Below, piece by piece: positions 1 to 64,000 of a stretch of 64,000 nucleotides of DNA. Origin of the DNA: a virus. A program made the translations under genes and the position numbers. Below the pieces are notes generated by a model. That model searched no databases and had not been told where the DNA came from. It saw only the letters and a program-made list of their open reading frames with translations. The stretch is taken from positions 1-64,000 of IMG/VR virus record IMGVR_UViG_3300033405_000004; one strand, given 5' to 3'. Numbering within the stretch: the stretch's first letter is position 1; every line of letters begins with the position of its first letter.

Positions 1-567
1 CTTCATGCAGAGCTTCGCGAGGTCGATCATCTCGGCCGACTCCGCCTTCTCCATGCGCCCGTCGCCGGGGCCGGTGGGCGTCATGCTCTCGACTTCCTCG
101 CCCGCCATCAGCCGCGGCCACGTGTGCTCGTCGTGGACCATCACGCAGGAGCCGCTCCCGTCGGAGGCCTGGCACACCATGATGAGCTGGTGGTCGTGGT
201 CGGGCGCGGCGGTGTAGCCGCGCAGCGTCACGTTCAGCCGCTCGGACGCCTCCAGCACCTGCTGCCGCGTGAGCTTCCCCGCGAGCAGCGTGCCGAGGGC
301 CGGGTCCTCGAAGTTGAACTCGATGGTCGTGCTCGGCCACGTCAGGTCCTCGAACCGGCCCTCGTGGAAGTCCGTCAGCCTAAGGTCGTCCGTCACCTTC
401 TTCTGGATGATGAAGGTCATGCCCACGCGGGCGTGGAGGTGCATCAGCAGCAGTTCGGTGAACGCCTGTGCGCCCACGTTCGCGATGATGGGCGCGATGC
501 GGCTCATCTTCTGGAGGTCTATGTCCTTTATGAGGCCGTAGTTGAGGTTTTTTACGAAGCGGGGCAT
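1..567 (-). CDS. hypothetical protein (3' end runs off window)
   Basis: ATG at 567, MPRFVKNLNYGLIKDID..., open to position 1 with GC3-rich codons; AT-rich promoter region upstream. Confidence 0.7.
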   Translation of the reverse strand, partial: MPRFVKNLNYGLIKDIDLQKMSRIAPIIANVGAQAFTELLLMHLHARVGMTFIIQKKVTDDLRLTDFHEGRFEDLTWPSTTIEFNFEDPALGTLLAGKLTRQQVLEASERLNVTLRGYTAAPDHDHQLIMVCQASDGSGSCVMVHDEHTWPRLMAGEEVESMTPTGPGDGRMEKAESAEMIDLAKLCMK

Positions 568-610
568 GGCGGGTGACTCCTGGGAGGCTGGGGGAAGCGG
601 GCCGGGGTTG

Positions 611-666
611 CAAGCAAAAAGTTTATGACATTTTTTTGTTTACAACCGGGGCCGGAACCCCCATAC
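611..666. promoter_or_regulatory. divergent sigma70-like promoter region
   Basis: TTTACA-17 nt-CATACT on + strand; 24-bp element at 611-634 is identical (reverse complement) to 41589-41612. Confidence 0.6.
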
Positions 667-715
667 TCCGGGCATAGTTTAGAACTCACCAAAACAAAAT
701 CCAATCCACCCTCCC

Positions 716-1378
716 ATGCCACTCAAGACAGTTGCCCTCAAGACCTCCACCACCGCCGGCGCCAAGAACGGTACCGACGTCCCCAGCTTCGTCATCGAGA
801 ATGACGGGCTCCGCCGCTACGCCGAGGCCATCCGCGCGAAGCGCGCCGCCGAGGCCGAGATCGCCGAACTGGAGCCGACCATCAAGGCCGACGCCACCCA
901 CCGCCTCTTCATCCACAACATCGCCGAGCCGATGAAGCCCGTCGCGACGGTGCGTCTCACGGACAGGGAGGGCACTTCGGTGCGGGTCAGCTTTCAAGAC
1001 CGCTACTCCATCATCGCTAACGTCGAGGCCGTCGACGAACTGATGAAGTCCCTCGGCAAGGACATTAACGACTACGTCCAGCAGAGGGCGGGTGCGAAGT
1101 TCGACGACGCCGTGTTCGTCTCCAAGGTCGGGGAGGACAAGGGCGAGTTCAGCAAGCGCATCTACGACGCCTACCGGAAGTCCGCCGAGACCGTCACCGC
1201 CGAGCTTATCAAGCGTGGCTACCTCCCCGAAGGCACCGCGTGCCCGCTCAGCACTTTCGAAAAAGTCACCGTCCGCGAGGGGTTCCATCAGACCCGCTGG
1301 GCGGCCTTCCCCAAGGTGGGCGACCAAGAGAAGGTGACCGAGGTCGTCAAGAACACCATCACCGCCACCGTCGAGTAA
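716..1378 (+). CDS. hypothetical protein
   Basis: 220 aa ORF, strong codon bias, downstream of promoter. Confidence 0.85.
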   Translation: MPLKTVALKTSTTAGAKNGTDVPSFVIENDGLRRYAEAIRAKRAAEAEIAELEPTIKADATHRLFIHNIAEPMKPVATVRLTDREGTSVRVSFQDRYSIIANVEAVDELMKSLGKDINDYVQQRAGAKFDDAVFVSKVGEDKGEFSKRIYDAYRKSAETVTAELIKRGYLPEGTACPLSTFEKVTVREGFHQTRWAAFPKVGDQEKVTEVVKNTITATVE

Positions 1379-1379
1379 C

Positions 1380-1625
1380 ATGCACCTTCAGGTTGTTGTC
1401 CATGATAACGTGCCCAGCCTTTACATAGAGGCTGGTACCCCTGAGGAGCGTGTCCATCTGCTAGAAGACTTGGAGCGTGTTCGCCGGGCTTTGCGTGGCA
1501 CTGGTCACGTTGGTTCCTTCAACGTCTGTGGCATGTCTCAGACCAATGCTGAGGACGGCGCTCTTGTCTGTCTTTCACTCAACGTCGATTTGGCGTTGGG
1601 TGGGGCTACGCCGAGGGCCGATTGA
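1380..1625 (+). CDS. hypothetical protein
   Basis: 81 aa, fills gap, overlaps next start; lower GC. Confidence 0.55.
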   Translation: MHLQVVVHDNVPSLYIEAGTPEERVHLLEDLERVRRALRGTGHVGSFNVCGMSQTNAEDGALVCLSLNVDLALGGATPRAD

Positions 1626-2272
1626 TGCCCCCGACCCGCGTCAGAGTGGTGCCCGGCATCGCGGTGCCTTTCTATCCCATGCGCCCCGCCGAGGGGCGCG
1701 CCCTCTCCGACCCGGCGAGGGCCGTCGAACTGGTGCTGGAGTTCAAGGGCAACGGCGACACCCTCCAGCCCAAGCTGAACGGCGACAGGGCTGGCGTCGC
1801 CACCGTGCGGGCCTCGGCCCTGTCGGACGCCGACCGCAGCTTCTTCTCCCCCGTCGTCGTGGACGGCATCGCCCTGTTGGTGCAGAACCGGCACGGACGC
1901 CGCTACCACTACAAGGTCGCCAATCTCCCCGACTTCGCTAAGCTGCCGCCCGGCTCCTGCTTCGACGGCGAGGTCTACAAGGGCCTGTTCTACCCGTTCG
2001 AGGCGCTCGCCGTCGGCGGGACGTCCTACCTCCGGGCCGGCCCCGACGAGCGGGCCAGGGTCGCCGAGGAGGCCTGCCGGGCCGTCGGGGCGGCGTGGAT
2101 CTTCAACCCGCCCACGGAGGCCTTCTTGCGCCACCTGTCCGAAAACCTCCCCTTTTGGGAGGGCATCGTGAGGAAGCAGAGGGGGTCCCCCTACGTCTTT
2201 TGCCAGAACGACACCACGGCCAGTTCTACATGGTGGAAGCACAAGTGGCCCGCTCCCCCTCCCCATGCTTAA
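1622..2272 (+). CDS. ATP-dependent ligase-like nucleotidyltransferase (adenylation domain only)
   Basis: motif I QPKLNGDR, III FDGE, IV EGIVRK..SPY, V WWKHK; no OB domain. Confidence 0.7.
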   Translation: MMPPTRVRVVPGIAVPFYPMRPAEGRALSDPARAVELVLEFKGNGDTLQPKLNGDRAGVATVRASALSDADRSFFSPVVVDGIALLVQNRHGRRYHYKVANLPDFAKLPPGSCFDGEVYKGLFYPFEALAVGGTSYLRAGPDERARVAEEACRAVGAAWIFNPPTEAFLRHLSENLPFWEGIVRKQRGSPYVFCQNDTTASSTWWKHKWPAPPPHA

Positions 2273-2277
2273 TGCTA

Positions 2278-2492
2278 TGAACGACAAGGGGCCGGAAGGC
2301 TCGAAGGGGCCATCGCTCACCGAGGATCAGCGGGCGAGGGTCATGGGCGGGGTCCGTGAGGACACGGAGAGGATCTTTCGGCGCAACGAGCGGCGGGAGA
2401 GGCTCAGGGACAACGTCATAAGTGCGGCCATGCTGGTGTCCGTCGTGGCCATGATCCTGGGCGCGCTCGGCCACAGGCTCGGCCTCTGGTAA
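2278..2492 (+). CDS. small membrane protein
   Basis: C-terminal hydrophobic helix. Confidence 0.6.
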
Positions 2493-2544
2493 TAAATGTT
2501 TACAACATCGCGTGGGTGTGCTAGCAGTTCTTGTCAGTGAAACT

Positions 2545-2940
2545 ATGAAAACAACCGCCAAAAGACCGCAACGCATGGTCGCCACCTTTCGGGCGCTCCG
2601 GGCGGCTGACCCGTCCAAGCTCACCCCGCAGGGCTGCATGATTGTGTCGGTGCTCCGCACCCACCACCGGCCCCTGACCCGGCGCGAGCTGATCGCGGCG
2701 ATGGCCAGGCACCTCGGGAACTCCCGGCAGAAGCCGACCCGCGTCCTCTCCTTCTACAAGAAGAGCCTGCTCGCCTCCGGCTTCATCGAAGTCCGCAAGC
2801 GCCCCTACGTGGCCCCCGCCGTCAAGCCGCCCCGGTCTCCGCCGCCAGTGCCCGTCGCCCCCGTGGTTGCCCAGCCCGACTCGGCTGCGCCTTCGCCTGT
2901 GTCCGGGCCGGTCGAGGTGGCGTCCGCCCCTGTCTCCTAA
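2545..2940 (+). CDS. putative winged-helix DNA-binding protein
   Basis: LTPQ..IVSVL..PLTRRELIAAM..YKKSLLASGFIEV pattern; Pro-rich tail. Confidence 0.55.
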   Translation: MKTTAKRPQRMVATFRALRAADPSKLTPQGCMIVSVLRTHHRPLTRRELIAAMARHLGNSRQKPTRVLSFYKKSLLASGFIEVRKRPYVAPAVKPPRSPPPVPVAPVVAQPDSAAPSPVSGPVEVASAPVS

Positions 2941-2988
2941 CTTTCGTTTGCCAGCGCCCCCGGCGCTGGAGAGTGGATGGATTCATAG

Positions 2989-3020
2989 CCGCGGGCGGCT
3001 TGCGCCGCCCGCGGTTTTTT
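2989..3020 (+). terminator. intrinsic terminator
   Basis: CCGCGGGCGGC-TTGC-GCCGCCCGCGG followed by T6. Confidence 0.7.
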
Positions 3021-3023
3021 CCA

Positions 3024-3368
3024 ATGGAAATCATCAAGGGTCCAAGCGCGGCCTCGGCTAGGTTTTCCAAGTGGCTGGCCGTCGGGATGGTGGTCGTCAC
3101 GACGGGGCTGGGCGTCGCGAACAGCTGCGTCTCGCTGCCCGTCGGCCTCGTCTACATCGCGATCGCTGCGGCGCTCGTCGGCCTCGTGCGCTACAGCGTG
3201 GGGCGCGAGCAGGCCTGCGTCCAGGGTGAGTTCTGGCTCCGCCAGTTCAACGAGGCCAACGCGGAGTTCCACTGCGCCGTCAAGTCCGGCAACCTGGAGG
3301 CGATGCGGGCGGCGCACGACGCGACGGTCATGGCGTACAGCCGGTGGCTGCGGGAGATCGGACTCTAA
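3024..3368 (+). CDS. membrane protein
   Basis: two hydrophobic segments. Confidence 0.65.
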   Translation: MEIIKGPSAASARFSKWLAVGMVVVTTGLGVANSCVSLPVGLVYIAIAAALVGLVRYSVGREQACVQGEFWLRQFNEANAEFHCAVKSGNLEAMRAAHDATVMAYSRWLREIGL

Positions 3369-3426
3369 CTTTTGTTTACGAAAAAAGTTGCGACCCGCAG
3401 TTCTAATAGTCTAACACAAACTGCGC

Positions 3427-3675
3427 ATGAGCCCGCCCCACCCCCTCATCAACCGCCTGCTCCGCCACGGCTGGAAGGTCGTGATCGACGCCGACAACAT
3501 CGCCACCAGGGCCGAGATGCTGCGCCCGGACGGAGGGCTGTCGACCTCTACCGACGTGTCGGGCGTCGACGCCCAGGCCGCTCTCAACGCCTTGGAGGTC
3601 TTCATGGCCGCTTCGTTGGCCGACGAATACAATCACCAGATCACCAAGCCGAAGATTCAACCGCCTTCTCAATGA
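3427..3675 (+). CDS. hypothetical protein
   Basis: 82 aa, ATGA-coupled to next gene. Confidence 0.65.
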   Translation: MSPPHPLINRLLRHGWKVVIDADNIATRAEMLRPDGGLSTSTDVSGVDAQAALNALEVFMAASLADEYNHQITKPKIQPPSQ

Positions 3676-4070
3676 CAATCGACTGGAACGCCCTGGACGC
3701 CACCGCGAAGAACAAACTCTTCGCCGAGCGTGCGCTTGGCCTCGTCATGCGTCCCCCCGCCTTCGACTCGGACTATCACCTCGTGGACCCCGGCGGCTGG
3801 TTCGACGGTGACCGGTGCGTCTTCGAGGGCTTGCCCAACTTCACCGGCGACTCCAAGGCCGTGCTGGCCTGCCTCGACAGGCGCGACTGGAAGGCCCGGC
3901 ACATCGGCCCCGACCAGGTCAACTACTGGACCGTGACGCTGTTCGACTTCTCGCGGCCGTGGCCCCACGAGGTCCGCAGCGGCGAGTGCGCCTCCCTCGC
4001 GGAGGCGGGCATGGTCGCCCTGCTGCTCGCCGCGGGCGTCGGGGTTACCGGCGTCCTCGGCCTGCGCTGA
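3672..4070 (+). CDS. phage ABA-sandwich (BC1872-like) protein
   Basis: LPNFTGDSKAV...SLAEAGMVALL pattern. Confidence 0.5.
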   Translation: MTIDWNALDATAKNKLFAERALGLVMRPPAFDSDYHLVDPGGWFDGDRCVFEGLPNFTGDSKAVLACLDRRDWKARHIGPDQVNYWTVTLFDFSRPWPHEVRSGECASLAEAGMVALLLAAGVGVTGVLGLR

Positions 4071-4076
4071 ACCTTT

Positions 4077-4628
4077 ATGGACACCATATCGTCGCCCTCC
4101 GACAGGTCCGCCCTCACGCCCGCCGGGATCGTCATGCTCTTGGTCGGCGTCGCCGCCACGGTCTTCAACGTCGCCAACGAGATCGTCGGCGAGTACCAGT
4201 ACAGCCGCCAGTTCGGGTCGTACTGGAGCCTCGCCGAGAAGGCCTCCACCATCCCGCAGAAGTCGAAGTACGTCGACGCCTTCGTGGCCGCGCTGGAGGC
4301 CGGGGGTTTCGCCGGCGAGCACAACGCCGTGCTCCTCACGACCCCGGACAACTCCTTCGACCGCAACCTGGAGGCCGTCAAGAGCCTCCAGGGGCGCCTG
4401 CACGAAATCCTGAACATGGACGTCGGCTCCTTCCAGTACCAGGCCGCCATCCAGCAGATCACGGCTCAGGAGCAGGGCGAGGCCAAGGGGATGCTCGACG
4501 TGTTCGAGGGCGTCTGGTGGAAGCACAGCCACCCGTCCCTCTGGCGGTGGGTGGGCGGCTGCCAGGTCGTCTTCTTCATCGTCCTCGCCGTCGGGGGCGT
4601 CATCGCCATCTGCGTCGACAGGGACTGA
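4077..4628 (+). CDS. membrane protein
   Basis: N- and C-terminal TM helices. Confidence 0.75.
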   Translation: MDTISSPSDRSALTPAGIVMLLVGVAATVFNVANEIVGEYQYSRQFGSYWSLAEKASTIPQKSKYVDAFVAALEAGGFAGEHNAVLLTTPDNSFDRNLEAVKSLQGRLHEILNMDVGSFQYQAAIQQITAQEQGEAKGMLDVFEGVWWKHSHPSLWRWVGGCQVVFFIVLAVGGVIAICVDRD

Positions 4629-4699
4629 CCATGCGCTTCTGCCAGTCATGCGAGCACTGGGACGCCCCCGGGTAGTCCTTCGCCCCGTGACCCCCTTCC

Positions 4700-5041
4700 A
4701 TGAAGACCAAAATCGCCACGATACTCCTCGCCGGCCTCCTCGCGGTGCTGGCCATCGGATGGGTCGTTCAGGGGAACGACTACTTCCTGTTCAAGGTGTT
4801 CAACCCCAGGATGGAGGCGGTGCGCCGCTCCACCTTCGAGCAGTCGAAGGCCTACAACCAGGGCATGATCCAGGACCTCTACGGCATGGAGGCCCAGTAC
4901 GTCGCCGCCGACGAGGGCGGCAAGGACGCCCTGGCCAGCCTGATCCTCCACCGCTACGCCGACTACCCCGACGAGAAGCTCCCGGCCGACCTCCAGGGCT
5001 TCATGCGCCAGCTCCGCGCCCGCAAGCACCTCAACCAATAA
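4700..5041 (+). CDS. membrane-anchored protein
   Basis: N-terminal signal/TM segment. Confidence 0.75.
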   Translation: MKTKIATILLAGLLAVLAIGWVVQGNDYFLFKVFNPRMEAVRRSTFEQSKAYNQGMIQDLYGMEAQYVAADEGGKDALASLILHRYADYPDEKLPADLQGFMRQLRARKHLNQ

Positions 5042-5060
5042 CCCCTGACCCCCAGCCCCC

Positions 5061-5576
5061 ATGAAAAGAAAGCTGGCCCTCACAGTCCTGATCCCTCTCG
5101 CGCTGCTCTGGTGCGGCGCCGAGAACTCCTGCTCCGGCACGCCGGACAGCATCGCCGTCGAGAAGCAGCGGCAGGAGACCCTGCAGCGCGAGTCCAACAT
5201 GACCGTCGGCATGCCCGCCGTCCACAACTTCAGGGAGAAGAAGCTCCTGAAGGACATCATCGAGCTGCGCGACCAGAACGGCCTCGTCACCTACACCTAC
5301 ATCGTGGCGGAGATGACCGGCAAGCTGGTCTTCCTCGGCGAGTCCGTCGGCTACGGCATCCCCTACGCCACCCAGTTCACCAACCCGCAGCAGACCATCC
5401 CCTACGGGCAGGGGGCGACCACCATCGCCCAGGCCGACCCCAACGGCCTCTACTCGCCCGCCACCGCCGAGGGCACTTGGGTGCTCCTCAAGGACCCCAA
5501 CGGCGGCGACGTGAAGCCCGTCTACGTCGAGCCCCGCGTCATCGTCTCCCCCTTCAGGCTCCAGACCGTGCCGTGA
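5061..5576 (+). CDS. putative lipoprotein
   Basis: signal peptide ending in Cys; GYGIPYATQFTNPQ and QADPNGLYS motifs seen in phage lipoproteins. Confidence 0.7.
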   Translation: MKRKLALTVLIPLALLWCGAENSCSGTPDSIAVEKQRQETLQRESNMTVGMPAVHNFREKKLLKDIIELRDQNGLVTYTYIVAEMTGKLVFLGESVGYGIPYATQFTNPQQTIPYGQGATTIAQADPNGLYSPATAEGTWVLLKDPNGGDVKPVYVEPRVIVSPFRLQTVP

Positions 5577-5929
5577 ATGAGACGAGGACGTTCAACGAGG
5601 CCGCGTACGAGCGGCTGCCCCGCCGGGGCCGGCGGTACGTCAGGGGCGTCGTGCACGACTTCGGCCTCCTGCGGCCGGGGCCGTACGTCGCGACGGACAC
5701 GCCGGAGCGGGCGTTCCTGATCGCGGTGGCCCTGTTCGCGGAGCGGAACCCCTCCACCCCCGTCAAGTACACCGGGCCGGGCGGCGACCAGCGCGACGTC
5801 CCGCCGGGCGCCCCGTGGACGGAGATCGACACCCCGACGGCGGCCACGGACTGGGGCGACCGCGGCGACGGGGAGGACTGGAGGGACGAGCCCTGGATCG
5901 GCTTCGACGGCAAGCAGGTCGAACTTTGA
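5573..5929 (+). CDS. hypothetical protein
   Basis: GTG overlapping upstream stop. Confidence 0.6.
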   Translation: MNETRTFNEAAYERLPRRGRRYVRGVVHDFGLLRPGPYVATDTPERAFLIAVALFAERNPSTPVKYTGPGGDQRDVPPGAPWTEIDTPTAATDWGDRGDGEDWRDEPWIGFDGKQVEL

Positions 5930-5936
5930 ACCCGCC

Positions 5937-6470
5937 ATGAAGATGCCAAAAAAGACACCAAAAAAGACACCGAAAAAGACGCACGCCCGATGGCTGAAGG
6001 ATCTCAGGAAGTTCGCCAAGGACCGGCAGGCCTTCCTTCGCCGGGCCAAGCCCCTCCACCGCCGGTACTCCGGCCCCAAGTCCCGCCCGTTCTGGGCGGC
6101 CGTCAACGCCCTGCCGCCCAAGGGCGGCCTGCGCGGCAAGCTCTACGTGCTCGGCTGCGCCCTCCAGACGCTGGAGGGCACCGTCTTGGCCGAGATGGAG
6201 TCCGCCGCCCCCGGCACGGTGTCCCCGCCCAAGGCGCCCCGCCTGTTCAGCGAGCAGTTCCGCCTCTGCGGGGCCGCGGGCCTCCTCAGGCGCGGGCCGA
6301 AGGTCACCGAGACCGCCGTCCGCTACTACGTCTCCGACGACTCCTCGCCCGAAGGCGTCAGGTGCGTGCGCGGCCCCAGGCGCATCACCTGCGGCACGTG
6401 GCTCTGCGGGCGCTTCGGCGGCCCCTGCATGTCCGGCAACCCGGGGTGCAGGAAGCTGCGGGGCTTGTAA
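5937..6470 (+). CDS. basic hypothetical protein with N-terminal (PKKT)x3
   Basis: 177 aa; 12-bp tandem repeat near 5' end. Confidence 0.6.
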   Translation: MKMPKKTPKKTPKKTHARWLKDLRKFAKDRQAFLRRAKPLHRRYSGPKSRPFWAAVNALPPKGGLRGKLYVLGCALQTLEGTVLAEMESAAPGTVSPPKAPRLFSEQFRLCGAAGLLRRGPKVTETAVRYYVSDDSSPEGVRCVRGPRRITCGTWLCGRFGGPCMSGNPGCRKLRGL

Positions 6471-6501
6471 ACAAATGCCCGGCCATCGCGGCTCGAATCC
6501 C

Positions 6502-6798
6502 GTGCAGACGCCCATCCGCAGGTTCGACCTCGGCGACCCGCCCCCGCCCCCGGAGCCGGCCCCCGCGCGCCCGTCGTTCTGGACTTCGAACTGCCCCCAG
6601 CCGTTTCCGCCGCCCGGGACGGTCTGCTTCGATCCTCGCTTCGGCTGGCTGGCTTGGACGGGCTGGGGGTGGGCGCCAGCCGCGCCGTCGGTGCCCGTGC
6701 TGGTGCCCGTGCCGGTGCCCGTGCCCGTGTTCATCTCGATGATCACGGTGATGATGCCGGTGGCCGTGCCGGTGTGCGTGCCGGTCTACATGACCTGA
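6502..6798 (+). CDS. PIRRFDL-motif protein with (PV)n tail
   Basis: GTG start chosen (ATG 6475 is an alternative); shared N-terminal motif. Confidence 0.55.
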   Translation: MQTPIRRFDLGDPPPPPEPAPARPSFWTSNCPQPFPPPGTVCFDPRFGWLAWTGWGWAPAAPSVPVLVPVPVPVPVFISMITVMMPVAVPVCVPVYMT

Positions 6799-6813
6799 GT
6801 TCTTTCCAGAGCC

Positions 6814-7656
6814 GTGGCCGCCATCCGAAAGTTCGACCTCGAAGAGCCCTCCGCCCCCAGGCCGAAGAAGCCGAAGGCCCCGAAGGCCCGCTTCCGGCCG
6901 GGCGAGTGGCGCGGCCTGCCCGCGGTCGAGGACACTAGCGACGGTAGCCGCTGGTGGAAGAACGAGGACGGCGAGTGGCAGGGGCCGCTCGGCGCGGGCT
7001 ACCGCGAGGAGATGGTCCTGACGGCCCCCGTCGACGGCCAGCCCGTGGAGCACCCCGCCTGGCTGGACCGGCCCGGCGCGACGCCCCCCATGACCGAGGA
7101 GCAGGTGCGCGTGATCGAGGCGATGAACTCCAATTTCGAGGTGCGCGGCGCGGACGCGTGGCCGGGGGCGCGCGAGTCCGGGGCGTTCGCCATGTTCCCC
7201 GGGGCCACGGGGCCGGGATGGGCCGCCGCCTCCGGGGTCACCGGCGCGGGGCCTCCGCCGCGCGGGCATGTCGAGCCGACGCGCATGTGGCCGCGCGGTG
7301 GCATGCAGGGGCCGGTGGGCCCGACGGGCGTGCAGGGGCCGGTGGGCGCGCGGCCGGAATGGGACGGCGTCCCCCGCGTCGTCTACACCCCGCGGGACAT
7401 CCCGGCGCACTGGTGGCGGAGCGAGGCCATCGCGAGGGCCCTGGAGACGGCCCGCCGCGGCGTCGAGGCCGGGGCCCTGGCCGGCGGCACGCTCGACGCC
7501 AGGATCGAGGAGGCCAGGCGCGTGGACGCCCACATGTCCTCGCGGCCCTCCTTCTGGCAGCGCGTCGCCGGCGGGCCGGCCAGGCGCCGGGCGCAGGCGA
7601 CGCACGAGCAGTACATCGCCCAGATCCTCGACGGCTCGATCGCCATCGGGAGCTGA
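6814..7656 (+). CDS. hypothetical protein with IRKFDL N-terminal motif
   Basis: 280 aa; GTTCT motif upstream. Confidence 0.7.
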   Translation: MAAIRKFDLEEPSAPRPKKPKAPKARFRPGEWRGLPAVEDTSDGSRWWKNEDGEWQGPLGAGYREEMVLTAPVDGQPVEHPAWLDRPGATPPMTEEQVRVIEAMNSNFEVRGADAWPGARESGAFAMFPGATGPGWAAASGVTGAGPPPRGHVEPTRMWPRGGMQGPVGPTGVQGPVGARPEWDGVPRVVYTPRDIPAHWWRSEAIARALETARRGVEAGALAGGTLDARIEEARRVDAHMSSRPSFWQRVAGGPARRRAQATHEQYIAQILDGSIAIGS

Positions 7657-7657
7657 C

Positions 7658-8431
7658 ATGATAACCTCCGCGCAGCTCCTGCTGGAGTCGCCCGGCCGCC
7701 TGGAGACGGACTGCCAGGCGCTCGCCGCCGGGCTGTCGGCGCTCAGCCCGCGCGTCCCGTGGTTCGGCTTCTACGAGAAGAACCTCTTCAGGGGCCGGGT
7801 GCCCCTCTCCACGGGCACCCTGGTGGGCGGCACGGTGCCGGTCGTCCACATGGCGCTGAGGCAGCTCGGCCTCACCCCGCCCTGGCCGCTCGACTACCCC
7901 GACTGCCTGCGCCGGTTCTTCCGGCGGTGCGTGTGGCCGTCCACCTGGCGGGAGGTCTGCGGGAGGGCGCCGCTCTTCGTCAAGCCGCGGGGCCGGGTCA
8001 AGAAGTTCACCGGCTTCGTCACCGGCACGCCGACCCTGGCCAGGATTCGCCCCGACGACGAGATCTGGTGCTCGGACGTGGTCGACTTCAAGTCGGAGTG
8101 GCGGGCGTTCGTCCTGCTCGGGCGCGTCCTAGACGTGCGGCACTACTGGGGCGACGAGGCCACGCCGGTGGACCGCGGCGTCGTCGAGGACGCGGCGTAC
8201 GCGTACTTCGCCGCGGGCGGGCCGGTCGCTTTCCTGCTGGACTTCGGTGTGCTGCGGGGCGGGTCCATCACGGCCCTGATCGAGGCGAACGACGCCTACG
8301 CCTGCGGCGCCTACGGCGTGAAGCCATCCGTGTACGCCGTCGTCCTTGCCGTGCGGTGGGTCGAGATCGCTCAGGGCCTCAAGGCGGCCATGGAGGCGTG
8401 TGCGGCGCTGACGGCGTCGGGTTTCAGTTGA
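7658..8431 (+). CDS. ATP-grasp domain protein (R2K/DUF4343-like)
   Basis: LFVKP..KKFTG, SEWRAFV, LDFG, LIEAND motifs. Confidence 0.8.
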   Translation: MITSAQLLLESPGRLETDCQALAAGLSALSPRVPWFGFYEKNLFRGRVPLSTGTLVGGTVPVVHMALRQLGLTPPWPLDYPDCLRRFFRRCVWPSTWREVCGRAPLFVKPRGRVKKFTGFVTGTPTLARIRPDDEIWCSDVVDFKSEWRAFVLLGRVLDVRHYWGDEATPVDRGVVEDAAYAYFAAGGPVAFLLDFGVLRGGSITALIEANDAYACGAYGVKPSVYAVVLAVRWVEIAQGLKAAMEACAALTASGFS

Positions 8432-8481
8432 CATGCGGCCACCATTTTGTTGTAGACATAAAGTTGTAAACAAAAACTAGA

Positions 8482-8982
8482 ATGAAAATCATCAAGCTTG
8501 GAAGCAAGGTCAGGGACCTTGCGACGGGCCTCAGGGGCACCGTGACGCTCCTGCAGATCGGGTTGGATCTTTCGCACTTGTACCTCGTCCAGCCGAAGGG
8601 CCTGGACCCGGCCGACCAGCGGCCGCTCAAGCAAGTCTGGCTGGCCGCGGAGAGGCTTGAAGGCTTTGGCGAGCACAAAATCGAACTTGTGGACTGCGAG
8701 ATCCCAATCGAAGTGCTCGGCACGCAGGTCGAGGACACCTACACCGGCTTCGCCGGCATGGCGATCAACCTATTGGTGCACGTCAGCGGCTGCACGCACG
8801 TGGAGATCCAGCCCCGCGGCACGCTGGAGAAGACCGGACAGGCGATCCTGCCGCTCGACTTCGACATCCGCCGCCTCAAGGGCAAGGCCATCCCGCCGAT
8901 GCTTGTGGAGGTTCGCGAGCGTGACGCGAAGAAGAAGCCCAGCCCCGGCCCCATGCCGTCGAGCAGGCCGAGGGTGGCGTAA
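8482..8982 (+). CDS. hypothetical protein with two SH3-like repeats
   Basis: LGSKVRD..TGLRG and LGTQVED..TGFAG internal duplication. Confidence 0.75.
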   Translation: MKIIKLGSKVRDLATGLRGTVTLLQIGLDLSHLYLVQPKGLDPADQRPLKQVWLAAERLEGFGEHKIELVDCEIPIEVLGTQVEDTYTGFAGMAINLLVHVSGCTHVEIQPRGTLEKTGQAILPLDFDIRRLKGKAIPPMLVEVRERDAKKKPSPGPMPSSRPRVA

Positions 8983-8997
8983 ACATTTTCCTGATAC

Positions 8998-9400
8998 ATG
9001 AAGGACCTCCCCGAAGCCGAACTCGGGCAGCTCGCGCTGGACATCGCCGCGGGCCGCGTCTTCACTGCGCAGCCCGGAGGACCTCTCGTCCGTGTTCATG
9101 GTCCTCATCTTCATGGGCGCCAAGCAGCGCAGGGAGATGATCAAGAACCCGCCGGGCCTGATCTACGAGTACCTCTCCGAGGCCGGCCCCCGCTCGATCA
9201 ACGGCATGCCGTCGTTCTTCTCGATGCGGATGCTCTCTAAGGCCGACGCGGAGAAGGTGTTCAGGATGGCCAAGGACGCACAGGCGGCCGCCCGGAACGC
9301 GGTGGGCCTCGTCGACGGCAAGCCCGTCCGCTACCGCCAGTCCGACGCCCTGGCCGAGGCCGAGCTTGAGGACGCCAGGGGCGAGGAGGGCGACCGGTGA
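8998..9400 (+). pseudogene. hypothetical protein with apparent +1 frameshift near 9075
   Basis: MKDLPEAELGQLALDIAAGRVFTAQ continues as PEDLSSVFMVLIF...IYEYLSEAGPRSINGMP in the +1 frame. Confidence 0.5.
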
Positions 9401-9780
9401 GCGGCGAGCCTTTCATCGGCGGGTCCGGGGAGGACTTCATCGAGGCGCTGAAGGCGAAGCTCGAAGCCGTCGTCGGGCTCCCCGTCGGGCACGAGACCTT
9501 CTCGCCGGAGGAGTTCGAGAAGGCCCTGGGCGAGGTCCTGAACTTGCTCGCCGACCACCTCGCGTCGACGGTGCCGCCTGGCATGGCCGAGGAGCTGGTC
9601 GCGGCGATGCCGCCCGGCATGGTCGAGCATTTGCTGAAGAGCATCGAGGAGCACAAGAGCAAGGGCCTCGACGCCCCGCAGCTGGAGGCGCTCAGGCGGG
9701 CCGCCGAGCGGGCCGGGCCGGACCGCATGCGGTGGCCGGAGATAGGTGCCGAGGGCTCCAGGTTCCCGCCGCCCTTCTGA
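9397..9780 (+). CDS. hypothetical protein
   Basis: 127 aa, GTGA coupling. Confidence 0.7.
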   Translation: MSGEPFIGGSGEDFIEALKAKLEAVVGLPVGHETFSPEEFEKALGEVLNLLADHLASTVPPGMAEELVAAMPPGMVEHLLKSIEEHKSKGLDAPQLEALRRAAERAGPDRMRWPEIGAEGSRFPPPF

Positions 9781-9790
9781 CCTGCATCCC

Positions 9791-10021
9791 ATGAAACGTC
9801 CGCTGCTAGATCGTATCCCACTCCCCTCCCCATTTCCTGTGGTGGGCCCGGCGGGTCAGGGTTACATCACAATGCGGCCAGGGCAATGGGACGCTCTTTT
9901 GGCCGCTGCATACGAAAATGGCTGGACGCTCCTCGAAATCGTCAACGAGAGGGTGGTGCGGGCATACAGGCTCACCAGCCGACCCCCGCGAGTTCCGCCG
10001 GTTGCTCCCGCGCCGAAGTGA
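9791..10021 (+). CDS. hypothetical protein
   Basis: ATG 9791, fills gap. Confidence 0.5.
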   Translation: MKRPLLDRIPLPSPFPVVGPAGQGYITMRPGQWDALLAAAYENGWTLLEIVNERVVRAYRLTSRPPRVPPVAPAPK

Positions 10022-10036
10022 GTTCTCATAGGCTTT

Positions 10037-10396
10037 ATGGAAACCGTGAAAATCGACAAGGAAAAGCTGCTGGCCAAGCTCGTGGCCAACAGGAACGCCC
10101 ACCGCGCCATCTTCCTCAAGGCGCAGGAGGGCTACCGGAAGACCGTCATCCGGCAGCTCGACAAGATGCTCAGGCTGGCCCGCAGGGGCAAGCGCATCCC
10201 CCTCCAGGTCCAGGTGCAGGTCGCGGCCCCCGTCGACCAGACTGAGGACTACGACCGTGTCATTTCGATGATGCGCTGGACCAAGGACAAGGTCATCGAG
10301 CTGACCGAGGGCGAGTTCGCCCAGTACGTCCTCGACCAGTGGCGCTGGAGCGCGCAGGCCGGGGTCAGCAACGCCTACTATTCGAGGGTGAAGTAG
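10037..10396 (+). CDS. hypothetical protein
   Basis: 119 aa, good codon bias. Confidence 0.8.
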   Translation: METVKIDKEKLLAKLVANRNAHRAIFLKAQEGYRKTVIRQLDKMLRLARRGKRIPLQVQVQVAAPVDQTEDYDRVISMMRWTKDKVIELTEGEFAQYVLDQWRWSAQAGVSNAYYSRVK

Positions 10397-10398
10397 CC

Positions 10399-10860
10399 GT
10401 GTACGTCTACGTCCACCGCGACGAGTTCGGCAGGAGGGTGGCGCACGTCGCCGACGACGCGTCGACGATACTCCACGTCGCCCTGCCGAGGCCCCCGGAG
10501 AGCGGCTTCAAGCTGGAGGACTGCAAGGTGGACGAGCTGGTGGACCACCGGGACTTCCGCGACGCGGGCCCAGCCGCGGGCGACGGCTGGGTCGTCAGGC
10601 GGCCCGACGGGTCGTGGCCTTCCCAGCCGAACCCCGGCCAGCCGGTCGAGGCCTACTGCGTGGAGGTGGCCACGGACGGCCAGGTGCAGACGCTGAAGAC
10701 CAGGATGTGCCTAAGCGGCGTCCCGCCCGCCTACCTTTCAATGTACGTCGGGCTCCGCCCCGCCTGCCTGGCGTGGCGTCCGCTCGACCCCGGCTTCGCG
10801 AAGCTCCCCGTCGCGTGGCTGTGGGAGGGCAAGCCGGGGAAGGGGACGGCGGCGGGATGA
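10399..10860 (+). CDS. hypothetical protein
   Basis: GTG 2 nt after upstream stop. Confidence 0.65.
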   Translation: MYVYVHRDEFGRRVAHVADDASTILHVALPRPPESGFKLEDCKVDELVDHRDFRDAGPAAGDGWVVRRPDGSWPSQPNPGQPVEAYCVEVATDGQVQTLKTRMCLSGVPPAYLSMYVGLRPACLAWRPLDPGFAKLPVAWLWEGKPGKGTAAG

Positions 10861-10986
10861 TCACCAAGGCCGTCAGATTCGAGGCGAGCCAGGGCTGCTC
10901 CGGCGACTTTTGGTTCCGGGCGTGGAGGGTCACCACGTGGCGGCTGTTCGGCATCATAACCATCCATGAAAAAAGAGAGCAAATCT

Positions 10987-11364
10987 ATGACGAATGAGGG
11001 TGTCCACCTCATCGCGGTCGAGCGCGCCCGCCAGGTCGAGGCCGAGGGCTTCGACGCCGGCCGCGACGACGCCTACCGGGCCGGCGAGCTGGAGCGCGGG
11101 GCGGCCGCCTACGCCCTCAACGCCGGCGGCGTCCGCGCCGAGAACATGTGCCTGCCCAACAAGGAGGGCGTCATGGTCACCGTCTGGCCGTGGAAGGCCT
11201 CCTGGTGGAAGCCGGGCACCTCCGAGCACCGCCGGGTGCTCAGGACTGAGAAGGAGGCCGCCGCGGGCAGGCTGGAGGATGAGATCCGTGACCTGGCCAG
11301 GGCCGGCGCCCTGTGCGCCGCCGCTATCGACAAGCGCCTGCGGGCGCTGGGGAAGAAGGCGTGA
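10987..11364 (+). CDS. conserved phage hypothetical protein
   Basis: ERARQVEAEGF..DD..GEL..AAAYA..WPW..WWKP..LARAGAL pattern common in phages. Confidence 0.75.
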   Translation: MTNEGVHLIAVERARQVEAEGFDAGRDDAYRAGELERGAAAYALNAGGVRAENMCLPNKEGVMVTVWPWKASWWKPGTSEHRRVLRTEKEAAAGRLEDEIRDLARAGALCAAAIDKRLRALGKKA

Positions 11365-11780
11365 GCGGCTCCAACAGATTCACCGTGTGCGCCGTCTACG
11401 ACGGCGACGTGCAGGCCGTGCTGCGGGCCGCGCCCGGGGCCGCGAACCCCGTCGCCGGCGCGCACCCCCCGGTCATCGTGGTCCTCGACGGGGCCGACCT
11501 GCTGCCCAAGGTGCACAACGTCCAGCGGGGGCGCCCCTACACCGTGGCGCTCACCGAGGGTTGGCTGGGAAAGGGCTACGCCGAGGCTGGCCAGCAGGAC
11601 ATGCTCAACGCCATGTTCGCGCAGCTCGACGCGGAGGCCCGCCCGCTCGGCCTGCGGCTGGTGGACGTGGGGATGCTCCCCTACGTCCTGGAGGACATCG
11701 TGGGCGAGGTCCAGAAGGTCATCGTGCGGGTCACCGCGGGCGCCGGCAAGAGGCTGAGCGGGAACCGGAAGGATTTATGA
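11361..11780 (+). CDS. hypothetical protein
   Basis: GTGA coupling. Confidence 0.7.
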   Translation: MSGSNRFTVCAVYDGDVQAVLRAAPGAANPVAGAHPPVIVVLDGADLLPKVHNVQRGRPYTVALTEGWLGKGYAEAGQQDMLNAMFAQLDAEARPLGLRLVDVGMLPYVLEDIVGEVQKVIVRVTAGAGKRLSGNRKDL

Positions 11781-12388
11781 GCATCGAACTGACATGGTAC
11801 TGGCACGTGCACCACGAGGTGCTCCTGGAGCCCCTCAGCGAGACGGCCGACAAGCGGCGCAAGGTCATCAAGGAGTCGAAGACGGCCTCCGAGCGGGCCA
11901 CCCGCCTGCTCTGGATGCAGCCCCTCCTCCTCGACCCCGACGACTTGCCCCGCGCCGTCCTGGACTGTGCCAAAAAATGGTGCGCGCGGGGCGGCTGGCC
12001 AGCCTCCAACGACGCCCTTGAGGACATGAAGAGGGCCATCCTCAAATGCAAGGCCGAGCTGCGCGCCCTCCACGCGCGGGAGCTGCCGCTCGCGCCCTGG
12101 GACTGGGACGAGATGAAGATGGTCTTCCCCGGCGAGTGGCCCAAGGACGAGGTCGCCGCCGGCTACAACCCGTGCAAGCTGCGCGGCTCGCGCGTGGGCG
12201 TGAAGGACGGCTGGCGCCTGTTGGCGCCCGAGGAGATCGGGCCTAGGGCACCGACGCCTGAAATTGAGATATGGCTCCCCGGTGAGGACGGTACCCTCAG
12301 TTGGTATAGGTCGGCGGACGGCTGCCAGGGTAGCGACCTCAAGGCCACATACCGCACTAAGCTTCGGAACCCTATTCCGAGGAACTAA
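11777..12388 (+). CDS. hypothetical protein
   Basis: WHVHHEVLLEPL motif; ATGA coupling. Confidence 0.7.
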   Translation: MSIELTWYWHVHHEVLLEPLSETADKRRKVIKESKTASERATRLLWMQPLLLDPDDLPRAVLDCAKKWCARGGWPASNDALEDMKRAILKCKAELRALHARELPLAPWDWDEMKMVFPGEWPKDEVAAGYNPCKLRGSRVGVKDGWRLLAPEEIGPRAPTPEIEIWLPGEDGTLSWYRSADGCQGSDLKATYRTKLRNPIPRN

Positions 12389-12398
12389 GAGGCATCTT

Positions 12399-13244
12399 AT
12401 GAAAAAACCAAGTTTGATCAAGACGCTCATCGCGGCCATTAGCGGCCGCACAGCCGACGAGGTCGAGGAAGCGGTCGTGAAAGATCAGAAGGAGTCGCCG
12501 GGCGGCGACTTCCTCGCCGACTTCCGCTCCGACCGGTTCGCCGGCGGCGGCTTCGCCCATACTGGCCCGACCCAGTATAGCCTCATCAACATGGTCTCGA
12601 CCAACGCGACGACCCCCACCGCCGCGTGGCTGACGCCCGACACGTCCGGCGTGCAGGTGCTCGGCGTGCCCGCCCCGGCCCCGGAGAAGGTGGCCAAGAT
12701 CAGGGTGCGCCCCAAGGAGGTGCTGGCCGAGCTCGGCCGCGTCCCCACGCACTGGTCGCTGGAGGGCCTCGACACGAAGATCGAGATGATGGAGGCCAAG
12801 CGGTCCCTCATCCAGGGCACCAAGTACTCCACCGCCGAGGTCGACGCCCTGCTCCAGTGCCTGCGCAACCGCAAGAAGTACGACGCCAAGTCCAAGGACG
12901 GCACCACCTTCCGCGAGTTCTTCTCCCGCCTCGACACCACCGACCACGCCAAGGTCATGGCCCTGTGCGAGAAGCACGAGCTCGTGCTCAAGGACGCCGA
13001 CATGTTCATCCCCGAGATGCCCGACGAGGCCACCCGGATGATGAAAGCCGTCACTGATAGGACCATGGAGTTGTGTGGCAAGAAGCCTCGGCTCTTCGTG
13101 ATCGCCACCAACGACCAGTTCCGCGAGGTCGCCGACCGCGAGATCAAGCGTGATCCCATCGTGCTGGCCCAGTCCCCCTTCGGCTTTTACTACTACATCC
13201 TCGGCGCCTGGGATGCCGAGATGCTCTACCTGCCCGAGCTGTGA
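12399..13244 (+). CDS. conserved phage hypothetical protein
   Basis: C-terminal DPIVLAQSPFGFYYYILGAWD. Confidence 0.8.
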   Translation: MKKPSLIKTLIAAISGRTADEVEEAVVKDQKESPGGDFLADFRSDRFAGGGFAHTGPTQYSLINMVSTNATTPTAAWLTPDTSGVQVLGVPAPAPEKVAKIRVRPKEVLAELGRVPTHWSLEGLDTKIEMMEAKRSLIQGTKYSTAEVDALLQCLRNRKKYDAKSKDGTTFREFFSRLDTTDHAKVMALCEKHELVLKDADMFIPEMPDEATRMMKAVTDRTMELCGKKPRLFVIATNDQFREVADREIKRDPIVLAQSPFGFYYYILGAWDAEMLYLPEL

Positions 13245-13464
13245 TCAAGATTCAACACCCGAATGGCGAGATTGTGCCCTACCATGAGGCGTCCTCGCTC
13301 AGTAGCCTGATGTGCGCCCTTGATAGCCCACGCACTAAGCAGATCGCGTGGGTCAACGGCTGCCCCGTTGTGCGCGACAGGTCACCAAAACGTAGGCGCC
13401 GCAGGCTTCTCGGTGGGTTGGATACGCCCAGGCGACGGGTAATCATGGACATCGTATACCCTCA

Positions 13465-13713
13465 ATGAAACGTTTAGCTATCTTCCACATCTCGCGTGGC
13501 TACCGCTGCGTAACTGTCTGGGACTCGGCGCTTGGAAGCCACGAGCGGGAGTGCATCTCCCGGTGCTTCCCGAACAGGGCCCTGCCGCGGCGGGTGCGCT
13601 ACGCCGAGATCGTCAGCTACCTCAAGGTCCGGCACGGGCTCAGGGCGCCGCCCTACAAGCCGACCAAGGCGGAGGCGCGCAAGTTCCTGCTCCGACGGCG
13701 GGTGGGCCGATGA
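13465..13713 (+). CDS. hypothetical protein
   Basis: coupled operon member. Confidence 0.55.
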   Translation: MKRLAIFHISRGYRCVTVWDSALGSHERECISRCFPNRALPRRVRYAEIVSYLKVRHGLRAPPYKPTKAEARKFLLRRRVGR

Positions 13714-13937
13714 AGCTGAACCCGAAGCTTTTTGTGGACGCGGCGAAGTGGCTGGCCCGTGACGACGCCTACGAGCTCCCGGCGGGCCTGGCGCTCATCG
13801 CGTCGGCCCGCAGGCCCGGGGAGGCCGACCAGGCCGTCGGCTTCCTCGTCTCGGTCTTCGGGGAGGGCGCCACCTGGCAGCCGGACAACCTCGCCCGCCA
13901 GATCGCCCTGCTCCTCTGCGCGGAACTGCTGCGATGA
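13710..13937 (+). CDS. hypothetical protein
   Basis: ATGA coupling. Confidence 0.6.
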   Translation: MKLNPKLFVDAAKWLARDDAYELPAGLALIASARRPGEADQAVGFLVSVFGEGATWQPDNLARQIALLLCAELLR

Positions 13938-14350
13938 CGACCATGACCGACCCCCTCAAGCCTCCGCCGCCCCTCCTCTTCAAGCTGGCCGGGGTTGTCG
14001 CCAGCCTGAAGGAGTGGTTCGACGGCCAGAGCTCGATGAAGCTGCTGGCGGCCAACTCCCTGCTCCACGACGCCGAGGTGCAGGATTGGCTGGTGGCCAT
14101 GGCGCCGCTCTGCCGCCAGCTCGACGACGGGCTCCTGTTCTTCTGCGCCGAGTGCGGCAGGCCCACGACCCGCGGCGTCGAGCTGGCGACCGGCCGCGTC
14201 TTGGTCGACGGGGTCGACGCCGGCCAGGGCGTCTTCCTCTGCGAGGAGCACATGCCGGAGCCTGGCGCGACGCCGCCGTTCGCGGCGACGCCGCCCCACC
14301 AGCCCCGTGGTTGTAAGCGCGTGCGATTCCGCTGGCCTGAACCCGTCTGA
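13934..14350 (+). CDS. hypothetical protein with CxxC / CxxH
   Basis: CAECG...LCEEH. Confidence 0.6.
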   Translation: MTTMTDPLKPPPPLLFKLAGVVASLKEWFDGQSSMKLLAANSLLHDAEVQDWLVAMAPLCRQLDDGLLFFCAECGRPTTRGVELATGRVLVDGVDAGQGVFLCEEHMPEPGATPPFAATPPHQPRGCKRVRFRWPEPV

Positions 14351-14532
14351 GTCATGAGTGATGGCCACCCTTTTTGCCCAAAGTGCGGCCGTGTTGTGGA
14401 AAAGCTTTTGATTTATGGTCAGATCTCTTATTCGTGTTCACATTGCCGTGAATGGGGACCCTGGAGACAGCGGGGGAAGAACCCCGCACTTATACGTCGG
14501 CCTGTCCAGCCTCAGTGTTCTGTAAACAAAAC

Positions 14533-14928
14533 ATGAACTGGCTCCTTCTCATTCCGATCCTGCTTGGGGTGGTGCTCGTCGCCTTCGCCGCGAGGATCAC
14601 GGTCAAGCGCCTCTGTCGCAGGGAGTACGACTACTTGCCGCACCGCCGCCGCTTCTTCAACCTGGAAGGCTTGGACCAGGCTTCGGAGGGCATTTCGCTG
14701 GTTGGCCAGCCGGTGGTCGGCGACGCGCTGGTGGAGTATCGGCGTGAGGTCGGGGACGAGATGATCGTCTGGCTGCAGGACGACGGGACGGCGGTGGGCG
14801 CCACGACCGTGTACGGGAAGTTCGTCTTCGACAACAGCCACAGCCCGAGCAGGTTTTCGCCCTACGTCCCGCTGGAGGACCTGACCAGGGTCAGGTTCAA
14901 GGGTGGCCGCTTCGGGGTCGGCGGGTGA
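14533..14928 (+). CDS. membrane-anchored hypothetical protein
   Basis: N-terminal TM helix. Confidence 0.65.
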   Translation: MNWLLLIPILLGVVLVAFAARITVKRLCRREYDYLPHRRRFFNLEGLDQASEGISLVGQPVVGDALVEYRREVGDEMIVWLQDDGTAVGATTVYGKFVFDNSHSPSRFSPYVPLEDLTRVRFKGGRFGVGG

Positions 14929-14972
14929 AGTATTAGTAACTCATTCCTTTTGATAACCCTAACTACTGAACC

Positions 14973-15146
14973 ATGATCCTGCCCACCGACGACGAGTGCC
15001 GGCGCGTGATCGAGGCGCTGGACGGCGAGCCCAACCTGACCGAATGGGAGGCCGAGTTCGTAGAGTCGAACCTCGACCGCAGGGAGTTCACCCCGGCGCA
15101 GCGGGCGTCCGTCGCCCGGCTCAAGGAGAAGTACGAGGTGGGCTGA
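14973..15146 (+). CDS. small hypothetical protein
   Basis: MILPTDDECRRVIEALDGEPNLTEWEAEFVES..., 57 aa, TGATG coupling. Confidence 0.65.
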   Translation: MILPTDDECRRVIEALDGEPNLTEWEAEFVESNLDRREFTPAQRASVARLKEKYEVG

Positions 15147-15481
15147 TGGGCGTGCACGACAACTCGGCAGCCTCCCACGACAAGCTCGTCGCGAGCGGGA
15201 AGGCGCAGAAGCGGGCGGTGAGGATTCTCGCCAGCCTCCGGGTGGCCGGCGTCCCCATGACGGACCGGCAGCTGATGGCCCTCGGCTACCAGGACCCGAA
15301 CACCGTGCGGCCCAGGATCACCGGGCTGGTGCAGAAGGGCGTGCTCAAGGAGGCGGGCACGGTCTTCGACGAGGAGACGAAGAGGGACGTGCGGCTCGTC
15401 GCCATCGGGACCGGCGTCCTCCCCGCGCCCCGGAAGGGCCGCCCGCCTGCGGAGCGCCGCACCCAGGAGGAGCCGGACTGA
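15146..15481 (+). CDS. winged-HTH DNA-binding protein
   Basis: MTDRQLMALG..DPNTVRPRITGLVQKGVL. Confidence 0.7.
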   Translation: MGVHDNSAASHDKLVASGKAQKRAVRILASLRVAGVPMTDRQLMALGYQDPNTVRPRITGLVQKGVLKEAGTVFDEETKRDVRLVAIGTGVLPAPRKGRPPAERRTQEEPD

Positions 15482-15888
15482 TGGACGACCCGACCCGGTT
15501 CATCAGGGAGCACCCCGTCTGGTCGAAGACTATCGGCTTCGGCCTGGTTCTGCTGGTCGCCCTGGGATGGTGGGCCTGGGGGTGCAAACAGCTTATGCCC
15601 AAATCAATCAGCCTCGAAAGGTTCCTTGTGGGGGTTCTGCTCGCCGGGCTCGTGGCGTTCTCCCTCGGGTTGTACGTCCATCGCCACCCGCTGGTCGTGG
15701 TCAACATGCCCGCCGACGCTAAGCCGCTCGCTCAGCTCCCGGCCGACAAGGTGCTGGCCGGCGATCGCGCCGTGCTCTGGTGGACGGTGTTCAAGTGCAC
15801 CCTCGACAAAAACCCCGGGTGGATCGGCTTGTCTGTCCACGCCGCCGACCGTGCGGTTGAGGAGGTCTATGGCCCGCCCCATCCGTAG
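15481..15888 (+). CDS. membrane protein
   Basis: two TM helices. Confidence 0.65.
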   Translation: MDDPTRFIREHPVWSKTIGFGLVLLVALGWWAWGCKQLMPKSISLERFLVGVLLAGLVAFSLGLYVHRHPLVVVNMPADAKPLAQLPADKVLAGDRAVLWWTVFKCTLDKNPGWIGLSVHAADRAVEEVYGPPHP

Positions 15889-16117
15889 GTTCGACTTCGG
15901 CGATGCGGCGCCGCCGTCAAGCGGTTCGGCGCCCGCGGCAGGGTGGGGGCCGTGGCGGGTGGTCGCGACGCAGCAGCCACCCGGGGAGAGGTGGCGGTCC
16001 GTCCTGAGCGCCAGCGTCGCGCTGAGCGCCGGGCCGTGCGTCGAGATTTCGGCCGACACCGGCGGTGAGGCCCTGCGGCTGGCCCGGGAGATTGGGCGCT
16101 TCCTTAACGGGGGGTGA
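15869..16117 (+). CDS. PIRRFDF-motif small protein
   Basis: GGAGG then ATG 15869; MARPIRRFDFGD. Confidence 0.6.
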   Translation: MARPIRRFDFGDAAPPSSGSAPAAGWGPWRVVATQQPPGERWRSVLSASVALSAGPCVEISADTGGEALRLAREIGRFLNGG

Positions 16118-16119
16118 GC

Positions 16120-16284
16120 ATGGTGAAGATCTTCGCACTGCCCGTTTCGGTGCTGCTGGCCGCCTTCTTCATCATGGGCCGGCTGTCGTGGGGCTCGTCG
16201 TCGCCCCTCTGGAGCCTCGCCTTCCTCCTCGCCGGGGTCGGGGGTGGCGTGTGGATCAGGCGGCGTGCCGACAGAATGTCATAG
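16120..16284 (+). CDS. small membrane protein
   Basis: 54 aa, two hydrophobic segments. Confidence 0.55.
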   Translation: MVKIFALPVSVLLAAFFIMGRLSWGSSSPLWSLAFLLAGVGGGVWIRRRADRMS

Positions 16285-16328
16285 ACTTTTTTGTTTACAA
16301 ACGCGGCCCGACGTGTCACGCTCCCCCC

Positions 16329-16805
16329 ATGAGCGCGAAGTACTCCTGGAAGTGGCAGGGCGACGCCCGCTGGAGCCGGTCGCTGGTGACCGTCCTGCGC
16401 CATCGCGCTGGCTGTCCTGCGGATGTTCTGTGGCGCCGTCGCGTCACCCGGCGGCGCCAGGATGTGCGCTGCCTTGGTTCCGCGCTGGTCGAGCGCGCCC
16501 TCCACAACTTCATCAAGTGTCAGTGCGGCGCACTGGCCGTGGACATGGGCCTGCGCAGCCGCGCGTCCGAGATGCGCGTCGAGCAGTGCTGTTCCGTGTC
16601 CTTGATGGCGATCAGCTGCGTGTTGGCGCGGGGCGAGTGCTCGTCCCGCTTGGCCAGGGCGATGTTGCTCGCCGCTACCCTCGGTTACATGGGCCCCGTG
16701 GCGGGCGCCGCTTCGGCGCTCCGGCTGCGTAGCCGCCGCAGGGGCGAGACACCCCCGGTCAAGCTGCTGGAGTCCTTCCTGTTCGCCTACCTGCCTCGTC
16801 CGTGA
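16329..16805 (+). CDS. hypothetical protein
   Basis: downstream of TTTACA-17-CACGCT promoter-like sequence. Confidence 0.55.
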   Translation: MSAKYSWKWQGDARWSRSLVTVLRHRAGCPADVLWRRRVTRRRQDVRCLGSALVERALHNFIKCQCGALAVDMGLRSRASEMRVEQCCSVSLMAISCVLARGECSSRLARAMLLAATLGYMGPVAGAASALRLRSRRRGETPPVKLLESFLFAYLPRP

Positions 16806-17101
16806 CCGTCAACGTCAAGTTCGTCAGGAAGCCGGGCCGGTTCGGATGGTTCTTCTGCTCCGACTGCGCCGACCTCGTCCAGCTGCGGCTGGAGCGGGAG
16901 GGCTTCCCGCTGGCGTTCGACCAGCGGACGAACGAGCGGCGCGTGTTCAGGACCTTCTTCCGCGGCAGGCTCTACCGGGTCAGTGAGAGCATCTCGACGC
17001 CCGGCGGCTTCCACTCGCCGGTGGCCCACAGGGTCGCCGTCGAGATGATCGACCCCGCCCGGCGGGAGGACTTCGACGGGGAGTGGAGGGGTTCTAGTTA
17101 G
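16802..17101 (+). CDS. hypothetical protein
   Basis: GTGA coupling. Confidence 0.6.
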   Translation: MTVNVKFVRKPGRFGWFFCSDCADLVQLRLEREGFPLAFDQRTNERRVFRTFFRGRLYRVSESISTPGGFHSPVAHRVAVEMIDPARREDFDGEWRGSS

Positions 17102-17106
17102 TTGCC

Positions 17107-17655
17107 ATGGACGCGCCCGGCAGACCCGACTTCGTGGAGTTTTTCAAGGAGCTGGACGGCATCGCCCGCCGGGCCTACTCCGGCGACGGGTGCCCGCCCA
17201 TCACCGCCGCCCTCCAGCGCCGGGGCGGCGAGCTCGTGACCGTGTGCTTCGACGCCGGGCCGGAGCGCAACCCCCGTTACCTTCAGATTATGCGCCTCAT
17301 GGCCCTCGCGTTCGAGGCGGTGCACTTCGGCTTCGTCATGGACGCCTGGTACGTCAAGGGCGCCAAACCCGGCGACCCGGTGCCGGTGGCCGAGCACAGG
17401 CTGGAGGGCGTGATGGTCATGGCCTACCAGCTTGGCTCCCCGCTGCCCAGCATGAACGCCTACCGGGTGGCCCGCCCCGAGCTCGGTGGCCGCCGCGTGC
17501 TGACCATCGACCCCGACGGCGGCGGTCTCATCGAGTGGGGCGCCCACGTCCTGCCGTCCAAGCCCGCCCCGCCGTGGCTGCCGAAGATGGCGCGGCAGGC
17601 GCTCGACCAGATGGGCGTGCCGCTGCCGTGGAAGGAGATTGTGGGGTCGGGTTGA
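17107..17655 (+). CDS. hypothetical protein
   Basis: 182 aa, TAGTTA motif upstream. Confidence 0.75.
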   Translation: MDAPGRPDFVEFFKELDGIARRAYSGDGCPPITAALQRRGGELVTVCFDAGPERNPRYLQIMRLMALAFEAVHFGFVMDAWYVKGAKPGDPVPVAEHRLEGVMVMAYQLGSPLPSMNAYRVARPELGGRRVLTIDPDGGGLIEWGAHVLPSKPAPPWLPKMARQALDQMGVPLPWKEIVGSG

Positions 17656-17668
17656 GCGCGGCGCCCGG

Positions 17669-18388
17669 TCAGGACACTTTGAACATCGCCAGCGCGGAGA
17701 TCCGGGCGCGGTTCAGGAGGAAGGGCATCCGCAGATACCAGCAGTACGGGAGGGTCAGCGCCTGGCCGCCGCTGTTCCAGGTCAGGGTGTAGGTTGAGCC
17801 GTAGGCGCTGTTGAAGAGATCCGTGCGCAGCTTGTTGACGCTGTAGTCGCCGGCCAGGCTCGCGGTGTTCTGGACCCACTGGGCGGATATGGTCTGGTTC
17901 GACAGCCCCGAGTTGTTCAACACCAGCCTCATGCAGGAGGTGAAGCAGTACAGCGTGGCGGAGTACTGCGGGAATTGGATGACCGTCCCGGTGTCGGCGG
18001 ACTTGGTCAGGACGGAGGTCCCGTAGACGCTGACCAGGGCGTTGTTGCTGGCGCAGGTGATGTTCCCGGTGCCGCTGGCGTTGTTGCTCAGGACGTTGCT
18101 CACGCCCGTGGTCCCCAGCCCCAGGCCGACGAAGCTGGCGCCCGCCTGCCCCGGGAGGTTGAGCGAGGGGTCCTTGAGCCCCCAGCACACCCAGTCGAGA
18201 TAGGAGTAGGGGTAGATGGTCTCGGTCGTGCAGGCCTGCTGGAAGACGCCGACCGGCACGAAGGTGATCGTCATGCCCAGGCGCACCTCGTTCCACGCGG
18301 TCCACGGCGGGGAGCGCAGGAACGACTCGCGCGGCTCCTGGATCAGGATCTCGTCCTGCGTCACCGGCATCTGCTGGATTTCGCCCAT
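17669..18388 (-). CDS. putative tail/receptor-binding protein, paralog 3
   Basis: MGEIQQMPVTQD...WNEVRLG...LKD...WNSGG..L.LP..YLRMPF; beta-rich. Confidence 0.75.
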   Translation of the reverse strand: MGEIQQMPVTQDEILIQEPRESFLRSPPWTAWNEVRLGMTITFVPVGVFQQACTTETIYPYSYLDWVCWGLKDPSLNLPGQAGASFVGLGLGTTGVSNVLSNNASGTGNITCASNNALVSVYGTSVLTKSADTGTVIQFPQYSATLYCFTSCMRLVLNNSGLSNQTISAQWVQNTASLAGDYSVNKLRTDLFNSAYGSTYTLTWNSGGQALTLPYCWYLRMPFLLNRARISALAMFKVS

Positions 18389-18390
18389 GG

Positions 18391-19125
18391 CTAGGAGACC
18401 TTCCACATGCCCATCGTCGAGATCCTGGCGCGGCTGAGGTTGAAGGGCATCCGCAGGTACCAGCAGCACGGCAGCGCCAGCGCCACGCCGCCGCTGTTCC
18501 AGGTGAGGGTTTTGGAGCCCGAATATGAGGTGTTGAAGGTGTCCGTGCGCAGCTTGGCGACGCTGTAGTCGCCGGCGAGGCTGGCGATGTTGGCGTAGTA
18601 GCTGGCGGTGACCGTCTGGGTGGACAGGCCCGCGTTGTTCACGACGAACCTCAGCCCGTTGGTGAAGCAGTAGGCGGTCGGGGAGTACTGCGGGAAGCTG
18701 AGCACGAAGCCGGCGTCGGTGCTGGTCGCGACGTTCGTCGCCCCGTTCTGGGCGATGTAGATCTGGGCGCCGCCGCTCCCGATGTTCCCGTTGCCGGACA
18801 GGTTGCTGGCCAGGGCGATGGCGACCCCGCCGCTCCCCCAGCCCAGGCCGATGAACTGGCTGCCGGCGGCGCCCGGCAGGTTGCTGGAGGTGTCCTTCAG
18901 GCCCCAGCAGAACCAGTCCAGGTAGGTGGCGCTGGGGTTGGTGAGGGGCCCGATGGTCTCGGCGGGCGCGTAGGACGAGAAGTTCCCCGTGGGGACCATC
19001 GTGAACATCATCGCCAGCCGCACCTCCGTCCAGGTGGTCCACGGGGGCGCCCGGAGGTAGTACTCGCGCGGCTCCTGGATCAGCACCACGTCCTGCGTGA
19101 CCGACATCTGTTGGATTTCGCCCAT
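18391..19125 (-). CDS. putative tail/receptor-binding protein, paralog 2
   Basis: MGEIQQMSVTQD..., same conserved blocks as neighbours. Confidence 0.75.
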   Translation of the reverse strand: MGEIQQMSVTQDVVLIQEPREYYLRAPPWTTWTEVRLAMMFTMVPTGNFSSYAPAETIGPLTNPSATYLDWFCWGLKDTSSNLPGAAGSQFIGLGWGSGGVAIALASNLSGNGNIGSGGAQIYIAQNGATNVATSTDAGFVLSFPQYSPTAYCFTNGLRFVVNNAGLSTQTVTASYYANIASLAGDYSVAKLRTDTFNTSYSGSKTLTWNSGGVALALPCCWYLRMPFNLSRARISTMGMWKVS

Positions 19126-19139
19126 CGTAGTAAGTAGGC

Positions 19140-19880
19140 CTAGGAGATCTTGAGCACCTCGTGGCAGCTGAGCCGGATGCGGTTGTTGTTGAACGGGGCG
19201 CGCACGTAGAAGTCCGACGGCAGCGCCAGCGCCACGCCGCCGCTGTTCCAGGTGAGCGCGGAGAAGGCGGTGTAGGTCGAGGAGAAGAGCAGGCTGCGGA
19301 TGTTGTTTACGCTGAGGTCGGTGGCCGGCCCGGTGGTGGTGTTGACGGACGGCGTCACCGTCTGGTTGGAGAGGCCGGCGTTGTTCACCACCAGCTTCAG
19401 GGCCAGGAAGGCGCACACGTTGCCGGTGCTGAAGATCGGGTACTGGATGGTGAGGGTGGCGTCGATGTTGTCCGTGGAGAGGAGCGAGGTGCCGTTGATG
19501 CTGGCGACGTAGGAGTGGTTGCTGGACGTCTGGAGGTTGGCGGTGCCGCTGGCGTTGCTGTTCACCGTCACCGTGTAGGTGGCGGTCGTGCCGGGGAAGC
19601 AGAAGCCGATGAACGTGGAGCCCGCCCGGCCGGGCGCGGTGTCCGAGTCGTCCTTCAGGCCGAGCGTGAACCAGTCGAGGCAGCTGGCCGCCGTGATGGC
19701 CTCCGTCGAGCAGGCGGCGTCGCTGGAGACGGACGGGACCCAGGTGTAGAGGATGCCGAGCCGCACCTCGTTCCAGCTCGTGCCGATCAGGGACTGGCGC
19801 CGGTAGGCGGCGCGCGGGTCGGGGAGGATCACTACGTCGGTGCCCCCGTTCACTGCCCAGATGAAGCCTGAGGATGCCAT
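19140..19880 (-). CDS. putative tail/receptor-binding protein, paralog 1
   Basis: WNEVRLG, GLKD, LVVNNAGLSNQTVT, WNSGGVALALP blocks. Confidence 0.75.
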   Translation of the reverse strand: MASSGFIWAVNGGTDVVILPDPRAAYRRQSLIGTSWNEVRLGILYTWVPSVSSDAACSTEAITAASCLDWFTLGLKDDSDTAPGRAGSTFIGFCFPGTTATYTVTVNSNASGTANLQTSSNHSYVASINGTSLLSTDNIDATLTIQYPIFSTGNVCAFLALKLVVNNAGLSNQTVTPSVNTTTGPATDLSVNNIRSLLFSSTYTAFSALTWNSGGVALALPSDFYVRAPFNNNRIRLSCHEVLKIS

Positions 19881-19881
19881 G

Positions 19882-20502
19882 TTAGGTTGGGGAGACGAAG
19901 GTGCCGCCGGCGGCCCAGCCGTTGCCGCCGGCCAGCGTGGTGATGGTCCCGCCCGACGGCACCACGCCGCCGACGCCGGGGTTGGTCTGGTAGGACTGGA
20001 AGTCGTCGTTGTCCACGACCGGATAGTCGTTGGTGAAGAGCGTGCCGGTGGAGAAGATCGTGCCGCCCCAGTTGTAGCCGCCGGAGAGCGTGGCGTACGT
20101 GCCGACCGCGTCGGCCTGGAAATCGTCGTTCGCGTAGGTGTAGTCGACGCTGGCCAGCGAGCCGTCGGCCAGCCAGTAGCTCCCGCCGTAGACGTCGTAG
20201 AGCGTGCCGGCGATGCTGAGGTCGCCCTGGAAGTCGTCGGTGGCCTGGGCGTAGTCGACGGCGGCGAAGATGCCCGGGCCGCCCCACGGGGTGCTGCCCA
20301 CGATGTTGTCGAAGGCGGGCACGTTGGGCATGTTCCACGGGTAGGTGCCGGCGCCCACGAGCGACATTATTTGCTGGAAATCGTCGCCGACCTCGACCGC
20401 CGAGGTCGTGCCGAAGCCGGACACGACCGGGAGCTGGTTGAAGCCGTAGGCGCCGGGCGTCATGCACCCGGCGGAGGGGTCCGGGGTGATTATTCGGAGC
20501 AT
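19882..20502 (-). CDS. virion protein with DDFQ repeats
   Basis: four ~40-aa repeats DDFQ...W.G.G.F. Confidence 0.7.
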   Translation of the reverse strand: MLRIITPDPSAGCMTPGAYGFNQLPVVSGFGTTSAVEVGDDFQQIMSLVGAGTYPWNMPNVPAFDNIVGSTPWGGPGIFAAVDYAQATDDFQGDLSIAGTLYDVYGGSYWLADGSLASVDYTYANDDFQADAVGTYATLSGGYNWGGTIFSTGTLFTNDYPVVDNDDFQSYQTNPGVGGVVPSGGTITTLAGGNGWAAGGTFVSPT

Positions 20503-20503
20503 G

Positions 20504-20860
20504 TCAGCAGTCGTAGTCGCCGAAGATCAGGCAGGTGACGTGGGCGGCCGTGGTGGTCGAGGCCTGGATCGAGTCGTACTGGGTCATCAGGATGAGGCCC
20601 GGCCCCGGCAGCTCCAGCGAGACCCCCTGGTTCGGCTGGAGGTTGAAGCTGAAAAACTGGTTCTGCGTGCCGGCGGTCGCGACCGTGCCGCCCATCATGG
20701 GCACGGCGTAGGCCTTCACCGTTTCGACGGCGGCCTGGTTCGCGTTGAAGAAGTAGAGGCCGCGGATGTAGGCGCGCGTGCCGGAGCCGTTCACGTAGAC
20801 CGCCCCGGGGCTCGGCGGGACGTACTGGATGTACCCTAGGCTGCTGTGTTGCTGGGCCAT
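20504..20860 (-). CDS. putative tail-associated protein
   Basis: 118 aa beta-rich protein within the fibre operon. Confidence 0.7.
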   Translation of the reverse strand: MAQQHSSLGYIQYVPPSPGAVYVNGSGTRAYIRGLYFFNANQAAVETVKAYAVPMMGGTVATAGTQNQFFSFNLQPNQGVSLELPGPGLILMTQYDSIQASTTTAAHVTCLIFGDYDC

Positions 20861-20863
20861 GTT

Positions 20864-23299
20864 TTAAGTAATCAGCCAGACGGAGACCCAATCGAGGACC
20901 GCCCCGCTGCCTTGCGCCCCCTGCGCCCCCTGCGGGCCCGTGGCGCCCGCGCCGCCCTGGTAGCCCTGCGGGCCGGTGGCGCCCTGCGGGCCGGTGCCCC
21001 CGAGGAACCCGGACGCGCCCTGCGGGCCGGTGTCGCCCTGGAAGCCCTGGGCGCCGGTCGCGCCCTGGGGCCCCCCGTAGGAGCCTTGCGGCCCGGTGTC
21101 GCCTTGCGGCCCCTGCGCCCCCGTGCCCGACGCCCCCTGCGTGCCGGTGCCGCCCTGGTAGCCCTGGTAGCCCTGGACGCCGGTGCTCCCCTGGTAGCCC
21201 TGCGGGCCCGTGCTGCCCTGGAATCCCTGGGCGCCCGTGCTGCCCTGGACGCCCTGGCTCCCCGTCGAGCCAACGACGCCCTGGTACCCTTGCGTGCCGG
21301 TCGCGCCCTGGACGCCCGTGCCCCCCTGGAGGCCCTGGTAGCCTTGGGCGCCCGTGCTGCCCTGGAGGCCCTGGTACCCCTGGGTTCCGGTCGCCCCTTG
21401 GAGGCCCTGGTAGCCTTGGGCCCCCGTTCCGCCCTGCGGGCCGGTGCTGCCCTGGAGGCCCTGGTAGCCCTGCGCCCCCGTGGCTCCCTGCGGCCCCCCG
21501 AACGCGCCCTGTGGCCCTGTGTCGCCTTGCAGGCCCTGGTACCCCTGGGTTCCGGTGCCGCCCTGGTACCCTTGCGCCCCGGTGCTCCCCTGGTAGCCCT
21601 GGTACCCCTGCGCCCCGGTGCCTGGGACGCCCTGGTAGCCCTGGACGCCGGTGCTCCCCTGATAGCCCTGGTAGCCTTGCGTGCCCGTGCTGCCCTGGTA
21701 GCCTTGGTTCCCGGTCTTGCCCTGGTAGCCCTGGTTCCCTTGGGAGCCGGTGCTGCCCTGCAGGCCTTGGTACCCCTGCGCCCCGGTGCTCCCCTGGAGG
21801 CCCTGGTACCCCTGGGTTCCGGTCGAGCCTTGCAGGCCTTGAAAGCCTTGGTTGCCCTGCGGGCCGGTGCTCCCCTGGAGGCCCTGGTAGCCCTGGGGCC
21901 CCGTGTCGCCCTGCGGCCCCCCGAACGCGCCCTGCGGGCCCGTGCTGCCCTGGTAGCCCTGGGTGCCGGTGCCGCCTTGGGTTCCGGTGCTGCCCTGGTA
22001 CCCCTGGGCGCCCGTGCTGCCCTGGAGGCCCTGGTAGCCCTGGGCCCCGGTGCCTGGGGTGCCCTGGGCGCCCGTGCTCCCTTGGTAGCCCTGGTACCCC
22101 TGCGGGCCGGTCGCGCCTTGCGGCCCCCCGAACGCCCCCTGCGGGCCGGTCGCGCCCTGGGCCCCCTGCGTCCCAACCCCCGTGGAGCCCTGGGCGCCCG
22201 TCTTCCCTTGGGTGCCCGTGGAACCCTGGTAGCCCTGGAACCCTTGCGGCCCGGTGCTGCCCTGGTAGCCCTGGTAGCCCTGGTTCCCCTGGTTGCCCTG
22301 GTTGCCCTGGTTGCCCTGGGGGCCGGGGCTGCCTTGGAAGCCGCGGGGGCCTTGGGTGCCGGGCGGCCCCTGCGGGCCGGTGATGCCCTGCGGGCCGCCG
22401 AACGCGCCCTGGTAGCCTTGCGGGCCCTGCGGGCCCGTGCCCCCGAGGAAGCCGGAGGTTCCTTGCGCCCCCTGCGCCCCTTGCGCCCCCTGCGGCCCTT
22501 GATTGCCGGCGCCGAAGCCCCCGCCGCCGGGGGTGCCGGTCGTCACGACGCCCATCTGCTGGATGGCCGCGGTGCGCTGGGCCGGCGTCGCCTTGGTGGC
22601 GGGCGCCGTCGTGCCCGCCGAGGAAACGGTCGTAGCGGCCGTTGCTGTGGCTGGCCCGGCCGCCAGCTCCTTGACCTGCGCGATGAGGGCCTTGATCTGC
22701 GCAGCTTTCTGCTTCTGCGAGGCGCTCAAGGCGGTGATCGAGGACGCCCCGCCGGTCTGGATGGCTTGCGCGACTCCGGCGATCAGGTCGGGCGAGACCG
22801 AAGGGATGACGGACGGGGCCGACGGGTCGCCCACGCCGCCGATCGCGCAGACGGCCGTGACGCAGTCGAGCGCCGAGAGCGGCGGGATGGCCGCGTTGGC
22901 CAGCCCCGTGGCCGCCTGGTTGACCAGCCCGTTCAGCTCGCTGTCGAGGCCCATCAGCTTCTCGTAGGGGTGCTCCAGCAGCGAGTCCGCCAGGTTGGCG
23001 TAGGCGTCCCGCACCATCTGGCGCAGCAGGTTCACCCCGACGTTGAAGGGGTCGAGCGGCGGCAGCAGCCCCGGGCAGGCGTCCGCGATCTGGTTGTAGA
23101 GGGTCGGGTCGACGAGGTTGTACGGGATGAGCGTCGACGGGTCGGGCAGCGTGATCGAGTCGCCCGCCAGCTCCAGCAGGCTCGCCAGCCTGCGCAGCGC
23201 GTACAGCCTCCCGGTCAGCTTGGACAGCGTCGAGATCGCCAGGATCTTGAGGCTGTCCAGCGTGGTGCAAAGCTGCCCGGCGTTCAGAGGTAGGGCCAC
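20864..23299 (-). CDS. collagen-like fibre protein
   Basis: ~250-aa N-terminal domain, then a long Gly-X-Y tract ([12 protein letters not shown]). Confidence 0.9.
20905..22505 (-). repeat. 9-bp degenerate tandem repeat encoding Gly-X-Y
   Basis: recurring ccctggtag / ccctgcggg units. Confidence 0.9.
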
Positions 23300-23360
23300 G
23301 AACTAATTAGCCCCGACGATTTGCTGGCGGCTGGCCGGTACTTATGCTGTTCTCAATCGT

Positions 23361-23558
23361 ATGCCCACAAAGGAAACATCGAAGCAGCCGGGGGAGCAGT
23401 TCGTCGTGACGGAGGGCGGCGTGCGCCGCGACGGCGCGACGTTCCCCGACGAGCAGGCGGCCCAGGCCGAGGTTGAGAAGCGCAAGCAGAAGCTTCAGGA
23501 GGCCGGCGGCGCGGCCCCAGCGCCCAAGGTCGAGGTCAAGCGGCAGATCTTCGGGTGA
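23361..23558 (+). CDS. small hypothetical protein
   Basis: GTTCT-N7-ATG upstream; good codon bias. Confidence 0.75.
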   Translation: MPTKETSKQPGEQFVVTEGGVRRDGATFPDEQAAQAEVEKRKQKLQEAGGAAPAPKVEVKRQIFG

Positions 23559-23567
23559 CGGCCCCGC

Positions 23568-24248
23568 ATGCCCCGCCGCCTCCACAGGCCGGTGCCGGCT
23601 AGGCTGGTCCCGCTGCCCGCCCTGCCCATCGACAAGCTCCTCGGCGGCGCCGCCGACGAGCTGGCGGACACGCTCGCCCGCGTCCTGGCGACCGAGCAGG
23701 AGGAGTCCGCCGCCCTGGTGAAGTTCGGCGTGGCCGTCCCCGCCACCCTCGTCCCGCCCATCCCGCCCGCCGCCGACGTGGCGCTCACCGCCCTGCGCGA
23801 GCTGATCCTCAACACCCAGGACGGCAAGCCGGTCGCCCACCTCTACCCGACCATCTCCCGCCTCATCTCCCACCAGGACCAGCGCGCCGAGGTCGTCAAG
23901 CAGATCATCCTCGCCCACACGTTCATCCGGGCCGTGGTGGTGGCGCAGGCCCGGTCCCACCTGGAGCACGGCCTCATCGTCCAGGCCTACCGCAGCGAGC
24001 TCAGCCCCACGGAGCGGCTCGCCCTGCTGGAGCTCCTGCTCAAGGTGGAGGACAAGATCCAGGCCAGGATCGACTCGGGCGCCGTCAACATCAGCGACCT
24101 GCTGGGCCAGATCCAGAAGATCAGCGCCCTGGCCATCGACGAGGACGCCCTCAAGGCCAAGTTCGCCAAGACCACCCCGCAGGGCCGCGAGGTCGTGCGC
24201 AAGCTGGCCATCCGCCTGGGGAAGGCCGTCCGCGAGGTCGGCCGGTAG
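23568..24248 (+). CDS. alpha-helical hypothetical protein
   Basis: 226 aa, strong codon bias. Confidence 0.75.
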   Translation: MPRRLHRPVPARLVPLPALPIDKLLGGAADELADTLARVLATEQEESAALVKFGVAVPATLVPPIPPAADVALTALRELILNTQDGKPVAHLYPTISRLISHQDQRAEVVKQIILAHTFIRAVVVAQARSHLEHGLIVQAYRSELSPTERLALLELLLKVEDKIQARIDSGAVNISDLLGQIQKISALAIDEDALKAKFAKTTPQGREVVRKLAIRLGKAVREVGR

Positions 24249-24255
24249 TTACGGC

Positions 24256-24645
24256 ATGAGATCCGTGATCCAGCGGCTTTGCGAGGCCGAGGGGGAGTTC
24301 CGCGTCGCCGACCTGATGAAGGGCGACCTCTGCCACGCCAGCGTGGACACCCGGCACTTTTCCTTCGACGCCTATGGCCGCACCGAGCAGGAGGCGCTGG
24401 CGGCCCTGAAGAACGGGCTTCTGAGGCACGTGCAGATGCAGGGCGGCGAAGTGGGCACGGCGTGGGTGGACGAGCTGATGGACCCCGCGAACGGGGACGT
24501 CCACGTCACGCACGCCAAGTTCGGCTCGGCCTACCGCGACAGGGAGTTCCTCTCCTACGACGAGAGGATGCGCCGGCCGGGGCGTCGCCCGTCCGAGCGC
24601 GCCCAGGAGTTGGCGCCCGACCACCACGACGCGCCGGAGAACTAG
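24256..24645 (+). CDS. hypothetical protein (candidate head-packaged)
   Basis: TAGTTA-N4-ATG; MRSVIQRLCEAE leader. Confidence 0.7.
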   Translation: MRSVIQRLCEAEGEFRVADLMKGDLCHASVDTRHFSFDAYGRTEQEALAALKNGLLRHVQMQGGEVGTAWVDELMDPANGDVHVTHAKFGSAYRDREFLSYDERMRRPGRRPSERAQELAPDHHDAPEN

Positions 24646-25163
24646 ACGACGGCCGGGATGGGCCTCGTCATGCTCAGCGCCAGCGTCCACGGGAAGAAGC
24701 GCCTGTGCATCAGCTGGTGGGGCACGCCCGCGATCACCGGCCGCATCGGGACCATGATGTCCTCGCCCTGGGCGTCGTGCACGACCACGTAGTCCGCCAC
24801 GGGCAGGAACAGCCGCACGTTCTCGGCCCGCGGCGGGCCGGGGCTGTCGTCGACGAACACCACGCTCCATGGCTGCCGGGCGTGCTGGGCCAGGTTCTCC
24901 GGGCTGTCCGCCTCGACCCTGTGGCCGTCCACCGCCCACTCCTGGAACACGGCCAGCCAGTGGGGGTTCTCCTCCAGGCTCACCAGCGGTCGCCAGGGGC
25001 AGCAGGCCGAGTGCAGGCACGGGGTGGAGATGTGGCCGCAGCCGATCTCCAGGACCGGGCCGGTCGTCGCGCGCAGGCAGGCCAGCAGCACCGGGAGGTG
25101 CGAGCCGGCCCCGAAGTCGATCAGGGTCCCGTCGCCGAGCTTGGCGGCCATCTGCGGGTCCAT
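24642..25163 (-). CDS. class I SAM-dependent methyltransferase
   Basis: VLEIGCG, LVSLEE, VVFVDD, VVVHDA motifs. Confidence 0.75.
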   Translation of the reverse strand: MDPQMAAKLGDGTLIDFGAGSHLPVLLACLRATTGPVLEIGCGHISTPCLHSACCPWRPLVSLEENPHWLAVFQEWAVDGHRVEADSPENLAQHARQPWSVVFVDDSPGPPRAENVRLFLPVADYVVVHDAQGEDIMVPMRPVIAGVPHQLMHRRFFPWTLALSMTRPIPAVV

Positions 25164-25166
25164 GGA

Positions 25167-25418
25167 CTAAATAGGCTTGTCGATGTAGGCGACCACGTCG
25201 CCCACCGTCCGCAGCTTCGCGGCGTCGGCCTCGCCGATCGGCGCCTTGAGCTCGGCCTTGAACTCCTCCTCGAAGGCGAACACCAGCTCGATGAGGTCGA
25301 GCGAGTCGGCCCCCAGGTCCTCGACGAAGGACGCGTCCGGGGTGGCCTGCTCCTCCATCACGTTCAGCTGGTTGACGACTATCTCCCTGACGCGCTGCTC
25401 TGTGGTTTTGTCGGGCAT
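25167..25418 (-). CDS. acpP: acyl carrier protein
   Basis: SFVEDLGADSLD phosphopantetheine site, FEEEF, LRTVGDVV.YI. Confidence 0.93.
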   Translation of the reverse strand: MPDKTTEQRVREIVVNQLNVMEEQATPDASFVEDLGADSLDLIELVFAFEEEFKAELKAPIGEADAAKLRTVGDVVAYIDKPI

Positions 25419-25639
25419 GTGGGTTGGGGTTGTGCTAGGTACAGCCGCTCGCGGATCAGCGTGAGCGTGTGGATGGCGGCATCGAGGTGCGCCCGCTCGT
25501 AGTCCCAGGGCTCGTCGCGGGCGGGGCCCGGCACGCCCGGGTGGCCCTCCGCGTGCCCCTCGACCCCGCTCGCGAACCAGAGGTCCGTGGCGGCGTCGTA
25601 GGCCTTCTTGGCCTTCGATCCGAAGTTGGGGCGCTTCAT
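25379..25639 (-). CDS. hypothetical protein
   Basis: ATG 25639 coupled to upstream stop. Confidence 0.5.
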   Translation of the reverse strand: MKRPNFGSKAKKAYDAATDLWFASGVEGHAEGHPGVPGPARDEPWDYERAHLDAAIHTLTLIRERLYLAQPQPTCPTKPQSSASGR

Positions 25640-25851
25640 CGGGCCGGCGGCCTCCGCAGGTTGGCGAGCACCTTGGCGAAGAGGGTGGTGGTGTCCTGGT
25701 TGCGGTGGTGCATGTTGTAGAGCTTTACGCGGTTCTTGGCGGGCACCTGGAACCAGCACTTGCGGCAGACGAACAGCACGTGGTCGTCCTTTACGTCGGC
25801 CCCGCACGCCGGGCATTTCTCGATGAAGGGGTTGGGTCCGTGCTGGCTCAT
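25636..25851 (-). CDS. small Zn-finger protein
   Basis: CPACG...CRKCW. Confidence 0.65.
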   Translation of the reverse strand: MSQHGPNPFIEKCPACGADVKDDHVLFVCRKCWFQVPAKNRVKLYNMHHRNQDTTTLFAKVLANLRRPPAR

Positions 25852-26168
25852 TTGCGGAGCTGGAACCAGGCCACGTAGGCCAGCCAGAGGAGCAGGGTGG
25901 TCCAGTAGATCCTCCAAACCGTCAGCGCGATTTCGTTCGGGATGGCGATGCCCGTGCCGTACAGCAGCAGCGGCCAGCCGAACCCGGGGACGGCGAACGT
26001 CACCCACAGGCGCCATGTGCGGAAGGCGTTCATCGGTCCAGCTGGAAGACGCGTCGTCCTGAAGGGGCTTTGGCGGCTGGCTTTTCGCGCCGCCGGGAAC
26101 GACGGCCAGTCACCCCTGGGGATCACGGCGGTCTTGCGGTAGAACGTCCTGACGCTTGATTTGTTCAT
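25848..26168 (-). CDS. membrane protein
   Basis: two C-terminal TM helices. Confidence 0.55.
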   Translation of the reverse strand: MNKSSVRTFYRKTAVIPRGDWPSFPAARKASRQSPFRTTRLPAGPMNAFRTWRLWVTFAVPGFGWPLLLYGTGIAIPNEIALTVWRIYWTTLLLWLAYVAWFQLRK

Positions 26169-26650
26169 GGCTGGTTTTGGGCGGGCTCCTGGGCGTCGGG
26201 CAGCTCCAGCGCCCGCACCGCCTCGACGCGCGCCACCATCTCGGCGTGCATCGCCTCGGCCTGCTCGACCCCGCCCGCGCACTGGAGGTGCATCGTGCTG
26301 ACGCAGCACTCTATCTCGATCTCGTTCGGGAGGTGCTTGACGGCCTCGCGCAGCATCGCGATGAGCTCCGTCACCTCCGGGGCCTCGTCCTCCGGCGGGT
26401 TGAGGTATTTTATGCCCTTGGCCAGCTTGAGCTTCTCCGTCCCGTGGAACACCGAGGTCTCCCAGAGGACCGGCGGCCCCTCGCCGTCGCTGTGGTTCAG
26501 GCTGAGGAAGATCGTGGACACCCGCCAGTCGCCGCACATGGTCTCGGCCACCAGGCGCTGCGCCGCCGACGTCTCGAACCAGTCCATCCACGTCTTGGGG
26601 TCGACGGGCACGGGGCGGCGCTGGTCGTCGAGGATGTAGTGGATGTGCAT
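26165..26650 (-). CDS. conserved phage hypothetical protein
   Basis: VSTIFLSLNH..PPVLWETSVF..AEAMHAEMV pattern. Confidence 0.75.
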   Translation of the reverse strand: MHIHYILDDQRRPVPVDPKTWMDWFETSAAQRLVAETMCGDWRVSTIFLSLNHSDGEGPPVLWETSVFHGTEKLKLAKGIKYLNPPEDEAPEVTELIAMLREAVKHLPNEIEIECCVSTMHLQCAGGVEQAEAMHAEMVARVEAVRALELPDAQEPAQNQP

Positions 26651-27090
26651 CAGACGCGGCGCCTCAGCGCGGCGCGGGCGATCTTGCGCAGCGCCGGGAT
26701 GGTGCCGGGCGTGTCGTCCTTGCAGGCGGCGATTTCCTTCAAAGCTTTCTCCATCCGGTTCCGCGCCGGGATCAGCGCCACGCTGACCTCCAGGCCCCGC
26801 GCGTGGCACGCGGCCGCCAGGTCCTCGAAGCGGGTGCTCCCGTGGAACACGACGGGGATGGTGTGGTCAGCCTCTTCCTTTCTCGCCGGGTTGACGGCGG
26901 TGCGGTGCTTCCATTTGAGCTTCACTCGACAATGCTTCGCATTGCTGATCAGTTCTTTTTCGCTATGGACGCAGGCCATGAGATGGCCGAATCGGTTTCG
27001 GGTCGTCCATGAGTCTTTGAACGCAGGAACCGGGTCTTCGCCGGGGCGGTAGGCTGTCCATGTGTCGCCCTTGAAGATAGACTTTGCCAT
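26650..27090 (-). CDS. hypothetical protein (gene A, copy 1)
   Basis: C-terminal half homologous to the region within 30585-30955. Confidence 0.65.
   Translation of the reverse strand: MAKSIFKGDTWTAYRPGEDPVPAFKDSWTTRNRFGHLMACVHSEKELISNAKHCRVKLKWKHRTAVNPARKEEADHTIPVVFHGSTRFEDLAAACHARGLEVSVALIPARNRMEKALKEIAACKDDTPGTIPALRKIARAALRRRV
26687..26758 (+). repeat. direct repeat, copy 1 (copy 2 at 30591-30662)
   Basis: 71/72 nt identical by eye; weaker similarity extends ~100 nt further. Confidence 0.9.
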
Positions 27091-27159
27091 GCTGGGACGT
27101 TGTAGACAACGCTGACGGAGGTTCAAGCTTTTTATCATAAACTTTTTTTGTAAACAAGT

Positions 27160-27189
27160 TTGACATGGCGCCGTCGGCCAACCTAGCTT
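27160..27189 (+). promoter_or_regulatory. sigma70-like promoter of the Cas7-like gene
   Basis: TTGACA-18 nt-TAGCTT, preceded by TCATAAACTTTTTTT element. Confidence 0.6.
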
Positions 27190-27198
27190 CGCCTCGCC

Positions 27199-27882
27199 AT
27201 GAAGTTCAAAACTATCAAATTGAAGATTACGCTCATCGAACAGATGCTGGGCACCAAAGCGGCGAACAAGGACGTGTTCGCGGACTACATCGCCTCCAAG
27301 GCGCCTGACGACGACCTGCGAAAGCAGGAGCTTGACACCGCCGAGCACCGCGAGGAGGCGGGCACCACCGTGTTCCACCGCGACGCAGACGGCGCGCTCA
27401 TCATGTGGAACTACCAGTTCAAGGGCTTCCTCAAGGAGTCCGCCAACGTCATCCGGCAGACCATGTCCGGCGACGGCGAGGAGCCACCCGAGGCTGCGGC
27501 GGGGGCGGCGGCGGTGAAGAAGCCCCGCAAGCGCGGAACCGTCTGGGGCAACGCGAAGGCGAAGATCGACAATTTCCTGTTCGTGTCGCCCCGGCAGATC
27601 AAGCTCTTCGCGCCCGGCCGCGTCGTCGCGGCCAAAACCAGGCCGGACGGCGTCTGCGAACGCCCGCTCCGGGCCGAGACCCAGCAGGGCCCGCGGGTGA
27701 CCGTGGCGCGCTCCGAAGTCGTCGACCCCGGCACCTACTTCATCTGCGAGGTCAGCCTGGTCGAAGGCGGGCCGGTCACCGAGGAGATGGTCCTCCAGTG
27801 CCTCGACTACGGCGCCCTCAAGGGCCTCGGCCAGTGGCGCAACAGCGGCAAGGGCGCGTTCAGCTACCAGATCCTGGACTGA
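27199..27882 (+). CDS. stand-alone Cas7/RAMP-like RNA-binding protein
   Basis: beta1 IKLKITLIEQMLG; YQFKGFLKES helix; thumb ERPLRAETQQGPRVTVARSEVV; C-terminal Gly-rich loop LDYGALKGLGQWRNSGKGAF. Confidence 0.75.
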   Translation: MKFKTIKLKITLIEQMLGTKAANKDVFADYIASKAPDDDLRKQELDTAEHREEAGTTVFHRDADGALIMWNYQFKGFLKESANVIRQTMSGDGEEPPEAAAGAAAVKKPRKRGTVWGNAKAKIDNFLFVSPRQIKLFAPGRVVAAKTRPDGVCERPLRAETQQGPRVTVARSEVVDPGTYFICEVSLVEGGPVTEEMVLQCLDYGALKGLGQWRNSGKGAFSYQILD

Positions 27883-29220
27883 GCGGCGGCATGGTTAAGC
27901 ACTGCAAAGCAGAGTGTTGCATGGGCGATGTAGAGCACAGCAGAGTCTGCCACGCTGAGCAAAGGCGAAGTCGAGCACTGCATTGCAACGTGGAGCGGCG
28001 TGAAGGCGTTGTTCCGCAAAGTAGGGCGCAGGCGAGGCGTTTGCCTAGTGCTGCAGGGCATCGCGATGCGACGCATCGGTGTTGCGTAAGGCACGTCTAC
28101 GCCCGGTACCGCAGAGGCACAGCGCTGTTAAGCATCGTCGTGTGGAGCAAAGGCAAAGCAGAGCGAAGCGCTACGCGGCGCTGGCGCAGTGAAGCGGAGC
28201 GAGGCTGTAAGCAACGCTGGGGCTGGGTATCGCATCGCACCACGACGCTCCGCTCAGCTAAGGCCGTGCATAGTTACGCACCGCAGGGCTTCGCGATGGC
28301 CGAAGCAATGTTCAGCACCGCTCAGGCTGGGCACCGCAGCGTGGAGCTCGGCAGCGCGACGCGAAGGCACTGCAAAGTGTGGCCCAGTAGGGCACTGGCT
28401 AAGCGCATCACCGTAGAGCATAGTGGAGCGTTGTACGGGCGCTGCGGCGCCGCGCGAAGCGCCGTCTCGCTTCGCAAAGGCCCTGCGCCGTCCCGCACCG
28501 CGAAGCATCGCAAAGCATGGTGTTGGCGCAGCTGTGTGCGGAGATGCTCGGCGGGGTACAGCCCAGGCATCGTGTGGTCATGCGAAACGTCGCACTGTGC
28601 TAGCCAAGTAGGGCGCAGTGAAGCTCAGGCATCGTGGGGCAACGCCGGGCATCGCCAGGCATCGCGACGGCTAAGCAGCGCACAGGGCCGCTCCGCAAGG
28701 GGCATGGCTGCGCTCCGTCTAGTAATGCGTCGCATCGGCAGAGCCTCGTTAGGTGAGGCCAAGCTAGGCGCGGGCTTAGCTATGCGCAGTAGCGTGTGGC
28801 TTGGCTCGGCTCGGCAAGGGCGTAGCACTGCACCTCGTGGCAGCGCACGGCGAAGCGAAGGTGAAGCCGAGCACGGCGAAGCACAGCCTGGCATGGCAAG
28901 GCGCAGCGCTGTCGTGCGTAGGCCCCGCACTCGAAGCGAGGCTCCGGCAGCGAGTTGCTATGCACGGCAGGGCTAGAGTAACGCTGCGCGGAGCGAGGCG
29001 AAGGCTCGGCCGAGCACTGCGCAGCACAGCGATGCACGGGCCCTACCCGGCGGCCCCCGGCGGAGTGAGCGACGCGAAGGCAACGCGGGGCATAGCAATG
29101 CCACGGCAGGGCAGCGCGGAGACTGTTCAGCGAAGGCAAAGCACAGTGGAGCGCGGTGGTGCCAAGGCCGTTGTGTGGCTTCGTTTCGCGACGTGAAGTG
29201 GTGCGAAGCGTGGGCGCTGT
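27883..29220 (+). ncRNA. putative guide-RNA array with 5-nt GY-NNN periodicity
   Basis: e.g. GC ATG GT TAA GC ACT GC AAA GC AGA GT GTT GC ATG G; pattern persists ~1.34 kb; no codon bias; RNA function inferred. Confidence 0.75.
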
Positions 29221-29247
29221 GAAGGGCCGGCCTCAGGCCGGCCCTTC
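29221..29247 (+). terminator. perfect hairpin closing the array
   Basis: GAAGGGCCGGCCT-C-AGGCCGGCCCTTC, then CTGTTCTT. Confidence 0.7.
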
Positions 29248-29262
29248 CTGTTCTTATGGGGC

Positions 29263-29343
29263 GTGAAGAAGACCCGAACGGAGCGCGTCGATCAGGTCCT
29301 GGAGCAGGCCCTGAAGGGCGAGGACGTCGGATGCCGATGCTGA
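29263..29343 (+). pseudogene. duplicated 5' fragment of the large terminase gene
   Basis: MKKTRTERVDQVLEQALKGEDV versus TerL MKKTTRTERVDQVLEQALRGEDV; upstream GTTCTTA motif also retained. Confidence 0.85.
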
Positions 29344-29506
29344 AGACCAGCTTGGCCCCGCACTTGGGGCACGCCCAGGGGCTTTCCTCGTAGATGCCCA
29401 CGATTTGGCTCCAGGCGGGGAACTCGGCGCCGCAGACGCACTTCGTCAGCGGCAGGTGCTCGTCGTCGTTGCGCTGGAAGGACACCCTGTCGGTCACGTC
29501 GTTCAT
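29328..29506 (-). pseudogene. 3'-truncated Zn-ribbon protein
   Basis: CVCG...CPKCG; coding character stops at the terL-fragment junction. Confidence 0.55.
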
Positions 29507-29826
29507 GCGAGGAAGGTGTCGTGGAACCATTGGCGCAGGCTCCTGTGCGCCCCGGCCGGCGGCTTCGGGCGGCCGGTGGGCACCACGGGCCGCCATTCGC
29601 GCAGGTCGAGGGAGCAGTGGTCGGGCCACTTCACTGCCAGCGAGCAGTATTCCAGGAAGCGGGCGCACTTGGCGTGCTCGCGCGCCGACGCCACGGTCGA
29701 CGCCCAGTCTGCCGGCCGCTGGTGGGCGCAGGTGTCGCAGCACTTCACGGGCGAGTTGAGGTACGCCGGGCCGGCGGGGGGCCGGGGCCTGCCGTCGAGG
29801 TCGAACCTGCGGATGGGGTCGCTCAT
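29503..29826 (-). CDS. PIRRFDL-motif Cys-rich protein
   Basis: MSDPIRRFDLDG...CCDTCAH. Confidence 0.6.
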   Translation of the reverse strand: MSDPIRRFDLDGRPRPPAGPAYLNSPVKCCDTCAHQRPADWASTVASAREHAKCARFLEYCSLAVKWPDHCSLDLREWRPVVPTGRPKPPAGAHRSLRQWFHDTFLA

Positions 29827-30095
29827 GCCGGTTCGAGGCCGCTGGGGGCCGACGGGTCGACGGGGTCGAGCCAGGCCAGCGGCACGGTCGCGTCCATGCC
29901 GATGATGTTGGGCTCGTCCTCGTCGCCCAGGTTTTCGTTCCAGATCACCTTGCCGTAGGGCGTGTCGTCGACCCCCGCTGCCGAAATCTGGGCGCCGATG
30001 ACCTTGGTGAGCATGACGCGCTGCACCTCGCCGTTGGGCCACCGGCAGGTGTACTCGCGGTTGCACTCGTAGCTGGAAAGGTCTACTGCGGCCAT
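29823..30095 (-). CDS. hypothetical protein
   Basis: 90 aa, coupled. Confidence 0.65.
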   Translation of the reverse strand: MAAVDLSSYECNREYTCRWPNGEVQRVMLTKVIGAQISAAGVDDTPYGKVIWNENLGDEDEPNIIGMDATVPLAWLDPVDPSAPSGLEPA

Positions 30096-30955
30096 GTCCA
30101 GGGTTCCTCGTGGTCGAGGGCGTTGTCGACTTCGGGCAGGCCGAGGGCCTCGCCCTTCTGGGCGAGCCAGATTTCATGGTAGCCCTGCTCGGTTGGGAAG
30201 CCGTAGGGGAACGCGAACGCGAGCTGCTCCGTCCCGATCAGGGCGTTCAGCCGGTGGTGGAGCACGTGGAGGGCGTGGGCCCACAGGACGACCTTGCCGG
30301 GCCGATCGCACATGCAGAGCACCAGCATCACGGCCGCCACGGACACCCGGGTCGTCGGCGAGCGCTCCGCCATGCGGCCGCAGAGGATGAGGAGGCTGGC
30401 GTCGTCCTTCATCGGGGCCAGCATCCCTTTCGCGGGGTCGGCCCAGTCGATTGGATTGGCGACTTCGCTGCCGTCGTTTTCCGCGATCGTCAGCCTGGCG
30501 AAGGTCTCGGTGAGTTTCCTGCTCATCGGTTCGCGGCTGGTCTCAGGGAGGTCGAGGATGGATTTGAGCGGGGGCACGTTCATCTTAGTCCGCAGCGCCG
30601 GGATGGTGCCAGGCGTGTCGTCCTTGCAGGCGGCGATTTCCTTCAAAGCTTTCTCCATCCGGGCCTGCCGCGGCGCCGGGACCAGCGTCGCGCGGATCTC
30701 CAGGCCCCGCGCGTGGCACGCGGCCACCAGGTCCTCGAACTTGGTGCCCCCGTGGAACGCGACGGGGACGGTGCGCGTGCCGCCCCTTGCCGCGGCGAGG
30801 TCGGGGGCGGCGGGGCGCAAGTACACGTCGGCGGGTCCGAACTGCGACCGGTCGCCGTCGCACGAAAGGCATGCCTCGGTGACGTGGAGGTCGCCGGCGC
30901 GGAACACCTCGTGGGGGTCGAGGCGGTGGTAGCTCACGGTCAGGGCGCTGGGCAT
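30083..30955 (-). CDS. apparent fusion of truncated gene A copy 2 to a second gene starting at 30583
   Basis: ...TPGTIPALR-TK-MNVPPLK...; junction at the edge of the 72-bp repeat. Confidence 0.6.
   Translation of the reverse strand: MPSALTVSYHRLDPHEVFRAGDLHVTEACLSCDGDRSQFGPADVYLRPAAPDLAAARGGTRTVPVAFHGGTKFEDLVAACHARGLEIRATLVPAPRQARMEKALKEIAACKDDTPGTIPALRTKMNVPPLKSILDLPETSREPMSRKLTETFARLTIAENDGSEVANPIDWADPAKGMLAPMKDDASLLILCGRMAERSPTTRVSVAAVMLVLCMCDRPGKVVLWAHALHVLHHRLNALIGTEQLAFAFPYGFPTEQGYHEIWLAQKGEALGLPEVDNALDHEEPWTWPQ
30591..30662 (+). repeat. direct repeat, copy 2
   Basis: matches 26687-26758. Confidence 0.9.
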
Positions 30956-30959
30956 GGGG

Positions 30960-31184
30960 TTACGATTTGCCGGCGCTCTTGGGGTCCTGCATCTCGTTGT
31001 GCAGGTTCACGCCGGGGTTGGTCACGGCGCCGTTGTTGCGGATGTCCGCCCAGGACATGGGGGTGGAGCCGTCCACGTGGAGCAGGAAGTTGATCTCGCC
31101 TGCGGGCAGCTCGGGGTGGTTCGTGTCGCGCAGGATCTTCTGCACGGCGTCGGCTATTTCACGCTTCTGTCGTACGGAGAACAT
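30960..31184 (-). CDS. hypothetical protein
   Basis: MFSVRQKREIADAVQKIL..., 74 aa. Confidence 0.7.
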   Translation of the reverse strand: MFSVRQKREIADAVQKILRDTNHPELPAGEINFLLHVDGSTPMSWADIRNNGAVTNPGVNLHNEMQDPKSAGKS

Positions 31185-31248
31185 GGCTTTAGGAAGTTGT
31201 AAACATTTTCCCCGAGGGCAAGTCTTTTCCTTCACCGTTCTTACTGGC

Positions 31249-33846
31249 GTGAAGAAGACGACCCGAACGGAGCGCGTCGACCAGGTCCTGGAGCAGGCCC
31301 TCCGGGGCGAGGACGTGGACCGGCTGATGGCGGGCCTCTCCGAGGGCGACAAGGAGCTGTTCCACCAGCTCGTGGCCCGGCTCCGCAAGGGCGGCGGCCC
31401 GGTGAGCGACGACCTCTGGCTCGTCGACTATACGCGCCGGCCCCCGACCATGGCCGAGTTCATCGAGGACCCGTACTGGATGGGCGACGTGCTCGTGCCG
31501 AGCGAGTTCAGCCGGGGCCTGTTCCCCACCTGGAGGGAGAAGCTCGTCAAGGACTTCGACATCGACAGCCGCGTGCACAACATCGTCATCACCGGGAGCC
31601 TCGCCATCGGCAAGTGCCACTACCACGGCTACGAGGTGCTCGGCTTCGACGGCGTGCCGGTGGCCGTCCAGCACGTGCGGCAGGGCGATTGGCTCATGGG
31701 GCCGGACTCCAGGCCGCGGCGGGTCGTGAGCGTCTGCAAGGGCGCCGGGCCGCTGTACCTGGTCAAGCCCCGCGACTTCCCCGCCTTCTGGGTCAACGGC
31801 GAGCACAAGCTCGTCGTCAGCGACGGCTTCGACTGGGCGACCATGACGCCGGAGCAGTGGCTGGCGCAGCCGCTCAGGCGCGACTGGCAGCTCAGGCGGC
31901 CGCCCGCGGTCACCTTCAACTCCCGCCGGACCGCGCTGGCCTGGCACCGGGCGCACGGGCGCGGGAAGGACGAGGTCGTCAGGCGGACGGTGGTGCTGGA
32001 GCGCACGGCCAGCCCGTTCACCGTCGAGCCGGCTGGGCATACCGGCGACTACTACGGGTTCACGCTGGAGCGCCTCGACCGCACGGACGGGTCGGTGGAG
32101 GACGGCGCCTTCCTGGGCAACACCCTGGCCCGCGGCGCCCACCCCTCGCTCTACCTCGGCGCGGACGGCGTCGTCCACCACAACACCTACATCACCGGCG
32201 TCATCTTCCTGTACCGCGTCGTCCTGGCGTCCCTCCTGCGCTACCCGGAGCGGTTCTTCGGCCTGGGCAAGGGTAGCCGCATCTACTACGTCCTGCTCTC
32301 GATCACGCGGGCCGCCGTGAGCGACACCATCTTCGGCGACGTCCAGAACTTCATGGCCCAGAGCCCCTACTTCCTGGAGGAGTGCCACTTCAACCCCGAG
32401 CGGAAGTACGCCGACTTCCGGGTCGGCCTGGGGCGGGGCCTGTTCATCACCGCCGGCTCCAAGGGCTGGCACGTCATCGGCCGCAACACCATGGGCGTTG
32501 CCCTCGACGAGGGCAACTGGCGCCTGGAGGCCAACCCCGACCAGCGCGCCTACGACCTGTACGGCGAGGTGCGCCAGCGCATCAAGGGCCGCTTCCAGCA
32601 GGTCACCGGCTACCTCCCCGCCATCAGCATCCTCGCCTCCTCGGCGCGCGACGAGTCCGCCTTCACCGAGACGGTCATCAACGAGATCAACCAGGCCGCC
32701 AACCCGGCCGTCGAGCTCGTCTACCGCCACGCCAGCTACGAGATCCGCGAGGGTGAGCTGCGCCGGGGCCAGCGGTGGTTCAGGGTCATGTACGGCCTCA
32801 AGAACATCGAGCCGGCCATCCTCCAGGGCTTCTACACGAAGGAGGGCGCCCAGGTGCAGGGGCCGTTCGAGGAGGCGCCGCACGGCTCCCAGACCAAGCT
32901 TGTCCCCGAGGACTTCCTGCCGGAGTTCCGCCGCAACATGAAGCTCTCGCTGCAGGGCATCTGCGGCGTGTCCACGGGCGGCTCCCACCTTTTCTTCGGC
33001 AGCCCCGTCGAGCTGGAGACCGCCGTCAAGACCGGCGAGGCCAAGGGAGTCAGGAACCCCGCCGACGTGGAGCACATCCCCATCTCCGTCGAGGACACCC
33101 AGGAGGTCTGGGACTACCTCAAGCACGAGCGCTTCCTCACCCGCCGCTCCGGCTCCATCGTCCCCCTGCGCGACCCCGACGCGCCCCGCTTCGCCCACCT
33201 CGACATGGCCACCGAGTCCATCGCCGGCGTGGCGATCTGCCACCCGGTCGGCAAGGTCGAGGTGTCCAACGTCTTCAAGCCGGAGATCCCCTTCCAGCTC
33301 TTCAGCGAGTACCGCGTCGTCGCCGAGTACGACTTCATCCTCGCCATCGTCTCCGGCAAGACCAAGCCGATCAGCTTCGAGAAGGTCCTGCGCTTCTTCT
33401 TCTGGCTGCGGGAGCGGTGCGGCTTCCGCTTCGAGATGATCAGCGCCGACCAGTACCAGTCGGTGATGCCCCTCCAGGTCTTCGAGACCCGCGGCTTCAA
33501 GGTGCGGAACGTGTCCGTGGACCGGACCAAGCTGCCCTACTATGCCTGGCGGGCCGCGTTCACCGAGCGGCGCGTCTGGCTCTACCGGCACGGCCTGTTC
33601 ATGCGCGAGGCCGAGCAGCTTATCGACGGCCCGGACAAGGTGGACCACCGGCCCGAGGGCTCGAAGGACCTCACCGATGCCGCCTGCGGTGCCTACTACA
33701 ACCTCCTCGAAAGCGAATACGCGACCGGCGCGGTCTCCGCCGGGGCGTCCCCGGTGATGACGCCCGACATGGAGGAGGAGAAGCCCCCGATCGACATGAT
33801 GCCGCCCCCGCCGAAGCGCGAGGCGCCGCCGGTGTACACCGTCTGA
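31249..33846 (+). CDS. terL: terminase large subunit (intein-containing)
   Basis: Walker A ITGSLAIGK|T, Walker B VALDE, coupling motif LASS, nuclease HLDMA / SADQYQS / DH..GSKDLTDA; GTG start 31249. Confidence 0.9.
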   Translation: MKKTTRTERVDQVLEQALRGEDVDRLMAGLSEGDKELFHQLVARLRKGGGPVSDDLWLVDYTRRPPTMAEFIEDPYWMGDVLVPSEFSRGLFPTWREKLVKDFDIDSRVHNIVITGSLAIGKCHYHGYEVLGFDGVPVAVQHVRQGDWLMGPDSRPRRVVSVCKGAGPLYLVKPRDFPAFWVNGEHKLVVSDGFDWATMTPEQWLAQPLRRDWQLRRPPAVTFNSRRTALAWHRAHGRGKDEVVRRTVVLERTASPFTVEPAGHTGDYYGFTLERLDRTDGSVEDGAFLGNTLARGAHPSLYLGADGVVHHNTYITGVIFLYRVVLASLLRYPERFFGLGKGSRIYYVLLSITRAAVSDTIFGDVQNFMAQSPYFLEECHFNPERKYADFRVGLGRGLFITAGSKGWHVIGRNTMGVALDEGNWRLEANPDQRAYDLYGEVRQRIKGRFQQVTGYLPAISILASSARDESAFTETVINEINQAANPAVELVYRHASYEIREGELRRGQRWFRVMYGLKNIEPAILQGFYTKEGAQVQGPFEEAPHGSQTKLVPEDFLPEFRRNMKLSLQGICGVSTGGSHLFFGSPVELETAVKTGEAKGVRNPADVEHIPISVEDTQEVWDYLKHERFLTRRSGSIVPLRDPDAPRFAHLDMATESIAGVAICHPVGKVEVSNVFKPEIPFQLFSEYRVVAEYDFILAIVSGKTKPISFEKVLRFFFWLRERCGFRFEMISADQYQSVMPLQVFETRGFKVRNVSVDRTKLPYYAWRAAFTERRVWLYRHGLFMREAEQLIDGPDKVDHRPEGSKDLTDAACGAYYNLLESEYATGAVSAGASPVMTPDMEEEKPPIDMMPPPPKREAPPVYTV
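31615..32184 (+). mobile_element. mini-intein (190 aa, no endonuclease) in the TerL P-loop
   Basis: N-terminal CHYHG, block B VNGEH, block F YYGFTL, C-terminal VVHHN followed by Thr. Confidence 0.9.
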
Positions 33847-33905
33847 GCATTTTGTGGACAAACTCTTCTTGATGAAAAAGCCCACTTGTGCGATGATTCA
33901 GCACC

Positions 33906-34163
33906 ATGGAAACGGAACCGGACTTCGGCCTCGTCGCGCGCAGGGACGCCCTGAGGTCGATGCTCCCGCCGCCGCTCTACCACAAGGTGGTCGACCCCTA
34001 CAAGGGGATGATCGCCGAGATCGCCATGCGCACCGGCTGCTCCGACGCCCAGGCGGCGGTGGCAGTCGCCGAGGCGGCCGTGGAACTGGGCGAGCCGGCG
34101 ATCAAGACGGTGCCCGTGTTCGCCGCCCTGGTCGACCTGCACGACTTGCGCGCCCGGGGCTGA
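33906..34163 (+). CDS. hypothetical protein
   Basis: 85 aa, codon bias. Confidence 0.65.
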   Translation: METEPDFGLVARRDALRSMLPPPLYHKVVDPYKGMIAEIAMRTGCSDAQAAVAVAEAAVELGEPAIKTVPVFAALVDLHDLRARG

Positions 34164-34391
34164 CCCCGCCGAGCCTCGCCGAGCTGAAATCCCGCGTCTG
34201 GGCCGTGCCCCGCAAGAACGGCCGCGGGCGGTGGTGGGTGAGCGTGCTCGACATCAGCGACTGCGGGCGCTTCGTCAAGGTGTCGGCGGCCGTCGCCGAC
34301 CGCCCCGGCCTTGGGCTGGAGAAGGGGCCTCGGCCCGCCGCCGGGAAGCCATGGTGGGTCCGGGCCGCCGATCTCCAGAAGGATTGAATCT

Positions 34392-34853
34392 ATGAACGCA
34401 AACTGCGATTCCGCCCCCGACACCGTCGCGCACATCCAGCGCGTCCAGTATCTGCTCGAAGCGTGCCGCCTCAACCTCGTGCGGCGCGGCTGCGACCACG
34501 ACGCGAGCAAACTTGAGGAACCCGAGAAGCCTGCGTTCGACGCTTGCAAGGAGAAGCTGGCGTCGATGGCCTATGGCTCGCCTGAGTACAAGGTGGCCCT
34601 GGCCGAGCTGGGCCCGGCCCTCCAGCACCACTACGCCCACAACTCTCACCACCCGGAGCACTGGCCGAACGGCGTCGACGACATGAGCCTCTTCGACGTG
34701 ATCGAGATGCTCATGGACTGGAAGGCCGCCACCGAGCGCATGAAGGGCGGCGGCGACATCCGCCGCTCATTGGAGATTAACGCGGGGCGGTTCAAGCTCT
34801 CGCCGCAGCTGGCCTCGATCCTGGCGAACACCATCAGGGAGATGGGCTGGTGA
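34392..34853 (+). CDS. HD-like (DUF5662-type) protein
   Basis: HDASKL, HHYAHNSHHPEHW, EMLMDW. Confidence 0.8.
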   Translation: MNANCDSAPDTVAHIQRVQYLLEACRLNLVRRGCDHDASKLEEPEKPAFDACKEKLASMAYGSPEYKVALAELGPALQHHYAHNSHHPEHWPNGVDDMSLFDVIEMLMDWKAATERMKGGGDIRRSLEINAGRFKLSPQLASILANTIREMGW

Positions 34854-34854
34854 C

Positions 34855-35985
34855 ATGGCCCACGTCGTCATCTGCGGGGACGCCCTGGCGGAGCTGCGCA
34901 AGATGCCGGACGAGTCCGTCCAATGCTGCGTGACCAGCCCGCCCTACTGGGGCCTGCGCAATTACGGCACGGCGCCGCAGGTCTGGGGCGGGTGCTCGGG
35001 TTGCGGGCACGAGTGGGCCGACGCCTCGTGGAAGTTCCCCCGCTGGGGCGCACACGACGACGACAAGATCAAGGCCGGCCGGCAAGTGCGGAACGCGGGG
35101 AGCCTCGGGCATCGTGGGCGGGTGCGCGTCCAGTGGGTGTGCACCCATTGCGGGGCCTGGCGGGGCTCCCTCGGCCTGGAGCCGACGTTCCAAATGTACG
35201 TCGAGCACTTGGTCGAGCTATTTCGCGAGGTGCGCCGCGTGCTCGACCGGAGCGGCACGCTCTGGCTCGTCCTGGGCGACAGCTACGCCAGCTCCAGCAC
35301 CTACAACACGACCAACACCCTCCACACCGAGCACGGCTGGAAGCAGGACGCCGCGGTGCGCCCCAACATCCGGGCCGCCCAGATCGGCCTCAAGCCGAAG
35401 AACCTCTGCGGCATCCCCTGGCGCGTCGCCTTCGCCCTCCAGGCCGACGGCTGGTGGCTCCGCCAGGACGTGATCTGGAGCAAGCCCAACGCCATGCCGG
35501 AGAGCGTGCTCGATCGCTGCACCAAGGCCCACGAGTACGTCTTCCTCCTCAGCAGGCGGCAGAGGTATTACTACGACGCCGCCGCCATCGCCGAGCCCTG
35601 CGCCTCCGGGCCGCCGGGCAACCGGGCGCACCGCGGCGCCTCGGCCTACCACGCGGGCCTCGACGAGCACCAGCGCACCAAGGGCGGCCTGGTGGCCTTT
35701 GCCGAGAAGGCCAGGGCGTCCGGCTGGGCCACCCGCAACCGTCGCTCGGTCTGGGCTATCAACACCAAGGCCTACAAGGAGGCCCATTTCGCCACCTTCC
35801 CGCCGGAGCTGCCGCGGCTCTGCATCCTGGCCGGCAGCAGGCCCGGCGACGCCATCCTCGACCCCTTCGCCGGGGCGGGCACCACCGGCCTGGCGGCCGC
35901 CGGCCTGGGGCGCGACTCCATCCTGATCGAGCTGAACCCGGACTACTGCGGCCTCATCCGGCGGCGCCTGAGTTCTGCTAGTTAA
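34855..35985 (+). CDS. N4-C/N6-A DNA methyltransferase (beta class)
   Basis: VTSPPY, WSKPNAMPES, HFATFP, LDPFAGAGTT. Confidence 0.93.
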   Translation: MAHVVICGDALAELRKMPDESVQCCVTSPPYWGLRNYGTAPQVWGGCSGCGHEWADASWKFPRWGAHDDDKIKAGRQVRNAGSLGHRGRVRVQWVCTHCGAWRGSLGLEPTFQMYVEHLVELFREVRRVLDRSGTLWLVLGDSYASSSTYNTTNTLHTEHGWKQDAAVRPNIRAAQIGLKPKNLCGIPWRVAFALQADGWWLRQDVIWSKPNAMPESVLDRCTKAHEYVFLLSRRQRYYYDAAAIAEPCASGPPGNRAHRGASAYHAGLDEHQRTKGGLVAFAEKARASGWATRNRRSVWAINTKAYKEAHFATFPPELPRLCILAGSRPGDAILDPFAGAGTTGLAAAGLGRDSILIELNPDYCGLIRRRLSSAS

Positions 35986-35992
35986 GCCGTGG

Positions 35993-37263
35993 ATGAACTA
36001 CTACAACGAGAACAACCCGGAGGCCGCGGCCTGGCTGCGCGAGCTGATCGCCGCCGGGCGGATCGGGGAGGGGGTCGTCGATGACCGGAGCGTCGCCGAC
36101 GTCGAGCCCGCCGACGTCCGGGGGTTCGCCCAGTGCCACTTCTTCGCCGGCGTCGGCGGCTGGGCCTACGCCCTGCGCCTCGCCGGCTGGCCCGACTCCC
36201 GCCCCGCCTGGACCGGCTCGTGCCCGTGCCAGCCGTTCAGCACGGCCGGGCGAAGGCTGGGAACGAAGGACAAGCGCCACCTATGGCCGTTCTTTCGCCA
36301 CCTGGTCGCTCGGTGCCGCCCTCCAGTCGTGTTTGGGGAGCAGGTTGCGAGCTCGGCTGGGCGCCTTTGGCTCGCCGGAGTACGAGCTAACCTGGCGCGA
36401 CTGGGATATGCCGTCGGGGCCGCCGATCTGTGCGCTGCGGGCGTCGGCTCGCCCCAGATCCGGCAGCGGCTCTATTGGGTGGCCTACGCCGATCGGCGAG
36501 GAGGTCAGGGCGGGCACGCACTGCGGGAACCAGGAGACGGTGTCCATGGTTGTGGCGGGCTGGCTGACCCCGACGGAGGCCGCAGCGGGCGCGGCGCACG
36601 GGGGCAGCTCGGCCGGGAACGACTTGAGGAACCAGGTGAGGCTGGCGGGCTGGCCGACGCCCGTGGCGAACGACGACAACAAGACCCCGGAGGCCCACCT
36701 CGCGATGAAGCTGAGGATGGGCGTGCGCGATGGGACGGGGGCCGAGCGCATGGCGATCACCAGCCTCCAGGTGATGGCGCAGACGGCCGACCTGGCCGGG
36801 TGGGCGACCCCGAACGTGCCGAACGGGGGCCGGACGAGCAACGACTCGAACTGGCGGCCGGACGGCACGAAGCAGCAGGTCGACCTGGGGGCGCAGGCCC
36901 GGCTGGCGGGCTGGCCGACGCCCATAGCGACGGACGAGGCCCACGGGCACTCGGCGACGTGGGCGACCACCCGGTGCAACCTCCACAACGTGGCCCTGGG
37001 GATCGGGAGGCAGACGACGGGCGAGGTGGTGCCGGCGGCGGAGGCGGTCCCGGCTGGCCATCCCTCGCTGTCTGGGACGACTTCGACCTCGTCCCCTGCC
37101 GCGACGGCAAGGCGCGGCGTGTTGAACCCGGCTCTCCCCGCTGGTTGATGGGCTTCCCGGCCGCGTGGGACTCCTGCGGGGCTACGGCAATGCAATCGTG
37201 CCGCAGCTCGCGGCGGTCTTCATCCAGGCTGCCGAGGAGGGTCGCGATTTGATCAATTTATGA
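35993..37263 (+). CDS. C5-cytosine DNA methyltransferase, alpha chain, frameshifted near 37135
   Basis: FFAGVGG, GSCPCQPFS, FGEQV, QIRQRLYWV; motif X GYGNAIVPQLA lies in the -1 frame ending TGA 37263. Confidence 0.85.
36081..37148 (+). CDS. overlapping alternative-frame beta chain of the C5 MTase (start uncertain)
   Basis: GSPEYELTW, five W(P/L/A)TP repeats, GVLNPA; M.EcoHK31I-like arrangement. Confidence 0.65.
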   Translation: MTGASPTSSPPTSGGSPSATSSPASAAGPTPCASPAGPTPAPPGPARARASRSARPGEGWERRTSATYGRSFATWSLGAALQSCLGSRLRARLGAFGSPEYELTWRDWDMPSGPPICALRASARPRSGSGSIGWPTPIGEEVRAGTHCGNQETVSMVVAGWLTPTEAAAGAAHGGSSAGNDLRNQVRLAGWPTPVANDDNKTPEAHLAMKLRMGVRDGTGAERMAITSLQVMAQTADLAGWATPNVPNGGRTSNDSNWRPDGTKQQVDLGAQARLAGWPTPIATDEAHGHSATWATTRCNLHNVALGIGRQTTGEVVPAAEAVPAGHPSLSGTTSTSSPAATARRGVLNPALPAG

Positions 37264-37580
37264 AACCCATAGACTTTCTTGAGGCGAACGTGTCGTTCGG
37301 ACCCCCGCCGGGCTTCTCGGAGGAGCAGGTGGCCACCGTCAGGGCGCATCGTACCACACTTCGGGGCGGTTCCTGTGACGGCGCTGAAGTCGTAGTGACG
37401 GCGTGGAGGCCGTCTGACGCCGAGCGGCTTCGTTTGGCTGCCGGGGCCCCTGTGTTTCTCACCTTCATGGGCGGTGGGTTGCCGCCCCACGCGGTGACGA
37501 CCAGCTTCGATGAGGCCATGGAGGTTGCGCGCCCAGTGCGCGAGCGGTATGGGGGCTGGGTCGCCCCGCCTGCCCCGTAG
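37260..37580 (+). CDS. hypothetical protein
   Basis: MKPIDF..N..FGPP...W.P..ER..L..G.PVFL pattern. Confidence 0.75.
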   Translation: MKPIDFLEANVSFGPPPGFSEEQVATVRAHRTTLRGGSCDGAEVVVTAWRPSDAERLRLAAGAPVFLTFMGGGLPPHAVTTSFDEAMEVARPVRERYGGWVAPPAP

Positions 37581-37587
37581 TTAAGTC

Positions 37588-38007
37588 ATGAACGCCGTCA
37601 AAAAGCTTTTGGGGGAGTCGCGACAGGAGCGGTGGTGCTTCACCGAGTACGAGCTGGGCAACCCGGAGGCGCTCAAGGCCTGCCGTGGCGAGGACGAGTT
37701 CGTGGCCAGCGCCTATGACGAGGAGGGCAACCGGCTCGAACTGGGCGTGTTGGTCTACCGGGACGGTCGCGCCACGAATCGGTGGGAGGACGGGACAGCC
37801 GGCGTGCCGGAGGAAGTGCAGCGGGAGGCGGAAGTCGACGAATCCCCCTCGAAGCCGATCGGGCGTGGCAGCGGCAGCCCCAGGCTCGGCGACGACGACC
37901 TCATCGCGGACAACTGGCGCGACGTCGAGGTCGCCGAGGACGGCAGCTTCACAATCGTCCCCGGCGGTTCGAGGCGCTACGTCAACCCGGGCGGGCGCCC
38001 CTATTGA
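37588..38007 (+). CDS. acidic hypothetical protein (candidate head-packaged)
   Basis: TAGTTA-N4-ATG; MNAVKKLLGES leader. Confidence 0.7.
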   Translation: MNAVKKLLGESRQERWCFTEYELGNPEALKACRGEDEFVASAYDEEGNRLELGVLVYRDGRATNRWEDGTAGVPEEVQREAEVDESPSKPIGRGSGSPRLGDDDLIADNWRDVEVAEDGSFTIVPGGSRRYVNPGGRPY

Positions 38008-38270
38008 TGGCCGACTACCTTCCAGAGGCCGTGGCGGCCTTCGAGCGCCGGCACGGCTCCAAGCCCTCCCAGGTCGTGATCGGCCTCTCAGCGGCCATTG
38101 CGCTGGCCAAGGCGGGGCAGCTGCGGCCGGAGTGCGACGGCGTCAAGGTCGTCGCGCGGCCGCTGGAGCCGGGCGAGCGCCCGGTGAGGCCGGGCGGGGG
38201 AACCAAGCTGTTCGTCAGCTACGAGCTCCGGGCCGGCGAGGGGCGCCTGGAGGCCTTCGAGCTGGCCTGA
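38007..38270 (+). CDS. hypothetical protein
   Basis: TGATG coupling. Confidence 0.6.
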   Translation: MADYLPEAVAAFERRHGSKPSQVVIGLSAAIALAKAGQLRPECDGVKVVARPLEPGERPVRPGGGTKLFVSYELRAGEGRLEAFELA

Positions 38271-38584
38271 GCGCCGGCCCAGTGCGTGCCGCCCTGGCCG
38301 CCGCTGGTCGCCGTGCGGGTCGGGAGGGCGTAAACATTATCCTCGGTCCTGATGGCGAGGGTGGCGAAGGCGTAGTGCAGGGCGTTGTCGAAGGTCCACT
38401 GGATGTTTCCGGTGTCACTCTCGCCCGCCGCGGTGCGGTGGCGCACCCCGTACCCGTAGACGCGCCTCCCGTCGTACACGTAGACCCTCGGCTCCACCCG
38501 GATGCCGGCGGACCGGAGGATGGCGGCGATGGCCAGCTTGGCCAGCAGCCTACGGGGCGCGCGGGCGGGGGGTTTCTTCTTCAT
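38219..38584 (-). CDS. hypothetical protein
   Basis: 121 aa, GGAG upstream. Confidence 0.5.
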   Translation of the reverse strand: MKKKPPARAPRRLLAKLAIAAILRSAGIRVEPRVYVYDGRRVYGYGVRHRTAAGESDTGNIQWTFDNALHYAFATLAIRTEDNVYALPTRTATSGGQGGTHWAGAQASSKASRRPSPARSS

Positions 38585-38783
38585 GGGGTCTCTCCTCCTT
38601 GGTGGCCGCGTCCCGGCGCTGGAGCTCCTCCAGCAGCCGCTCGCACAGGGCGAGGCTCTCGCCGGTGAGCTGATAGAAGCCCCCGATCATGCCGTACTGG
38701 GCGCTCAGCGCCCTCAGGTGCAGGCGGGCTTCCCGCGCGAACTTGTCGGCGGCGGATTTCTGTTGGTTTTCGGGCTCGGCCAT
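38550..38783 (-). CDS. hypothetical protein
   Basis: 77 aa, GTTCT motif upstream. Confidence 0.55.
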   Translation of the reverse strand: MAEPENQQKSAADKFAREARLHLRALSAQYGMIGGFYQLTGESLALCERLLEELQRRDAATKEERPHEEETPRPRAP

Positions 38784-38812
38784 CGTTCTTATGAGAACAG
38801 ATTACTTAGACG

Positions 38813-41164
38813 ATGGACCTCCCGAAGTTCTCGCTCATCTACACCTCGGCCCGCCCGCACCTGATCGCCGACGTCGTGCGGCGGTGGAAGGGCCGCGCCG
38901 CCCGCCCGGCCGACGCCCGCTTCGCCATCGCGGTGGACGACGAGGCCGCCCGCGCGGTCGCCGCCGGGACGGCGGAGGACGTGGTCGTGAACGGGGGGCC
39001 CAAGAACTGCGTGGCCGGCTGGAACGCCGCCGCCAAGCTCGCCGAGCGCCAGGGCCTGGGTGACGTGCTCATCGCCGTGGCCGACGACTTCGACGTGCCG
39101 GAGCGCTGGGACGACCTTCTGGCGGGCGTGGCCGCCCCCGGCTGGTGGCTCCAGGACTTCGCCGTCCGCGTCTACGACGGCTACAACTCCGACCTCTGCA
39201 CGCTCGGCATCGTGACCGCCCGCCGCTACCGCCGCCGCGGCTACCTCTTCTACCCCGACTACGAGTCGATCTATTGCTTTCCGCCCGACACGCCTATCCT
39301 GATGGCCAACCATACTCTTAAACCTATTGGTGACGTTGTCCCCGGCGATGTCGTGGTGGGTTCGGTTCGCAGGATTGGGTCGCGGGGCACTGGCAAGCAA
39401 AGGCGGGAGTTTCTTCAGCCGTCCCGAGTGCTGGAGGTCCATCGTAAGCGCGACAGGCTGGTGAGGCTTACGCTGAAGTCCGGTAAGGTGATCCTGTGCA
39501 CTCCTGACCATGTCTGGGCCTACTATGGGGATACCCGCGTGTATTTGCGAAACCAAGCTGGAACCGTGTTGCGTGGACAGGGGGGCCACCCGCGTCAGAA
39601 GGCCGACGGCCAGCTTTTGTACGGAACTCCGAGGATCGGGCGTCGGTTGGTGAAGGTTCTGGACATGCCCCCTTCGCCGCCAATGGACGATCAATCGGTT
39701 CGGGAACTGGGTTGGCTCGCTGGGATTTATGACGGCGAGGGGTGCTTTCCGACCATAACCCAGTCGTTCGACAAGAATCCTGAGGTGTGCAAGGAGCTGG
39801 AGCGCGTGCTGACTCGGTTGGGTTTCAGTTTCACTGTGAAAGGTTATCGTCGGAAATGGAGGGGCAAGCTGATCGAGCAGCACGGTTACTGCATCACTGG
39901 CGGGAGGCCGGAGTACTTGAAGTTTCTGTCGTGGGTCCGGCCCGTGAGAAGCTTCAAGCGAGCGGTGTCCAAGAGAATGTTCACATCCAGGTTTGGGGCG
40001 CCAGACGAGATCGTCAGCATCGAATCGTATGTCGATGACAAGGAAGTCTACTGCCTCTCCACGGAGACCCAAAACTACGTGGCGGACGGTTATCTGAGCC
40101 ACAACAGCGACACCGAGCTCACCTACTCGGCGGCCTACGAGAAGAGGCTCATCTCGGCCCCCCGGCTCCTCTTCGAGCACAGGCACCCCGACTGCGGCAA
40201 GCGCGCCCGGGACGCCGTCGACGAGGCCCACTCCTCCAAGGGCCGCTGGCAGCGCGGGGAGATGCTGTTCAAGTTCCGCATGAGCCAGAACTTCCCCATC
40301 GACGTGGAGCCGCCCGCTGAGCTGGACCGGTTCGCCCTCTACATGCAGGCCATCCGCGACGACTTCTGCCTCTACGACGTGGCCCGGCGCATCGTCGACG
40401 AGGGGAGGGCCGGCCCCGCGCCGGTCGGGCGCGTCTACCTGATGTGCCCCGACGAGTGGTGGTCGGGGCGGCCCCGCTCCCCCGCCGAGATGGCCGAGGT
40501 TCAGGCGGCCGCCAACCGGCTGTGCGCCGAGGGCGTCGACGCCGTGCTGGTCGACCAGCGCGTCGGGCCCGCCCGCGCCTTCTTCCGCACCCGGATCGAC
40601 GTAGAGACCGCCATGCGCAACGAGGCCCTCGACCGGATCTACGCCGACGGGTTCGCCCACGTCATCATCGCCGACGGCGACGAGTTCTGGCGGCGCGGCT
40701 TCTACGCCCGCCTCGCCGAGTGCGTCCAGACCACCGCCGGCGTCACCGCCGGCCTCTACACGGGCATGACGCCGGTCGTGGGCTACCCGGGCTACCCGGT
40801 GGAGGGCTCCACCGACAAGGCGACCGTCTACATCGCCGCGCCCCACCACCTGGTGGACTGCCGCACCGTGGCGGGCAGCCGGGCCGAGCTGCCGGGCCAC
40901 GACGTGATCCACTTCACCGCCACCCGCCGCACCTACGAGGAGGTCGTCCAGAAGCACCGCGAGAGCGGCCACTACGACGACCCCAATTATGACTTCGAGG
41001 GTTGGATCGCCAACACCCTCCCGAAGATCAAGCCTGGCTTCAGGAACGCCCACATGTACAGGCACTATCAGGTCTGGCCGCTGATCCGGGCCTGGAGGCC
41101 CGAGGAGCTGGCCGACCTGCCCGCCTGCGTGCTGCCGTACCTTGGGAATGGAACGGCCAGTTAA
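38813..41164 (+). CDS. two-domain GT-A/GT2-like glycosyltransferase with intein
   Basis: CVAGWNAAA, VADDF (DxD-like), YESIY|SDTEL; second domain IIADGDEFW. Confidence 0.8.
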   Translation: MDLPKFSLIYTSARPHLIADVVRRWKGRAARPADARFAIAVDDEAARAVAAGTAEDVVVNGGPKNCVAGWNAAAKLAERQGLGDVLIAVADDFDVPERWDDLLAGVAAPGWWLQDFAVRVYDGYNSDLCTLGIVTARRYRRRGYLFYPDYESIYCFPPDTPILMANHTLKPIGDVVPGDVVVGSVRRIGSRGTGKQRREFLQPSRVLEVHRKRDRLVRLTLKSGKVILCTPDHVWAYYGDTRVYLRNQAGTVLRGQGGHPRQKADGQLLYGTPRIGRRLVKVLDMPPSPPMDDQSVRELGWLAGIYDGEGCFPTITQSFDKNPEVCKELERVLTRLGFSFTVKGYRRKWRGKLIEQHGYCITGGRPEYLKFLSWVRPVRSFKRAVSKRMFTSRFGAPDEIVSIESYVDDKEVYCLSTETQNYVADGYLSHNSDTELTYSAAYEKRLISAPRLLFEHRHPDCGKRARDAVDEAHSSKGRWQRGEMLFKFRMSQNFPIDVEPPAELDRFALYMQAIRDDFCLYDVARRIVDEGRAGPAPVGRVYLMCPDEWWSGRPRSPAEMAEVQAAANRLCAEGVDAVLVDQRVGPARAFFRTRIDVETAMRNEALDRIYADGFAHVIIADGDEFWRRGFYARLAECVQTTAGVTAGLYTGMTPVVGYPGYPVEGSTDKATVYIAAPHHLVDCRTVAGSRAELPGHDVIHFTATRRTYEEVVQKHRESGHYDDPNYDFEGWIANTLPKIKPGFRNAHMYRHYQVWPLIRAWRPEELADLPACVLPYLGNGTAS
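39275..40105 (+). mobile_element. intein (277 aa) with LAGLIDADG homing endonuclease motif
   Basis: CFPPDTPIL, CTPDH, WLAGIYDGEG, VYCLST..NYVADGYLSHN followed by Ser; lower GC. Confidence 0.92.
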
Positions 41165-41179
41165 GTTGTTCTAATAAGC

Positions 41180-41545
41180 ATGCACGATGACTTGATTGCC
41201 CTCGTCCTTTCGGCGACGGCGCTGGCGTTGTCTGCAGGCGCATGGGTCTGGATCATTTCCGCCGAGCGGAGGCTGCGGGCCGCGCTGGGTGGCGCGGCGG
41301 TGCGCCAGGCGATGCACGCGCACGAATACGTGGTCCAGTCGGTGAACTCCTACGAGGGCGGCGAGGTCGTCTTCGAGGTCGCGTGCGAGTGCGGCGCGGT
41401 CGAGACCCGGCTGGTGGACGGCTCGGCGGTCGCGGCCCTGGTGGAGCAGGCCGGGTCGACGTGCACGGCCGAGGAGGCCAGGGGCGCCCTCATGCAGGCC
41501 TGCGGGGACCCGGAGGCGGCCCTCGACCTCCTGCGCGGGGGGTGA
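41180..41545 (+). CDS. membrane-anchored protein with C-terminal UBA-like motif
   Basis: N-terminal TM helix, CECG, EEARGALMQACGDPEAALDLLR. Confidence 0.65.
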   Translation: MHDDLIALVLSATALALSAGAWVWIISAERRLRAALGGAAVRQAMHAHEYVVQSVNSYEGGEVVFEVACECGAVETRLVDGSAVAALVEQAGSTCTAEEARGALMQACGDPEAALDLLRGG

Positions 41546-41588
41546 CGTATGTCATTTCCGGCGTGTATGTTATTATTTTGACGTACAC

Positions 41589-41637
41589 AAAATGTCATAA
41601 ACTTTTTGCTTGAGTCCGGGCGCCCGGCGGCTATGAT
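41589..41637 (+). promoter_or_regulatory. sigma70-like leaderless promoter
   Basis: conserved 24-bp element, TTGAGT-16-TATGAT, ATG 7 nt after the -10 box. Confidence 0.6.
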
Positions 41638-41644
41638 CCCCGGC

Positions 41645-42646
41645 ATGATAAACGAACAGCCTCTGGTGGTCTGCTACGGCGCGGGAAGGGACAGCACGGC
41701 GATGCTCGTGGGTCTCCGTCAGCGGGGCATCCGGCCCGACCTGATCCTGTTCGCCGACGTCGGCGCCGAGCGCCAGCCGACCTACGACTACCTCCCCGTG
41801 ATGAACGCGTGGCTGCGCTCCGCCGGGTTCCCGGAGGTCACCGTCGTCCGCTACGAGCCGTCCAACTTCAAGCACTGGCCGCACTACCACACCATCGAGG
41901 AGAACATCCTCACCAACGTCAGCCTGCCCAGCATCGCCTACGGCGGCCACTCCTGCTCCAGCAAGTGGAAGATCACCCCGCAGTTGAAGTACGTGGCCAA
42001 GTGGCAGCCCGCCCTCGACGCGTGGGCCAGGGGCCTCAAGGTGGTCAAGGCCGTCGGGTTCGAGGACTCCCCGCACGAGCACCAGCGGGCCGAGCGGGGC
42101 TGCGCCACCTTCGCCGTCAGCGACCTCGAAAAGACCAAGTACCAGCTTTGGTTCCCCCTGCAGGAGTGGGGTTGGAACCTGGAGCGCTGCATCGAGGAGA
42201 TCGCCAAGGCCGGCCTGCCGGTGCCCCCGAAGTCGTCCTGCTACTTCTGCACCGCCATGAAGCCGTGGGAGGTCGACGAGCTCGCGAGGATCGACCCCGA
42301 CAAGCTGCGCCGCGTCGTCATCGTCGAGGCCCGCACCGCGCAGCGGCACCTGCAGTTCGCCGAGGCTAAGGGCTGGCCGCGGGGCGTCGGCGTCCCGCTG
42401 ACCGAGGGCATCTGGCGCAGGCGCGTCAAGGGCATGCGCGGTTCGACCCCGCACCCCGGCTCCATGACCGAGTACATCCGCGAGAAGGGCTTCCTGCCCG
42501 GCGCCGAGATCGACGCCTTGGTCGCCGCCACCCCCACCTGCTACTTCACCGCCGAGGACTTCGCCCGCGACGGCGTGCAGGGCTGGAAGGACTGGATCGT
42601 CCGCGTGATCGTGAAGGCGCAGGCCGCGATCGCCAAGGCCGCGTGA
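41645..42646 (+). CDS. PAPS-reductase-family (PP-loop) protein
   Basis: CYGAGRDS, FADVGAE, CSSKWKITP, FPL.EWGW..C, KSSCYFC. Confidence 0.8.
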   Translation: MINEQPLVVCYGAGRDSTAMLVGLRQRGIRPDLILFADVGAERQPTYDYLPVMNAWLRSAGFPEVTVVRYEPSNFKHWPHYHTIEENILTNVSLPSIAYGGHSCSSKWKITPQLKYVAKWQPALDAWARGLKVVKAVGFEDSPHEHQRAERGCATFAVSDLEKTKYQLWFPLQEWGWNLERCIEEIAKAGLPVPPKSSCYFCTAMKPWEVDELARIDPDKLRRVVIVEARTAQRHLQFAEAKGWPRGVGVPLTEGIWRRRVKGMRGSTPHPGSMTEYIREKGFLPGAEIDALVAATPTCYFTAEDFARDGVQGWKDWIVRVIVKAQAAIAKAA

Positions 42647-43014
42647 GTGCGCCTGCCCCCATCTGCCCCGGATGCGGCGGCCCCCGTCTCGAACCTGTCG
42701 CCGAGAGGGAGCCTCTGGCCTCGGTCTACCTTTGCCGCGACTGCGGGTGGCGGGGCCGGCTGTGCGCCCTGTGCCTGGCCGGCTGGGCGAACTCGCGCCA
42801 CCATCTCGTCCCGCACAGCCGGGGCGGGCGCGGCACCCGGCCGTTCTGCACCCCCTGCCACCGCATGGTTCACGCCACGTTCTCCGAGAAGCAGCTCGAA
42901 CGCGAGCTCCACACGGTCGAGCTGCTGCGGGCGCACCCGGTGATCCGGGCCTTTCTGGCGTGGCGCCGCGAGCGCCCCGGGCAGGACGTGGCGGTGCGCC
43001 GCGGGCGGAAGTGA
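42643..43014 (+). CDS. HNH-like endonuclease
   Basis: CALC..SRHHLVPHSRGG..CTPCHRMVH. Confidence 0.75.
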   Translation: MSAPAPICPGCGGPRLEPVAEREPLASVYLCRDCGWRGRLCALCLAGWANSRHHLVPHSRGGRGTRPFCTPCHRMVHATFSEKQLERELHTVELLRAHPVIRAFLAWRRERPGQDVAVRRGRK

Positions 43015-43123
43015 AAAATCGTGTCAAGCGGAATCTTCTCAGAGCGGGGCGGTCCCGCAACCCGTTGATTTCGGCCCCTCCGCGCAAAAAGTCGTAAACG
43101 CGATTTGATATAATGTGCGCACT

Positions 43124-43336
43124 ATGCAGAAGATATATCCAACCGAAGCCGAGGCCCGCGAAGCCGCCAGGAAGCTCGGAGGCGTGCGGGTCCAGATAGT
43201 CGAGAGCAAGCGCGAGGGGTACCGCGACACGGGCCCCTGGGTGTTCTACCTGGAGACCGACGAGGGCAGCAGATACTCGTCGTTCGTCCGGGCGTGGGAG
43301 CGGCTGGTCTACTCGGGCAGGGGGGCCGGCGCATGA
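43124..43336 (+). CDS. hypothetical protein
   Basis: TATAAT at 43109-43114 upstream. Confidence 0.65.
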   Translation: MQKIYPTEAEAREAARKLGGVRVQIVESKREGYRDTGPWVFYLETDEGSRYSSFVRAWERLVYSGRGAGA

Positions 43337-43536
43337 GCGAGCGCACCCGCCTCCTCATCAACCGGGCGGCCGTCCGGGACAAGGCCCTGGCCGTCCTCGC
43401 CTCCAGGCGGGCGCACCTCGCCGCCAAGATGACCCGCGTCGGTGCCCAGTTCTACGTCGACGCCGAGGCCGCGCTCGTCCGGTTCATCGAGGCCCGGATC
43501 GAGTCGATGCCCAGTGCCGGGAAGACGATCCGGTAG
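43333..43536 (+). CDS. putative prokaryotic histone-fold protein
   Basis: LINRAAVR...RVGAQFYVDAEAALVRFIEARIESMPSAGKTIR resembles alpha1-L1-alpha2-L2. Confidence 0.5.
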   Translation: MSERTRLLINRAAVRDKALAVLASRRAHLAAKMTRVGAQFYVDAEAALVRFIEARIESMPSAGKTIR

Positions 43537-43537
43537 C

Positions 43538-43888
43538 TCAGTCGAAACCCGGAGTCTGCTCGACTATCCTCTCGATCTGACTCTTTTCCTCGCTGGTGAG
43601 CTCGCGGGCGGCGTTGGCGTCGTCGTCGCCCCAGAAAATCGAGATGTAGTTGTACCCGTCGTAGCCGGGGACCACTTGGACGCCGTACCTCACCCAGCGC
43701 CGTACCCTGCTCCCCTTGCGGAGGTGGTCGGCGAAGTCGGACTCGGTTTCGGAGACGGAATCGTACTTCTCGTAGTTGGACGCGTCGCCCCAGCGGACCC
43801 AGACCCATTTCGCCATGGCTTTCGCGACGGCCGAGCCCGCCGAGGTGGTCATGGGGAGGATCGCTTCGAGGATTTGCTTGGCGCGCAT
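43538..43888 (-). CDS. hypothetical protein (candidate head-packaged)
   Basis: TAATTA-N4-ATG; MRAKQILEA leader. Confidence 0.7.
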   Translation of the reverse strand: MRAKQILEAILPMTTSAGSAVAKAMAKWVWVRWGDASNYEKYDSVSETESDFADHLRKGSRVRRWVRYGVQVVPGYDGYNYISIFWGDDDANAARELTSEEKSQIERIVEQTPGFD

Positions 43889-43895
43889 GGCCTAA

Positions 43896-44330
43896 TTAGG
43901 ATTCGTCCCCGCGCTCCCATTTGTTGCAGCAGCCGTCGCGGTAGATGGTGCCCCCGACCTCGCTGCAGGAGCCGGTCTCGCCTTCCCCGCCCCCGCCGTA
44001 GTACTTGCAGTTGGCGCACCGGGTCGGGCCGTCCTCGGCGTAGCCGGCCTGCTCCTTGGGGATGAGCTGGAGCGGCCTGCTGCCCTCTTGGGCGATCACG
44101 GCGCGGCCCCCGGTGGCCCCGAGGAACAGGGCGCAGACCCCGCGCCTGGCGTCGCAGGCGGGCGGGCTGGTGAGCATGCACTCGCCCCCGTGGAAGAAGA
44201 TGCAGGCGCCGCAGTGGCACCCGGCCGGGTCGCCGATCTGCTCCGGCTTGAGGTACACGACGACCTCCGGGCGGAGCTTGCCGCCCTCCACCTCGTGCTC
44301 GTCGAGCAGCCGCTGGACGGCCCGGTTCAT
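43896..44330 (-). CDS. Cys-rich protein with two HiPIP-like repeats
   Basis: CGACIFF..C..GVCALF and CANCKYY..C..GCCNKW. Confidence 0.6.
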   Translation of the reverse strand: MNRAVQRLLDEHEVEGGKLRPEVVVYLKPEQIGDPAGCHCGACIFFHGGECMLTSPPACDARRGVCALFLGATGGRAVIAQEGSRPLQLIPKEQAGYAEDGPTRCANCKYYGGGGEGETGSCSEVGGTIYRDGCCNKWERGDES

Positions 44331-44339
44331 GCGAGGAAC

Positions 44340-44582
44340 TTACCAATTTGAGCCAGGCGGCGAGGGTTCCTCCTCAAGATACGGTTCACGTTTGAGGATA
44401 GCGCATGCCTTCATGTAGGCGTCACCTAAGTCGGTCCATTCGCGGTCTCCGACAGGTGCGTAAAAGCCATCTGGATTTTTCGCCACGCCGCCCGCCGCCT
44501 CAATCGTCTCGATAAAGTCGAGCAAAGCAGCTTCCACAGTACCAAAAGGCTTCTGAGGCTGGGTGTCCTCGGTGATCTCCAC
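44340..44582 (-). CDS. hypothetical protein
   Basis: 80 aa, GTG start uncertain. Confidence 0.5.
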   Translation of the reverse strand: MEITEDTQPQKPFGTVEAALLDFIETIEAAGGVAKNPDGFYAPVGDREWTDLGDAYMKACAILKREPYLEEEPSPPGSNW

Positions 44583-44600
44583 GAGAATCTGTTTGGTGCC

Positions 44601-45026
44601 CTAACTACCGGTCAGATAGTTTATGGCTGATCGCAGGTTCTTCACTGAGTCTTCGAAGAGGCCCAGGCCTCGATTACAACCGCCGCATAACAGTCCCCTG
44701 ATCTTTCCGCTGTCGTGGTCGTGATCCAAGTGGGACGCCTTTTTGACGCGACAGATGGCGCACAGGCCATCCTGTCTGTCGTATAGCTTTTCGAACTCTT
44801 CCTGTGTGATTCCGTAGAGGTATCTTCTGCGTATGGCGGCCATCTTTTCTGGATGCTTTTCCCGCCATTTTCGGTTGTTGTAAAGCTTGTGCTGGGGGTC
44901 GCTAGACACCCTGCTTTGGTTCGCGCACGCCCTGCTGCACGACTTGCGCCTTTTGGCCTGGGACGGCGGCACTTTGAACGGCTTGCCGCAGTTGCTGCAA
45001 ATTAGTTCAATCTGTCGGTTCCTCAT
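44601..45026 (-). CDS. endonuclease VII-type (HNH) homing endonuclease
   Basis: YGIT.EEF..L..Q.G.CAIC..LDHDH.SGKIRGLLC..CN.GLG.F.D; N-terminal Zn finger; low GC. Confidence 0.88.
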   Translation of the reverse strand: MRNRQIELICSNCGKPFKVPPSQAKRRKSCSRACANQSRVSSDPQHKLYNNRKWREKHPEKMAAIRRRYLYGITQEEFEKLYDRQDGLCAICRVKKASHLDHDHDSGKIRGLLCGGCNRGLGLFEDSVKNLRSAINYLTGS

Positions 45027-45375
45027 AGCCTTTCACCAGGCTCTCGACGAGTATGCCTGTGTTCGTGATCACTTGCTTAGCTCGGTCGTCGTAAAGGCAA
45101 ACCATCTCCATGTCCTTCTCCCAGGTGATCGGAAGCTCCCGGCCGAAGTGCTCGATGCACCAGGCCCTGACCGCCGGCACCGCCGCCGGGGCGTCCGGGT
45201 TGGTCGGGTTGGAGCGGGCGGTGAAAATCCGCACGTCCACGCCCTGCGCCAGCCATCTCCTGACGCGCTCCGCCATCGCGGGCACCGGCTCGCCGATGTG
45301 GGTGGGCCCCTTCCAGCCCGTGTAGAGGGCCAGGGTGCCGTCGAGGTCGACGCCGATCCAGCCTTGGTGTGCCAT
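45007..45375 (-). CDS. HAD-family phosphatase (PNKP-like)
   Basis: GVDLDGTL, IFTAR, K, LYDDR. Confidence 0.8.
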   Translation of the reverse strand: MAHQGWIGVDLDGTLALYTGWKGPTHIGEPVPAMAERVRRWLAQGVDVRIFTARSNPTNPDAPAAVPAVRAWCIEHFGRELPITWEKDMEMVCLYDDRAKQVITNTGILVESLVKGYEEPTD

Positions 45376-45382
45376 GCGCTAA

Positions 45383-45721
45383 CTAGGGTGCCCGCTTGCG
45401 AGGCGGCTGGGGTGTCTCCTCTTCCCCGTAGCCCTGCGGCGGGGGCGGAGGGGGCGCGCGCAGCGACTCCAGCTTGCGCACCGCCGTCTCGACCTGCCTC
45501 TCGCGGTAGTCGGCCACGGCCAGGTCGTACAGGACGGTGTGCAGCGTCTCCAGCGCGCCCTTGGCCTGCTGGTAGGGCACGGGCGGCGTCTCGCCCATCG
45601 CGACCGGGCCCATCCCGTGCTTCGTGAGGAAGTCGTTCACCGGGGACAGCAGCTTGTCGACGTCGAGGCGGCATTGCCCCTCGGCGATGCCGACCAGCCG
45701 CTCCTCTATGCTTTTCATCAT
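45383..45721 (-). CDS. hypothetical protein
   Basis: MMKSIEERLV..., coupled. Confidence 0.65.
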   Translation of the reverse strand: MMKSIEERLVGIAEGQCRLDVDKLLSPVNDFLTKHGMGPVAMGETPPVPYQQAKGALETLHTVLYDLAVADYRERQVETAVRKLESLRAPPPPPPQGYGEEETPQPPRKRAP

Positions 45722-45972
45722 GTTGGTTCCGCCAGCTCCGTGGCTGGCCTCCGTTGGGCTTCGGTTTGCGTTTCGAGGAAGTTGGCGATGTCGCGCAGGC
45801 AGTCCTTCTCGAAAAGGGTGCCTGGCTCGGGGAAGAAGGAGTAGCGGCGCCAGGCCCCGTGCCACCGCACGCTGCCGAGCGGGGGGCCGCCGTCCTTCGC
45901 GTGGACGCTCCAGACCTTGGTCTTCCCGCTGGGGGAGGTGGCCGTCTGCGTGAACTCGATCCACTTGGCCAC
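45718..45972 (-). CDS. hypothetical protein
   Basis: LG.V.W..WRRY.F.P..T.F..CL.DI..FL pattern. Confidence 0.7.
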   Translation of the reverse strand: MAKWIEFTQTATSPSGKTKVWSVHAKDGGPPLGSVRWHGAWRRYSFFPEPGTLFEKDCLRDIANFLETQTEAQRRPATELAEPT

Positions 45973-45973
45973 G

Positions 45974-46525
45974 TCAGCCCCCTTCTAGGTGCGTCAAGAC
46001 GCAGGACAGCGCGTCGGCCACCGCGTAGCAGTCGTCGAGGTCGGGCTCCGTCGCCTTCGTCTTCTTCATTGGCCACCCGGCGAAGTCAGGCCAGGCCTTC
46101 TTCACCGCCGCCAGCACGTCGTCCTTCTCCGCGTCGGGGGCGCCCGCGCTGCCCCGCTTGTTCTCGGCCGGCGAGATGTACCGGGCCGGGACCCCGAGCC
46201 GGTGGAGCGTGACCACCGTCGTGGCGGCGCCGAGCGCCATGCCCTTGATGGCCGCGGCGTCCCTCGCCCCGGCCGACGGGAGCTCCACGATCGCCAGGTC
46301 CGGCTTGTGCGCCCGGACCAGCTTCTCGATCTCGTCGCTTATCCTCACGCAGCGGCGCGCGTCGTCGTCGGATTTGTAAACATCCTTCTTGTCGCGCTGC
46401 TTCTCGGTGAGGCCCTTGGTGTGGAAGCAACTTCCGTGCAGCACCTTGTCGTGCCCGTCGCCGGCGTCGACCACCGCGAAGCCGGGGGCCGCGAACCCGC
46501 TGTCTATGCCTAGGTAAATCGCCAT
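45974..46525 (-). CDS. ruvC: RuvC-like Holliday junction resolvase
   Basis: YLGIDSG..GFAVV, AIVE, SP.E.K..G...AEK, AVADAL. Confidence 0.85.
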   Translation of the reverse strand: MAIYLGIDSGFAAPGFAVVDAGDGHDKVLHGSCFHTKGLTEKQRDKKDVYKSDDDARRCVRISDEIEKLVRAHKPDLAIVELPSAGARDAAAIKGMALGAATTVVTLHRLGVPARYISPAENKRGSAGAPDAEKDDVLAAVKKAWPDFAGWPMKKTKATEPDLDDCYAVADALSCVLTHLEGG

Positions 46526-46599
46526 GCGAGGTCAGAACAGATTTCCTCCCGGCCGCGCCGGCTTTTTTGTTCTTAGTCCACAGCAACCATTTATTCCCA

Positions 46600-47622
46600 G
46601 TGAGCTCACCAACTGCTGACACCAACGCCAACGTCGCCGCCCCGGCGACCACCAACACCGTCGGGTTCTTCAACCCGAACGACCACCCCGTCTCGCTGCA
46701 CTCCTCCAAGCTCGGCCTCGCGAACCTCATTGTCCAGCCCAACAAGTTCATCACGGACGAGAGGGGGAACCAGATCAACGACCCGGCGCTGGAGGCCTTC
46801 GTCGGCCCCCACATGCTGGCGAAGCAGATCTCGGACGAGCCGGTGCCCGTGATCAGCTTCCGTATGCGCCCGCCCGGCGCGCCCGCCCCCATGGGCGCTC
46901 CCGGCTTCTCCGGCAGCCGCCAGGTCCCGGCCTCGATGAGGCCCGGCGGCGAGGCCGCCGCCCACCCCGCGCCGAGGGCGCCGCTCCCCCCGAGGCCGCG
47001 CCCGCCCACCGCCCGGATCGCCGGTCAGCCGGTCGTCCCCGTGGCGCCGCAGGCGGGCTACTCGCCCGTCGCCGGCATGACGATGGCCGAGGCCCGCGCC
47101 CGCGGCCTCGTGGCCCCGAACATCATCCCGGCCCCGGAGGGGATCGAGGACGTCCCCGGCAGGGACGTGGGGAAGGCCGCGCCCTACATCGGCATCGCCA
47201 GGGACGCCGGGGTCAAGCGCCAGCCCCCGCCGGCCGCCAGGATGAACCCGCCGCCCCCCGTGCCCCCGGCCGTGATGAAGAAGGGTGGCATCGCCGAGCG
47301 CCTCGCCAAGGCCGCGGCGAGGAAGGTCCCCGACGTTGTAATCGACCCGGTCATGGAGGAGGCTACCGCCCGGGCCGCCGCGCCGGAGGAGGCCGCCCCG
47401 CCCGTCGAGGAGGCCACACCCCCCGTGGAGCGGCCGCTCCCGGAGCCCAGGCTCCCGCCCGCGCCCGTCGGCGAATCCCCGCCGCAGGCCGCCGGGACCG
47501 AGAAGTTCGTGTGCGTCGCCTGCGGCAGGGCCTTCGGCACCAGGAACCATCTCCAGCAGCACGCGAAGGGGAAGCACCCGGCCCAGCTCGGCGCCGTCAT
47601 GGCGCCCTACCCCAAGGGGTAG
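46600..47622 (+). CDS. Pro-rich protein with C-terminal C2H2 zinc finger
   Basis: FVCVACGRAFGTRNHLQQHAKGKH. Confidence 0.75.
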   Translation: MSSPTADTNANVAAPATTNTVGFFNPNDHPVSLHSSKLGLANLIVQPNKFITDERGNQINDPALEAFVGPHMLAKQISDEPVPVISFRMRPPGAPAPMGAPGFSGSRQVPASMRPGGEAAAHPAPRAPLPPRPRPPTARIAGQPVVPVAPQAGYSPVAGMTMAEARARGLVAPNIIPAPEGIEDVPGRDVGKAAPYIGIARDAGVKRQPPPAARMNPPPPVPPAVMKKGGIAERLAKAAARKVPDVVIDPVMEEATARAAAPEEAAPPVEEATPPVERPLPEPRLPPAPVGESPPQAAGTEKFVCVACGRAFGTRNHLQQHAKGKHPAQLGAVMAPYPKG

Positions 47623-47629
47623 TTAGGGC

Positions 47630-48418
47630 ATGCCCGCCCCGTCCACCCAGCCGCTGGTTCCCGTCCCCCAGGCCGACCACCAGGTAACGACCAGCGCCCA
47701 GTCCACCAGCACGCTCCCGGCCTACGGGTACACGATCGACCAGCTGTCCTCGTACATCAAGCGGTCGCTCGGCCAGCCCACGATGATCGTGGAACTGCCC
47801 CAGCAGAACATCCTCGACGCCATCCAGGACGCGCTCGTGCTCTACAGCACCTGGCGCCCCGTCCTGCGCTACGGCGCCATCCAGCTCCAGCGCGGCCAGT
47901 TCCAATACCTCGTGGGCGTCGACATGGGCCAGGGGCCGATCCGCGTCGACTTCGTCCAGCCCAACCCCGTCCCCGCCGAGCTGTTCTGGGGCAACCTCAT
48001 CGACCCGGCCCCGCTCCTGCGCAACGGCCTCGACGAGCTCGACAGCTTCCTGCGGTGGATGAAGGTCTGGATGCGCGTCACCTCGATCCAGCCCAACTGG
48101 ACCTACGACTTCGCCAACAAGCAGCTCCTCATCTGGAACCCGCTCGACCGCTACCAGGCCGGCCTCCAGTGGTACCAGCCCTACTCCGACACGAAGGGGC
48201 TGGACCAGTTCGGGGCCAAGTGGGTCAAGGACTACGCCTTCCAGAAGGCCCGCCACCAGTACGCCGAGATCCTCAGCAAGTACTCCGGGGCCATCCCCGG
48301 CCCGCTGCAGAACCTCCAGTTCGACCAGCAGCGCCGCGACAAGGCCGAGGCCAAGCTCAAGGAGCTGGAGGAGCACCTCCAGGCGGCGCAGATCTTCGCC
48401 CCGCTGGACATCGACTGA
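47630..48418 (+). CDS. neck protein (T4 gp13-like)
   Basis: YIKRSLGQP..VEL...I.DAIQDAL and WVKDYA...ILSKY.G.IPG...L.ELEE.L match gp13 termini. Confidence 0.8.
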   Translation: MPAPSTQPLVPVPQADHQVTTSAQSTSTLPAYGYTIDQLSSYIKRSLGQPTMIVELPQQNILDAIQDALVLYSTWRPVLRYGAIQLQRGQFQYLVGVDMGQGPIRVDFVQPNPVPAELFWGNLIDPAPLLRNGLDELDSFLRWMKVWMRVTSIQPNWTYDFANKQLLIWNPLDRYQAGLQWYQPYSDTKGLDQFGAKWVKDYAFQKARHQYAEILSKYSGAIPGPLQNLQFDQQRRDKAEAKLKELEEHLQAAQIFAPLDID

Positions 48419-48651
48419 TGAACGCAAAACAGCATCTTGACAGGCTTTTGGAGGGGCTTGAGCCGGCTTCCGCAGTCGACCGGCAACTGTGCCCCGTCTG
48501 CGGGGAGCGATATGTCTCTACATGCCGCTGCAGCAGCAACGTGAAGCATACCGTGGAGAGCTTGAGGAACGGGCACGGTGCTCGTTGCCCCAACGGGCAC
48601 CGGTGGAGTTACCAGACTGAAGATGGCCGAGTGGTGGTTTTGAAAAGCTAG
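48418..48651 (+). CDS. small Zn-binding protein
   Basis: CPVCGE..CRC..CPNGH.W; leader HLDRLLEG. Confidence 0.65.
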   Translation: MNAKQHLDRLLEGLEPASAVDRQLCPVCGERYVSTCRCSSNVKHTVESLRNGHGARCPNGHRWSYQTEDGRVVVLKS

Positions 48652-48679
48652 CAACCGGCCCCTGTTTTCCTCGCGCGCG

Positions 48680-49297
48680 ATGGATGACGTTCGCACATTC
48701 TGGCTGGAGCCTACCTCGCGCGTGCGGCGCAGGCTGCGCGTGTTCCGCAGGACGTGGGGCATGCCGGAGGACGTGGCGGCCCGCGCCTGCGACTGCGACG
48801 AGTCGGCCCCGCTCGACGAGGTGGACGACGGCCCGGAGCACGCCATCCGCTCGGTGGAGCCGATGCCCGGCCACCCGAAGGCGTGCCCGAAGTGTGGCCG
48901 CGTCTTCACGCCGGCCGAGGACGAGTTCCAGATCTTCTGCGAGACGCTGTACCGCCGCGCGGACACCGGGGAGATCCTGGGCCTGCGTGACGCCCCGCCC
49001 GGGGCCTCCTGGGACGCCGTCTGGTACCACGACATCCCCGAGTGGTGCGGGCTGGATGGCCGGGCCGTCATCGTCAAGTGCCCCGACGGGCACGACTGGC
49101 ACGTCGACGGCAAGTGCAGCAACTGCACCAGGCCCGACGACAAGGTCCACAAGTGCTGGTGCCGCCACGGGGACCCCACCAAGGCGGAGCTCACGGTCGA
49201 CAAGAACGGCGACACCTGTCAGGCGGGCGCCGGCTCGATCCAGGCCCCCCACTGGCATGGCTTCCTCACCAACGGGGTGCTCAGCGAGCGCCGATGA
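48680..49297 (+). CDS. Cys/His-rich protein with DUF6527-like C-terminus
   Basis: GSIQAPHWHGFLTNG. Confidence 0.7.
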   Translation: MDDVRTFWLEPTSRVRRRLRVFRRTWGMPEDVAARACDCDESAPLDEVDDGPEHAIRSVEPMPGHPKACPKCGRVFTPAEDEFQIFCETLYRRADTGEILGLRDAPPGASWDAVWYHDIPEWCGLDGRAVIVKCPDGHDWHVDGKCSNCTRPDDKVHKCWCRHGDPTKAELTVDKNGDTCQAGAGSIQAPHWHGFLTNGVLSERR

Positions 49298-49608
49298 ATA
49301 CCGGCTTCTACGACTGCCGCCGGAAACCCGACAACTGCGACCCCTCCGAGCTGAGGGAAATCGGGGACTTCAACTGGCGCTTCATCCCCGTCGTCGAGGA
49401 CGGCCGGGTTCAGGGGATGCAGATCGTGATGCCGACCGGCGAACAAACCTGGCTTCCTGTTGTCCGAGGCCCCGCCCCCGCGGATAGGGCGGTCTGGGGT
49501 TGGGACGGCGACCTGGACAGGCCCACGCTTGAACCTAGTATTCTCGACTCGGCCCAGGTGCCCAAGTGGCACGGCTATCTCAGGGCTGGCCGGTTGGAAA
49601 GTTGCTAG
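49294..49608 (+). CDS. DUF6527-like protein
   Basis: WGWDGDLDRPTLEPSI...WHGYLRAG. Confidence 0.75.
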   Translation: MNTGFYDCRRKPDNCDPSELREIGDFNWRFIPVVEDGRVQGMQIVMPTGEQTWLPVVRGPAPADRAVWGWDGDLDRPTLEPSILDSAQVPKWHGYLRAGRLESC

Positions 49609-49932
49609 ATGAGGCTCGTCGAACTCCGCCCCCGGTGGGTCGGCCTCCACAACTGGTCGAGCCCCTCGATCTACCACGTCGGGCTCTCCTTCGACTCCCC
49701 GTGGAACCGCGCGCGCCGCCTGGCCGTCTTGTTCACGCCGGCGATCGACCCGGAGGGGCTGGCGAAAAGGCACGGCTGGGACGAGGCGGCTTTCTTCGCC
49801 GACCAGCTCAAGTGGGCCAGGGTCGGCGACACGTTCGAGACGCTCACGCTCGCGCCGTCCCTCAACTTCATGCCGCACGACTGGCACGGCAGCATCACGG
49901 GCGGCGAGGTCACCACCACCGCGCACCCTTGA
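49609..49932 (+). CDS. DUF6527-like protein
   Basis: WARVGDTFETLTLAPSL...WHGSITGG. Confidence 0.75.
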   Translation: MRLVELRPRWVGLHNWSSPSIYHVGLSFDSPWNRARRLAVLFTPAIDPEGLAKRHGWDEAAFFADQLKWARVGDTFETLTLAPSLNFMPHDWHGSITGGEVTTTAHP

Positions 49933-49947
49933 GAGTTCTACACCGGC

Positions 49948-50166
49948 GTGCCCACCATCCTCATCCAGACCGTCACCGTGAAGCTGAGCAACGGCGTCAC
50001 GGGCAGGTTCGTCGGCCCGGCCATCGTGGACGAGACTACCCCCAAGGAGGTTGAGGTCGTCGACGTATCCTTCTCCCCGCCGCGGCAGTCGCCCTACGAG
50101 GTCAAGATCGTAGAGCAGCCTGCCGAACCTGCTCGGCCAGATCCAAAAGCGACGGCGCCACCCTGA
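49948..50166 (+). CDS. hypothetical protein
   Basis: GTTCT-N8-GTG upstream. Confidence 0.6.
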   Translation: MPTILIQTVTVKLSNGVTGRFVGPAIVDETTPKEVEVVDVSFSPPRQSPYEVKIVEQPAEPARPDPKATAPP

Positions 50167-50560
50167 CCTCCGGCCTCGCCAGCCCCGTCTGGATCAGCAC
50201 GTCCTGGGTGCGCTCGTAGTGGGGGTCGCAGCCGACGAAGATGGGCCTGACCCGCGAGTTCCCCCACATTCCCAGCTCGTAGAGCACGATGGGGTTCAGC
50301 GAGCCGCGGGCGAACCAGAACAGCACCATGGAGGCGCAATCCAGCCGCAGATACTCCCACTCGATCTGCGCCTTGGCCGCGTTCGGGTCGTGGATCGGGA
50401 AGTTCTTCCGCCGGGGGTTGTAGACGGTGAGGCAGGTGCCGGCCAGCAGGCCCGCCATCTCCGCCTGCCAGTCGGGGCAGCCCGTGATGCCGCCGGCGAG
50501 GAACAGGTCCGGCTCCCCCAGGGCGCCGAACGACGGGTCGGGTGCTTCGATGAGTTTCAT
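50102..50560 (-). CDS. nucleoside 2-deoxyribosyltransferase-like protein
   Basis: FLAGGITGCPDWQ, YNPRR, QIEWE..L, LFWF, PIVLYELG. Confidence 0.85.
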   Translation of the reverse strand: MKLIEAPDPSFGALGEPDLFLAGGITGCPDWQAEMAGLLAGTCLTVYNPRRKNFPIHDPNAAKAQIEWEYLRLDCASMVLFWFARGSLNPIVLYELGMWGNSRVRPIFVGCDPHYERTQDVLIQTGLARPEVRVAPSLLDLAEQVRQAALRS

Positions 50561-50985
50561 GTGGAAAGGTCCGCGACCAGCTCCCGCGCCGCCGCCGCCA
50601 GCGCCGCCTCCAGCGGGTCCGGGGCCGGCTCGGCGGCGAAGCTGTCGGCCTCCAGGGCCTCGGCCACCCGGTTGAACTCCTCGATCGCTTCCGGTCTCAC
50701 TAGCGGGCGCACCGCCCGGGCCAGCACCTCCGGCTCCTCGCCGCCCTCCTCGACCAGCTCCGGCCGGGTCGGGTCCCGCCAGGCGGCGATGAACTCGCCG
50801 GGCGCGCACTCGACGCGCACGTAGTCGCCCGACAGGGGCGAGTCGGCCGAGAGCTTCTGGAAGTCGGCCCGGCCCCAGTCGGCCCGCACGTCGGAGCCGC
50901 GCGCCAGGATGCTTTCGCGGCGCCCGGAGTCTTTCAGCAGGGAGTACATGGTCTCGTTGCGCAGCCTGTCCAAGGGTATCGGCAT
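50557..50985 (-). CDS. hypothetical protein
   Basis: 142 aa, GTTCT-N7-ATG upstream. Confidence 0.7.
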   Translation of the reverse strand: MPIPLDRLRNETMYSLLKDSGRRESILARGSDVRADWGRADFQKLSADSPLSGDYVRVECAPGEFIAAWRDPTRPELVEEGGEEPEVLARAVRPLVRPEAIEEFNRVAEALEADSFAAEPAPDPLEAALAAAARELVADLST

Positions 50986-50989
50986 ATCG

Positions 50990-51799
50990 TTAAGAACTTC
51001 CCAGCAGGTACTTCGCTTCCCACTGTTTTTTCAGCCCGATATAGCTGGCCGTCGGCTCGCGCTTCGTGAAGTCCGCGAAGGGATCGGGGGGTGGCTCCGG
51101 CTGACGGTGCCTCTGGCGGCGGGGCGTCGTTGGGCAGGCGTTGGCCTTGAACCGCCAGATCGAGTTTTGATGTGCGGTGCTGGCGACGGGGGCCGTCAGG
51201 TCCGGGGGCTTGATCGCGGGGGGCTTGAGCTCGTAAAACACTTTTTTAGGGGTCAGCGTGATTGGGGCCGGGGCCGGTGCTTGTGCAAGCGGAGTTATCG
51301 GCGGCGGTGGACTAGGCGGGGCGGGTGGAGTGGTGGTCGGGGCGCCCTGTTTCTTCCGTTTCTCATAGTAGATGCCGCCTTTTCGCCATCTTCCGGCGTG
51401 GGCGTCGCGGTAGGCCTTGGCTCCAATTCTCCTGGTCTCGGCGTCGGCGGCCGTCGGCGCCCGCGGCGCGATCTTCCCGCTGCCGGCGGTCAGCGCGACC
51501 GGGGTTGGGGTCGGTGCTTGTTTGTGGGGTGGCGGCCTCTTCCAGCAGGGGTGTTTTTTGGCGTTGCGTACGATCTTCTTGCCTACCGCGTCCTCTGGCT
51601 TCTCCTCCGCTTTTTGGCTGGGCCGGTAAATTAGTTTCCATTTGTCCGGGTGGGCGTGGTAGTAGGCCTTGTTTTGCTCCCGTTTCTTCTTCGGGGTTTT
51701 GAACTTCTTGGGCTTCATGGCTATGGGGGGCTTGAGTTTCCCGCGATGCAGTGCGCTGTACCGCCTTACGAAAGCCTTGAGCTGTTTCGAGCCCCTCAT
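50990..51799 (-). CDS. basic Lys/Pro-rich hypothetical protein
   Basis: ATGA-coupled to the helicase; atypical composition. Confidence 0.55.
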   Translation of the reverse strand: MRGSKQLKAFVRRYSALHRGKLKPPIAMKPKKFKTPKKKREQNKAYYHAHPDKWKLIYRPSQKAEEKPEDAVGKKIVRNAKKHPCWKRPPPHKQAPTPTPVALTAGSGKIAPRAPTAADAETRRIGAKAYRDAHAGRWRKGGIYYEKRKKQGAPTTTPPAPPSPPPPITPLAQAPAPAPITLTPKKVFYELKPPAIKPPDLTAPVASTAHQNSIWRFKANACPTTPRRQRHRQPEPPPDPFADFTKREPTASYIGLKKQWEAKYLLGSS

Positions 51800-53403
51800 C
51801 GGAACTGCACCAGCGAGTCGGTGAACCACCCAGGCAGGTCGTCGTGCCACTCCCGCAGCAGCCGCTCCGCGTCGGCGTCGAGGATGTAGGTGGAGCTGTG
51901 GTCGGTCTCCGAACGGCAGGCCCGCCCGCACGCCTGGAGGATCGTCTTGACCGTCTCGGACTCGTACCAGCGCCGGTTCCGCGCCAGCTTGGCCGCCACC
52001 TGCTTGTCCCCCAGCGACGGGTACGGGCACTTGAGGATGATCTGGAACCGGGCGATGTCGTCCTTGAAGTCGAACCCCTCCGCCATGCTCGGCGAGAGCA
52101 GCACGCTGTCCGGCTTGGCCATGTGCGCCTTGAGCGCCTCGTCCCGGTCATCCGCCTTCCTCGGGTAGGTCAGCCGCCGGGCGTGCGGCGACCAGGTCAG
52201 CCACTCGTTCACCTTGTCGGCCAGCTCGTAGCTGTGGCTGTGGATCACGCCCCGCTCGCCCGCGTGCTTGGCGAGGAGCTTCGCGACCATGCGCAGCAGG
52301 GCCGGCGTCGTCGCCTCCTTGTTCGCCCGGCTCATGCTCCCCACCGTCGTCAGGTAGACCGGGCGGTGCTCGACGGGGAACGTGCTATCCAGCGACAGCC
52401 AGGCCACCGCCGCCGGGTCCAGCCCCAGGTCGCGGCAGAACGTCCGCCGGTCGCCCGGGAAGGCCGAGAGGTAGATCCGCAGCGACCCCGCCGACATCAC
52501 CAGCTGCGGGAAGAACGGCGCCGCCTCCAGCGGCCGAGCCGTCAGCTCCACCCCGTCCCGCCCGTCCTCCCGCCAGAAGATCCAGTCCTGCGCGCCCTCC
52601 AGCAGCCGCTCCACCGCCGCCTCCACCTTCTGCTGGTGCTGCGCCACCTCGTGGGCCAGCTTCGCCGCGTCGGGCAGGTCGTGGTGCGTGTCGGCCAGCG
52701 CGTTCACGATGGCCACCTTCTCCTTCACCGCCGGGATGTACGTCCGCACCAGCCAGGCCACGAACTCCGCCACCGTCTCGATGCGCTTCAGGTCGGGGGC
52801 CAGCTCGCTGTTGGCGAACTTCTCCAGCCCCTTCTCGTTCACCGTCACGTCCACGAACCGCGTGATGAGCTTCGCCAGGTTGTGGCACTCGTCGAGGCAC
52901 AGCACCCTCCGGGCGATCAGCTCGCCGACGAAGGCCCGCTCGGTGAAGAAGTAGGCGTAGTTGGTCACGCCGAGCGGCGAAGTCACGAAAACCTCCTTCG
53001 CCAGCCGGTACGCGCAGTCGCCCTCCTTGCGGTGCGGGCACTTGCGGACGGCCCCGTGCGAGCAGAGCCTGTGGATCGGGCACTCGTACTCGACCGCCGA
53101 CTTGATCAACGCGGCCCGGCCCTTCGAGGCGTCGAATCGCATCAGATCCACCGCCATCTGGTCCTGGAGCATCTTCTGGTTCACCAGCACGTAGCCGCCC
53201 GCCATGCCGCCCAGCTCCATGGCCGACGCATCCTGGCCCCAGAGCGCCGCCGCGCTGGCGATGAAGCTCTTGCCGGTGCCCGTCGGCGCCTCGATCACGA
53301 CGTCCCTGAACCCCTGCTCGTAGGCCCGGCGGATGAAGTCCAGCGACTCGGTCTGGGCGGGCCGCGGCGCGGCCGTCGGAAAATAATCGCGCGGGGTCGG
53401 CAT
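51796..53403 (-). CDS. DinG/Rad3-family SF2 helicase
   Basis: EAPTGTGKS, Cys cluster, LDECH, LSA, EGFDF, QACGRACRSETD. Confidence 0.9.
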   Translation of the reverse strand: MPTPRDYFPTAAPRPAQTESLDFIRRAYEQGFRDVVIEAPTGTGKSFIASAAALWGQDASAMELGGMAGGYVLVNQKMLQDQMAVDLMRFDASKGRAALIKSAVEYECPIHRLCSHGAVRKCPHRKEGDCAYRLAKEVFVTSPLGVTNYAYFFTERAFVGELIARRVLCLDECHNLAKLITRFVDVTVNEKGLEKFANSELAPDLKRIETVAEFVAWLVRTYIPAVKEKVAIVNALADTHHDLPDAAKLAHEVAQHQQKVEAAVERLLEGAQDWIFWREDGRDGVELTARPLEAAPFFPQLVMSAGSLRIYLSAFPGDRRTFCRDLGLDPAAVAWLSLDSTFPVEHRPVYLTTVGSMSRANKEATTPALLRMVAKLLAKHAGERGVIHSHSYELADKVNEWLTWSPHARRLTYPRKADDRDEALKAHMAKPDSVLLSPSMAEGFDFKDDIARFQIILKCPYPSLGDKQVAAKLARNRRWYESETVKTILQACGRACRSETDHSSTYILDADAERLLREWHDDLPGWFTDSLVQFR

Positions 53404-53514
53404 TTTGTTTACAAAAGTTGTTCTTTAGAACTGCATGCTGGGGGTGTCAACGGATAGAATCATAAATCTTTTCGGGCGCGGCCCCCCGCGGCCCGGCCGC
53501 GTAGTTAGGGCAGC

Positions 53515-55740
53515 ATGAAGGACAAGTTCCTCAACTACATTTTCGGCGAGTCCCAGGAGCAGGACGCCCGCGAGGGCGACATCGAGGCCCTCCTGGAGGA
53601 GCTGAAGGCCATGGGCATCGGCGCGGCCGAGGTCAAGGCGCGCAAGCCGGCCGAGAAGGCCGTCCGGGCGCTCGGCGTCGAGGGCGGCGAGTTCGCAGTC
53701 GGGGAGGGCGACGTGTTCACCCTCACGTTCGAGGACTCCGAGGAGTTCCTCAGGGCCGCCGCCATCCTCGGCGACGTCAACAAGGTCAACGAGCTAGCCG
53801 ACGCCGGCTGGGTAGCCGTCCCCGAGGGCGACGTCGCCGGCATGACCGAGCCGGGTGACTTCCGCATCAATTTCGTGCACGTCGGCGTGGCCCAGCCCGC
53901 CGAGCGGACCCCCAAGACCGGCGAGCGGCCGGAGAAGGCCGCCGACCAGATGAACGAGCCGGGCACCGAGGATCTCACTGGCGCCAAGGGGCGCCGCCGC
54001 GGCCTGCCCAAGGGCGTCGGCAAGGACGCCGCCCAGTTCGAATCGCTGGGCGGCCTGCTGCTCCACGCCCAGGAAGCGGCGAAGGGCCCGGTGAAGATCG
54101 TGCACTGCGGCTCCTGCGAGGGCTACCACAGGATCGATTTCCGCGGCGACTGCCGCGAGGACAGCGAGCGCTTCGCCAGCCCGGAGGAGGCCGAGGAGCG
54201 CCTCGGGTGCGAGGTGGTCGAAGTCGACGAGGAGAGTCCCGAAGCGCAGGCCGGGTTCCCGCCCATCGGCGTGGGATTCTGGAAGGGCGCCGGCATCCCC
54301 AGGCGCGAGGAGGCGCGTGAGCTTTCCGTGGCGGACCAGCACCGGCTGAGGATCGCCCGCCAGACGCTCAAGATGAACGACGCGATGGCCAACGTCATGG
54401 GCGGCATGACCAAGGACGAGGCCCGCAAGGTCGTCAAGGAGCTCGCCGGCCGCGAGGCCTGCGATGACGACTCGAAGTGCGAGGAGCCCGTCGGCGAGGC
54501 CGTCCAGCCCGGCACGCTCACCGTCGAGCGGGCGCTGCAGCTTCTTTCCGCCGGCCAGTCCACCTGCCCGACCTCGGACGGCCACGACCTGGACGTCTGG
54601 GACGAGGCCCTTGAGATCTTCCAGGGCGAGCGGGCGCGCCGCCGCGGCGGCTACCAGGGCATCGCCGGGCGCCGCCAGCACGCGATGGCCTGGCGCGAGT
54701 CCGTCGAGGAGGCCAGGATCGGCAGCGGCCGCGTGGCGGCCGCCTTCGCCGCGGGCCGGCCCGCCAGCGAGGCCAACACCTCCACGGACGGCCAGGCGTT
54801 CTTCCTTCACGGCAACAAGATCGCGGAGATCCGCGACGGGCACCTCTGGGTCAGCATGGCCGGGTGGAACAGCGCCACGACGCGCGAGCGCCTGAACGCG
54901 GTGCTGGACGCCTTCGGGCTCCCGGCGCGCGTCCACTCGCAGGGCGGCGTCCGCGGCCAGCCGTTCTCCGGCAAGTCCTACATCCGCCGCACCGACACCG
55001 AGGAGGAGCCGAAGGAGCTGCCCCTGGGCATGCGGGGTGGCGGGGGCCAGTCGCGCCCGGAGCACTGGTTCGACGTGGGGCACGTGATCCAGCGCGATCC
55101 CGCCGCCCCCAATCCGGGCGCCGCCGAGGAGGCTGACCTCGGCCAGTTCCGGGCCGAGGCGTCCGCCCTCGTGGACGAGCTGCTCGGCGAGGACGAGGCC
55201 GAGCCGCGGGACGTGCAGCCCGCCACCGCCTCCGCGCACCTCTACAAGTTCGACGAGCTTTCCCCCAAGGCCAAGGAACGGGCGAAGCGGAACGCCGAGG
55301 AGGCGTTCGGCTACTCCTGGGCCGACGAGTCCATCGAGAGCCTGAAGGCCCTGGCCAAGGCCTTCGGCGGCGAGCTGAAGGACTACGAGATCGACTGGGG
55401 CGGGGGCACCCGCTCCTCGGCCGAGTTCGACATGCCCGATATGGAGCCGACGCAAATCGAGGCGACTCTCAGGGGCCTCGGCACCTACGATGAGAAGACT
55501 TTGAAGGGCCACGGCGCTTGCAAGCTCACGGGCGTCTTCTGCGACGAGAGCGCCATCGACGGCTTCCGACAGGCGTGGCACGCCGGCGAGCGCGATCTCA
55601 ACGCCCTGATGCAGGCCGCCTTCGAGACGTGGCTCAAGGACGCCCAGTCGGACTACGAGCACGAGTACTCCGACGAGGGCTTCGGCGAGACCGCGGACGC
55701 CAACGACTGGCTGTTCCTGGAAAGCGGGGAGATGCCCTGA
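53515..55740 (+). CDS. large acidic mosaic protein (candidate internal head protein)
   Basis: 741 aa, modules separated by Glu-rich linkers. Confidence 0.75.
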   Translation: MKDKFLNYIFGESQEQDAREGDIEALLEELKAMGIGAAEVKARKPAEKAVRALGVEGGEFAVGEGDVFTLTFEDSEEFLRAAAILGDVNKVNELADAGWVAVPEGDVAGMTEPGDFRINFVHVGVAQPAERTPKTGERPEKAADQMNEPGTEDLTGAKGRRRGLPKGVGKDAAQFESLGGLLLHAQEAAKGPVKIVHCGSCEGYHRIDFRGDCREDSERFASPEEAEERLGCEVVEVDEESPEAQAGFPPIGVGFWKGAGIPRREEARELSVADQHRLRIARQTLKMNDAMANVMGGMTKDEARKVVKELAGREACDDDSKCEEPVGEAVQPGTLTVERALQLLSAGQSTCPTSDGHDLDVWDEALEIFQGERARRRGGYQGIAGRRQHAMAWRESVEEARIGSGRVAAAFAAGRPASEANTSTDGQAFFLHGNKIAEIRDGHLWVSMAGWNSATTRERLNAVLDAFGLPARVHSQGGVRGQPFSGKSYIRRTDTEEEPKELPLGMRGGGGQSRPEHWFDVGHVIQRDPAAPNPGAAEEADLGQFRAEASALVDELLGEDEAEPRDVQPATASAHLYKFDELSPKAKERAKRNAEEAFGYSWADESIESLKALAKAFGGELKDYEIDWGGGTRSSAEFDMPDMEPTQIEATLRGLGTYDEKTLKGHGACKLTGVFCDESAIDGFRQAWHAGERDLNALMQAAFETWLKDAQSDYEHEYSDEGFGETADANDWLFLESGEMP

Positions 55741-56495
55741 TGGCCTCCAAGGTCATACGCGGGCTGCTTTCCGAGGCCAGCGTCGTGGGGTTCTACCAGA
55801 CGCTGGGCGAGATCGAGCGGCAGGCGAGGGATGGTGCGGACGCCCTTGAGAAGGGCGACGTGAACGGCGCCATGCTCTGCTTCAACGGCATCCTTGGCAT
55901 GGTTCAGGAGATGCTGGAGCCGACCCCGCGCCGCGAGCGCGTCGGCGTCGGCGAGTCCGAGGAGCTTCACAAGGCCCTTGACGGCGTCATCGCGCGGTGG
56001 AACCAGCGGCAGGAGTTCGAGGTGGCCTACTACGACGACAACACCATCGAGGGCTTCATCTGGCACGACAACTTTTACCCCGCCGCCGACGTCGCCGACC
56101 CGCTCCGCGCGGCGCAGTTCGACGTGCCCGTGCCCCTCCGGCTCAAGTGGCAGGAGATGATCGCCAAGGAGGGGGCGCATGCGCCCCCGTCGGACGCCTA
56201 CCCGCACGTCAGGACCAGGAGCGTCCCGGTTCCGCAGGCCGAGTCGCTGCTCGCCGAGATCCTCGACGTGGAGCGTGACGGGGACCCGACCCAGACCGCC
56301 TCCACCCCCGACATCGAGGTCCAGAACCACGGCTCCATCATCCTGCTCGCCCCCGTCAGCGACGCCGCCGACGAGTGGCTCCGTGAGCACGTCGGCGAGG
56401 ACGCCCAGTGGTTCGGCGGCGCGCTCGCCGTCGAGCGGCGCTACGCCTACGACATCATCTCAGGTGCCATCGAGGATGGCCTCGTCGTCAAATGA
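55740..56495 (+). CDS. acidic mosaic protein
   Basis: MASKVIRGLLSEA leader; TGATG coupling. Confidence 0.7.
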   Translation: MASKVIRGLLSEASVVGFYQTLGEIERQARDGADALEKGDVNGAMLCFNGILGMVQEMLEPTPRRERVGVGESEELHKALDGVIARWNQRQEFEVAYYDDNTIEGFIWHDNFYPAADVADPLRAAQFDVPVPLRLKWQEMIAKEGAHAPPSDAYPHVRTRSVPVPQAESLLAEILDVERDGDPTQTASTPDIEVQNHGSIILLAPVSDAADEWLREHVGEDAQWFGGALAVERRYAYDIISGAIEDGLVVK

Positions 56496-56746
56496 ACATC
56501 AAGGACTACGAAACCCTCCAGTACCTCGCCGAGGCTCGGTCGGGCGGAACGCCCTTGGAGTCCGAGGAGGACCTCAAGTGGCTGCACGACGTCCACGGCG
56601 TCGACGTGACGGGCGTGAAGATCGCCATCCTCTACGGGAACGAGGACTGGCCCGACAAGGTCGAGACCTACGCGGAGAACGACTATCGCGCCACCCCGAC
56701 GGTGTGGGTCACGCCGGAGGGCGGCGGCAAGATGGTGCGCAAATGA
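56492..56746 (+). CDS. hypothetical protein
   Basis: MNIKDYETLQYLAEA. Confidence 0.7.
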   Translation: MNIKDYETLQYLAEARSGGTPLESEEDLKWLHDVHGVDVTGVKIAILYGNEDWPDKVETYAENDYRATPTVWVTPEGGGKMVRK

Positions 56747-57270
56747 ACATCCCCGACTACGAGTCCTTCGCCTATTTCTTCGAGGCCCCGCCCAGGCTGG
56801 ACGAGATGTACTCCGGCCAGGAGGTCGTCGCCTGGCAGGGCCGCATCGAGCGGCAGCTCATCAAGCACATCGAGGAGTACGAGGCCGCCCGCAACCCCGG
56901 GTACGCCGACAAGCTCCGCGCCTTCCTCCAGACCTGGCGCCAGCACCAGCTCACCGGCTCGCTCAACGTCGAGACCATCGACGCCCTGCTCGCCTCCTGC
57001 GAGGTGCTCGGCGTCGATCCCTGGAAGCTCCAGACCTACTTTTCCAACCTCCGCGACAACCTCCGCCAGCTCAAGGCCTCCGTCGAGCAGCTGCCGGTCG
57101 ACGCCTACAGCGCCGCCCGCGGCTCCGGCGCGCCCCCGTTCGCGGAGCCGCCCCCGCCCTCCGGCGGCGCCCCGGCCGAGGAGCAGCCCGCCGGCGGCGA
57201 GGCCCCTGCGGAGGAAACTCCCGCCGAGGGGGAACCCGCCCCCGCCGCCGCACCACCCCCAGCTGCCTGA
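56743..57270 (+). CDS. hypothetical protein
   Basis: MNIPDYESFAYFFEA; Pro/Glu tail. Confidence 0.75.
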   Translation: MNIPDYESFAYFFEAPPRLDEMYSGQEVVAWQGRIERQLIKHIEEYEAARNPGYADKLRAFLQTWRQHQLTGSLNVETIDALLASCEVLGVDPWKLQTYFSNLRDNLRQLKASVEQLPVDAYSAARGSGAPPFAEPPPPSGGAPAEEQPAGGEAPAEETPAEGEPAPAAAPPPAA

Positions 57271-57275
57271 ACCCC

Positions 57276-57845
57276 ATGAACTATTCCCGCATCGCCAAGA
57301 CCATCCTCCAGAGCCAGACCAACATGGGCGCCGTGGACGCCTTCGCCATCAAGGGGGCGGTCACCCAGGAGGAGTACTCCGAGGCCCTCGCCCGCGGCTG
57401 GATCGAGGCGCGCGAGGACGGCTGCGTCGGGCTGCCGAGCAGGGCCTCTTGCCTGGACGAGCTGCGCGCCGCCGCGGCCTCTGAGGGTTTCAAGCCCGCC
57501 GAGGTCGACCACGCTCTCGACGTGGACACCTTTGCCTCCTACCCTCGCTTCGTGATGAGGGAGAGCCTCGCCGAGGACGTTGACCCCGGCGTGGGCGACG
57601 AGTGTGTCGTGGCCGAGGGTGGCAAGACCTACACGGCCAGCGTCGCGAGCCGCAACGCGGACGGAACATATAAGTTAAGCTTTTCGGGCGATAAGCCCAC
57701 CAAGGACTCGTTCACCCGCTCGGAGATCCGCGTGACCAAGCCGGTGGCCGTCGCGGCCACGGCGCCCGCCACGCCCCCGCCACCGGCGGCGCCCGTCGTG
57801 CCCGCCGCCTCCCCCGTCGGCCCCGGCCTCGCGGGGCGGGCGTGA
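57276..57845 (+). CDS. hypothetical protein with Tudor/SH3-like C-terminal domain
   Basis: VGDECVV..G.TYTASV..N.DGTY.L.F. Confidence 0.7.
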   Translation: MNYSRIAKTILQSQTNMGAVDAFAIKGAVTQEEYSEALARGWIEAREDGCVGLPSRASCLDELRAAAASEGFKPAEVDHALDVDTFASYPRFVMRESLAEDVDPGVGDECVVAEGGKTYTASVASRNADGTYKLSFSGDKPTKDSFTRSEIRVTKPVAVAATAPATPPPPAAPVVPAASPVGPGLAGRA

Positions 57846-57897
57846 ACCTTTTTGTTTACAACCCCGGAACGGGGGCCTAGGTGGCTCTGGTCTGCGT

Positions 57898-57974
57898 GTC
57901 CTCGTAGCTCAATCTTGGACGAGCGACGGACTCTAAATCCGGGGATGCGGGTTCGACCCCCGCCGAGGGCACCA
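57898..57974 (+). tRNA. amber suppressor tRNA (anticodon CUA)
   Basis: acceptor GTCCTCG/CGAGGGC, D stem GCTC/GAGC, anticodon loop CT-CTA-AA (57933-57935), T arm GCGGG-TTCGACC-CCCGC, encoded ACCA. Confidence 0.9.
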
Positions 57975-58307
57975 TCACTTCGCGAGCATCGCCGCGTGGC
58001 TGATCGCCCGCTGCGGGCTTCTCATCCGCTGCGCCCCCACCGTGAAGACCGGGTACACGCTCCCGTCCGGCCGCTGCCGGAACTCCGTCTCGATGCCGAG
58101 CTGGGCCAGCAGGGCCTGGGCCTCGTCGCGGTAGACCCGGGCGGTTCGCGCGCTGGTCAGGCCGCCGGCCCGGTCGGCCGTCGCCGCCAGGTCGAGCAGG
58201 CGCTCCGCCCGGTGCGACTCGTCGGGCGCCGCCCGCCGGAGCCAGTCCTTCCATTGGACTTCGAAGTCGTCCTCGAACAACCTCTCCAGGATCTGGCGTG
58301 CCCTCAT
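57975..58307 (-). CDS. hypothetical protein (candidate head-packaged)
   Basis: TAGTTA-N4-ATG; MRARQILERLFED leader. Confidence 0.7.
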   Translation of the reverse strand: MRARQILERLFEDDFEVQWKDWLRRAAPDESHRAERLLDLAATADRAGGLTSARTARVYRDEAQALLAQLGIETEFRQRPDGSVYPVFTVGAQRMRSPQRAISHAAMLAK

Positions 58308-58359
58308 GCCGTAACTACTATCGGTTGACTCCGGGCCGGGGATGCTGTTCTATTGGGGC

Positions 58360-58737
58360 ATGGACGAGTAGGTAGCACCCGGGGACGGTTACCGCCTGTA
58401 CGCGGTCGTGCGCGAGGACCTCGCGATGCCGCCGGGCAAGCTCGCCAGCCAGGTCGGCCACGCCTACCTTGAGGCGTTCCTGCGCGCCGGCCCCGAGCGC
58501 CAGTCCGCCTACCGGGCGGGCGGCATGGGCGTCAAGGTCTGCCTGGGCGCCCCGGGCCTGAACGCCCTCGGGCGCCTCTACGACCGCGCCCTCGCGCTCG
58601 GCCTCCCCTGCTACCTCGTCGAGGACTCTGGCCGGAACACCACGTTCGGCGGCGTCCCCACCGTGTCCGCGCTCGGCGTCGGCCCGCTCACCGCGGGCGA
58701 GGCCGCGTTCCTGCGGCGCCTGCCCCTTCTCCCATGA
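58360..58737 (+). CDS. pth2: peptidyl-tRNA hydrolase Pth2 with in-frame TAG at codon 4
   Basis: LYAVVREDLAMPPGKLASQVGHA, KVCL, VEDSG..T, T..ALGVGP, L.LL; ATG GAC GAG TAG in frame. Confidence 0.85.
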
Positions 58738-59183
58738 ACACCACCGACACAGCCCAACCCGGGGCGGACACGCCCCTTTCGTTCCACCCGCAGCACGCCC
58801 CGATCGACCTCGCGTTCGCGGCCAGCGTCCCGGCCTACCGGGATTTTGTTTACGAATGGCGGGCGCTCTACCGCTGGCTCAGCGCCACGATCCGCCACGA
58901 CAAGCTGGTGTCGCGCGCCGCCGAGTCGGAGCGGGCCAAGCCCAAGCTCAACGTCAAGCCCGGCCTGCTGCGGGCCCTGGCCGGGAAGTGCAAGCCCGCC
59001 GGCCCGCCGCCCGCGGCCTACGCCGCCACCTGGAGGCTGCCCCATTGGCAGATCCGGTGGAGCGTCAACGACCGCGACCGCTACGGCGACCGGGCGTACG
59101 CCAACTACCTGCTGGCCCTGCGGGCGGACGCGAAGCGCGCGTTCAAGGCGCGTGACGCAGTTCTTACCCCGCATGAGGTTTAA
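58734..59183 (+). CDS. hypothetical protein
   Basis: ATGA coupling. Confidence 0.65.
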   Translation: MNTTDTAQPGADTPLSFHPQHAPIDLAFAASVPAYRDFVYEWRALYRWLSATIRHDKLVSRAAESERAKPKLNVKPGLLRALAGKCKPAGPPPAAYAATWRLPHWQIRWSVNDRDRYGDRAYANYLLALRADAKRAFKARDAVLTPHEV

Positions 59184-60120
59184 CAGCCGCGGTGTTGCCG
59201 GCATCGACGACCTGGCGATCCTCGTCGTCGTTGTCGTCGTCGCGTGGGGAGGCCTGACGCTGGGCCGGATTTCCCTGCACAACCCGTTCGCGAAGAAGCC
59301 GCCGGTGGAGCAGGTCAAGCAGATGCAGGACCAAATCGATCAGACCACCAAGGAGCGGGACGCCGCCAAGCAGGACGCCGCCGCCGCCCGCCAGCAGGCC
59401 AAGGACGCCGAGGCTGACGCCAAGGCCGCGGTCAAGCTGCAGATCACTGACATCCAGCAGAATGACCGCGGCGCCCAGGTGTTCCTCGACAAGGTGGCCC
59501 CCGAGCACGTCACCGCCGAGGTCAAGGGCGCCCGTTCGTTTCTCCTGCACAACAACATCCACCTCGTGGCCTTGAACGGCAAGCTGTCGGACGACCTTGA
59601 GGCTCAGGTGCAGCAGCTGGTGGCCGACTGGGAGGCCGGCAAGGAGGCCGAGTTCAACGCGGCGATGGCGGCGAAGGACAAGGTGGTCGACGCCGCCCAC
59701 GCCGCCCAGGTGGTGGCCGAGACCAAGGAGCAGCAGCAGACCCAGCGGGCCGATGACGCCTACAAGCTGGTGGACCAGAAGGACGCTACCATCGCGGACG
59801 AGCGGGTGAAGGAGAAGGGCTACCAGCAGCAGATCTCCGCGTGGATCACCAAGCGGCTGTCGTCTGAGACTCTCGCGGCCGACGCCCAGCACGCGGCCGA
59901 CTTCCTGTTTTGGTGCCTGATCGCCTATATTAGCCTGCACCTGTTTAGCGCATGGGTCGCGCCGGGCTGGCTCTCGCACATGCCGGCATGTGCCCTCAAG
60001 ACCGTGCTGCACAAGGTGACTGGCATCCTCGCCGGGGGCCTGCACTTTATCAAACACGAGCAGACCATCGCCAAGCTGACCGCCGGCGCCGTGACCGTTA
60101 GCTCCGCCGGCACGAAGTGA
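59173..60120 (+). CDS. membrane-anchored coiled-coil protein (possibly spanin-like)
   Basis: N-terminal TM helix, long Ala/Gln coiled coil, C-terminal TM helix. Confidence 0.7.
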   Translation: MRFNSRGVAGIDDLAILVVVVVVAWGGLTLGRISLHNPFAKKPPVEQVKQMQDQIDQTTKERDAAKQDAAAARQQAKDAEADAKAAVKLQITDIQQNDRGAQVFLDKVAPEHVTAEVKGARSFLLHNNIHLVALNGKLSDDLEAQVQQLVADWEAGKEAEFNAAMAAKDKVVDAAHAAQVVAETKEQQQTQRADDAYKLVDQKDATIADERVKEKGYQQQISAWITKRLSSETLAADAQHAADFLFWCLIAYISLHLFSAWVAPGWLSHMPACALKTVLHKVTGILAGGLHFIKHEQTIAKLTAGAVTVSSAGTK

Positions 60121-60121
60121 C

Positions 60122-60340
60122 ATGTCCCTGAGGCACTACATGCCGGCGGTCGGGACCAAGTTCCTGTTCAAGGGGGTGGACAGCCACTTCAACGCGTATG
60201 ATCTGCATGGCGAGGTCGCGGCCGTGGATTTCGTTGAGCAGTTCGTGAAGATGAAGAGCGGCGACGCTGTGAGTTTCGAGGCGTGGGAGTGGATGATGGA
60301 GAACTGCCGCAGCCAGTTCGTGTTCATCAACGGGGCCTGA
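60122..60340 (+). CDS. hypothetical protein
   Basis: 72 aa. Confidence 0.6.
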   Translation: MSLRHYMPAVGTKFLFKGVDSHFNAYDLHGEVAAVDFVEQFVKMKSGDAVSFEAWEWMMENCRSQFVFINGA

Positions 60341-60344
60341 CTTT

Positions 60345-60788
60345 ATGCCTAAAATCGACGTAAGCAAAGTGGCCGAGATACTGCAGCACAACAAGCTGCC
60401 GCCGGAGCAGCTTCGGCGCATCATCGAGGAGATCAACAACGCCGTCAGGCGGCGGGCCGAGGAGGACGAAGGGAAGGAGCCCGCCGTCAAGAAGCAGTGG
60501 GTCATCCTCGTCTCCGACCCGACCGGACCGGCCGGCAGGTCGTACACGGGCTGGGTCGTCCAGCTCCCTGAAAGCGAGAGCGCGCTGACGGCGCTGGACC
60601 GCGTCCACATGGCGGCCTATGACTTCAACGCCTCGAAGCGGGGCCGGCTGCTGCCGGTGAAGACGGTGGGCGAGGCGCTGGAGAGCGTGCCCGCCAAACA
60701 CTTTAAGGGGGCCGAGCTCTGGGTGAAGACCAAGACCCCCGTCCAGGTTCTGACCACGGACAACAAGATCCCTGTCGCCAGCGAATAA
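60345..60788 (+). CDS. conserved hypothetical protein, possibly host-derived
   Basis: 147 aa; KKQWVILVSDP, YDFNASKRG, WVKTKTPV. Confidence 0.75.
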   Translation: MPKIDVSKVAEILQHNKLPPEQLRRIIEEINNAVRRRAEEDEGKEPAVKKQWVILVSDPTGPAGRSYTGWVVQLPESESALTALDRVHMAAYDFNASKRGRLLPVKTVGEALESVPAKHFKGAELWVKTKTPVQVLTTDNKIPVASE

Positions 60789-60867
60789 GGCGGCACGCCT
60801 AGCCTATCCATGACTGGCCGCACTGGGCTGTGGCAGGCCGTGGCACGCCGCTTTCGATAGTTAAGAC

Positions 60868-61287
60868 GTGGCAACCACTTTGAGCAGGGCTCAGATAGAT
60901 CGCGTCGTCGAGCAGGCGTGGTACGTCGTCAGCGTCAACGCGCACACTGTCGACACCGCTGGCGTGGCCATCTCCGGCTTCTACGGGAACGACGTCGTCT
61001 ACTCCGGGGAGGGCTCCAAGGGCATCGCTTACCTCCAGAAGCAGCTCGCCAACTGGCCGAAGGCCGCGCTCCAGCTCGATGTGCCGGTCGCCCCGCCCAA
61101 GCCGCCCCCGCCGGCGGTCAACCCCTACGACGCCTTCATCGAGAACTCCATCGAGGGCCCGGCGCTCCAGGCCGGGGCCAACTGGCTCACCATCACCAGG
61201 GACGACCTGGAGGCCGTGCGCCAGGCGTTCATCGCCAGGTGGGGCGACGTCTGGAAGCCCAACGTCTACTTGACCCATGGTGCGTGA
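60868..61287 (+). CDS. hypothetical (probably virion) protein
   Basis: TAGTTA-N4-GTG. Confidence 0.7.
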   Translation: MATTLSRAQIDRVVEQAWYVVSVNAHTVDTAGVAISGFYGNDVVYSGEGSKGIAYLQKQLANWPKAALQLDVPVAPPKPPPPAVNPYDAFIENSIEGPALQAGANWLTITRDDLEAVRQAFIARWGDVWKPNVYLTHGA

Positions 61288-61624
61288 CGTCCCCGTCCAG
61301 GTCGAGCAGTCCAGGCGGAAGATCTGCGGGCGCTGCCTGGCGAGGTGCCCAGGCTTCCTCTCCGGCTCGCTCCGGCTGGACCTGGCGGCGTCCCGCTGCC
61401 CGCACCCCGCCGGCGCCCGGTGGGCCCCGTTCCTGCCGGGGGCGCCCGTCGTCCCACCCACGCTCGGCGCCGGGACGGCCTTTTCCTACCTCGCGCGGCC
61501 GGTGGCCAGGGTCGCCGACGCCGTGCTCAGGACCAACCTCGCCAACTGCCCGGGGTGCGCCGACCGCAAGGTGCGGTGGGACAGGAAGGTGCCCGACATA
61601 ATCCATCCGTGGCGCCGTGGTTAG
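61277..61624 (+). CDS. Cys-rich small protein
   Basis: ICGRCLARC, CP, CPGCADRK..W. Confidence 0.65.
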   Translation: MVRDVPVQVEQSRRKICGRCLARCPGFLSGSLRLDLAASRCPHPAGARWAPFLPGAPVVPPTLGAGTAFSYLARPVARVADAVLRTNLANCPGCADRKVRWDRKVPDIIHPWRRG

Positions 61625-61631
61625 TTAGGGC

Positions 61632-63356
61632 GTGGCCGATCAGGTAACCCAGTTCAACTTCGTCGACAGGTCTTTCGCCAACCCCGTCGCCTGGGAGTGG
61701 GACTTCGGCGACGGCGCCACCTCCGACGCCCAGAATCCGTCCCACGCCTACCCGTCGGGCACCGGGGTGTACCTCGCCCGGCTGACCGCGTCGGCCCTGG
61801 CCTGCGGCGGCGGCCTGACCAGCGGCACCGTGTGGCACCCTGTGGTCATCCGCAACGTGCAGGTGTACTCCTCCACGATCGTCACCGGCGTGACCTACAT
61901 CGGCGGCTTCGTCTGGTACGGCTTTTACCCCTACACTTACACCGGCTTCGACGGCGTGAACGTGCCCGACCGGTACCTGACCAAGACGGTCTCCGGCTCC
62001 CAGAGCCAGGACCAGTACCCCGACGGCTACATCCTCCCGCCGATGGGCAACATCACCATCGGCCAGCTCGGCGGCTCGGTCGAGATAGACCACTCCACCG
62101 GCGCGGTCGTCAGCAACACCATGGTCGGCACGCAGACCTTGATCGGCAACTTCTGCACCGGCCTTTCCTGGCGTGGCTCCTACGGAGGCTCCACGGCGAC
62201 CATTTCCTACCAGGTTTACGGCAGCCAGATCGAGGACTTCCTGGTCGCCGGCGGCACCGTCGTCCTTGAGCCCACGGTCAAGCAGTACGTCGTGTCGCCC
62301 GTCCCCTTCCCGACCGGCGGGGGCTACGTGTGCACCTACTGCGACAACGGGGTGTGGGGCCACAACAACGACGACCCGGACCCGTCCGACACCGGCTTCG
62401 ATCCGCCGACGGAAGTCTTGTCGAACAAGATGACCTTGGCCGAGGCGGCGGCCAACGGCGGCGCCACGCAGGTCCCCTGCACCTACAGCTCCAGCGTGTC
62501 GAGCTTCAACCCGGCCACGGGGGCCATGAACTGCACCGCCTCAACCCTCACCATCGGGTACCTCAAGCCGAGCACGACCGGCCAGTTCCTGGTGACGCTC
62601 ACCTACAACGTGCAGGCCATCGGCGGGGGCCCGACCACCACGCTGACCAAATCGTACGCTCAGACCGTCGGCGTGGGCGGCTATCTGACCAGCTTCTCGG
62701 TGGACGTCCCGATGATGGTGGGCTACACGGTCACGCTGGCCTCGTGCGTGGTGCTGGACATCCTTGAGTGCTCGGACGACTTCGAGGAGCTCACCAGCCA
62801 AAGTTGGTATGGCAACCTTGCCGCGGGCTACCCGGTGACTGCGAACGGTACGTACGCCCCCGTTTTCGGCTCGGTGCAGCCCGCGGCCGAGTGCAGCTCG
62901 GACTGGGAGGACGCCACCTCGTCGGGGCCGATTCTCACCGACCCCTGGGGCTACTACTGGGCGGCGGCCGGCACGTTCTCGACTGCCAATTATTTGGAGG
63001 CCTCCGACGACTTTGAGGAGTGGGGCGGCTCGGGTTCGGGCGTGGTCGTCGCCAACCCGGTGGGCTTCTGGTCCAAGGGCCTCGGATGGGCCACCCCCTT
63101 CGGCTTCTTCCAGACGATAACGTACGCGGTCTGCACCGACGACTTCGAGAGCTACGCGGTCGGGGCCATCACTGACCTGAACAACACCTCGCAGGCCCTC
63201 AACAGCAACCAGAACTGGTCCGGCGACGGGGTCTTCGGCCTCGTCGTCTACCTGACGGCGTACGACGACTTCGAATCCTACCCGGCGGGGCCGATCGCGA
63301 CCCTGCCCGCGGGCGGCGGTTCCTGGTCCGGCGCGGGCGCCATCGGTTCGGCGTAA
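61632..63356 (+). CDS. PKD-domain virion protein with C-terminal DDFE repeats
   Basis: F.DRS..PVAWEWDFGDGATS..QNPSHAY; five DDFE/SDWE repeats. Confidence 0.85.
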   Translation: MADQVTQFNFVDRSFANPVAWEWDFGDGATSDAQNPSHAYPSGTGVYLARLTASALACGGGLTSGTVWHPVVIRNVQVYSSTIVTGVTYIGGFVWYGFYPYTYTGFDGVNVPDRYLTKTVSGSQSQDQYPDGYILPPMGNITIGQLGGSVEIDHSTGAVVSNTMVGTQTLIGNFCTGLSWRGSYGGSTATISYQVYGSQIEDFLVAGGTVVLEPTVKQYVVSPVPFPTGGGYVCTYCDNGVWGHNNDDPDPSDTGFDPPTEVLSNKMTLAEAAANGGATQVPCTYSSSVSSFNPATGAMNCTASTLTIGYLKPSTTGQFLVTLTYNVQAIGGGPTTTLTKSYAQTVGVGGYLTSFSVDVPMMVGYTVTLASCVVLDILECSDDFEELTSQSWYGNLAAGYPVTANGTYAPVFGSVQPAAECSSDWEDATSSGPILTDPWGYYWAAAGTFSTANYLEASDDFEEWGGSGSGVVVANPVGFWSKGLGWATPFGFFQTITYAVCTDDFESYAVGAITDLNNTSQALNSNQNWSGDGVFGLVVYLTAYDDFESYPAGPIATLPAGGGSWSGAGAIGSA

Positions 63357-63365
63357 TTAAAGCGT

Positions 63366-64000
63366 ATGGCTGAGATTTACCAAACTCTCGCCCTGGAGAA
63401 CGCCCTCATCCTAGAGTCGAGGGAGTACATGCTGCGGCAGTTCAACTTCCAGAACGCCGGCAACCCTTGGACCGAGATGCGCATGGGCATGCTCTACGCG
63501 GGCGTCTCGTTGACGAACGACAACGTCAACTCCGCGGCTGAGGACGTCGTCGTCTCCAGCGCCGCCGACCGGATAGCCTTCGGGATAAAGGATTCGGGCG
63601 CGGCGATCCCCGGCACGACTGGCTCGCCTAGCTCGTGCCTCTTCCTGGGGGCCACCACCGCCCTTGACGCGGTCGTGTTCCACGTGCCCAGCTCCTACGT
63701 CAACGTCGAGGGGGGCGGCCAGAACAGCTTTGGTAGCTACGGGGTGGGGGGAAACTTGGCGGCGTGCGGGGCCGTGGACGCCAGCTACATCAGCGGCTAC
63801 AATGCCGAGTACCTCGACCGGATGCTCTTCCCCACGGTGGCCAGCGGCGCCAACAACTACTGCGGGTTCTACGCGCTCAGATTCGTAATCGCCAACCAGG
63901 GGCTGGCCGCGCAGACGGTGACCATATCCGACTCCACCTCCCAGCCCGTCGGGGTGCCGTACACGGTGGCCGCGCTGCGGACCCTGATCAACAACGCGAG
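63366..64000 (+). CDS. tail/receptor-binding protein paralog 4 (runs off window)
   Basis: MAEIYQ..ILESREY..WTEMRMG..FGIKD..PG..YCGFYALRFVIANQGLAAQTVT, homologous to the 17669-19880 trio. Confidence 0.75.
   Translation, partial: MAEIYQTLALENALILESREYMLRQFNFQNAGNPWTEMRMGMLYAGVSLTNDNVNSAAEDVVVSSAADRIAFGIKDSGAAIPGTTGSPSSCLFLGATTALDAVVFHVPSSYVNVEGGGQNSFGSYGVGGNLAACGAVDASYISGYNAEYLDRMLFPTVASGANNYCGFYALRFVIANQGLAAQTVTISDSTSQPVGVPYTVAALRTLINNA

Follow-up and report, generated by a model that had tools for sequence, protein, structure and literature searches.

A stand-alone Cas7-like gene with an adjoining five-base-unit array in a large phage, a candidate VIPR-type RNA-guided system

A cassette of about 2.1 kb in a large phage is likely to encode a VIPR-type RNA-guided system, in which the RNA of a five-base-unit array would be coated by a Cas7-like protein and the blocks of the array would serve as guides. 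The cassette is probably one transcription unit and consists of a candidate promoter box, a vipr-like gene, the array and a terminator-like hairpin. It lies in the window analysed here, the opening 64 kb of an IMG/VR virus record with a length of 157,322 bp. The record is linear, about 69% complete by estimate and has a G+C content of 67.7%.

VIPR is a CRISPR-related kind of system that was first described in 2026 and comprises seven types (bioRxiv 10.64898/2026.04.26.720920). According to that preprint, a minimal RAMP protein (Vipr) works together with vrRNAs that are made of GGY/NN pentamers. The vrRNAs bind double-stranded DNA and skip one target base per unit. VIPR systems are described as mostly phage-borne and as silencing competing elements. 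The initial annotation of the window had pointed to a report of this kind; the report exists and describes such systems.

The vipr-like gene (27199–27882, + strand; ATG at 27199, TGA at 27880–27882) encodes a stand-alone RAMP (Cas7-fold) protein of 227 aa, P0001. Its third codon positions are strongly biased (GC3 of 0.92), which matches the local codon bias. Searches of Pfam, PHROGs and PADLOC returned no family for the protein. Its structure was predicted with AF2, for which 40 relatives were supplied (pLDDT 81.6, pTM 0.76). The model has a ferredoxin-like (RRM) core, a β-hairpin thumb (residues 151–175) and a C-terminal helix that is followed by a glycine-rich G-loop (209–220). The motif KGFLKE lies within the helix formed by residues 71–89. 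Thus the G-loop, the KGFLKE helix and the thumb hairpin, which had been read from the sequence as RAMP features, are all present in the model.

Structural comparisons support a Cas7/Csm3 RAMP fold for this model, as had been predicted. The top Foldseek matches are all CRISPR RAMPs (type VII Cas7 with an E value of 3e-9, then Csm3), from a fold library without a solved Vipr. VIA, an aligner independent of Foldseek, aligned 160–170 residues to Csm3 and type VII Cas7; the Z scores were 12.8 for Csm3 and 12.7 for type VII Cas7, and up to 13.9 in a second comparison. When the family profile was compared with PDB sequences, it matched type VII Cas7 (E value of 1.3e-4) and did not match the SUSP1 Vipr.

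The array begins at position 27883, the base after the stop codon, and runs on the + strand to approximately 29215. This agrees with the earlier description of an array that starts at the stop codon and covers 27883–29220. It contains about 260 pentamers of the form G-Y-N-N-N in 37 blocks and is a candidate vrRNA (guide) array. The autocorrelation of GC/GT dinucleotides, proposed earlier as a check against shuffled controls, bears out the period of five: 196 pairs are found at lag 5, compared to 71.7 ± 6.6 in dinucleotide-preserving shuffles (z of 18.9). There is also enrichment at lag 10 (z of 11.0) and depletion at lags 4 and 9. A sliding lag-5 statistic finds no second region of this period, either in the 64-kb window or anywhere in the 157,322-bp record.

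Units were called by phase-tracking segmentation, and 258 of them were used for a sequence logo. Position 1 is G in 95% of the units, position 2 is C (75%) or T (21%), and three variable positions follow. T is found at position 2 but A is not found at position 1, which places the motif on the same strand as the gene (+). A G directly 5′ of the unit G is seen only at block borders. At the variable positions 60 of the 64 possible triplets are used. These positions are A-rich, with a purine-rich first position, and have a G+C content of about 50%. In a phage with 68% G+C they are thus unlike a simple copy of high-GC targets. The last ~180 nt of the array (29036–29215) are more degenerate.

The array lacks the codon bias of the neighbouring genes, as had been noted from the sequence: it contains no ORF with the local codon bias, and the GC3 bias is absent. 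A search of Rfam with the array found no family and no hammerhead ribozyme. The predicted folding energy of the array RNA equals that of shuffled sequences (z of about 0).

The pentamers are organized into blocks by a simple rule. Most of the 37 blocks have 5–9 units and a length of about 31–41 nt. The phase shifts by exactly +1 at 28 of the 36 block borders, and the inserted base is G at 22 of the 24 well-defined borders. No invariant segment separates the blocks of the window array. The same rule holds in three long arrays of relatives, where every shift is +1 (26/26 in L006, 45/45 in L080 and 20/20 in L012). Over 295 junctions the border consensus is GCAAA-G-GC, and the extra base is G in 90% of them.

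Signals at both ends of the cassette are compatible with transcription as a unit. The box TGTAAACA (27149–27156, + strand) lies 43 nt upstream of the ATG of the vipr-like gene. It occurs 25 times in the 157-kb genome, compared to about 0.6 copies expected from base composition, and the copies are mostly intergenic, just upstream of start codons. Judged by this distribution, TGTAAACA is a candidate promoter element of the phage. The promoter had previously been placed at a TTGACA hexamer. The hexamer is present (27160–27165, + strand), but a consensus scan of 26900–29500 found no sigma-70-type promoter and no −10 partner for it, and a promoter role is thus not supported. Downstream of the array there is a terminator-like hairpin (29221–29247, + strand) with a 3-nt loop and a T-rich tail. 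Its stem has 12 bp, 10 of them G-C pairs, and not the 13 bp reported at first.

The surroundings of the cassette carry traces of duplication. Directly after the hairpin begins homology to a + strand gene near 31250: the fragment 29265–29327 (+ strand) is 92% identical to 31254–31316, the start of that gene. This duplicated gene start marks the right border of the cassette. On the other side a divergent gene of 146 aa (26653–27090, − strand) contains in its 3′ part a paralogous copy of part of a 290-aa gene at 30083–30955 (26687–26863 is 88–93% identical to 30591–30773). Partial copies of one divergent gene pair hence flank the vipr-array unit, and this arrangement suggests that the cassette was acquired or rearranged by recombination. 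The 146-aa gene has no family match, and the ESM Atlas gave no informative match for it. Since it is not kept beside relatives of the vipr-like gene, a role as the accessory (vap) gene is not supported.

Genes near the cassette encode a collagen-like tail fibre, a DNA helicase and a DNA methyltransferase. The closest helicase of an isolated phage is that of a jumbo phage of Acidobacteria (31% identity). The reported absence of CRISPR direct repeats and cas genes is confirmed. A search of the phage sequence found no CRISPR-like repeats, Cas1 is absent from the 157-kb record (positive controls worked), and PADLOC found no cas match among the neighbour genes above a chance-level one of 12 bits.

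The protein has many relatives, all of them unnamed: 1,542 in a collection clustered at 90%, and 1,563 representative clusters when the identity is set to 50%. Relatives are encoded on at least 565 viral contigs. INPHARED contains only four distant metagenomic records, and among genome bins a Planctomycetales MAG has the closest Vipr-like relative (52%).

If gene and array form one system, relatives of the gene should have arrays too, and this expectation of the initial annotation holds. We scored linkage with a simple lag-5 identity threshold in the region within about 200 nt of the gene. The viral and metagenome set consisted of 82 loci (80 IMG/VR contigs of the at least 565, and two assembled phage contigs). 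A period-5 array adjoins the gene in 78 of them, either from the stop codon, up to the start codon, or both; in two of the four exceptions an array is present but under the threshold. For the second set, 80 loci were drawn from genome bins of bacteria and archaea (Planctomycetota, Chloroflexota, Clostridia, Bacteroidota, Coriobacteriia, Saccharibacteria and two archaeal contigs), and 74 of these have an array. Together, a period-5 array abuts the gene in 152 of the 162 loci examined, and few period-5 regions are found elsewhere in these loci. Arrays of relatives are about 0.13–1.5 kb long, so that the 1.3 kb of the window array are near the upper end. In the viral loci for which orientation was scored, GY is on the strand of the gene in 709 of 972 blocks. 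No neighbour of the vipr-like gene in the window is shared with the 82 related loci, and none has a family match or is recognisable as a vap gene, although a vap gene of a new family may be present.

Fixed and variable positions evolve differently. Of the substitutions between related arrays, 11% fall on the fixed G and 16% on Y, compared to 24–26% on each variable position. Fixed positions hence change about half as often as variable ones. Furthermore, arrays turn over faster than the adjoining gene. When two phages have vipr-like genes with an identity of 99.5% or more, they have 99% of the 15-mers of the gene in common, but only 65% of those of the array. Linkage, grammar, substitution pattern and turnover are the properties expected of an RNA array that combines a scaffold with guides.

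The initial annotation had also proposed to compare the variable bases with phage genomes. This comparison yielded no targets in the phage's own 157 kb, in 1.55 Mb of its relatives, or in exact scans of IMG/VR and JGI metagenomes. For 26 blocks searched against the phage itself, with 0–3 bases skipped, the best matches were equal to those of decoys. A spaced-seed search with 972 blocks from 83 loci against the DNA of related phages gave an excess at skip 2 only, which came from homologous, syntenic pieces of arrays that had not been masked. Exact patterns of four window guides had 0 matches in IMG/VR under a contiguous rule, and 0 matches in both IMG/VR and the JGI metagenomes under a one-base-skip rule. 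Exact matching is strict, and thus blank scans of this type say little.

Two observations concern the pairing rule itself. A block-specific period-3 G+C signal was seen for a target step of 3 nt only. It has a z of 4.5 under a fair null, decreases to a z of 2.0 without near-identical units, and vanished under a biased de-duplication. This composition is a weak hint of a 3-nt target step, and a part of it is due to near-duplicate units. Moreover, 6–8 units with three bases each add up to 18–24 variable bases per block, as in the published GGY/NN guides of 9–12 units. This equality mildly favours a rule in which all three variable bases would be read. The three variable positions change at equal rates, and hence none is singled out as a spacer.

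The protein was compared with the characterised Vipr of Escherichia phage SUSP1. We found the SUSP1 locus in KT454805, where GGT-NN repeats have hairpin tails, and confirmed its vipr gene through PDB 36PP (“SUSP1 Vipr protein”, E value of 7e-83). In the cryo-EM structure W178 and R179 stack on G2 and hold Y3, while D177 reads G1 (10.64898/2026.04.26.720927; PDB 36PP). An hhalign comparison of the window family with the SUSP1 Vipr family gave a probability of 66.5% and an E value of 5.4e-5 over 58 C-terminal columns, from thumb to G-loop. Cross-family HMM matches are marginal (E values of 1e-3 to 7e-3 at Z = 1e6). In the window protein the G-loop reads GLGQWRNSGKG and lines up with that of the SUSP1 Vipr. 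In this moderate alignment W178/R179 correspond to the invariant W213/R214, and D177 to the conserved Q212. The change of the G1 reader from Asp to Gln would explain a G-Y rather than a G-G-Y scaffold.

By analogy with SUSP1, we propose the following mechanism. RNA transcribed from the + strand of the array would be coated by the Cas7-like protein, with one protomer per 5-nt unit. Each protomer would hold the constant G-Y via Trp213-Arg214 of its glycine loop. The variable bases would then be presented for gapped pairing with the DNA of competing mobile elements, which may thereby be silenced. The blocks, which an extra G sets apart, most likely correspond to one tail-less guide each, which would amount to about 36 guides.

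The code of this large branch of Vipr-like proteins may also be different from, and denser than, the published GGY/NN rule. In such a code each protomer grips G-Y only and presents three bases. Guides would be tail-less, with 6–8 units and 18–24 read bases, and the GCAAA-G-GC punctuation would be cut or read by a mechanism that has not been described. We regard this as a serious possibility, albeit a somewhat doubtful one. If it is true, each unit would have a target step (3 or 4 nt) other than that of the solved 5:3 geometry.

Guides are not the only conceivable function of such an array. It could be one long RNA that forms a continuous filament, where the extra G after every 6–8 units adjusts the register once per turn, or it could be a scaffold or decoy without sequence-specific targets. 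The blocks of about 6–8 units resemble the six-subunit helical repeat of the SUSP1 binary filament (10.64898/2026.04.26.720927), and searches for processing signals revealed neither tails nor ribozymes nor any others. However, the wide use of triplets (60 of 64) and the fast evolution of the variable positions are as expected of guides, and the 18–24 variable bases of a block equal the information of the published 9–12-unit guides. Furthermore, staggered arrays are reported in the VIPR preprint to be processed into individual vrRNAs (10.64898/2026.04.26.720920). Hence we consider a continuous filament or decoy unlikely. Even less likely, and indeed very improbable, is that the array acts as DNA and provides iterated binding sites of the RAMP-like protein for replication, packaging or regulation. 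The array motif is specific to one strand (GY follows the orientation of the gene in 709/972 blocks), the arrays abut a stop or start codon like co-transcribed RNA, the window array is closed by a terminator hairpin, and a RAMP fold with a G-loop is an RNA-binding feature; the failure to find a sigma-70 promoter speaks for DNA sites. Finally, it is extremely improbable that the region codes for protein in a degenerate or unusual form, or that it arose as an artefact of assembly. A 523-aa ORF (27405–28976) is open across much of the array, but the period is 5 with +1 shifts instead of 3 and there is no GC3 bias. Moreover, the same architecture recurs in over 150 independent loci, which come from different samples.

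The reading that we prefer, a VIPR-type guide system, has to be weighed in the same way. Homology to the characterised Vipr is weak, the GGY/NN motif and the 3′ tail are absent, no vap gene was recognised, and the G+C content is about 50% at the variable positions, compared to 68% for the phage. Two of these points can be compared with the VIPR preprint (10.64898/2026.04.26.720920). In its methods it lists, for loci without YNNGG repeats, “NNNGG, YNNNG, and NNNNG repeats”. Since YNNNG is accepted there, the absence of the canonical GGY/NN does not bar a locus from the wider VIPR family. In its results (and fig. S18) it describes “staggered arrays with overlapping vrRNAs” that are related by 1 nt, and the lack of a 3′ tail in the window array fits this tail-less architecture.

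As a class of programmable RNA-guided DNA binders, VIPR is only months old, and the GGY/NN type alone has been dissected. With its roughly 36 candidate guides, the locus is a clear and large example of a widespread branch in which two bases are fixed, three vary and a single base regularly punctuates the array. This branch occurs in phages of many phyla; its protein clusters number more than 1,500, and no curated family covers them. Its pairing rule and the way its blocks are separated would show how flexible the register between RAMP and RNA is, and the branch could give a more compact format for programmable guides. The locus alone leaves the picture of VIPR unchanged.

Among known systems, TIGR-Tas is alike in having a non-CRISPR array of short tandem guide units, often on phages. 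By its published description, however, TIGR-Tas has a period of 18 nt and an effector with a Nop domain, whereas the effector here is a RAMP. Class 1 CRISPR-Cas systems provide the best structural matches (type VII Cas7, and Csm3/Cmr4 of type III; Z of 12.8–13.9). Yet the gene here is a lone phage gene without CRISPR repeats, Cas1 or other cas genes, and the RNA register is 5 nt instead of the 6 nt of class 1 Cas7.

The similarities to VIPR are more extensive. Both have a phage-borne stand-alone RAMP with an RRM core, a thumb and a G-loop, and neither has a CRISPR array or adaptation genes. In both, the gene adjoins a noncoding array whose 5-nt units have fixed and hypervariable positions. The glycine loop G-x-G-[D/Q]-W-R is found here as well as in the SUSP1 Vipr. 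The differences from the SUSP1 system (type II) are also clear. Two bases are fixed and three variable here, compared to GGY/NN there. No conserved 3′ tail or pseudoknot is found, nor a vap gene, and about 36 contiguous blocks in 1.3 kb take the place of four vrRNAs. Blocks have 5–9 units, compared to 9–16 in characterised VIPR systems. Sequence similarity to the SUSP1 Vipr is weak and C-terminal only, and the G1 reader D177 is a Gln here.

The initial annotation had suggested that the locus is a variant with a different grammar. The grammar does differ from GGY/NN, but it is not new to the literature: GYNNN is the same unit as the YNNNG of uncharacterised VIPR loci, written in another register. 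For the XYZ/NN variants, units are modelled solely with three fixed plus two variable bases (bioRxiv 10.64898/2026.10.21.760802). The staggered VIPR arrays may be of the same sort, as tail-less contiguous vrRNAs with a 1-nt relation fit the +1 grammar of the window array. Since this kind of system has already been published, and the YNNNG grammar mentioned, the locus is a further VIPR-type member. The comparison thus supports its place in a large, uncharacterised branch of VIPR-type systems that fixes two bases of each unit and varies three.

The vipr-array cassette, composed of the vipr-like gene (27199-27882, plus strand), the G-Y-N-N-N pentamer array (27883-29215) and a terminator-like hairpin (29221-29247), is bordered on both sides by partial copies of one divergent gene pair. 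One member of the pair is a minus-strand gene of 290 aa (30083-30955), the other a plus-strand ORF of 959 aa (30967-33846). At 88-93% identity, positions 26687-26863 duplicate 30591-30773, and positions 29265-29327 duplicate 31254-31316. For the right-hand copy, homology begins immediately 3' of the hairpin. The 959-aa ORF itself has a weak match to the Hom_end-associated Hint (intein) domain (E 3e-5, under the Pfam cut-off).

Behind the array, a small zinc-ribbon-like ORF can be read on the minus strand at 29254-29520 (MNDVTDRVSFQ...CVCG...CPKCG). It starts near 29510, and its open reading frame extends through the hairpin into the array. Because the codon-bias signal switches frame near 29340, at the onset of the duplicated plus-strand fragment, gene calls in this region are tentative. 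The region is possibly a truncated remnant.

Upstream of the vipr-like gene, at 27149-27156, lies the octamer TGTAAACA. It occurs at 24 further sites, so that the 157-kb record holds 25 copies vs ~0.6 expected from composition. The copies are intergenic as a rule, often followed by an A-run and then a start codon 5-50 nt on, and some are accompanied by a TGTCATAAACTTTTT-like element. The octamer probably marks a phage-specific promoter class.

Across the genome, CRISPR-like spaced repeats were detected in two places only: the collagen repeats of an 811-aa tail fibre (20864-23299, minus strand; Pfam Collagen, E 1e-62) and, near 154,050, another collagen-like stretch.

Arrays also accompany vipr-like genes elsewhere. 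The largest among the loci examined are those of L080 (IMG/VR_UViG_3300035130_000336), which flank the gene on both sides (2171-3691 and 4671-5681) and total ~2.5 kb. All phase shifts there are +1 (45/45), and T and C are equally frequent at unit position 2. In many relatives among L013-L064, which are IMG/VR gut-type phages, the array precedes the gene. Position 2 is C or A, not C or T, in many relatives of this set; the unit of L016, for example, is G87 / C62 A23. This C/A usage reflects either a further variant of the array grammar or a difference in orientation.

Follow-up and report, generated by a model that had tools for sequence, protein, structure and literature searches.

A probable VIPR locus with a tail-less, G-punctuated guide array in an uncultivated phage

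We analysed a window of 64,000 nucleotides (the whole stretch of DNA considered here) from the genome of an uncultivated phage. A gene encoding a small protein with a Cas7-like fold is followed by an array of pentamers on the same strand, which begins 1 nt past the stop codon of the gene (27199-27882), and then by a hairpin resembling an intrinsic terminator. The features are listed below; here and throughout the text, a slash marks the boundary between two blocks of the array.

26867..27198, + strand: leader, an intergenic and presumed promoter region
27199..27882, + strand: vipr-like gene; encodes a 227-aa protein that has the Cas7-like RAMP fold, one RRM and, at the C-terminus, the G-loop GLGQWRNSGKGAF
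27883..29220, + strand: G-Y-N-N-N pentamer array of about 30 blocks, corresponding to the YNNNG register of the preprint cited below
27965..28005, + strand: typical block of the commonest kind; eight pentamers and a terminal G, 41 nt, ending GTGAA-G/GC
28861..28921, + strand: longest clean block; 12 pentamers and a G
29040..29079, + strand: degenerate block; the phase-0 G is missing in several units, and there is one -1 slip
29221..29257, + strand: intrinsic-terminator-like hairpin (29221-29247; 12 pairs, 10 of them G-C) with a T-rich tail
29265..29327, + strand: copy of the start of terL; 63 nt, 92% identity to 31254-31316

The leader is less GC-rich than the window (0.51-0.54 vs. 0.68). A search for the sigma-70 consensus found none in the leader, and the promoter is for this reason only presumed. 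The vipr-like gene has GC contents of 0.63/0.43/0.92 at the three codon positions, typical for genes of the 157-kb phage. Pfam and PHROG searches assigned its product to no family. The AF2 model of the protein, built on 43 relatives (pLDDT 84), consists of one RRM core with a long thumb beta-hairpin at residues 151-175 and a C-terminal glycine-rich loop. The best structural match of the model is Csm3 (6ae2_B, Z 12.2), the top 23 matches all are Cas7/RAMP chains, and Foldseek finds the type VII Cas7 (E 2e-8). In metagenomes the protein has more than 1500 close homologues, and there are 2241 clusters of relatives at 50% identity. Tandem fusions also occur: P0241 (458 aa) and P0245 (432 aa) have two Vipr-like domains each.

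Judging by its sequence, the hairpin downstream of the array may terminate a transcription unit formed by the gene and the array. The cassette is flanked by partial copies that are 88-93% identical to the neighbouring locus: beside the copy of the terL start, the fragment 26687-26863 resembles 30591-30773, from the gene upstream of terL. These flanking duplicates suggest that the cassette was acquired by recombination, with local duplication. The terL gene itself, which probably contains an intein, lies 1.7 kb downstream of the array.

Several other features of the window were recorded. Intein signatures below the Pfam cut-off were observed in the terL-like ORF 30967-33846 (Hom_end_hint) and in a 784-aa protein encoded at 38810-41164 (Intein_splicing). 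A possible small zinc-ribbon ORF, 29247-29509 on the minus strand, converges on the array terminator and its frame remains open into the array; it has only weak Pfam matches and a GC3 of 0.76. ARAGORN predicts a tRNA with the CUA (amber-reading) anticodon at 57898-57974 (+).

The array is clearly periodic. Base identity rises from a background of approximately 0.25 to 0.43 at lag 5, and there is an increase at lags 21 and 26 too, as expected for a period of 5 nt interrupted by occasional +1 slips. In the 157-kb genome, the period-5 threshold is passed by 82% of 100-nt windows inside the tract and by 0.08% outside it. The array was parsed by a five-phase Viterbi procedure with equal penalties for insertions and deletions. 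Among the 224 complete pentamers thus obtained, phase 0 is occupied by G (0.94) and phase 1 by C or T (0.98), and the three N positions are variable with a GC content of about 50%. The base preceding the pentamer G is itself G in only about 25% of units. The RNA fold of the array is no more stable than that of shuffled sequence (z = +0.66), and a search of Rfam with the array matched no family.

A first-pass annotation, made by a model from the sequence alone, had argued that the blocks it parsed do not share strings of triplets, and thus that the array is not a simple slippage satellite. Indeed, searches for tandem and direct repeats revealed no long repeats and no long strings in common between blocks, and Tandem Repeats Finder reported only two short period-10 stretches in the array.

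In public gene calls, the same region appears as a protein-coding gene of 361-380 aa. The underlying plus-strand frame has no stop between 27891 and 28976 and has been annotated as a gene on near-identical contigs (L094:2065-3150). However, the GC content of the array is flat over the codon positions (0.63/0.66/0.65, against 0.63/0.43/0.92 in real genes of the phage), which argues that the array is not coding; moreover, the period is five rather than three, and the ORF has no Pfam match. The probability of a protein-coding function is therefore negligible. Phantom ORFs of this kind, such as 27891-28976 (+), may hide similar arrays in databases.

The array is divided into blocks by shifts of the register. 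The parse contains 45 shifts, of which 34 are +1, 7 are -1 and 4 are +2, and the excess of +1 over -1 is highly significant (binomial p = 2.5e-5). All but three of the 34 +1 shifts can be written as G/GY, that is, as one G inserted before a G-Y (31 cases). Thus the shifts are not random, and the consistent extra G noticed at the first pass is a property of the array. The distances between adjacent junctions are 41 nt (eight cases), 36 nt (four), and 26, 31 and 46 nt (two each), 19 of the 30 intervals having a length of exactly 5n+1 nt. The commonest block is 41 nt long and consists of eight pentamers and the G; about 30 blocks are present overall. Intervals that are off by one, or longer, are explained by internal indels, by loss of a junction, or by the degenerate block 29040-29079. 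The latter accounts for the interruption that had been placed near 29040-29065.

The four blocks that had been parsed by hand (27889-27924, 27965-28005, 28326-28366 and 28439-28479) were recovered exactly by the Viterbi parse. The same annotation had described blocks of five to nine pentamers, each followed by one extra G; the punctuation is as described, and the size range has to be widened, as the parse yields blocks of 5-12 pentamers. The longest of them, 28861-28921, may consist of two guides fused after the loss of the junction G following a GCGAA pentamer.

The last pentamer of a block is also distinctive. The ending NAA-G/G is seen at 10 of 31 junctions, whereas of the 195 internal pentamers only 20 end in AA (p = 0.0025 by Fisher's test), in agreement with the preference for NAAG/GC at junctions claimed earlier. 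Related triplets open three of the blocks, namely GAA-CGA-ACT at 27965, GAA-CGA-ACG at 28861 and TCG-CGA-ACT at 29004, as if these were guides aimed at variants of one site.

The association of the gene and the array is not specific to this phage. In all 83 relatives examined, in viral and Logan contigs, a co-oriented period-5 array abuts the gene. It may lie downstream of the gene, upstream of it, or on both sides, and it is always on the strand of the gene. The window array, with approximately 30 guides, is one of the larger arrays in this set of relatives. Among named phages, a relative is carried only by four gut phage records, which are unannotated. The nearest genomic homologue, on a Planctomycetales MAG contig, is 52% identical, which is insufficient to name a host.

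The punctuation is conserved as well. Family-wide, +1 shifts outnumber -1 shifts by 1019 to 44, and 593 of 699 blocks (85%) are exactly 5n+1 nt long, the commonest length being 31 nt. The terminal pentamer has the consensus GCAAH and is followed by the extra G. The locus L015 has 28 near-perfect G-punctuated blocks.

Comparison of related arrays demonstrates different rates of substitution per aligned site by phase: 0.016 for G, 0.034 for Y, and 0.063-0.067 for N, the N positions thus evolving about four times faster than G. At a larger scale, whole blocks are gained, lost or replaced, and the order of the remaining blocks is kept. The comparison of block gain and loss between related phages, proposed in the first-pass annotation, therefore yielded insertion, loss and replacement of entire blocks. 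Hence the blocks are units of evolution, much like the spacers of CRISPR arrays. The window array was also found in four other samples at 99.9-100% identity, and these copies are too similar for any block gain or loss to be visible.

The strict strand specificity of the motif, which is always co-oriented with the RAMP gene, argues against the possibility that the array is an element acting as DNA (an array of binding sites, an origin, a packaging signal or a curvature element) and not an RNA gene. Its position next to terL, between duplicated flanks, would suit such an element. However, the terminator is directly 3' of the array, and RAMP proteins bind RNA. A role at the DNA level thus seems extremely improbable.

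A system with similar components has been described. VIPR, a CRISPR-related system, first appeared in 2026 preprints (bioRxiv 10.64898/2026.04.26.720920). It is a system of RNA-guided DNA recognition and is proposed to be older than CRISPR. It consists of a lone ancestral RAMP protein, Vipr, found mostly in phages, and of vrRNAs formed by tandem pentamers, in which a conserved GGY alternates with a variable NN. The NN pairs with double-stranded DNA, and every third base of the target is skipped. The listed variants of the repeat include YNNNG, and tail-less "staggered" arrays are mentioned (10.64898/2026.04.26.720920).

The window locus resembles the staggered VIPR in the following traits: a lone small RAMP gene of a phage, an adjacent co-oriented pentamer array, conserved G and Y with hypervariable N, and the absence of tails between guides, so that the end of a unit abuts the start of the next one. 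In the window, the guides abut without tails or ribozymes at 31 G/GY junctions. Thus the locus is likely to be a VIPR system of this 157-kb, 68% GC phage, in which guides would be measured out block by block. The cassette would comprise one promoter region, the vipr-like gene encoding a lone Cas7-like RAMP protein, a vrRNA array with multiple guides and no tails, and a terminator. The first-pass annotation described the feature correctly, and its reading of the array was close to the best current model; it did not name the system, which had already been described as VIPR.

Since the system and its tail-less punctuated architecture are already in print, the locus is not new as a discovery. The punctuation by one extra G producing GGY, the GCAAH terminal pentamer and the 5n+1 rule were measured here and are not quoted from the preprint. 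The legend to its fig. [quoted passage not shown]

According to the preprint, vap genes are typical of VIPR loci and not universal; they are named for types II-VII only, six for seven types (10.64898/2026.04.26.720920), and hence a type without vap seems to exist. Apart from vipr itself, no neighbouring ORF of the window is common to the loci of the relatives, and no conserved vap-like gene was found beside the array. As a guess, the window locus might belong to type I.

The best characterized point of comparison is the type II VIPR of Escherichia phage SUSP1, which comprises the Vipr protein ALH47069.1, vap1 and four vrRNAs; we located this exemplar locus by its GGYNN pattern. In the structure of the SUSP1 protein, D177 reads G1, W178 and R138 read G2, and R179 reads Y3, the pyrimidine-only pocket excluding purines (10.64898/2026.04.26.720927). 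The similarity between the SUSP1 and window proteins is detectable only at the profile-to-profile level. A direct scan of the SUSP1 genome with the profile of the window family produced no match. Comparison by hhalign with the SUSP1 Vipr family, whose alignment includes a marine-sediment protein of the preprint's seed kind (SUSP1 / X1U2U4 clade), gave E 3e-5 with a probability of 73%; the aligned part, 104 columns, is confined to the C-terminal half and places the two G-loops opposite each other. This supports, though not strongly, homology of the two families at the sequence level. The G-loop GxGQWR of the window family aligns with GxGDWR of SUSP1, so that the counterparts of the reading residues are Q212, W213 and R214. 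W and R do not vary within the window family, and Q hardly does; the replacement of the SUSP1 D by Q would fit a fixed G-Y motif instead of G-G-Y.

The two proteins have in common the RAMP fold, the W-R pair of the G-loop and the phage location, and in both systems one protomer per pentamer is expected. On the other hand, each SUSP1 guide has 9-16 GGYNN units and ends in a pseudoknot tail of about 40 nt, and the SUSP1 locus includes a vap gene, whereas the window array has a fixed GY, guides of 5-12 units, no tails and no vap. Since the units lack a fixed GGY and no tail lies between the blocks, the locus does not have the type II (SUSP1-like) architecture.

The closest structural matches of the window protein are the backbone proteins of class 1 CRISPR systems: Csm3, Cmr4 and the type VII Cas7 (Z up to 12.2). 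The Cas7 proteins form a periodic filament on the guide RNA with bases flipped out by the thumb, and the same is proposed for Vipr. In CRISPR systems, by contrast, the period is 6 nt and runs along a contiguous spacer, the arrays are of the repeat-spacer type, capping is by Cas6 or Cas5, and many cas genes are present; none of these traits was seen around the window array. A class 1 CRISPR-Cas locus was rejected as a candidate: the period is 5 nt, there are no repeats of about 25-40 nt and no repeat-spacer array around the vipr locus, and the flanking ORFs have no matches to Cas families of Pfam.

The grammar of the array suggests how guides could be measured out. By homology with SUSP1, each Vipr protomer would grip one pentamer via the conserved G-Y, using W213 and R214, and the variable bases would stay exposed for the recognition of foreign DNA, presumably that of rival mobile elements. 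A guide would then correspond to one block of 5-12 pentamers. After the extra G, the register is displaced by +1. A filament extending in the upstream register would read the next unit as G-G, placing a purine in the pyrimidine pocket; one extending in the downstream register would read the unit before the junction as C-A-A-H-G, which contains no G-Y. As neither register offers a valid G-Y at the junction, the filament could not cross it in either direction, and each block would become a separate ribonucleoprotein. The conservation of the A-rich last pentamer fits the need to avoid a stray G-Y near the break. The junction GGY recreates the canonical VIPR motif, and may serve as the start of assembly. 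It is reasonable to regard the junction as a filament stop, and plausible that the blocks are separate guides ended by the register break.

It had been claimed at the first pass that the array comprises roughly 30 discrete guides of 15-27 information bases each. The division into block units is supported by the family-wide +1 G grammar, the turnover of whole blocks and the Cas7-like neighbour, whereas the number of information bases depends on the assumption that all three N positions pair. By analogy with the solved Vipr-RNA complex, only two N positions per unit may do so: by homology, N3 occupies the place of the first GGY base, a G that is flipped out in SUSP1. On the other hand, the GC content of N3 is about 50%, as compared to the GC3 of 92% in genes of the phage, so that N3 does not look neutral, and its substitution rate is close to those of N1 and N2. 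These two observations are the basis for assigning information to N3 in a more specific joint reading, in which the boundaries are set by the one-base register break alone and N3 is informative, making the code unlike the published one, in which two bases pair and one is skipped. In the same joint reading, filaments would start and stop assembling at the junction GGY, and neither a ribozyme nor a hairpin nor a dedicated nuclease would take part. We consider this combination rather unlikely.

The N triplets were also considered as in-frame codons, and this candidate was rejected: there are 6 stop triplets against 4.9 expected, and the GC content is about 0.5 at all three positions. The heterogeneity of positional GC between blocks is marginal (p = 0.05).

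The blocks might also remain joined. The same VIPR components would then produce one long, never cut transcript carrying about 30 Vipr filaments, the extra G breaking only the register of the protein. Neither a ribozyme nor a Cas6-like gene is present in the locus, and the junctions lack a conserved hairpin; a search for hammerhead and other ribozymes in 18 related loci found none. In addition, the small-RNA sequencing reported in the preprint confirmed only the ribozyme-interspersed and single-vrRNA architectures, not the staggered one (10.64898/2026.04.26.720920). However, thirty tethered guides would be awkward for a search of DNA, and the legend to fig. S18 speaks of 'individual processed vrRNAs'. 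Thus an uncut array is unlikely, and we prefer separate guides, whose ends may be trimmed at the junctions.

Targets of 139 blocks were sought in 0.78 Mb of related loci and in the genome of the phage itself under 11 pairing rules (NNN, NNNx, NNNxx, N1N2x, N2N3x, YNNN and others). The real guides gave no better matches than guides with shuffled unit order. When only the own genome was searched, under four rules, no more than 2 of 19 blocks had p <= 0.05, as expected by chance. In particular, the block 27889-27924, which another first-pass remark had proposed to mimic a promoter of the phage itself, never reached p <= 0.05 under any rule, and this proposal is not supported. The lack of matches to the own genome agrees with the VIPR preprint (10.64898/2026.04.26.720920).

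No match was obtained in seven scans for exact patterns, run on public collections of viral, genome and metagenome sequences. The N1N2x pattern was used for a 9-unit gut-phage block, the 12-unit block of the window, an 11-unit block of L018 and a 10-unit block of L015. The block starting at 28629 was scanned as contiguous NNN in genome and metagenome contigs, and as NNNx in viral contigs. Exact matching is a blunt instrument, and thus these seven blank scans say little.

If the array were a decoy, soaking up the phage's own Vipr protein or that of a rival instead of providing working guides, the absence of targets for all window blocks would be expected. However, a sponge needs neither hypervariable N positions nor a spacer-like turnover of blocks, and in every relative the array and its own vipr gene form one predicted transcription unit. 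The decoy function is therefore very improbable, and the array is best considered as a set of guides.

The locus, together with the clusters of its relatives, provides a clean and quantified statement of the staggered architecture: guides are 5n+1 nt long, start at the GGY created by one extra G, and tend to end with GCAAH. This grammar and the proposed mechanism for measuring out guides are what the analysis adds to the published description. Once the pairing rule for G-Y pentamers is known, a phage with about 30 guides would be a rich source of natural targets.

Some observations concern other loci. One block is conserved in many gut-phage arrays (L050, L055, L060, L063, L064, L070, L082 and others); it reads roughly G/GCTAT GGATG CAAGG CGTAG CTTTG ATAAG CAAA, and could be a guide retained in many phages, or else have a structural role. 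The FuFi-1 RNA (RF02986, 116 bits) was found in two gut-phage loci, at a distance of about 1 kb from the vipr-like gene: L023:2859-3073 and L025:2611-2825 (-). Finally, the 157-kb genome contains a sole period-5 spot besides the array, outside the window at C1:106338-106400. It is about 60 nt long and is made of G-Y-N-N-N-like units (GTTGT GTTGT GTTGT GCTGG ...); it may represent either a simple repeat or a solo vrRNA.

Follow-up and report, generated by a model that had tools for sequence, protein, structure and literature searches.

A phage tRNA with a CUA anticodon likely opens a UAG gate in the leader of the phage gene pth2, as a key opens a lock, and probably does the same for the gene directly behind it, here called X. 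The two genes and the tRNA lie in a 64,000-nucleotide stretch of DNA (the window) that forms the start of a single virus record of 157,322 bp with a GC content of 67.7%. Judged by profile and structure matches, the product of pth2 is a PTH2-type peptidyl-tRNA hydrolase. Comparison with related loci gives good support to suppressor-dependent translation of Pth2, which is very probably made only when the phage tRNA overrides the leader stop. A preliminary description of this DNA had proposed such a translational switch, and two results now support it: an in-frame stop is found in the leader at 89 of 93 related loci, and the type of stop matches the tRNA anticodon wherever both are seen. The features of the locus are the following, by position in the window.

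57829–57859, plus strand: terminator-like hairpin behind the upstream gene and, after it, the repeated box TTGTTTAC (57852–57859)
57898–57974, plus strand: amber-suppressor-type tRNA with a CUA anticodon (ARAGORN, Rfam, cloverleaf fold; homologous CUA tRNAs beside pth2 in 57 loci)
57975–58307, minus strand: 110-aa ORF between the tRNA and pth2 (GC3 0.95, coding-like)
58347–58351, plus strand: GTTCT motif, start-associated in this phage, also found before the leader ATG in relatives L001, L003 and L006
58360–58368, plus strand: leader Met-Asp-Glu, three codons, with the only start codon for pth2 (from reading of the frame)
58369–58371, plus strand: gate, an in-frame TAG followed by G (conserved at 86 of 93 loci and identical in assembly L189)
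58372–58737, plus strand: PTH2-family body, 121 codons plus TGA (Pfam PF01981; PDB matches)
58734–59183, plus strand: gene X, 149 aa, whose ATG overlaps the pth2 TGA (ATGA)

The pth2 frame begins with ATG at 58360, continues with GAC, GAG and the TAG at 58369–58371, and is then open up to the TGA at 58735–58737. The TAG is codon 4, as had been described. The leader ATG had been said to lie at the usual distance from the GTTCT motif; indeed, the motif is 8 nt upstream of this ATG and stands 7–11 nt before the ATG of approximately 25 real genes in the genome. A match to Pfam PF01981 (PTH2; E = 1.6e-16, 61 bits against a cut-off of 23) covers profile positions 1–100 of 115. Position 1 of the profile is a Tyr at 58390, upstream of both GTG 58408 and ATG 58426. 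The PDB PTH2 chains 2zv3, 1q7s, 1rzw, 1wn2 and 1xty match at E values from 5e-10 to 1e-4, and the solved chains 2zv3 and 1q7s (human Bit1) open with the same beta strand 1, which is encoded at approximately 58393–58413 in pth2. No ATG, GTG or TTG is present between the TAG and this strand. The first canonical start past the TAG is GTG 58408, the codon for the last Val of the strand. The expectation that a start at this GTG would cost the protein its first beta strand is borne out by the Pfam alignment and by 2zv3 and 1q7s, which place the strand upstream. The ATG at 58426, used by gene callers to give a protein of 103 aa, encodes a conserved Met of the family. Lys27 and Asp89, invariant in the homolog alignment, have identical counterparts in 2zv3 and 1q7s. 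By analogy with the Sulfolobus enzyme, the Lys of the G-K motif and the Asp of the D-x-G motif are presumably catalytic. As far as reading frame and fold can establish it, full-length Pth2 is obtainable only if the leader stop is passed. Ten contigs are on record with the identical 103-aa product, and an assembly from a separate sequencing run (L189) matches the locus at 100% over 1,528 bp, TAG included. A sequencing error, raised earlier as a possible source of the TAG, is excluded by this independent assembly.

The tRNA is 77 nt long, with the anticodon CTA at 57933–57935 and an encoded CCA according to ARAGORN. It scores 54.3 bits against Rfam RF00005, for which the gathering score is 29, and folds as a cloverleaf with CUA in a 7-nt anticodon loop. 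It is a class I tRNA with a 4-nt variable loop and A73. Agreement among ARAGORN, Rfam and the fold upholds the initial reading of a canonical tRNA with a CUA anticodon and CCA. This is the sole solid tRNA of the 157-kb record; a 92-nt 'tRNA-Thr' at 29760 was not accepted because Rfam does not see it. When the tRNA was compared with 158 canonical phage tRNAs as an indication of isotype, the best matches fell among Arg, Val, Lys and other isotypes. A possible resemblance to tRNA-Trp serves as a lead only. The box TTGTTTAC occurs 11 times in the window, against 0.21 copies expected, and the copy behind the upstream gene ends 39 nt before the tRNA. The hairpin and this box probably mark the start of a transcription unit belonging to the tRNA. 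The distance from the tRNA to pth2, given earlier as approximately 390 nt, measures 386 nt and is unusually long, compared with a median of 45 nt between tRNA and gate in the relatives. The 110-aa minus-strand ORF, which has no Pfam match, lies outside the conserved cassette and separates the tRNA from pth2 here, unlike in most relatives. With an opposite-strand ORF inside a 386-nt gap, co-transcription of the tRNA and pth2 is not evident in the window.

Elsewhere in the record TAG is an ordinary stop, as had been stated, and the genome is not recoded. According to our own crude GC3-based calls, on which the gene-level statistics rest, 96 of the 163 genes of the 157-kb record end in TGA, 40 in TAG and 27 in TAA. 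The TAGs at 18391 and 19140 are genuine stops of minus-strand ORFs. In-frame TAG with coding signal on both sides is not commoner than in-frame TGA (16 versus 11, counted before strand filtering). The combination of an ATG, a short leader, a TAG and a long ORF without an early start is found across the 157-kb record at pth2 only. Genome-wide recoding (code 15), under which in-frame TAGs are many and TAG is mostly dropped as a terminator, was rejected: approximately 25% of the genes end in TAG, in-frame TAG is not in excess, and a single gene is leader-gated. Back-up stops are not enriched behind the 40 TAG-ended genes, where the next stop lies a median of 47 codons away. With 40 of approximately 163 genes ending in TAG and no excess of back-up stops, an efficient suppressor should cost the phage dearly. 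Junctions of the form TAG-NNN-ATG, which could reveal further clients of the suppressor, do exist, and the share of same-frame cases at TAG (5 of 40) shows no significant excess over that at TGA (7 of 96). Scans of the 157-kb record for in-frame TAGs, leader gates and such junctions gave no second clear client. A release-factor domain (PF00472) was not found in the phage record, which is itself 69% complete.

Conservation of the gate was assessed in loci drawn from homolog-encoding contigs and, by alignment-based scans, from IMG/VR, JGI metagenomes and GTDB genomes. After removal of identical leaders, 93 distinct close relatives remained, with GC contents from 36 to 68%; their labels are an L followed by a number. 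Neither a search of cultured phages with the DNA of the locus nor a scan of viral contigs with one protein gave a match. Most database homologs (17 of 22) are annotated, like that of the window, as proteins of 102–105 aa that begin at the internal Met, suggesting that the upstream frame is interrupted in them as well. At 86 of the 93 loci a short ATG leader is separated from the beta strand by an in-frame TAG. One locus (L021) has a TAA gate, with TAA present twice, two (L084 and Atu_ph07) have a TGA gate, and four are special cases outside this set. An in-frame stop between the ATG leader and the PTH2 core is present at 89 of the 93 loci, versus one third expected for an independent upstream ORF (p ~2e-37). 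The sequence between gate and strand lacks ATG, GTG and TTG in 70 of these 89 gated loci and contains one of them in 19. The leaders of the relatives start with ATG, are mostly 2–7 codons long and commonly begin Met-Thr; relatives L003, L010 and L019 have two gates each. Across the range of 36–68% GC, the protein sequence from the gate to the internal Met is conserved. More distant PTH2 genes, those of the L032–L037 subfamily, phiCbK, mycobacteriophage Sandalphon and XacN1, have a plain Met start directly on the strand, and no suppressor tRNA lies within the loci of L032–L037. One relative, L071, has the tRNA and no gate. A conserved early TAG in the pth2 genes of phages carrying suppressor tRNAs had been put forward as a check on the switch, and retention of an in-frame stop at 89 of 93 loci is what the comparison returned. 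On the strength of these alignments, the leader stop is real, conserved and under selection.

The immediate context of the gate differs from that of ordinary stops. The base 3' of the TAG is a purine in all 84 gates with enough flanking sequence (G in 70, A in 14), versus 17 of the 40 true TAG stops of the window's phage, at which T is preferred (Fisher p = 1.4e-14). The two bases after the purine are mostly TT, making GTT the typical codon after the gate and GTG a rare one (2 of 84), and the codon before the gate is mostly ACR. In E. coli, nonsense suppression is favoured by a purine on the 3' side of the stop. The context of the gate thus fits a site that, unlike the ordinary stops, is selected for read-through.

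The type of stop follows the anticodon of the accompanying tRNA. A tRNA-CUA is present in the retrieved stretch at 57 of the 86 TAG loci, always on the strand of pth2. These 57 loci hold 60 tRNA-CUA genes, 53 upstream and 7 downstream, and the median distance from the 3' end of an upstream tRNA to the gate is 45 nt. Most of the 29 TAG loci without a tRNA-CUA in the retrieved stretch have only a few hundred bases of flank. In L015 the tRNA-CUA lies 24 kb away within a tRNA array; in L017, a 76%-complete record, no tRNA-CUA is found among 18 distinct tRNAs from 20 Rfam matches. The locus with the TAA gate, L021, has a tRNA-UUA 133 nt upstream. At the TGA-gated L084 a tRNA-UCA starts 161 nt upstream of the conserved Gly-Lys motif, which was used as the anchor. 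The other TGA gate belongs to the cultured Agrobacterium phage Atu_ph07, in which a six-codon ATG leader ends in TGA, in frame with a PTH2 homolog (AUZ95035.1) that is annotated from an internal ATG. Atu_ph07 has a single suppressor tRNA, with the anticodon UCA (PMC6102473; ARAGORN). Among the loci where both stop and anticodon are seen, no mismatch occurs.

Two further relatives extend this correspondence to four bases. The ATG leader of L008 is offset by one base from the pth2 frame and needs a +1 shift at TAGA, where the two frames join; beside it lies a tRNA with UCUA at the center of an 8-nt anticodon loop. In L050 and L051 a leader homologous to that of L008 joins the pth2 frame at TGAA, the site of the +1 shift needed in L050, and the 8-nt loop of the homologous tRNA holds UUCA. 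The 8-nt-loop tRNAs of L008 and L050 score above the Rfam threshold and have cloverleaf folds. A common leader with two TAGs, the second of which requires a +1 shift, is found in L022 and L073; synonymous differences between the two leaders indicate that their frame is read through the first TAG. The second TAG of L073 lies in CTT TAG C, a prfB-like shift site. The pairings TAG/CUA, TAA/UUA and TGA/UCA and the two quadruplet pairs demonstrate, at the level of gene sequence, that the gate co-varies with the tRNA anticodon.

Gene X is probably translationally coupled to pth2 and hence gated with it. A homolog of X lies directly 3' of pth2 in 66 of the 93 loci. The ATGA overlap is found in 29 of 62 loci, and X starts within 30 nt in 42 of 62. 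Two helices are conserved in the alignment of the family; X matches no Pfam family and, only weakly, phrog_37012, a group without assigned function. An AlphaFold2 model of X is a long helical hairpin (pLDDT 73) that has no fold match in the PDB at E <= 0.001.

Together these features suggest how the cassette may work. Ribosomes would start pth2 at ATG 58360, read two further codons and reach the UAG at codon 4, where the tRNA-CUA, charged by a host synthetase, would compete with RF1. Where RF1 wins, a tripeptide would be released and nothing more. Where the tRNA-CUA decodes the UAG, an intact PTH2-type hydrolase would be produced, and the effect would probably extend to gene X through the ATGA overlap. 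The output of Pth2 and X would then follow suppressor activity relative to release-factor activity. A failed pass would cost almost nothing, because the gate is at the very start and the nascent chain is only a tripeptide. Any inserted residue should be tolerated, because the gate sits in a non-conserved leader.

The purpose of such an arrangement is a more tentative matter, and so are the uses that the preliminary description had offered as examples: sensing of release-factor or tRNA status, clearance of drop-off and defence against tRNA targeting. Based on general knowledge of Pth enzymes, the purpose we prefer, if somewhat doubtful, is damage control, in which the gate would match the supply of hydrolase to the load that the suppressor itself creates. 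With a quarter of the phage genes ending in UAG, this load would comprise read-through into 3' regions, stalled and non-stop ribosomes, and peptidyl-tRNA drop-off. A further proposal, which we regard as unlikely, is that the tRNA, gated pth2 and X form a portable, self-contained feedback circuit, in which the hydrolase, perhaps with X, acts on the peptidyl or N-blocked form of the suppressor or on read-through products. If this were true, a standard-code phage would run stop-codon decoding, four-base decoding in some lineages, in a capped and safe manner, and one tRNA and one enzyme would make up a natural decoding controller.

Other explanations of the locus must be weighed against a gate opened by the tRNA. 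Very short ORFs preceding genes are common regulators, and the leader could be an independent mini-ORF at which translation terminates at the TAG and re-initiates at a non-canonical codon or from a separate start, leaving the tRNA unneeded. A canonical start is available between gate and strand at 19 of the 89 gated loci, L190 has GTG straight after the TAG, and CTG 58396 of the window could in principle initiate. Nevertheless, such starts are missing at the other 70 loci, GTT rather than GTG is the rule after the gate, and an independent ORF would not be expected to keep its stop in frame with pth2 at 89 of 93 loci. Re-initiation also leaves unexplained why the stop type, even in the quadruplets, tracks the tRNA anticodon. 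A mini-ORF of this kind is very improbable. More improbable still is a broken gene, whether a pseudogene or an assembly error, or a truncated protein made from GTG 58408 or ATG 58426. Gene callers do choose ATG 58426 both here and in most relatives. However, beta strand 1 would be missing from the fold of the short form, and cellular PTH2 proteins that have the upstream strand share the internal Met, a conserved residue of the family. The protein-level conservation between gate and internal Met argues against truncation and pseudogene alike, and the TAG shared with L189 against error. Every sequence statement of the preliminary description has proved correct, and a downstream start, a pseudogene, an error and genome-wide recoding are each excluded or made unlikely.

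Two other readings accept the gate and differ on what it is for. Gating may act as a timer or licence, such that Pth2 and X await an accumulated, host-charged suppressor and appear late only, or only in hosts that use the tRNA. For recoded phages, a role of suppressor tRNAs in the timing of late genes has been proposed (Borges et al., bioRxiv 10.1101/2021.08.26.457843), and a gate at the very start suits an on/off licence. A timer seems unlikely, since the tRNA lies approximately 45 nt upstream on the same strand in most relatives, so that both are probably on one transcript with little room for delay, and since one small operon is gated in the genome. Alternatively, the cassette may be a homeostat, in which Pth2 with X caps read-through by way of the acylated or peptidyl form of the suppressor, or a counter-defence against host toxins directed at tRNA, with the gate reporting tRNA or release-factor status. 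Pth enzymes hydrolyse the N-acetyl-aminoacyl-tRNAs produced by GNAT toxins, which favours counter-defence. The tRNA, pth2 and X also travel together across very different phages, suggesting a self-contained function. On the other hand, no defence or toxin gene is associated with the cassette in the loci examined, and gene X has no recognisable fold relative. The homeostat and counter-defence are likewise improbable as the purpose of the gate that we propose for pth2.

No publication that connects a suppressor tRNA with a gated Pth2 turned up in searches of the open-access literature and bioRxiv. The proposed gate does resemble known systems in part. The gene for release factor 2, prfB, autoregulates through an early in-frame UGA at which a host tRNA slips; its product reads that stop, which closes a feedback loop. 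Like prfB, pth2 has an early in-frame stop in a gene for a translation factor, with output that would be set by competition at the stop, in this case codon 4. The likeness is closer in L022 and L073, which need a +1 shift at their second TAG, with CTT TAG C as the site in L073. Unlike in prfB, a dedicated, cis-encoded tRNA would read the stop and the product is a hydrolase. The bar minigenes of phage lambda are free-standing and toxic to pth-defective hosts; the peptidyl-tRNA drop-off involved makes cells depend on peptidyl-tRNA hydrolase. The pth2 leader is likewise an ORF of 2–7 codons ending in a stop, here fused in frame to the hydrolase gene itself, whereas the bar minigenes involve neither read-through nor a suppressor tRNA.

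Recoded phages read TAG as Gln (code 15) or TGA as Trp with their own suppressor tRNAs (bioRxiv 10.1101/2021.08.26.457843; PMC9523058). In both cases a phage tRNA with a stop-reading anticodon would decode in-frame stops while the host code is standard, and a regulatory role has been proposed. In recoded phages, however, anything from a quarter to the majority of the genes have in-frame stops, and the stop has mostly lost its role as a terminator, whereas approximately 25% of the genes of the window's phage still end in TAG and gating is confined to one small operon. The gate consists of one codon, fixed in position within the leader and ahead of the fold, and its client is always of the PTH2 family. 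One tRNA and one gated operon would constitute a minimal natural form of stop-codon recoding, from which genome-wide recoding could be seeded. Laboratory +1 frameshift-suppressor and quadruplet tRNAs (sufD, SufB2, SufJ; UAGN decoders, PMC4764823) are mutants or designs. The four central bases of the 8-nt loops of L008 and L050 similarly match the four-base shift site of the pth2 leader, but these tRNAs would be natural, conserved and reserved for a single gene; the window itself has a plain triplet gate. Three stops and two four-base codons that co-vary with anticodons suggest natural orthogonal codon/tRNA pairs that may be useful for genetic-code expansion.

Finally, the cassette offers the 'orphan' suppressor tRNAs a conserved, concrete client, in some standard-code phages at least. 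The standard-code jumbo phages XacN1 and Atu_ph07 combine CUA or UCA tRNAs with a PTH2 gene. Targets of the CUA tRNAs of XacN1 were sought by the authors of its genome, who found none (PMC5852040), and those of the Atu_ph07 genome listed the UCA tRNA and hydrolases separately and named no target (PMC6102473). The PTH2 gene of XacN1 differs in having a plain start, which offers no explanation for the suppressors of this phage. For Atu_ph07, we find from the leader and the anticodon that the target of the suppressor would be the TGA-gated PTH2 homolog AUZ95035.1. Gated pth2 genes are systematically mis-started at the internal Met in current annotation, as this homolog is. Because Atu_ph07 is cultured on a tractable host, A. 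tumefaciens C58, it makes the proposed switch directly testable.

Two sequence signals near pth2 recur elsewhere in the window. Eleven copies of the box TTGTTTAC occur in the window, where 0.21 are expected (636, 3372, 6467, 8466, 14522, 16291, 19303, 27150, 53405, 57852 and 58846). Several copies sit between hairpin-plus-T-run terminators, just 5' of the box, and genes 3' of it; one copy is 39 nt upstream of the suppressor tRNA and another is within gene X, which directly follows pth2. The box is probably a phage promoter element. GTTCT is a start-associated motif dissimilar to a Shine-Dalgarno sequence. Across the whole record, the ATG of about 25 genes has GTTCT 7-11 nt upstream (in the window, for example, 10022, 17091, 23349, 41168, 53420, 58347 and 59160). 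It is frequently one arm of the palindrome GTTCT...AGAAC and is common to relatives of 49-63% GC. ARAGORN also called a 92-nt tRNA-Thr (CGU) at 29760-29851, which the Rfam tRNA model did not recover at its gathering threshold; this is probably a false call, or else an interrupted tRNA.

True TAG stops in this phage are preferentially followed by T. Two types of TAG-containing gene junction recur, the first with TTAGGGC, or a close variant, between TAG and the ATG or GTG of the next gene:

Window 47620-47632 and 61622-61634, record near 93509-94513 and 112982-114217: TAG-TTAGGGC-type junctions
Record numbering, 25163-25169 (minus strand), 64134-64142 (plus strand), 68487 and 143009: TAG, one codon, then the ATG of the following gene in the same frame

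Suppression at junctions of the second type would yield a fusion of both neighboring proteins; at one of them, two tail-gene paralogs would be joined. These junctions showed no statistical enrichment over TGA junctions.

Related loci also harbor pth2 homologues with an early stop codon and a matching suppressor tRNA:

L182, contig CAYUVH010000026.1 (88.7 kb, from a Verrucomicrobiota MAG): TAG gate and tRNA-CUA
Agrobacterium phage Atu_ph07, MF403008.1 198552-198950, minus strand: PTH2 homologue

L182 has the same TAG gate as pth2 of the window, with the tRNA-CUA ~140 nt upstream. The contig is binned with a Verrucomicrobiota genome, which either hints at the host of this relative or reflects mis-binning of a phage contig. 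The Atu_ph07 homologue has a six-codon leader that ends in TGA, and the only suppressor tRNA of this phage (UCA, near 430713) matches that codon. The published annotation, a hypothetical protein starting at an internal ATG, overlooked this leader.

At two other related loci, L008 and L050, the leader requires a +1 shift:

L008:4787-4863: tRNA, 8-base anticodon loop, central four UCUA
About L008:4983-5010: pth2 leader, shift at TAGA
L050:1107-1184: tRNA, 8-base anticodon loop, central four UUCA
~40 nt before L050:2501: pth2 leader, shift at TGAA

The loop centers are exact complements of the respective shift sites, and by sequence these tRNA/leader pairs are candidate natural four-base decoding pairs. 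Six further loci (L012:4908-4986, L014:6362, L026:5352-5429, L028:5402, L060:3221 and L112:2361) have tRNA-like genes whose anticodon loops are enlarged or odd, with the four-base "anticodons" gcaa, gtaa, agta and taaa in ARAGORN. These genes adjoin gated pth2, mostly immediately 3', and have ambiguous folds; no targets were found for them.

Finally, two loci share a leader with two TAGs (L022:4934-5000 and L073 about 240-300). Synonymous differences show that the first TAG is read in frame, and the second requires a +1 shift. No tRNA was found within the short stretches of sequence at these two loci. The second-TAG site of L073, CTT TAG C, resembles the shift site of prfB, the release factor 2 gene that is autoregulated by a +1 shift at an early in-frame UGA.
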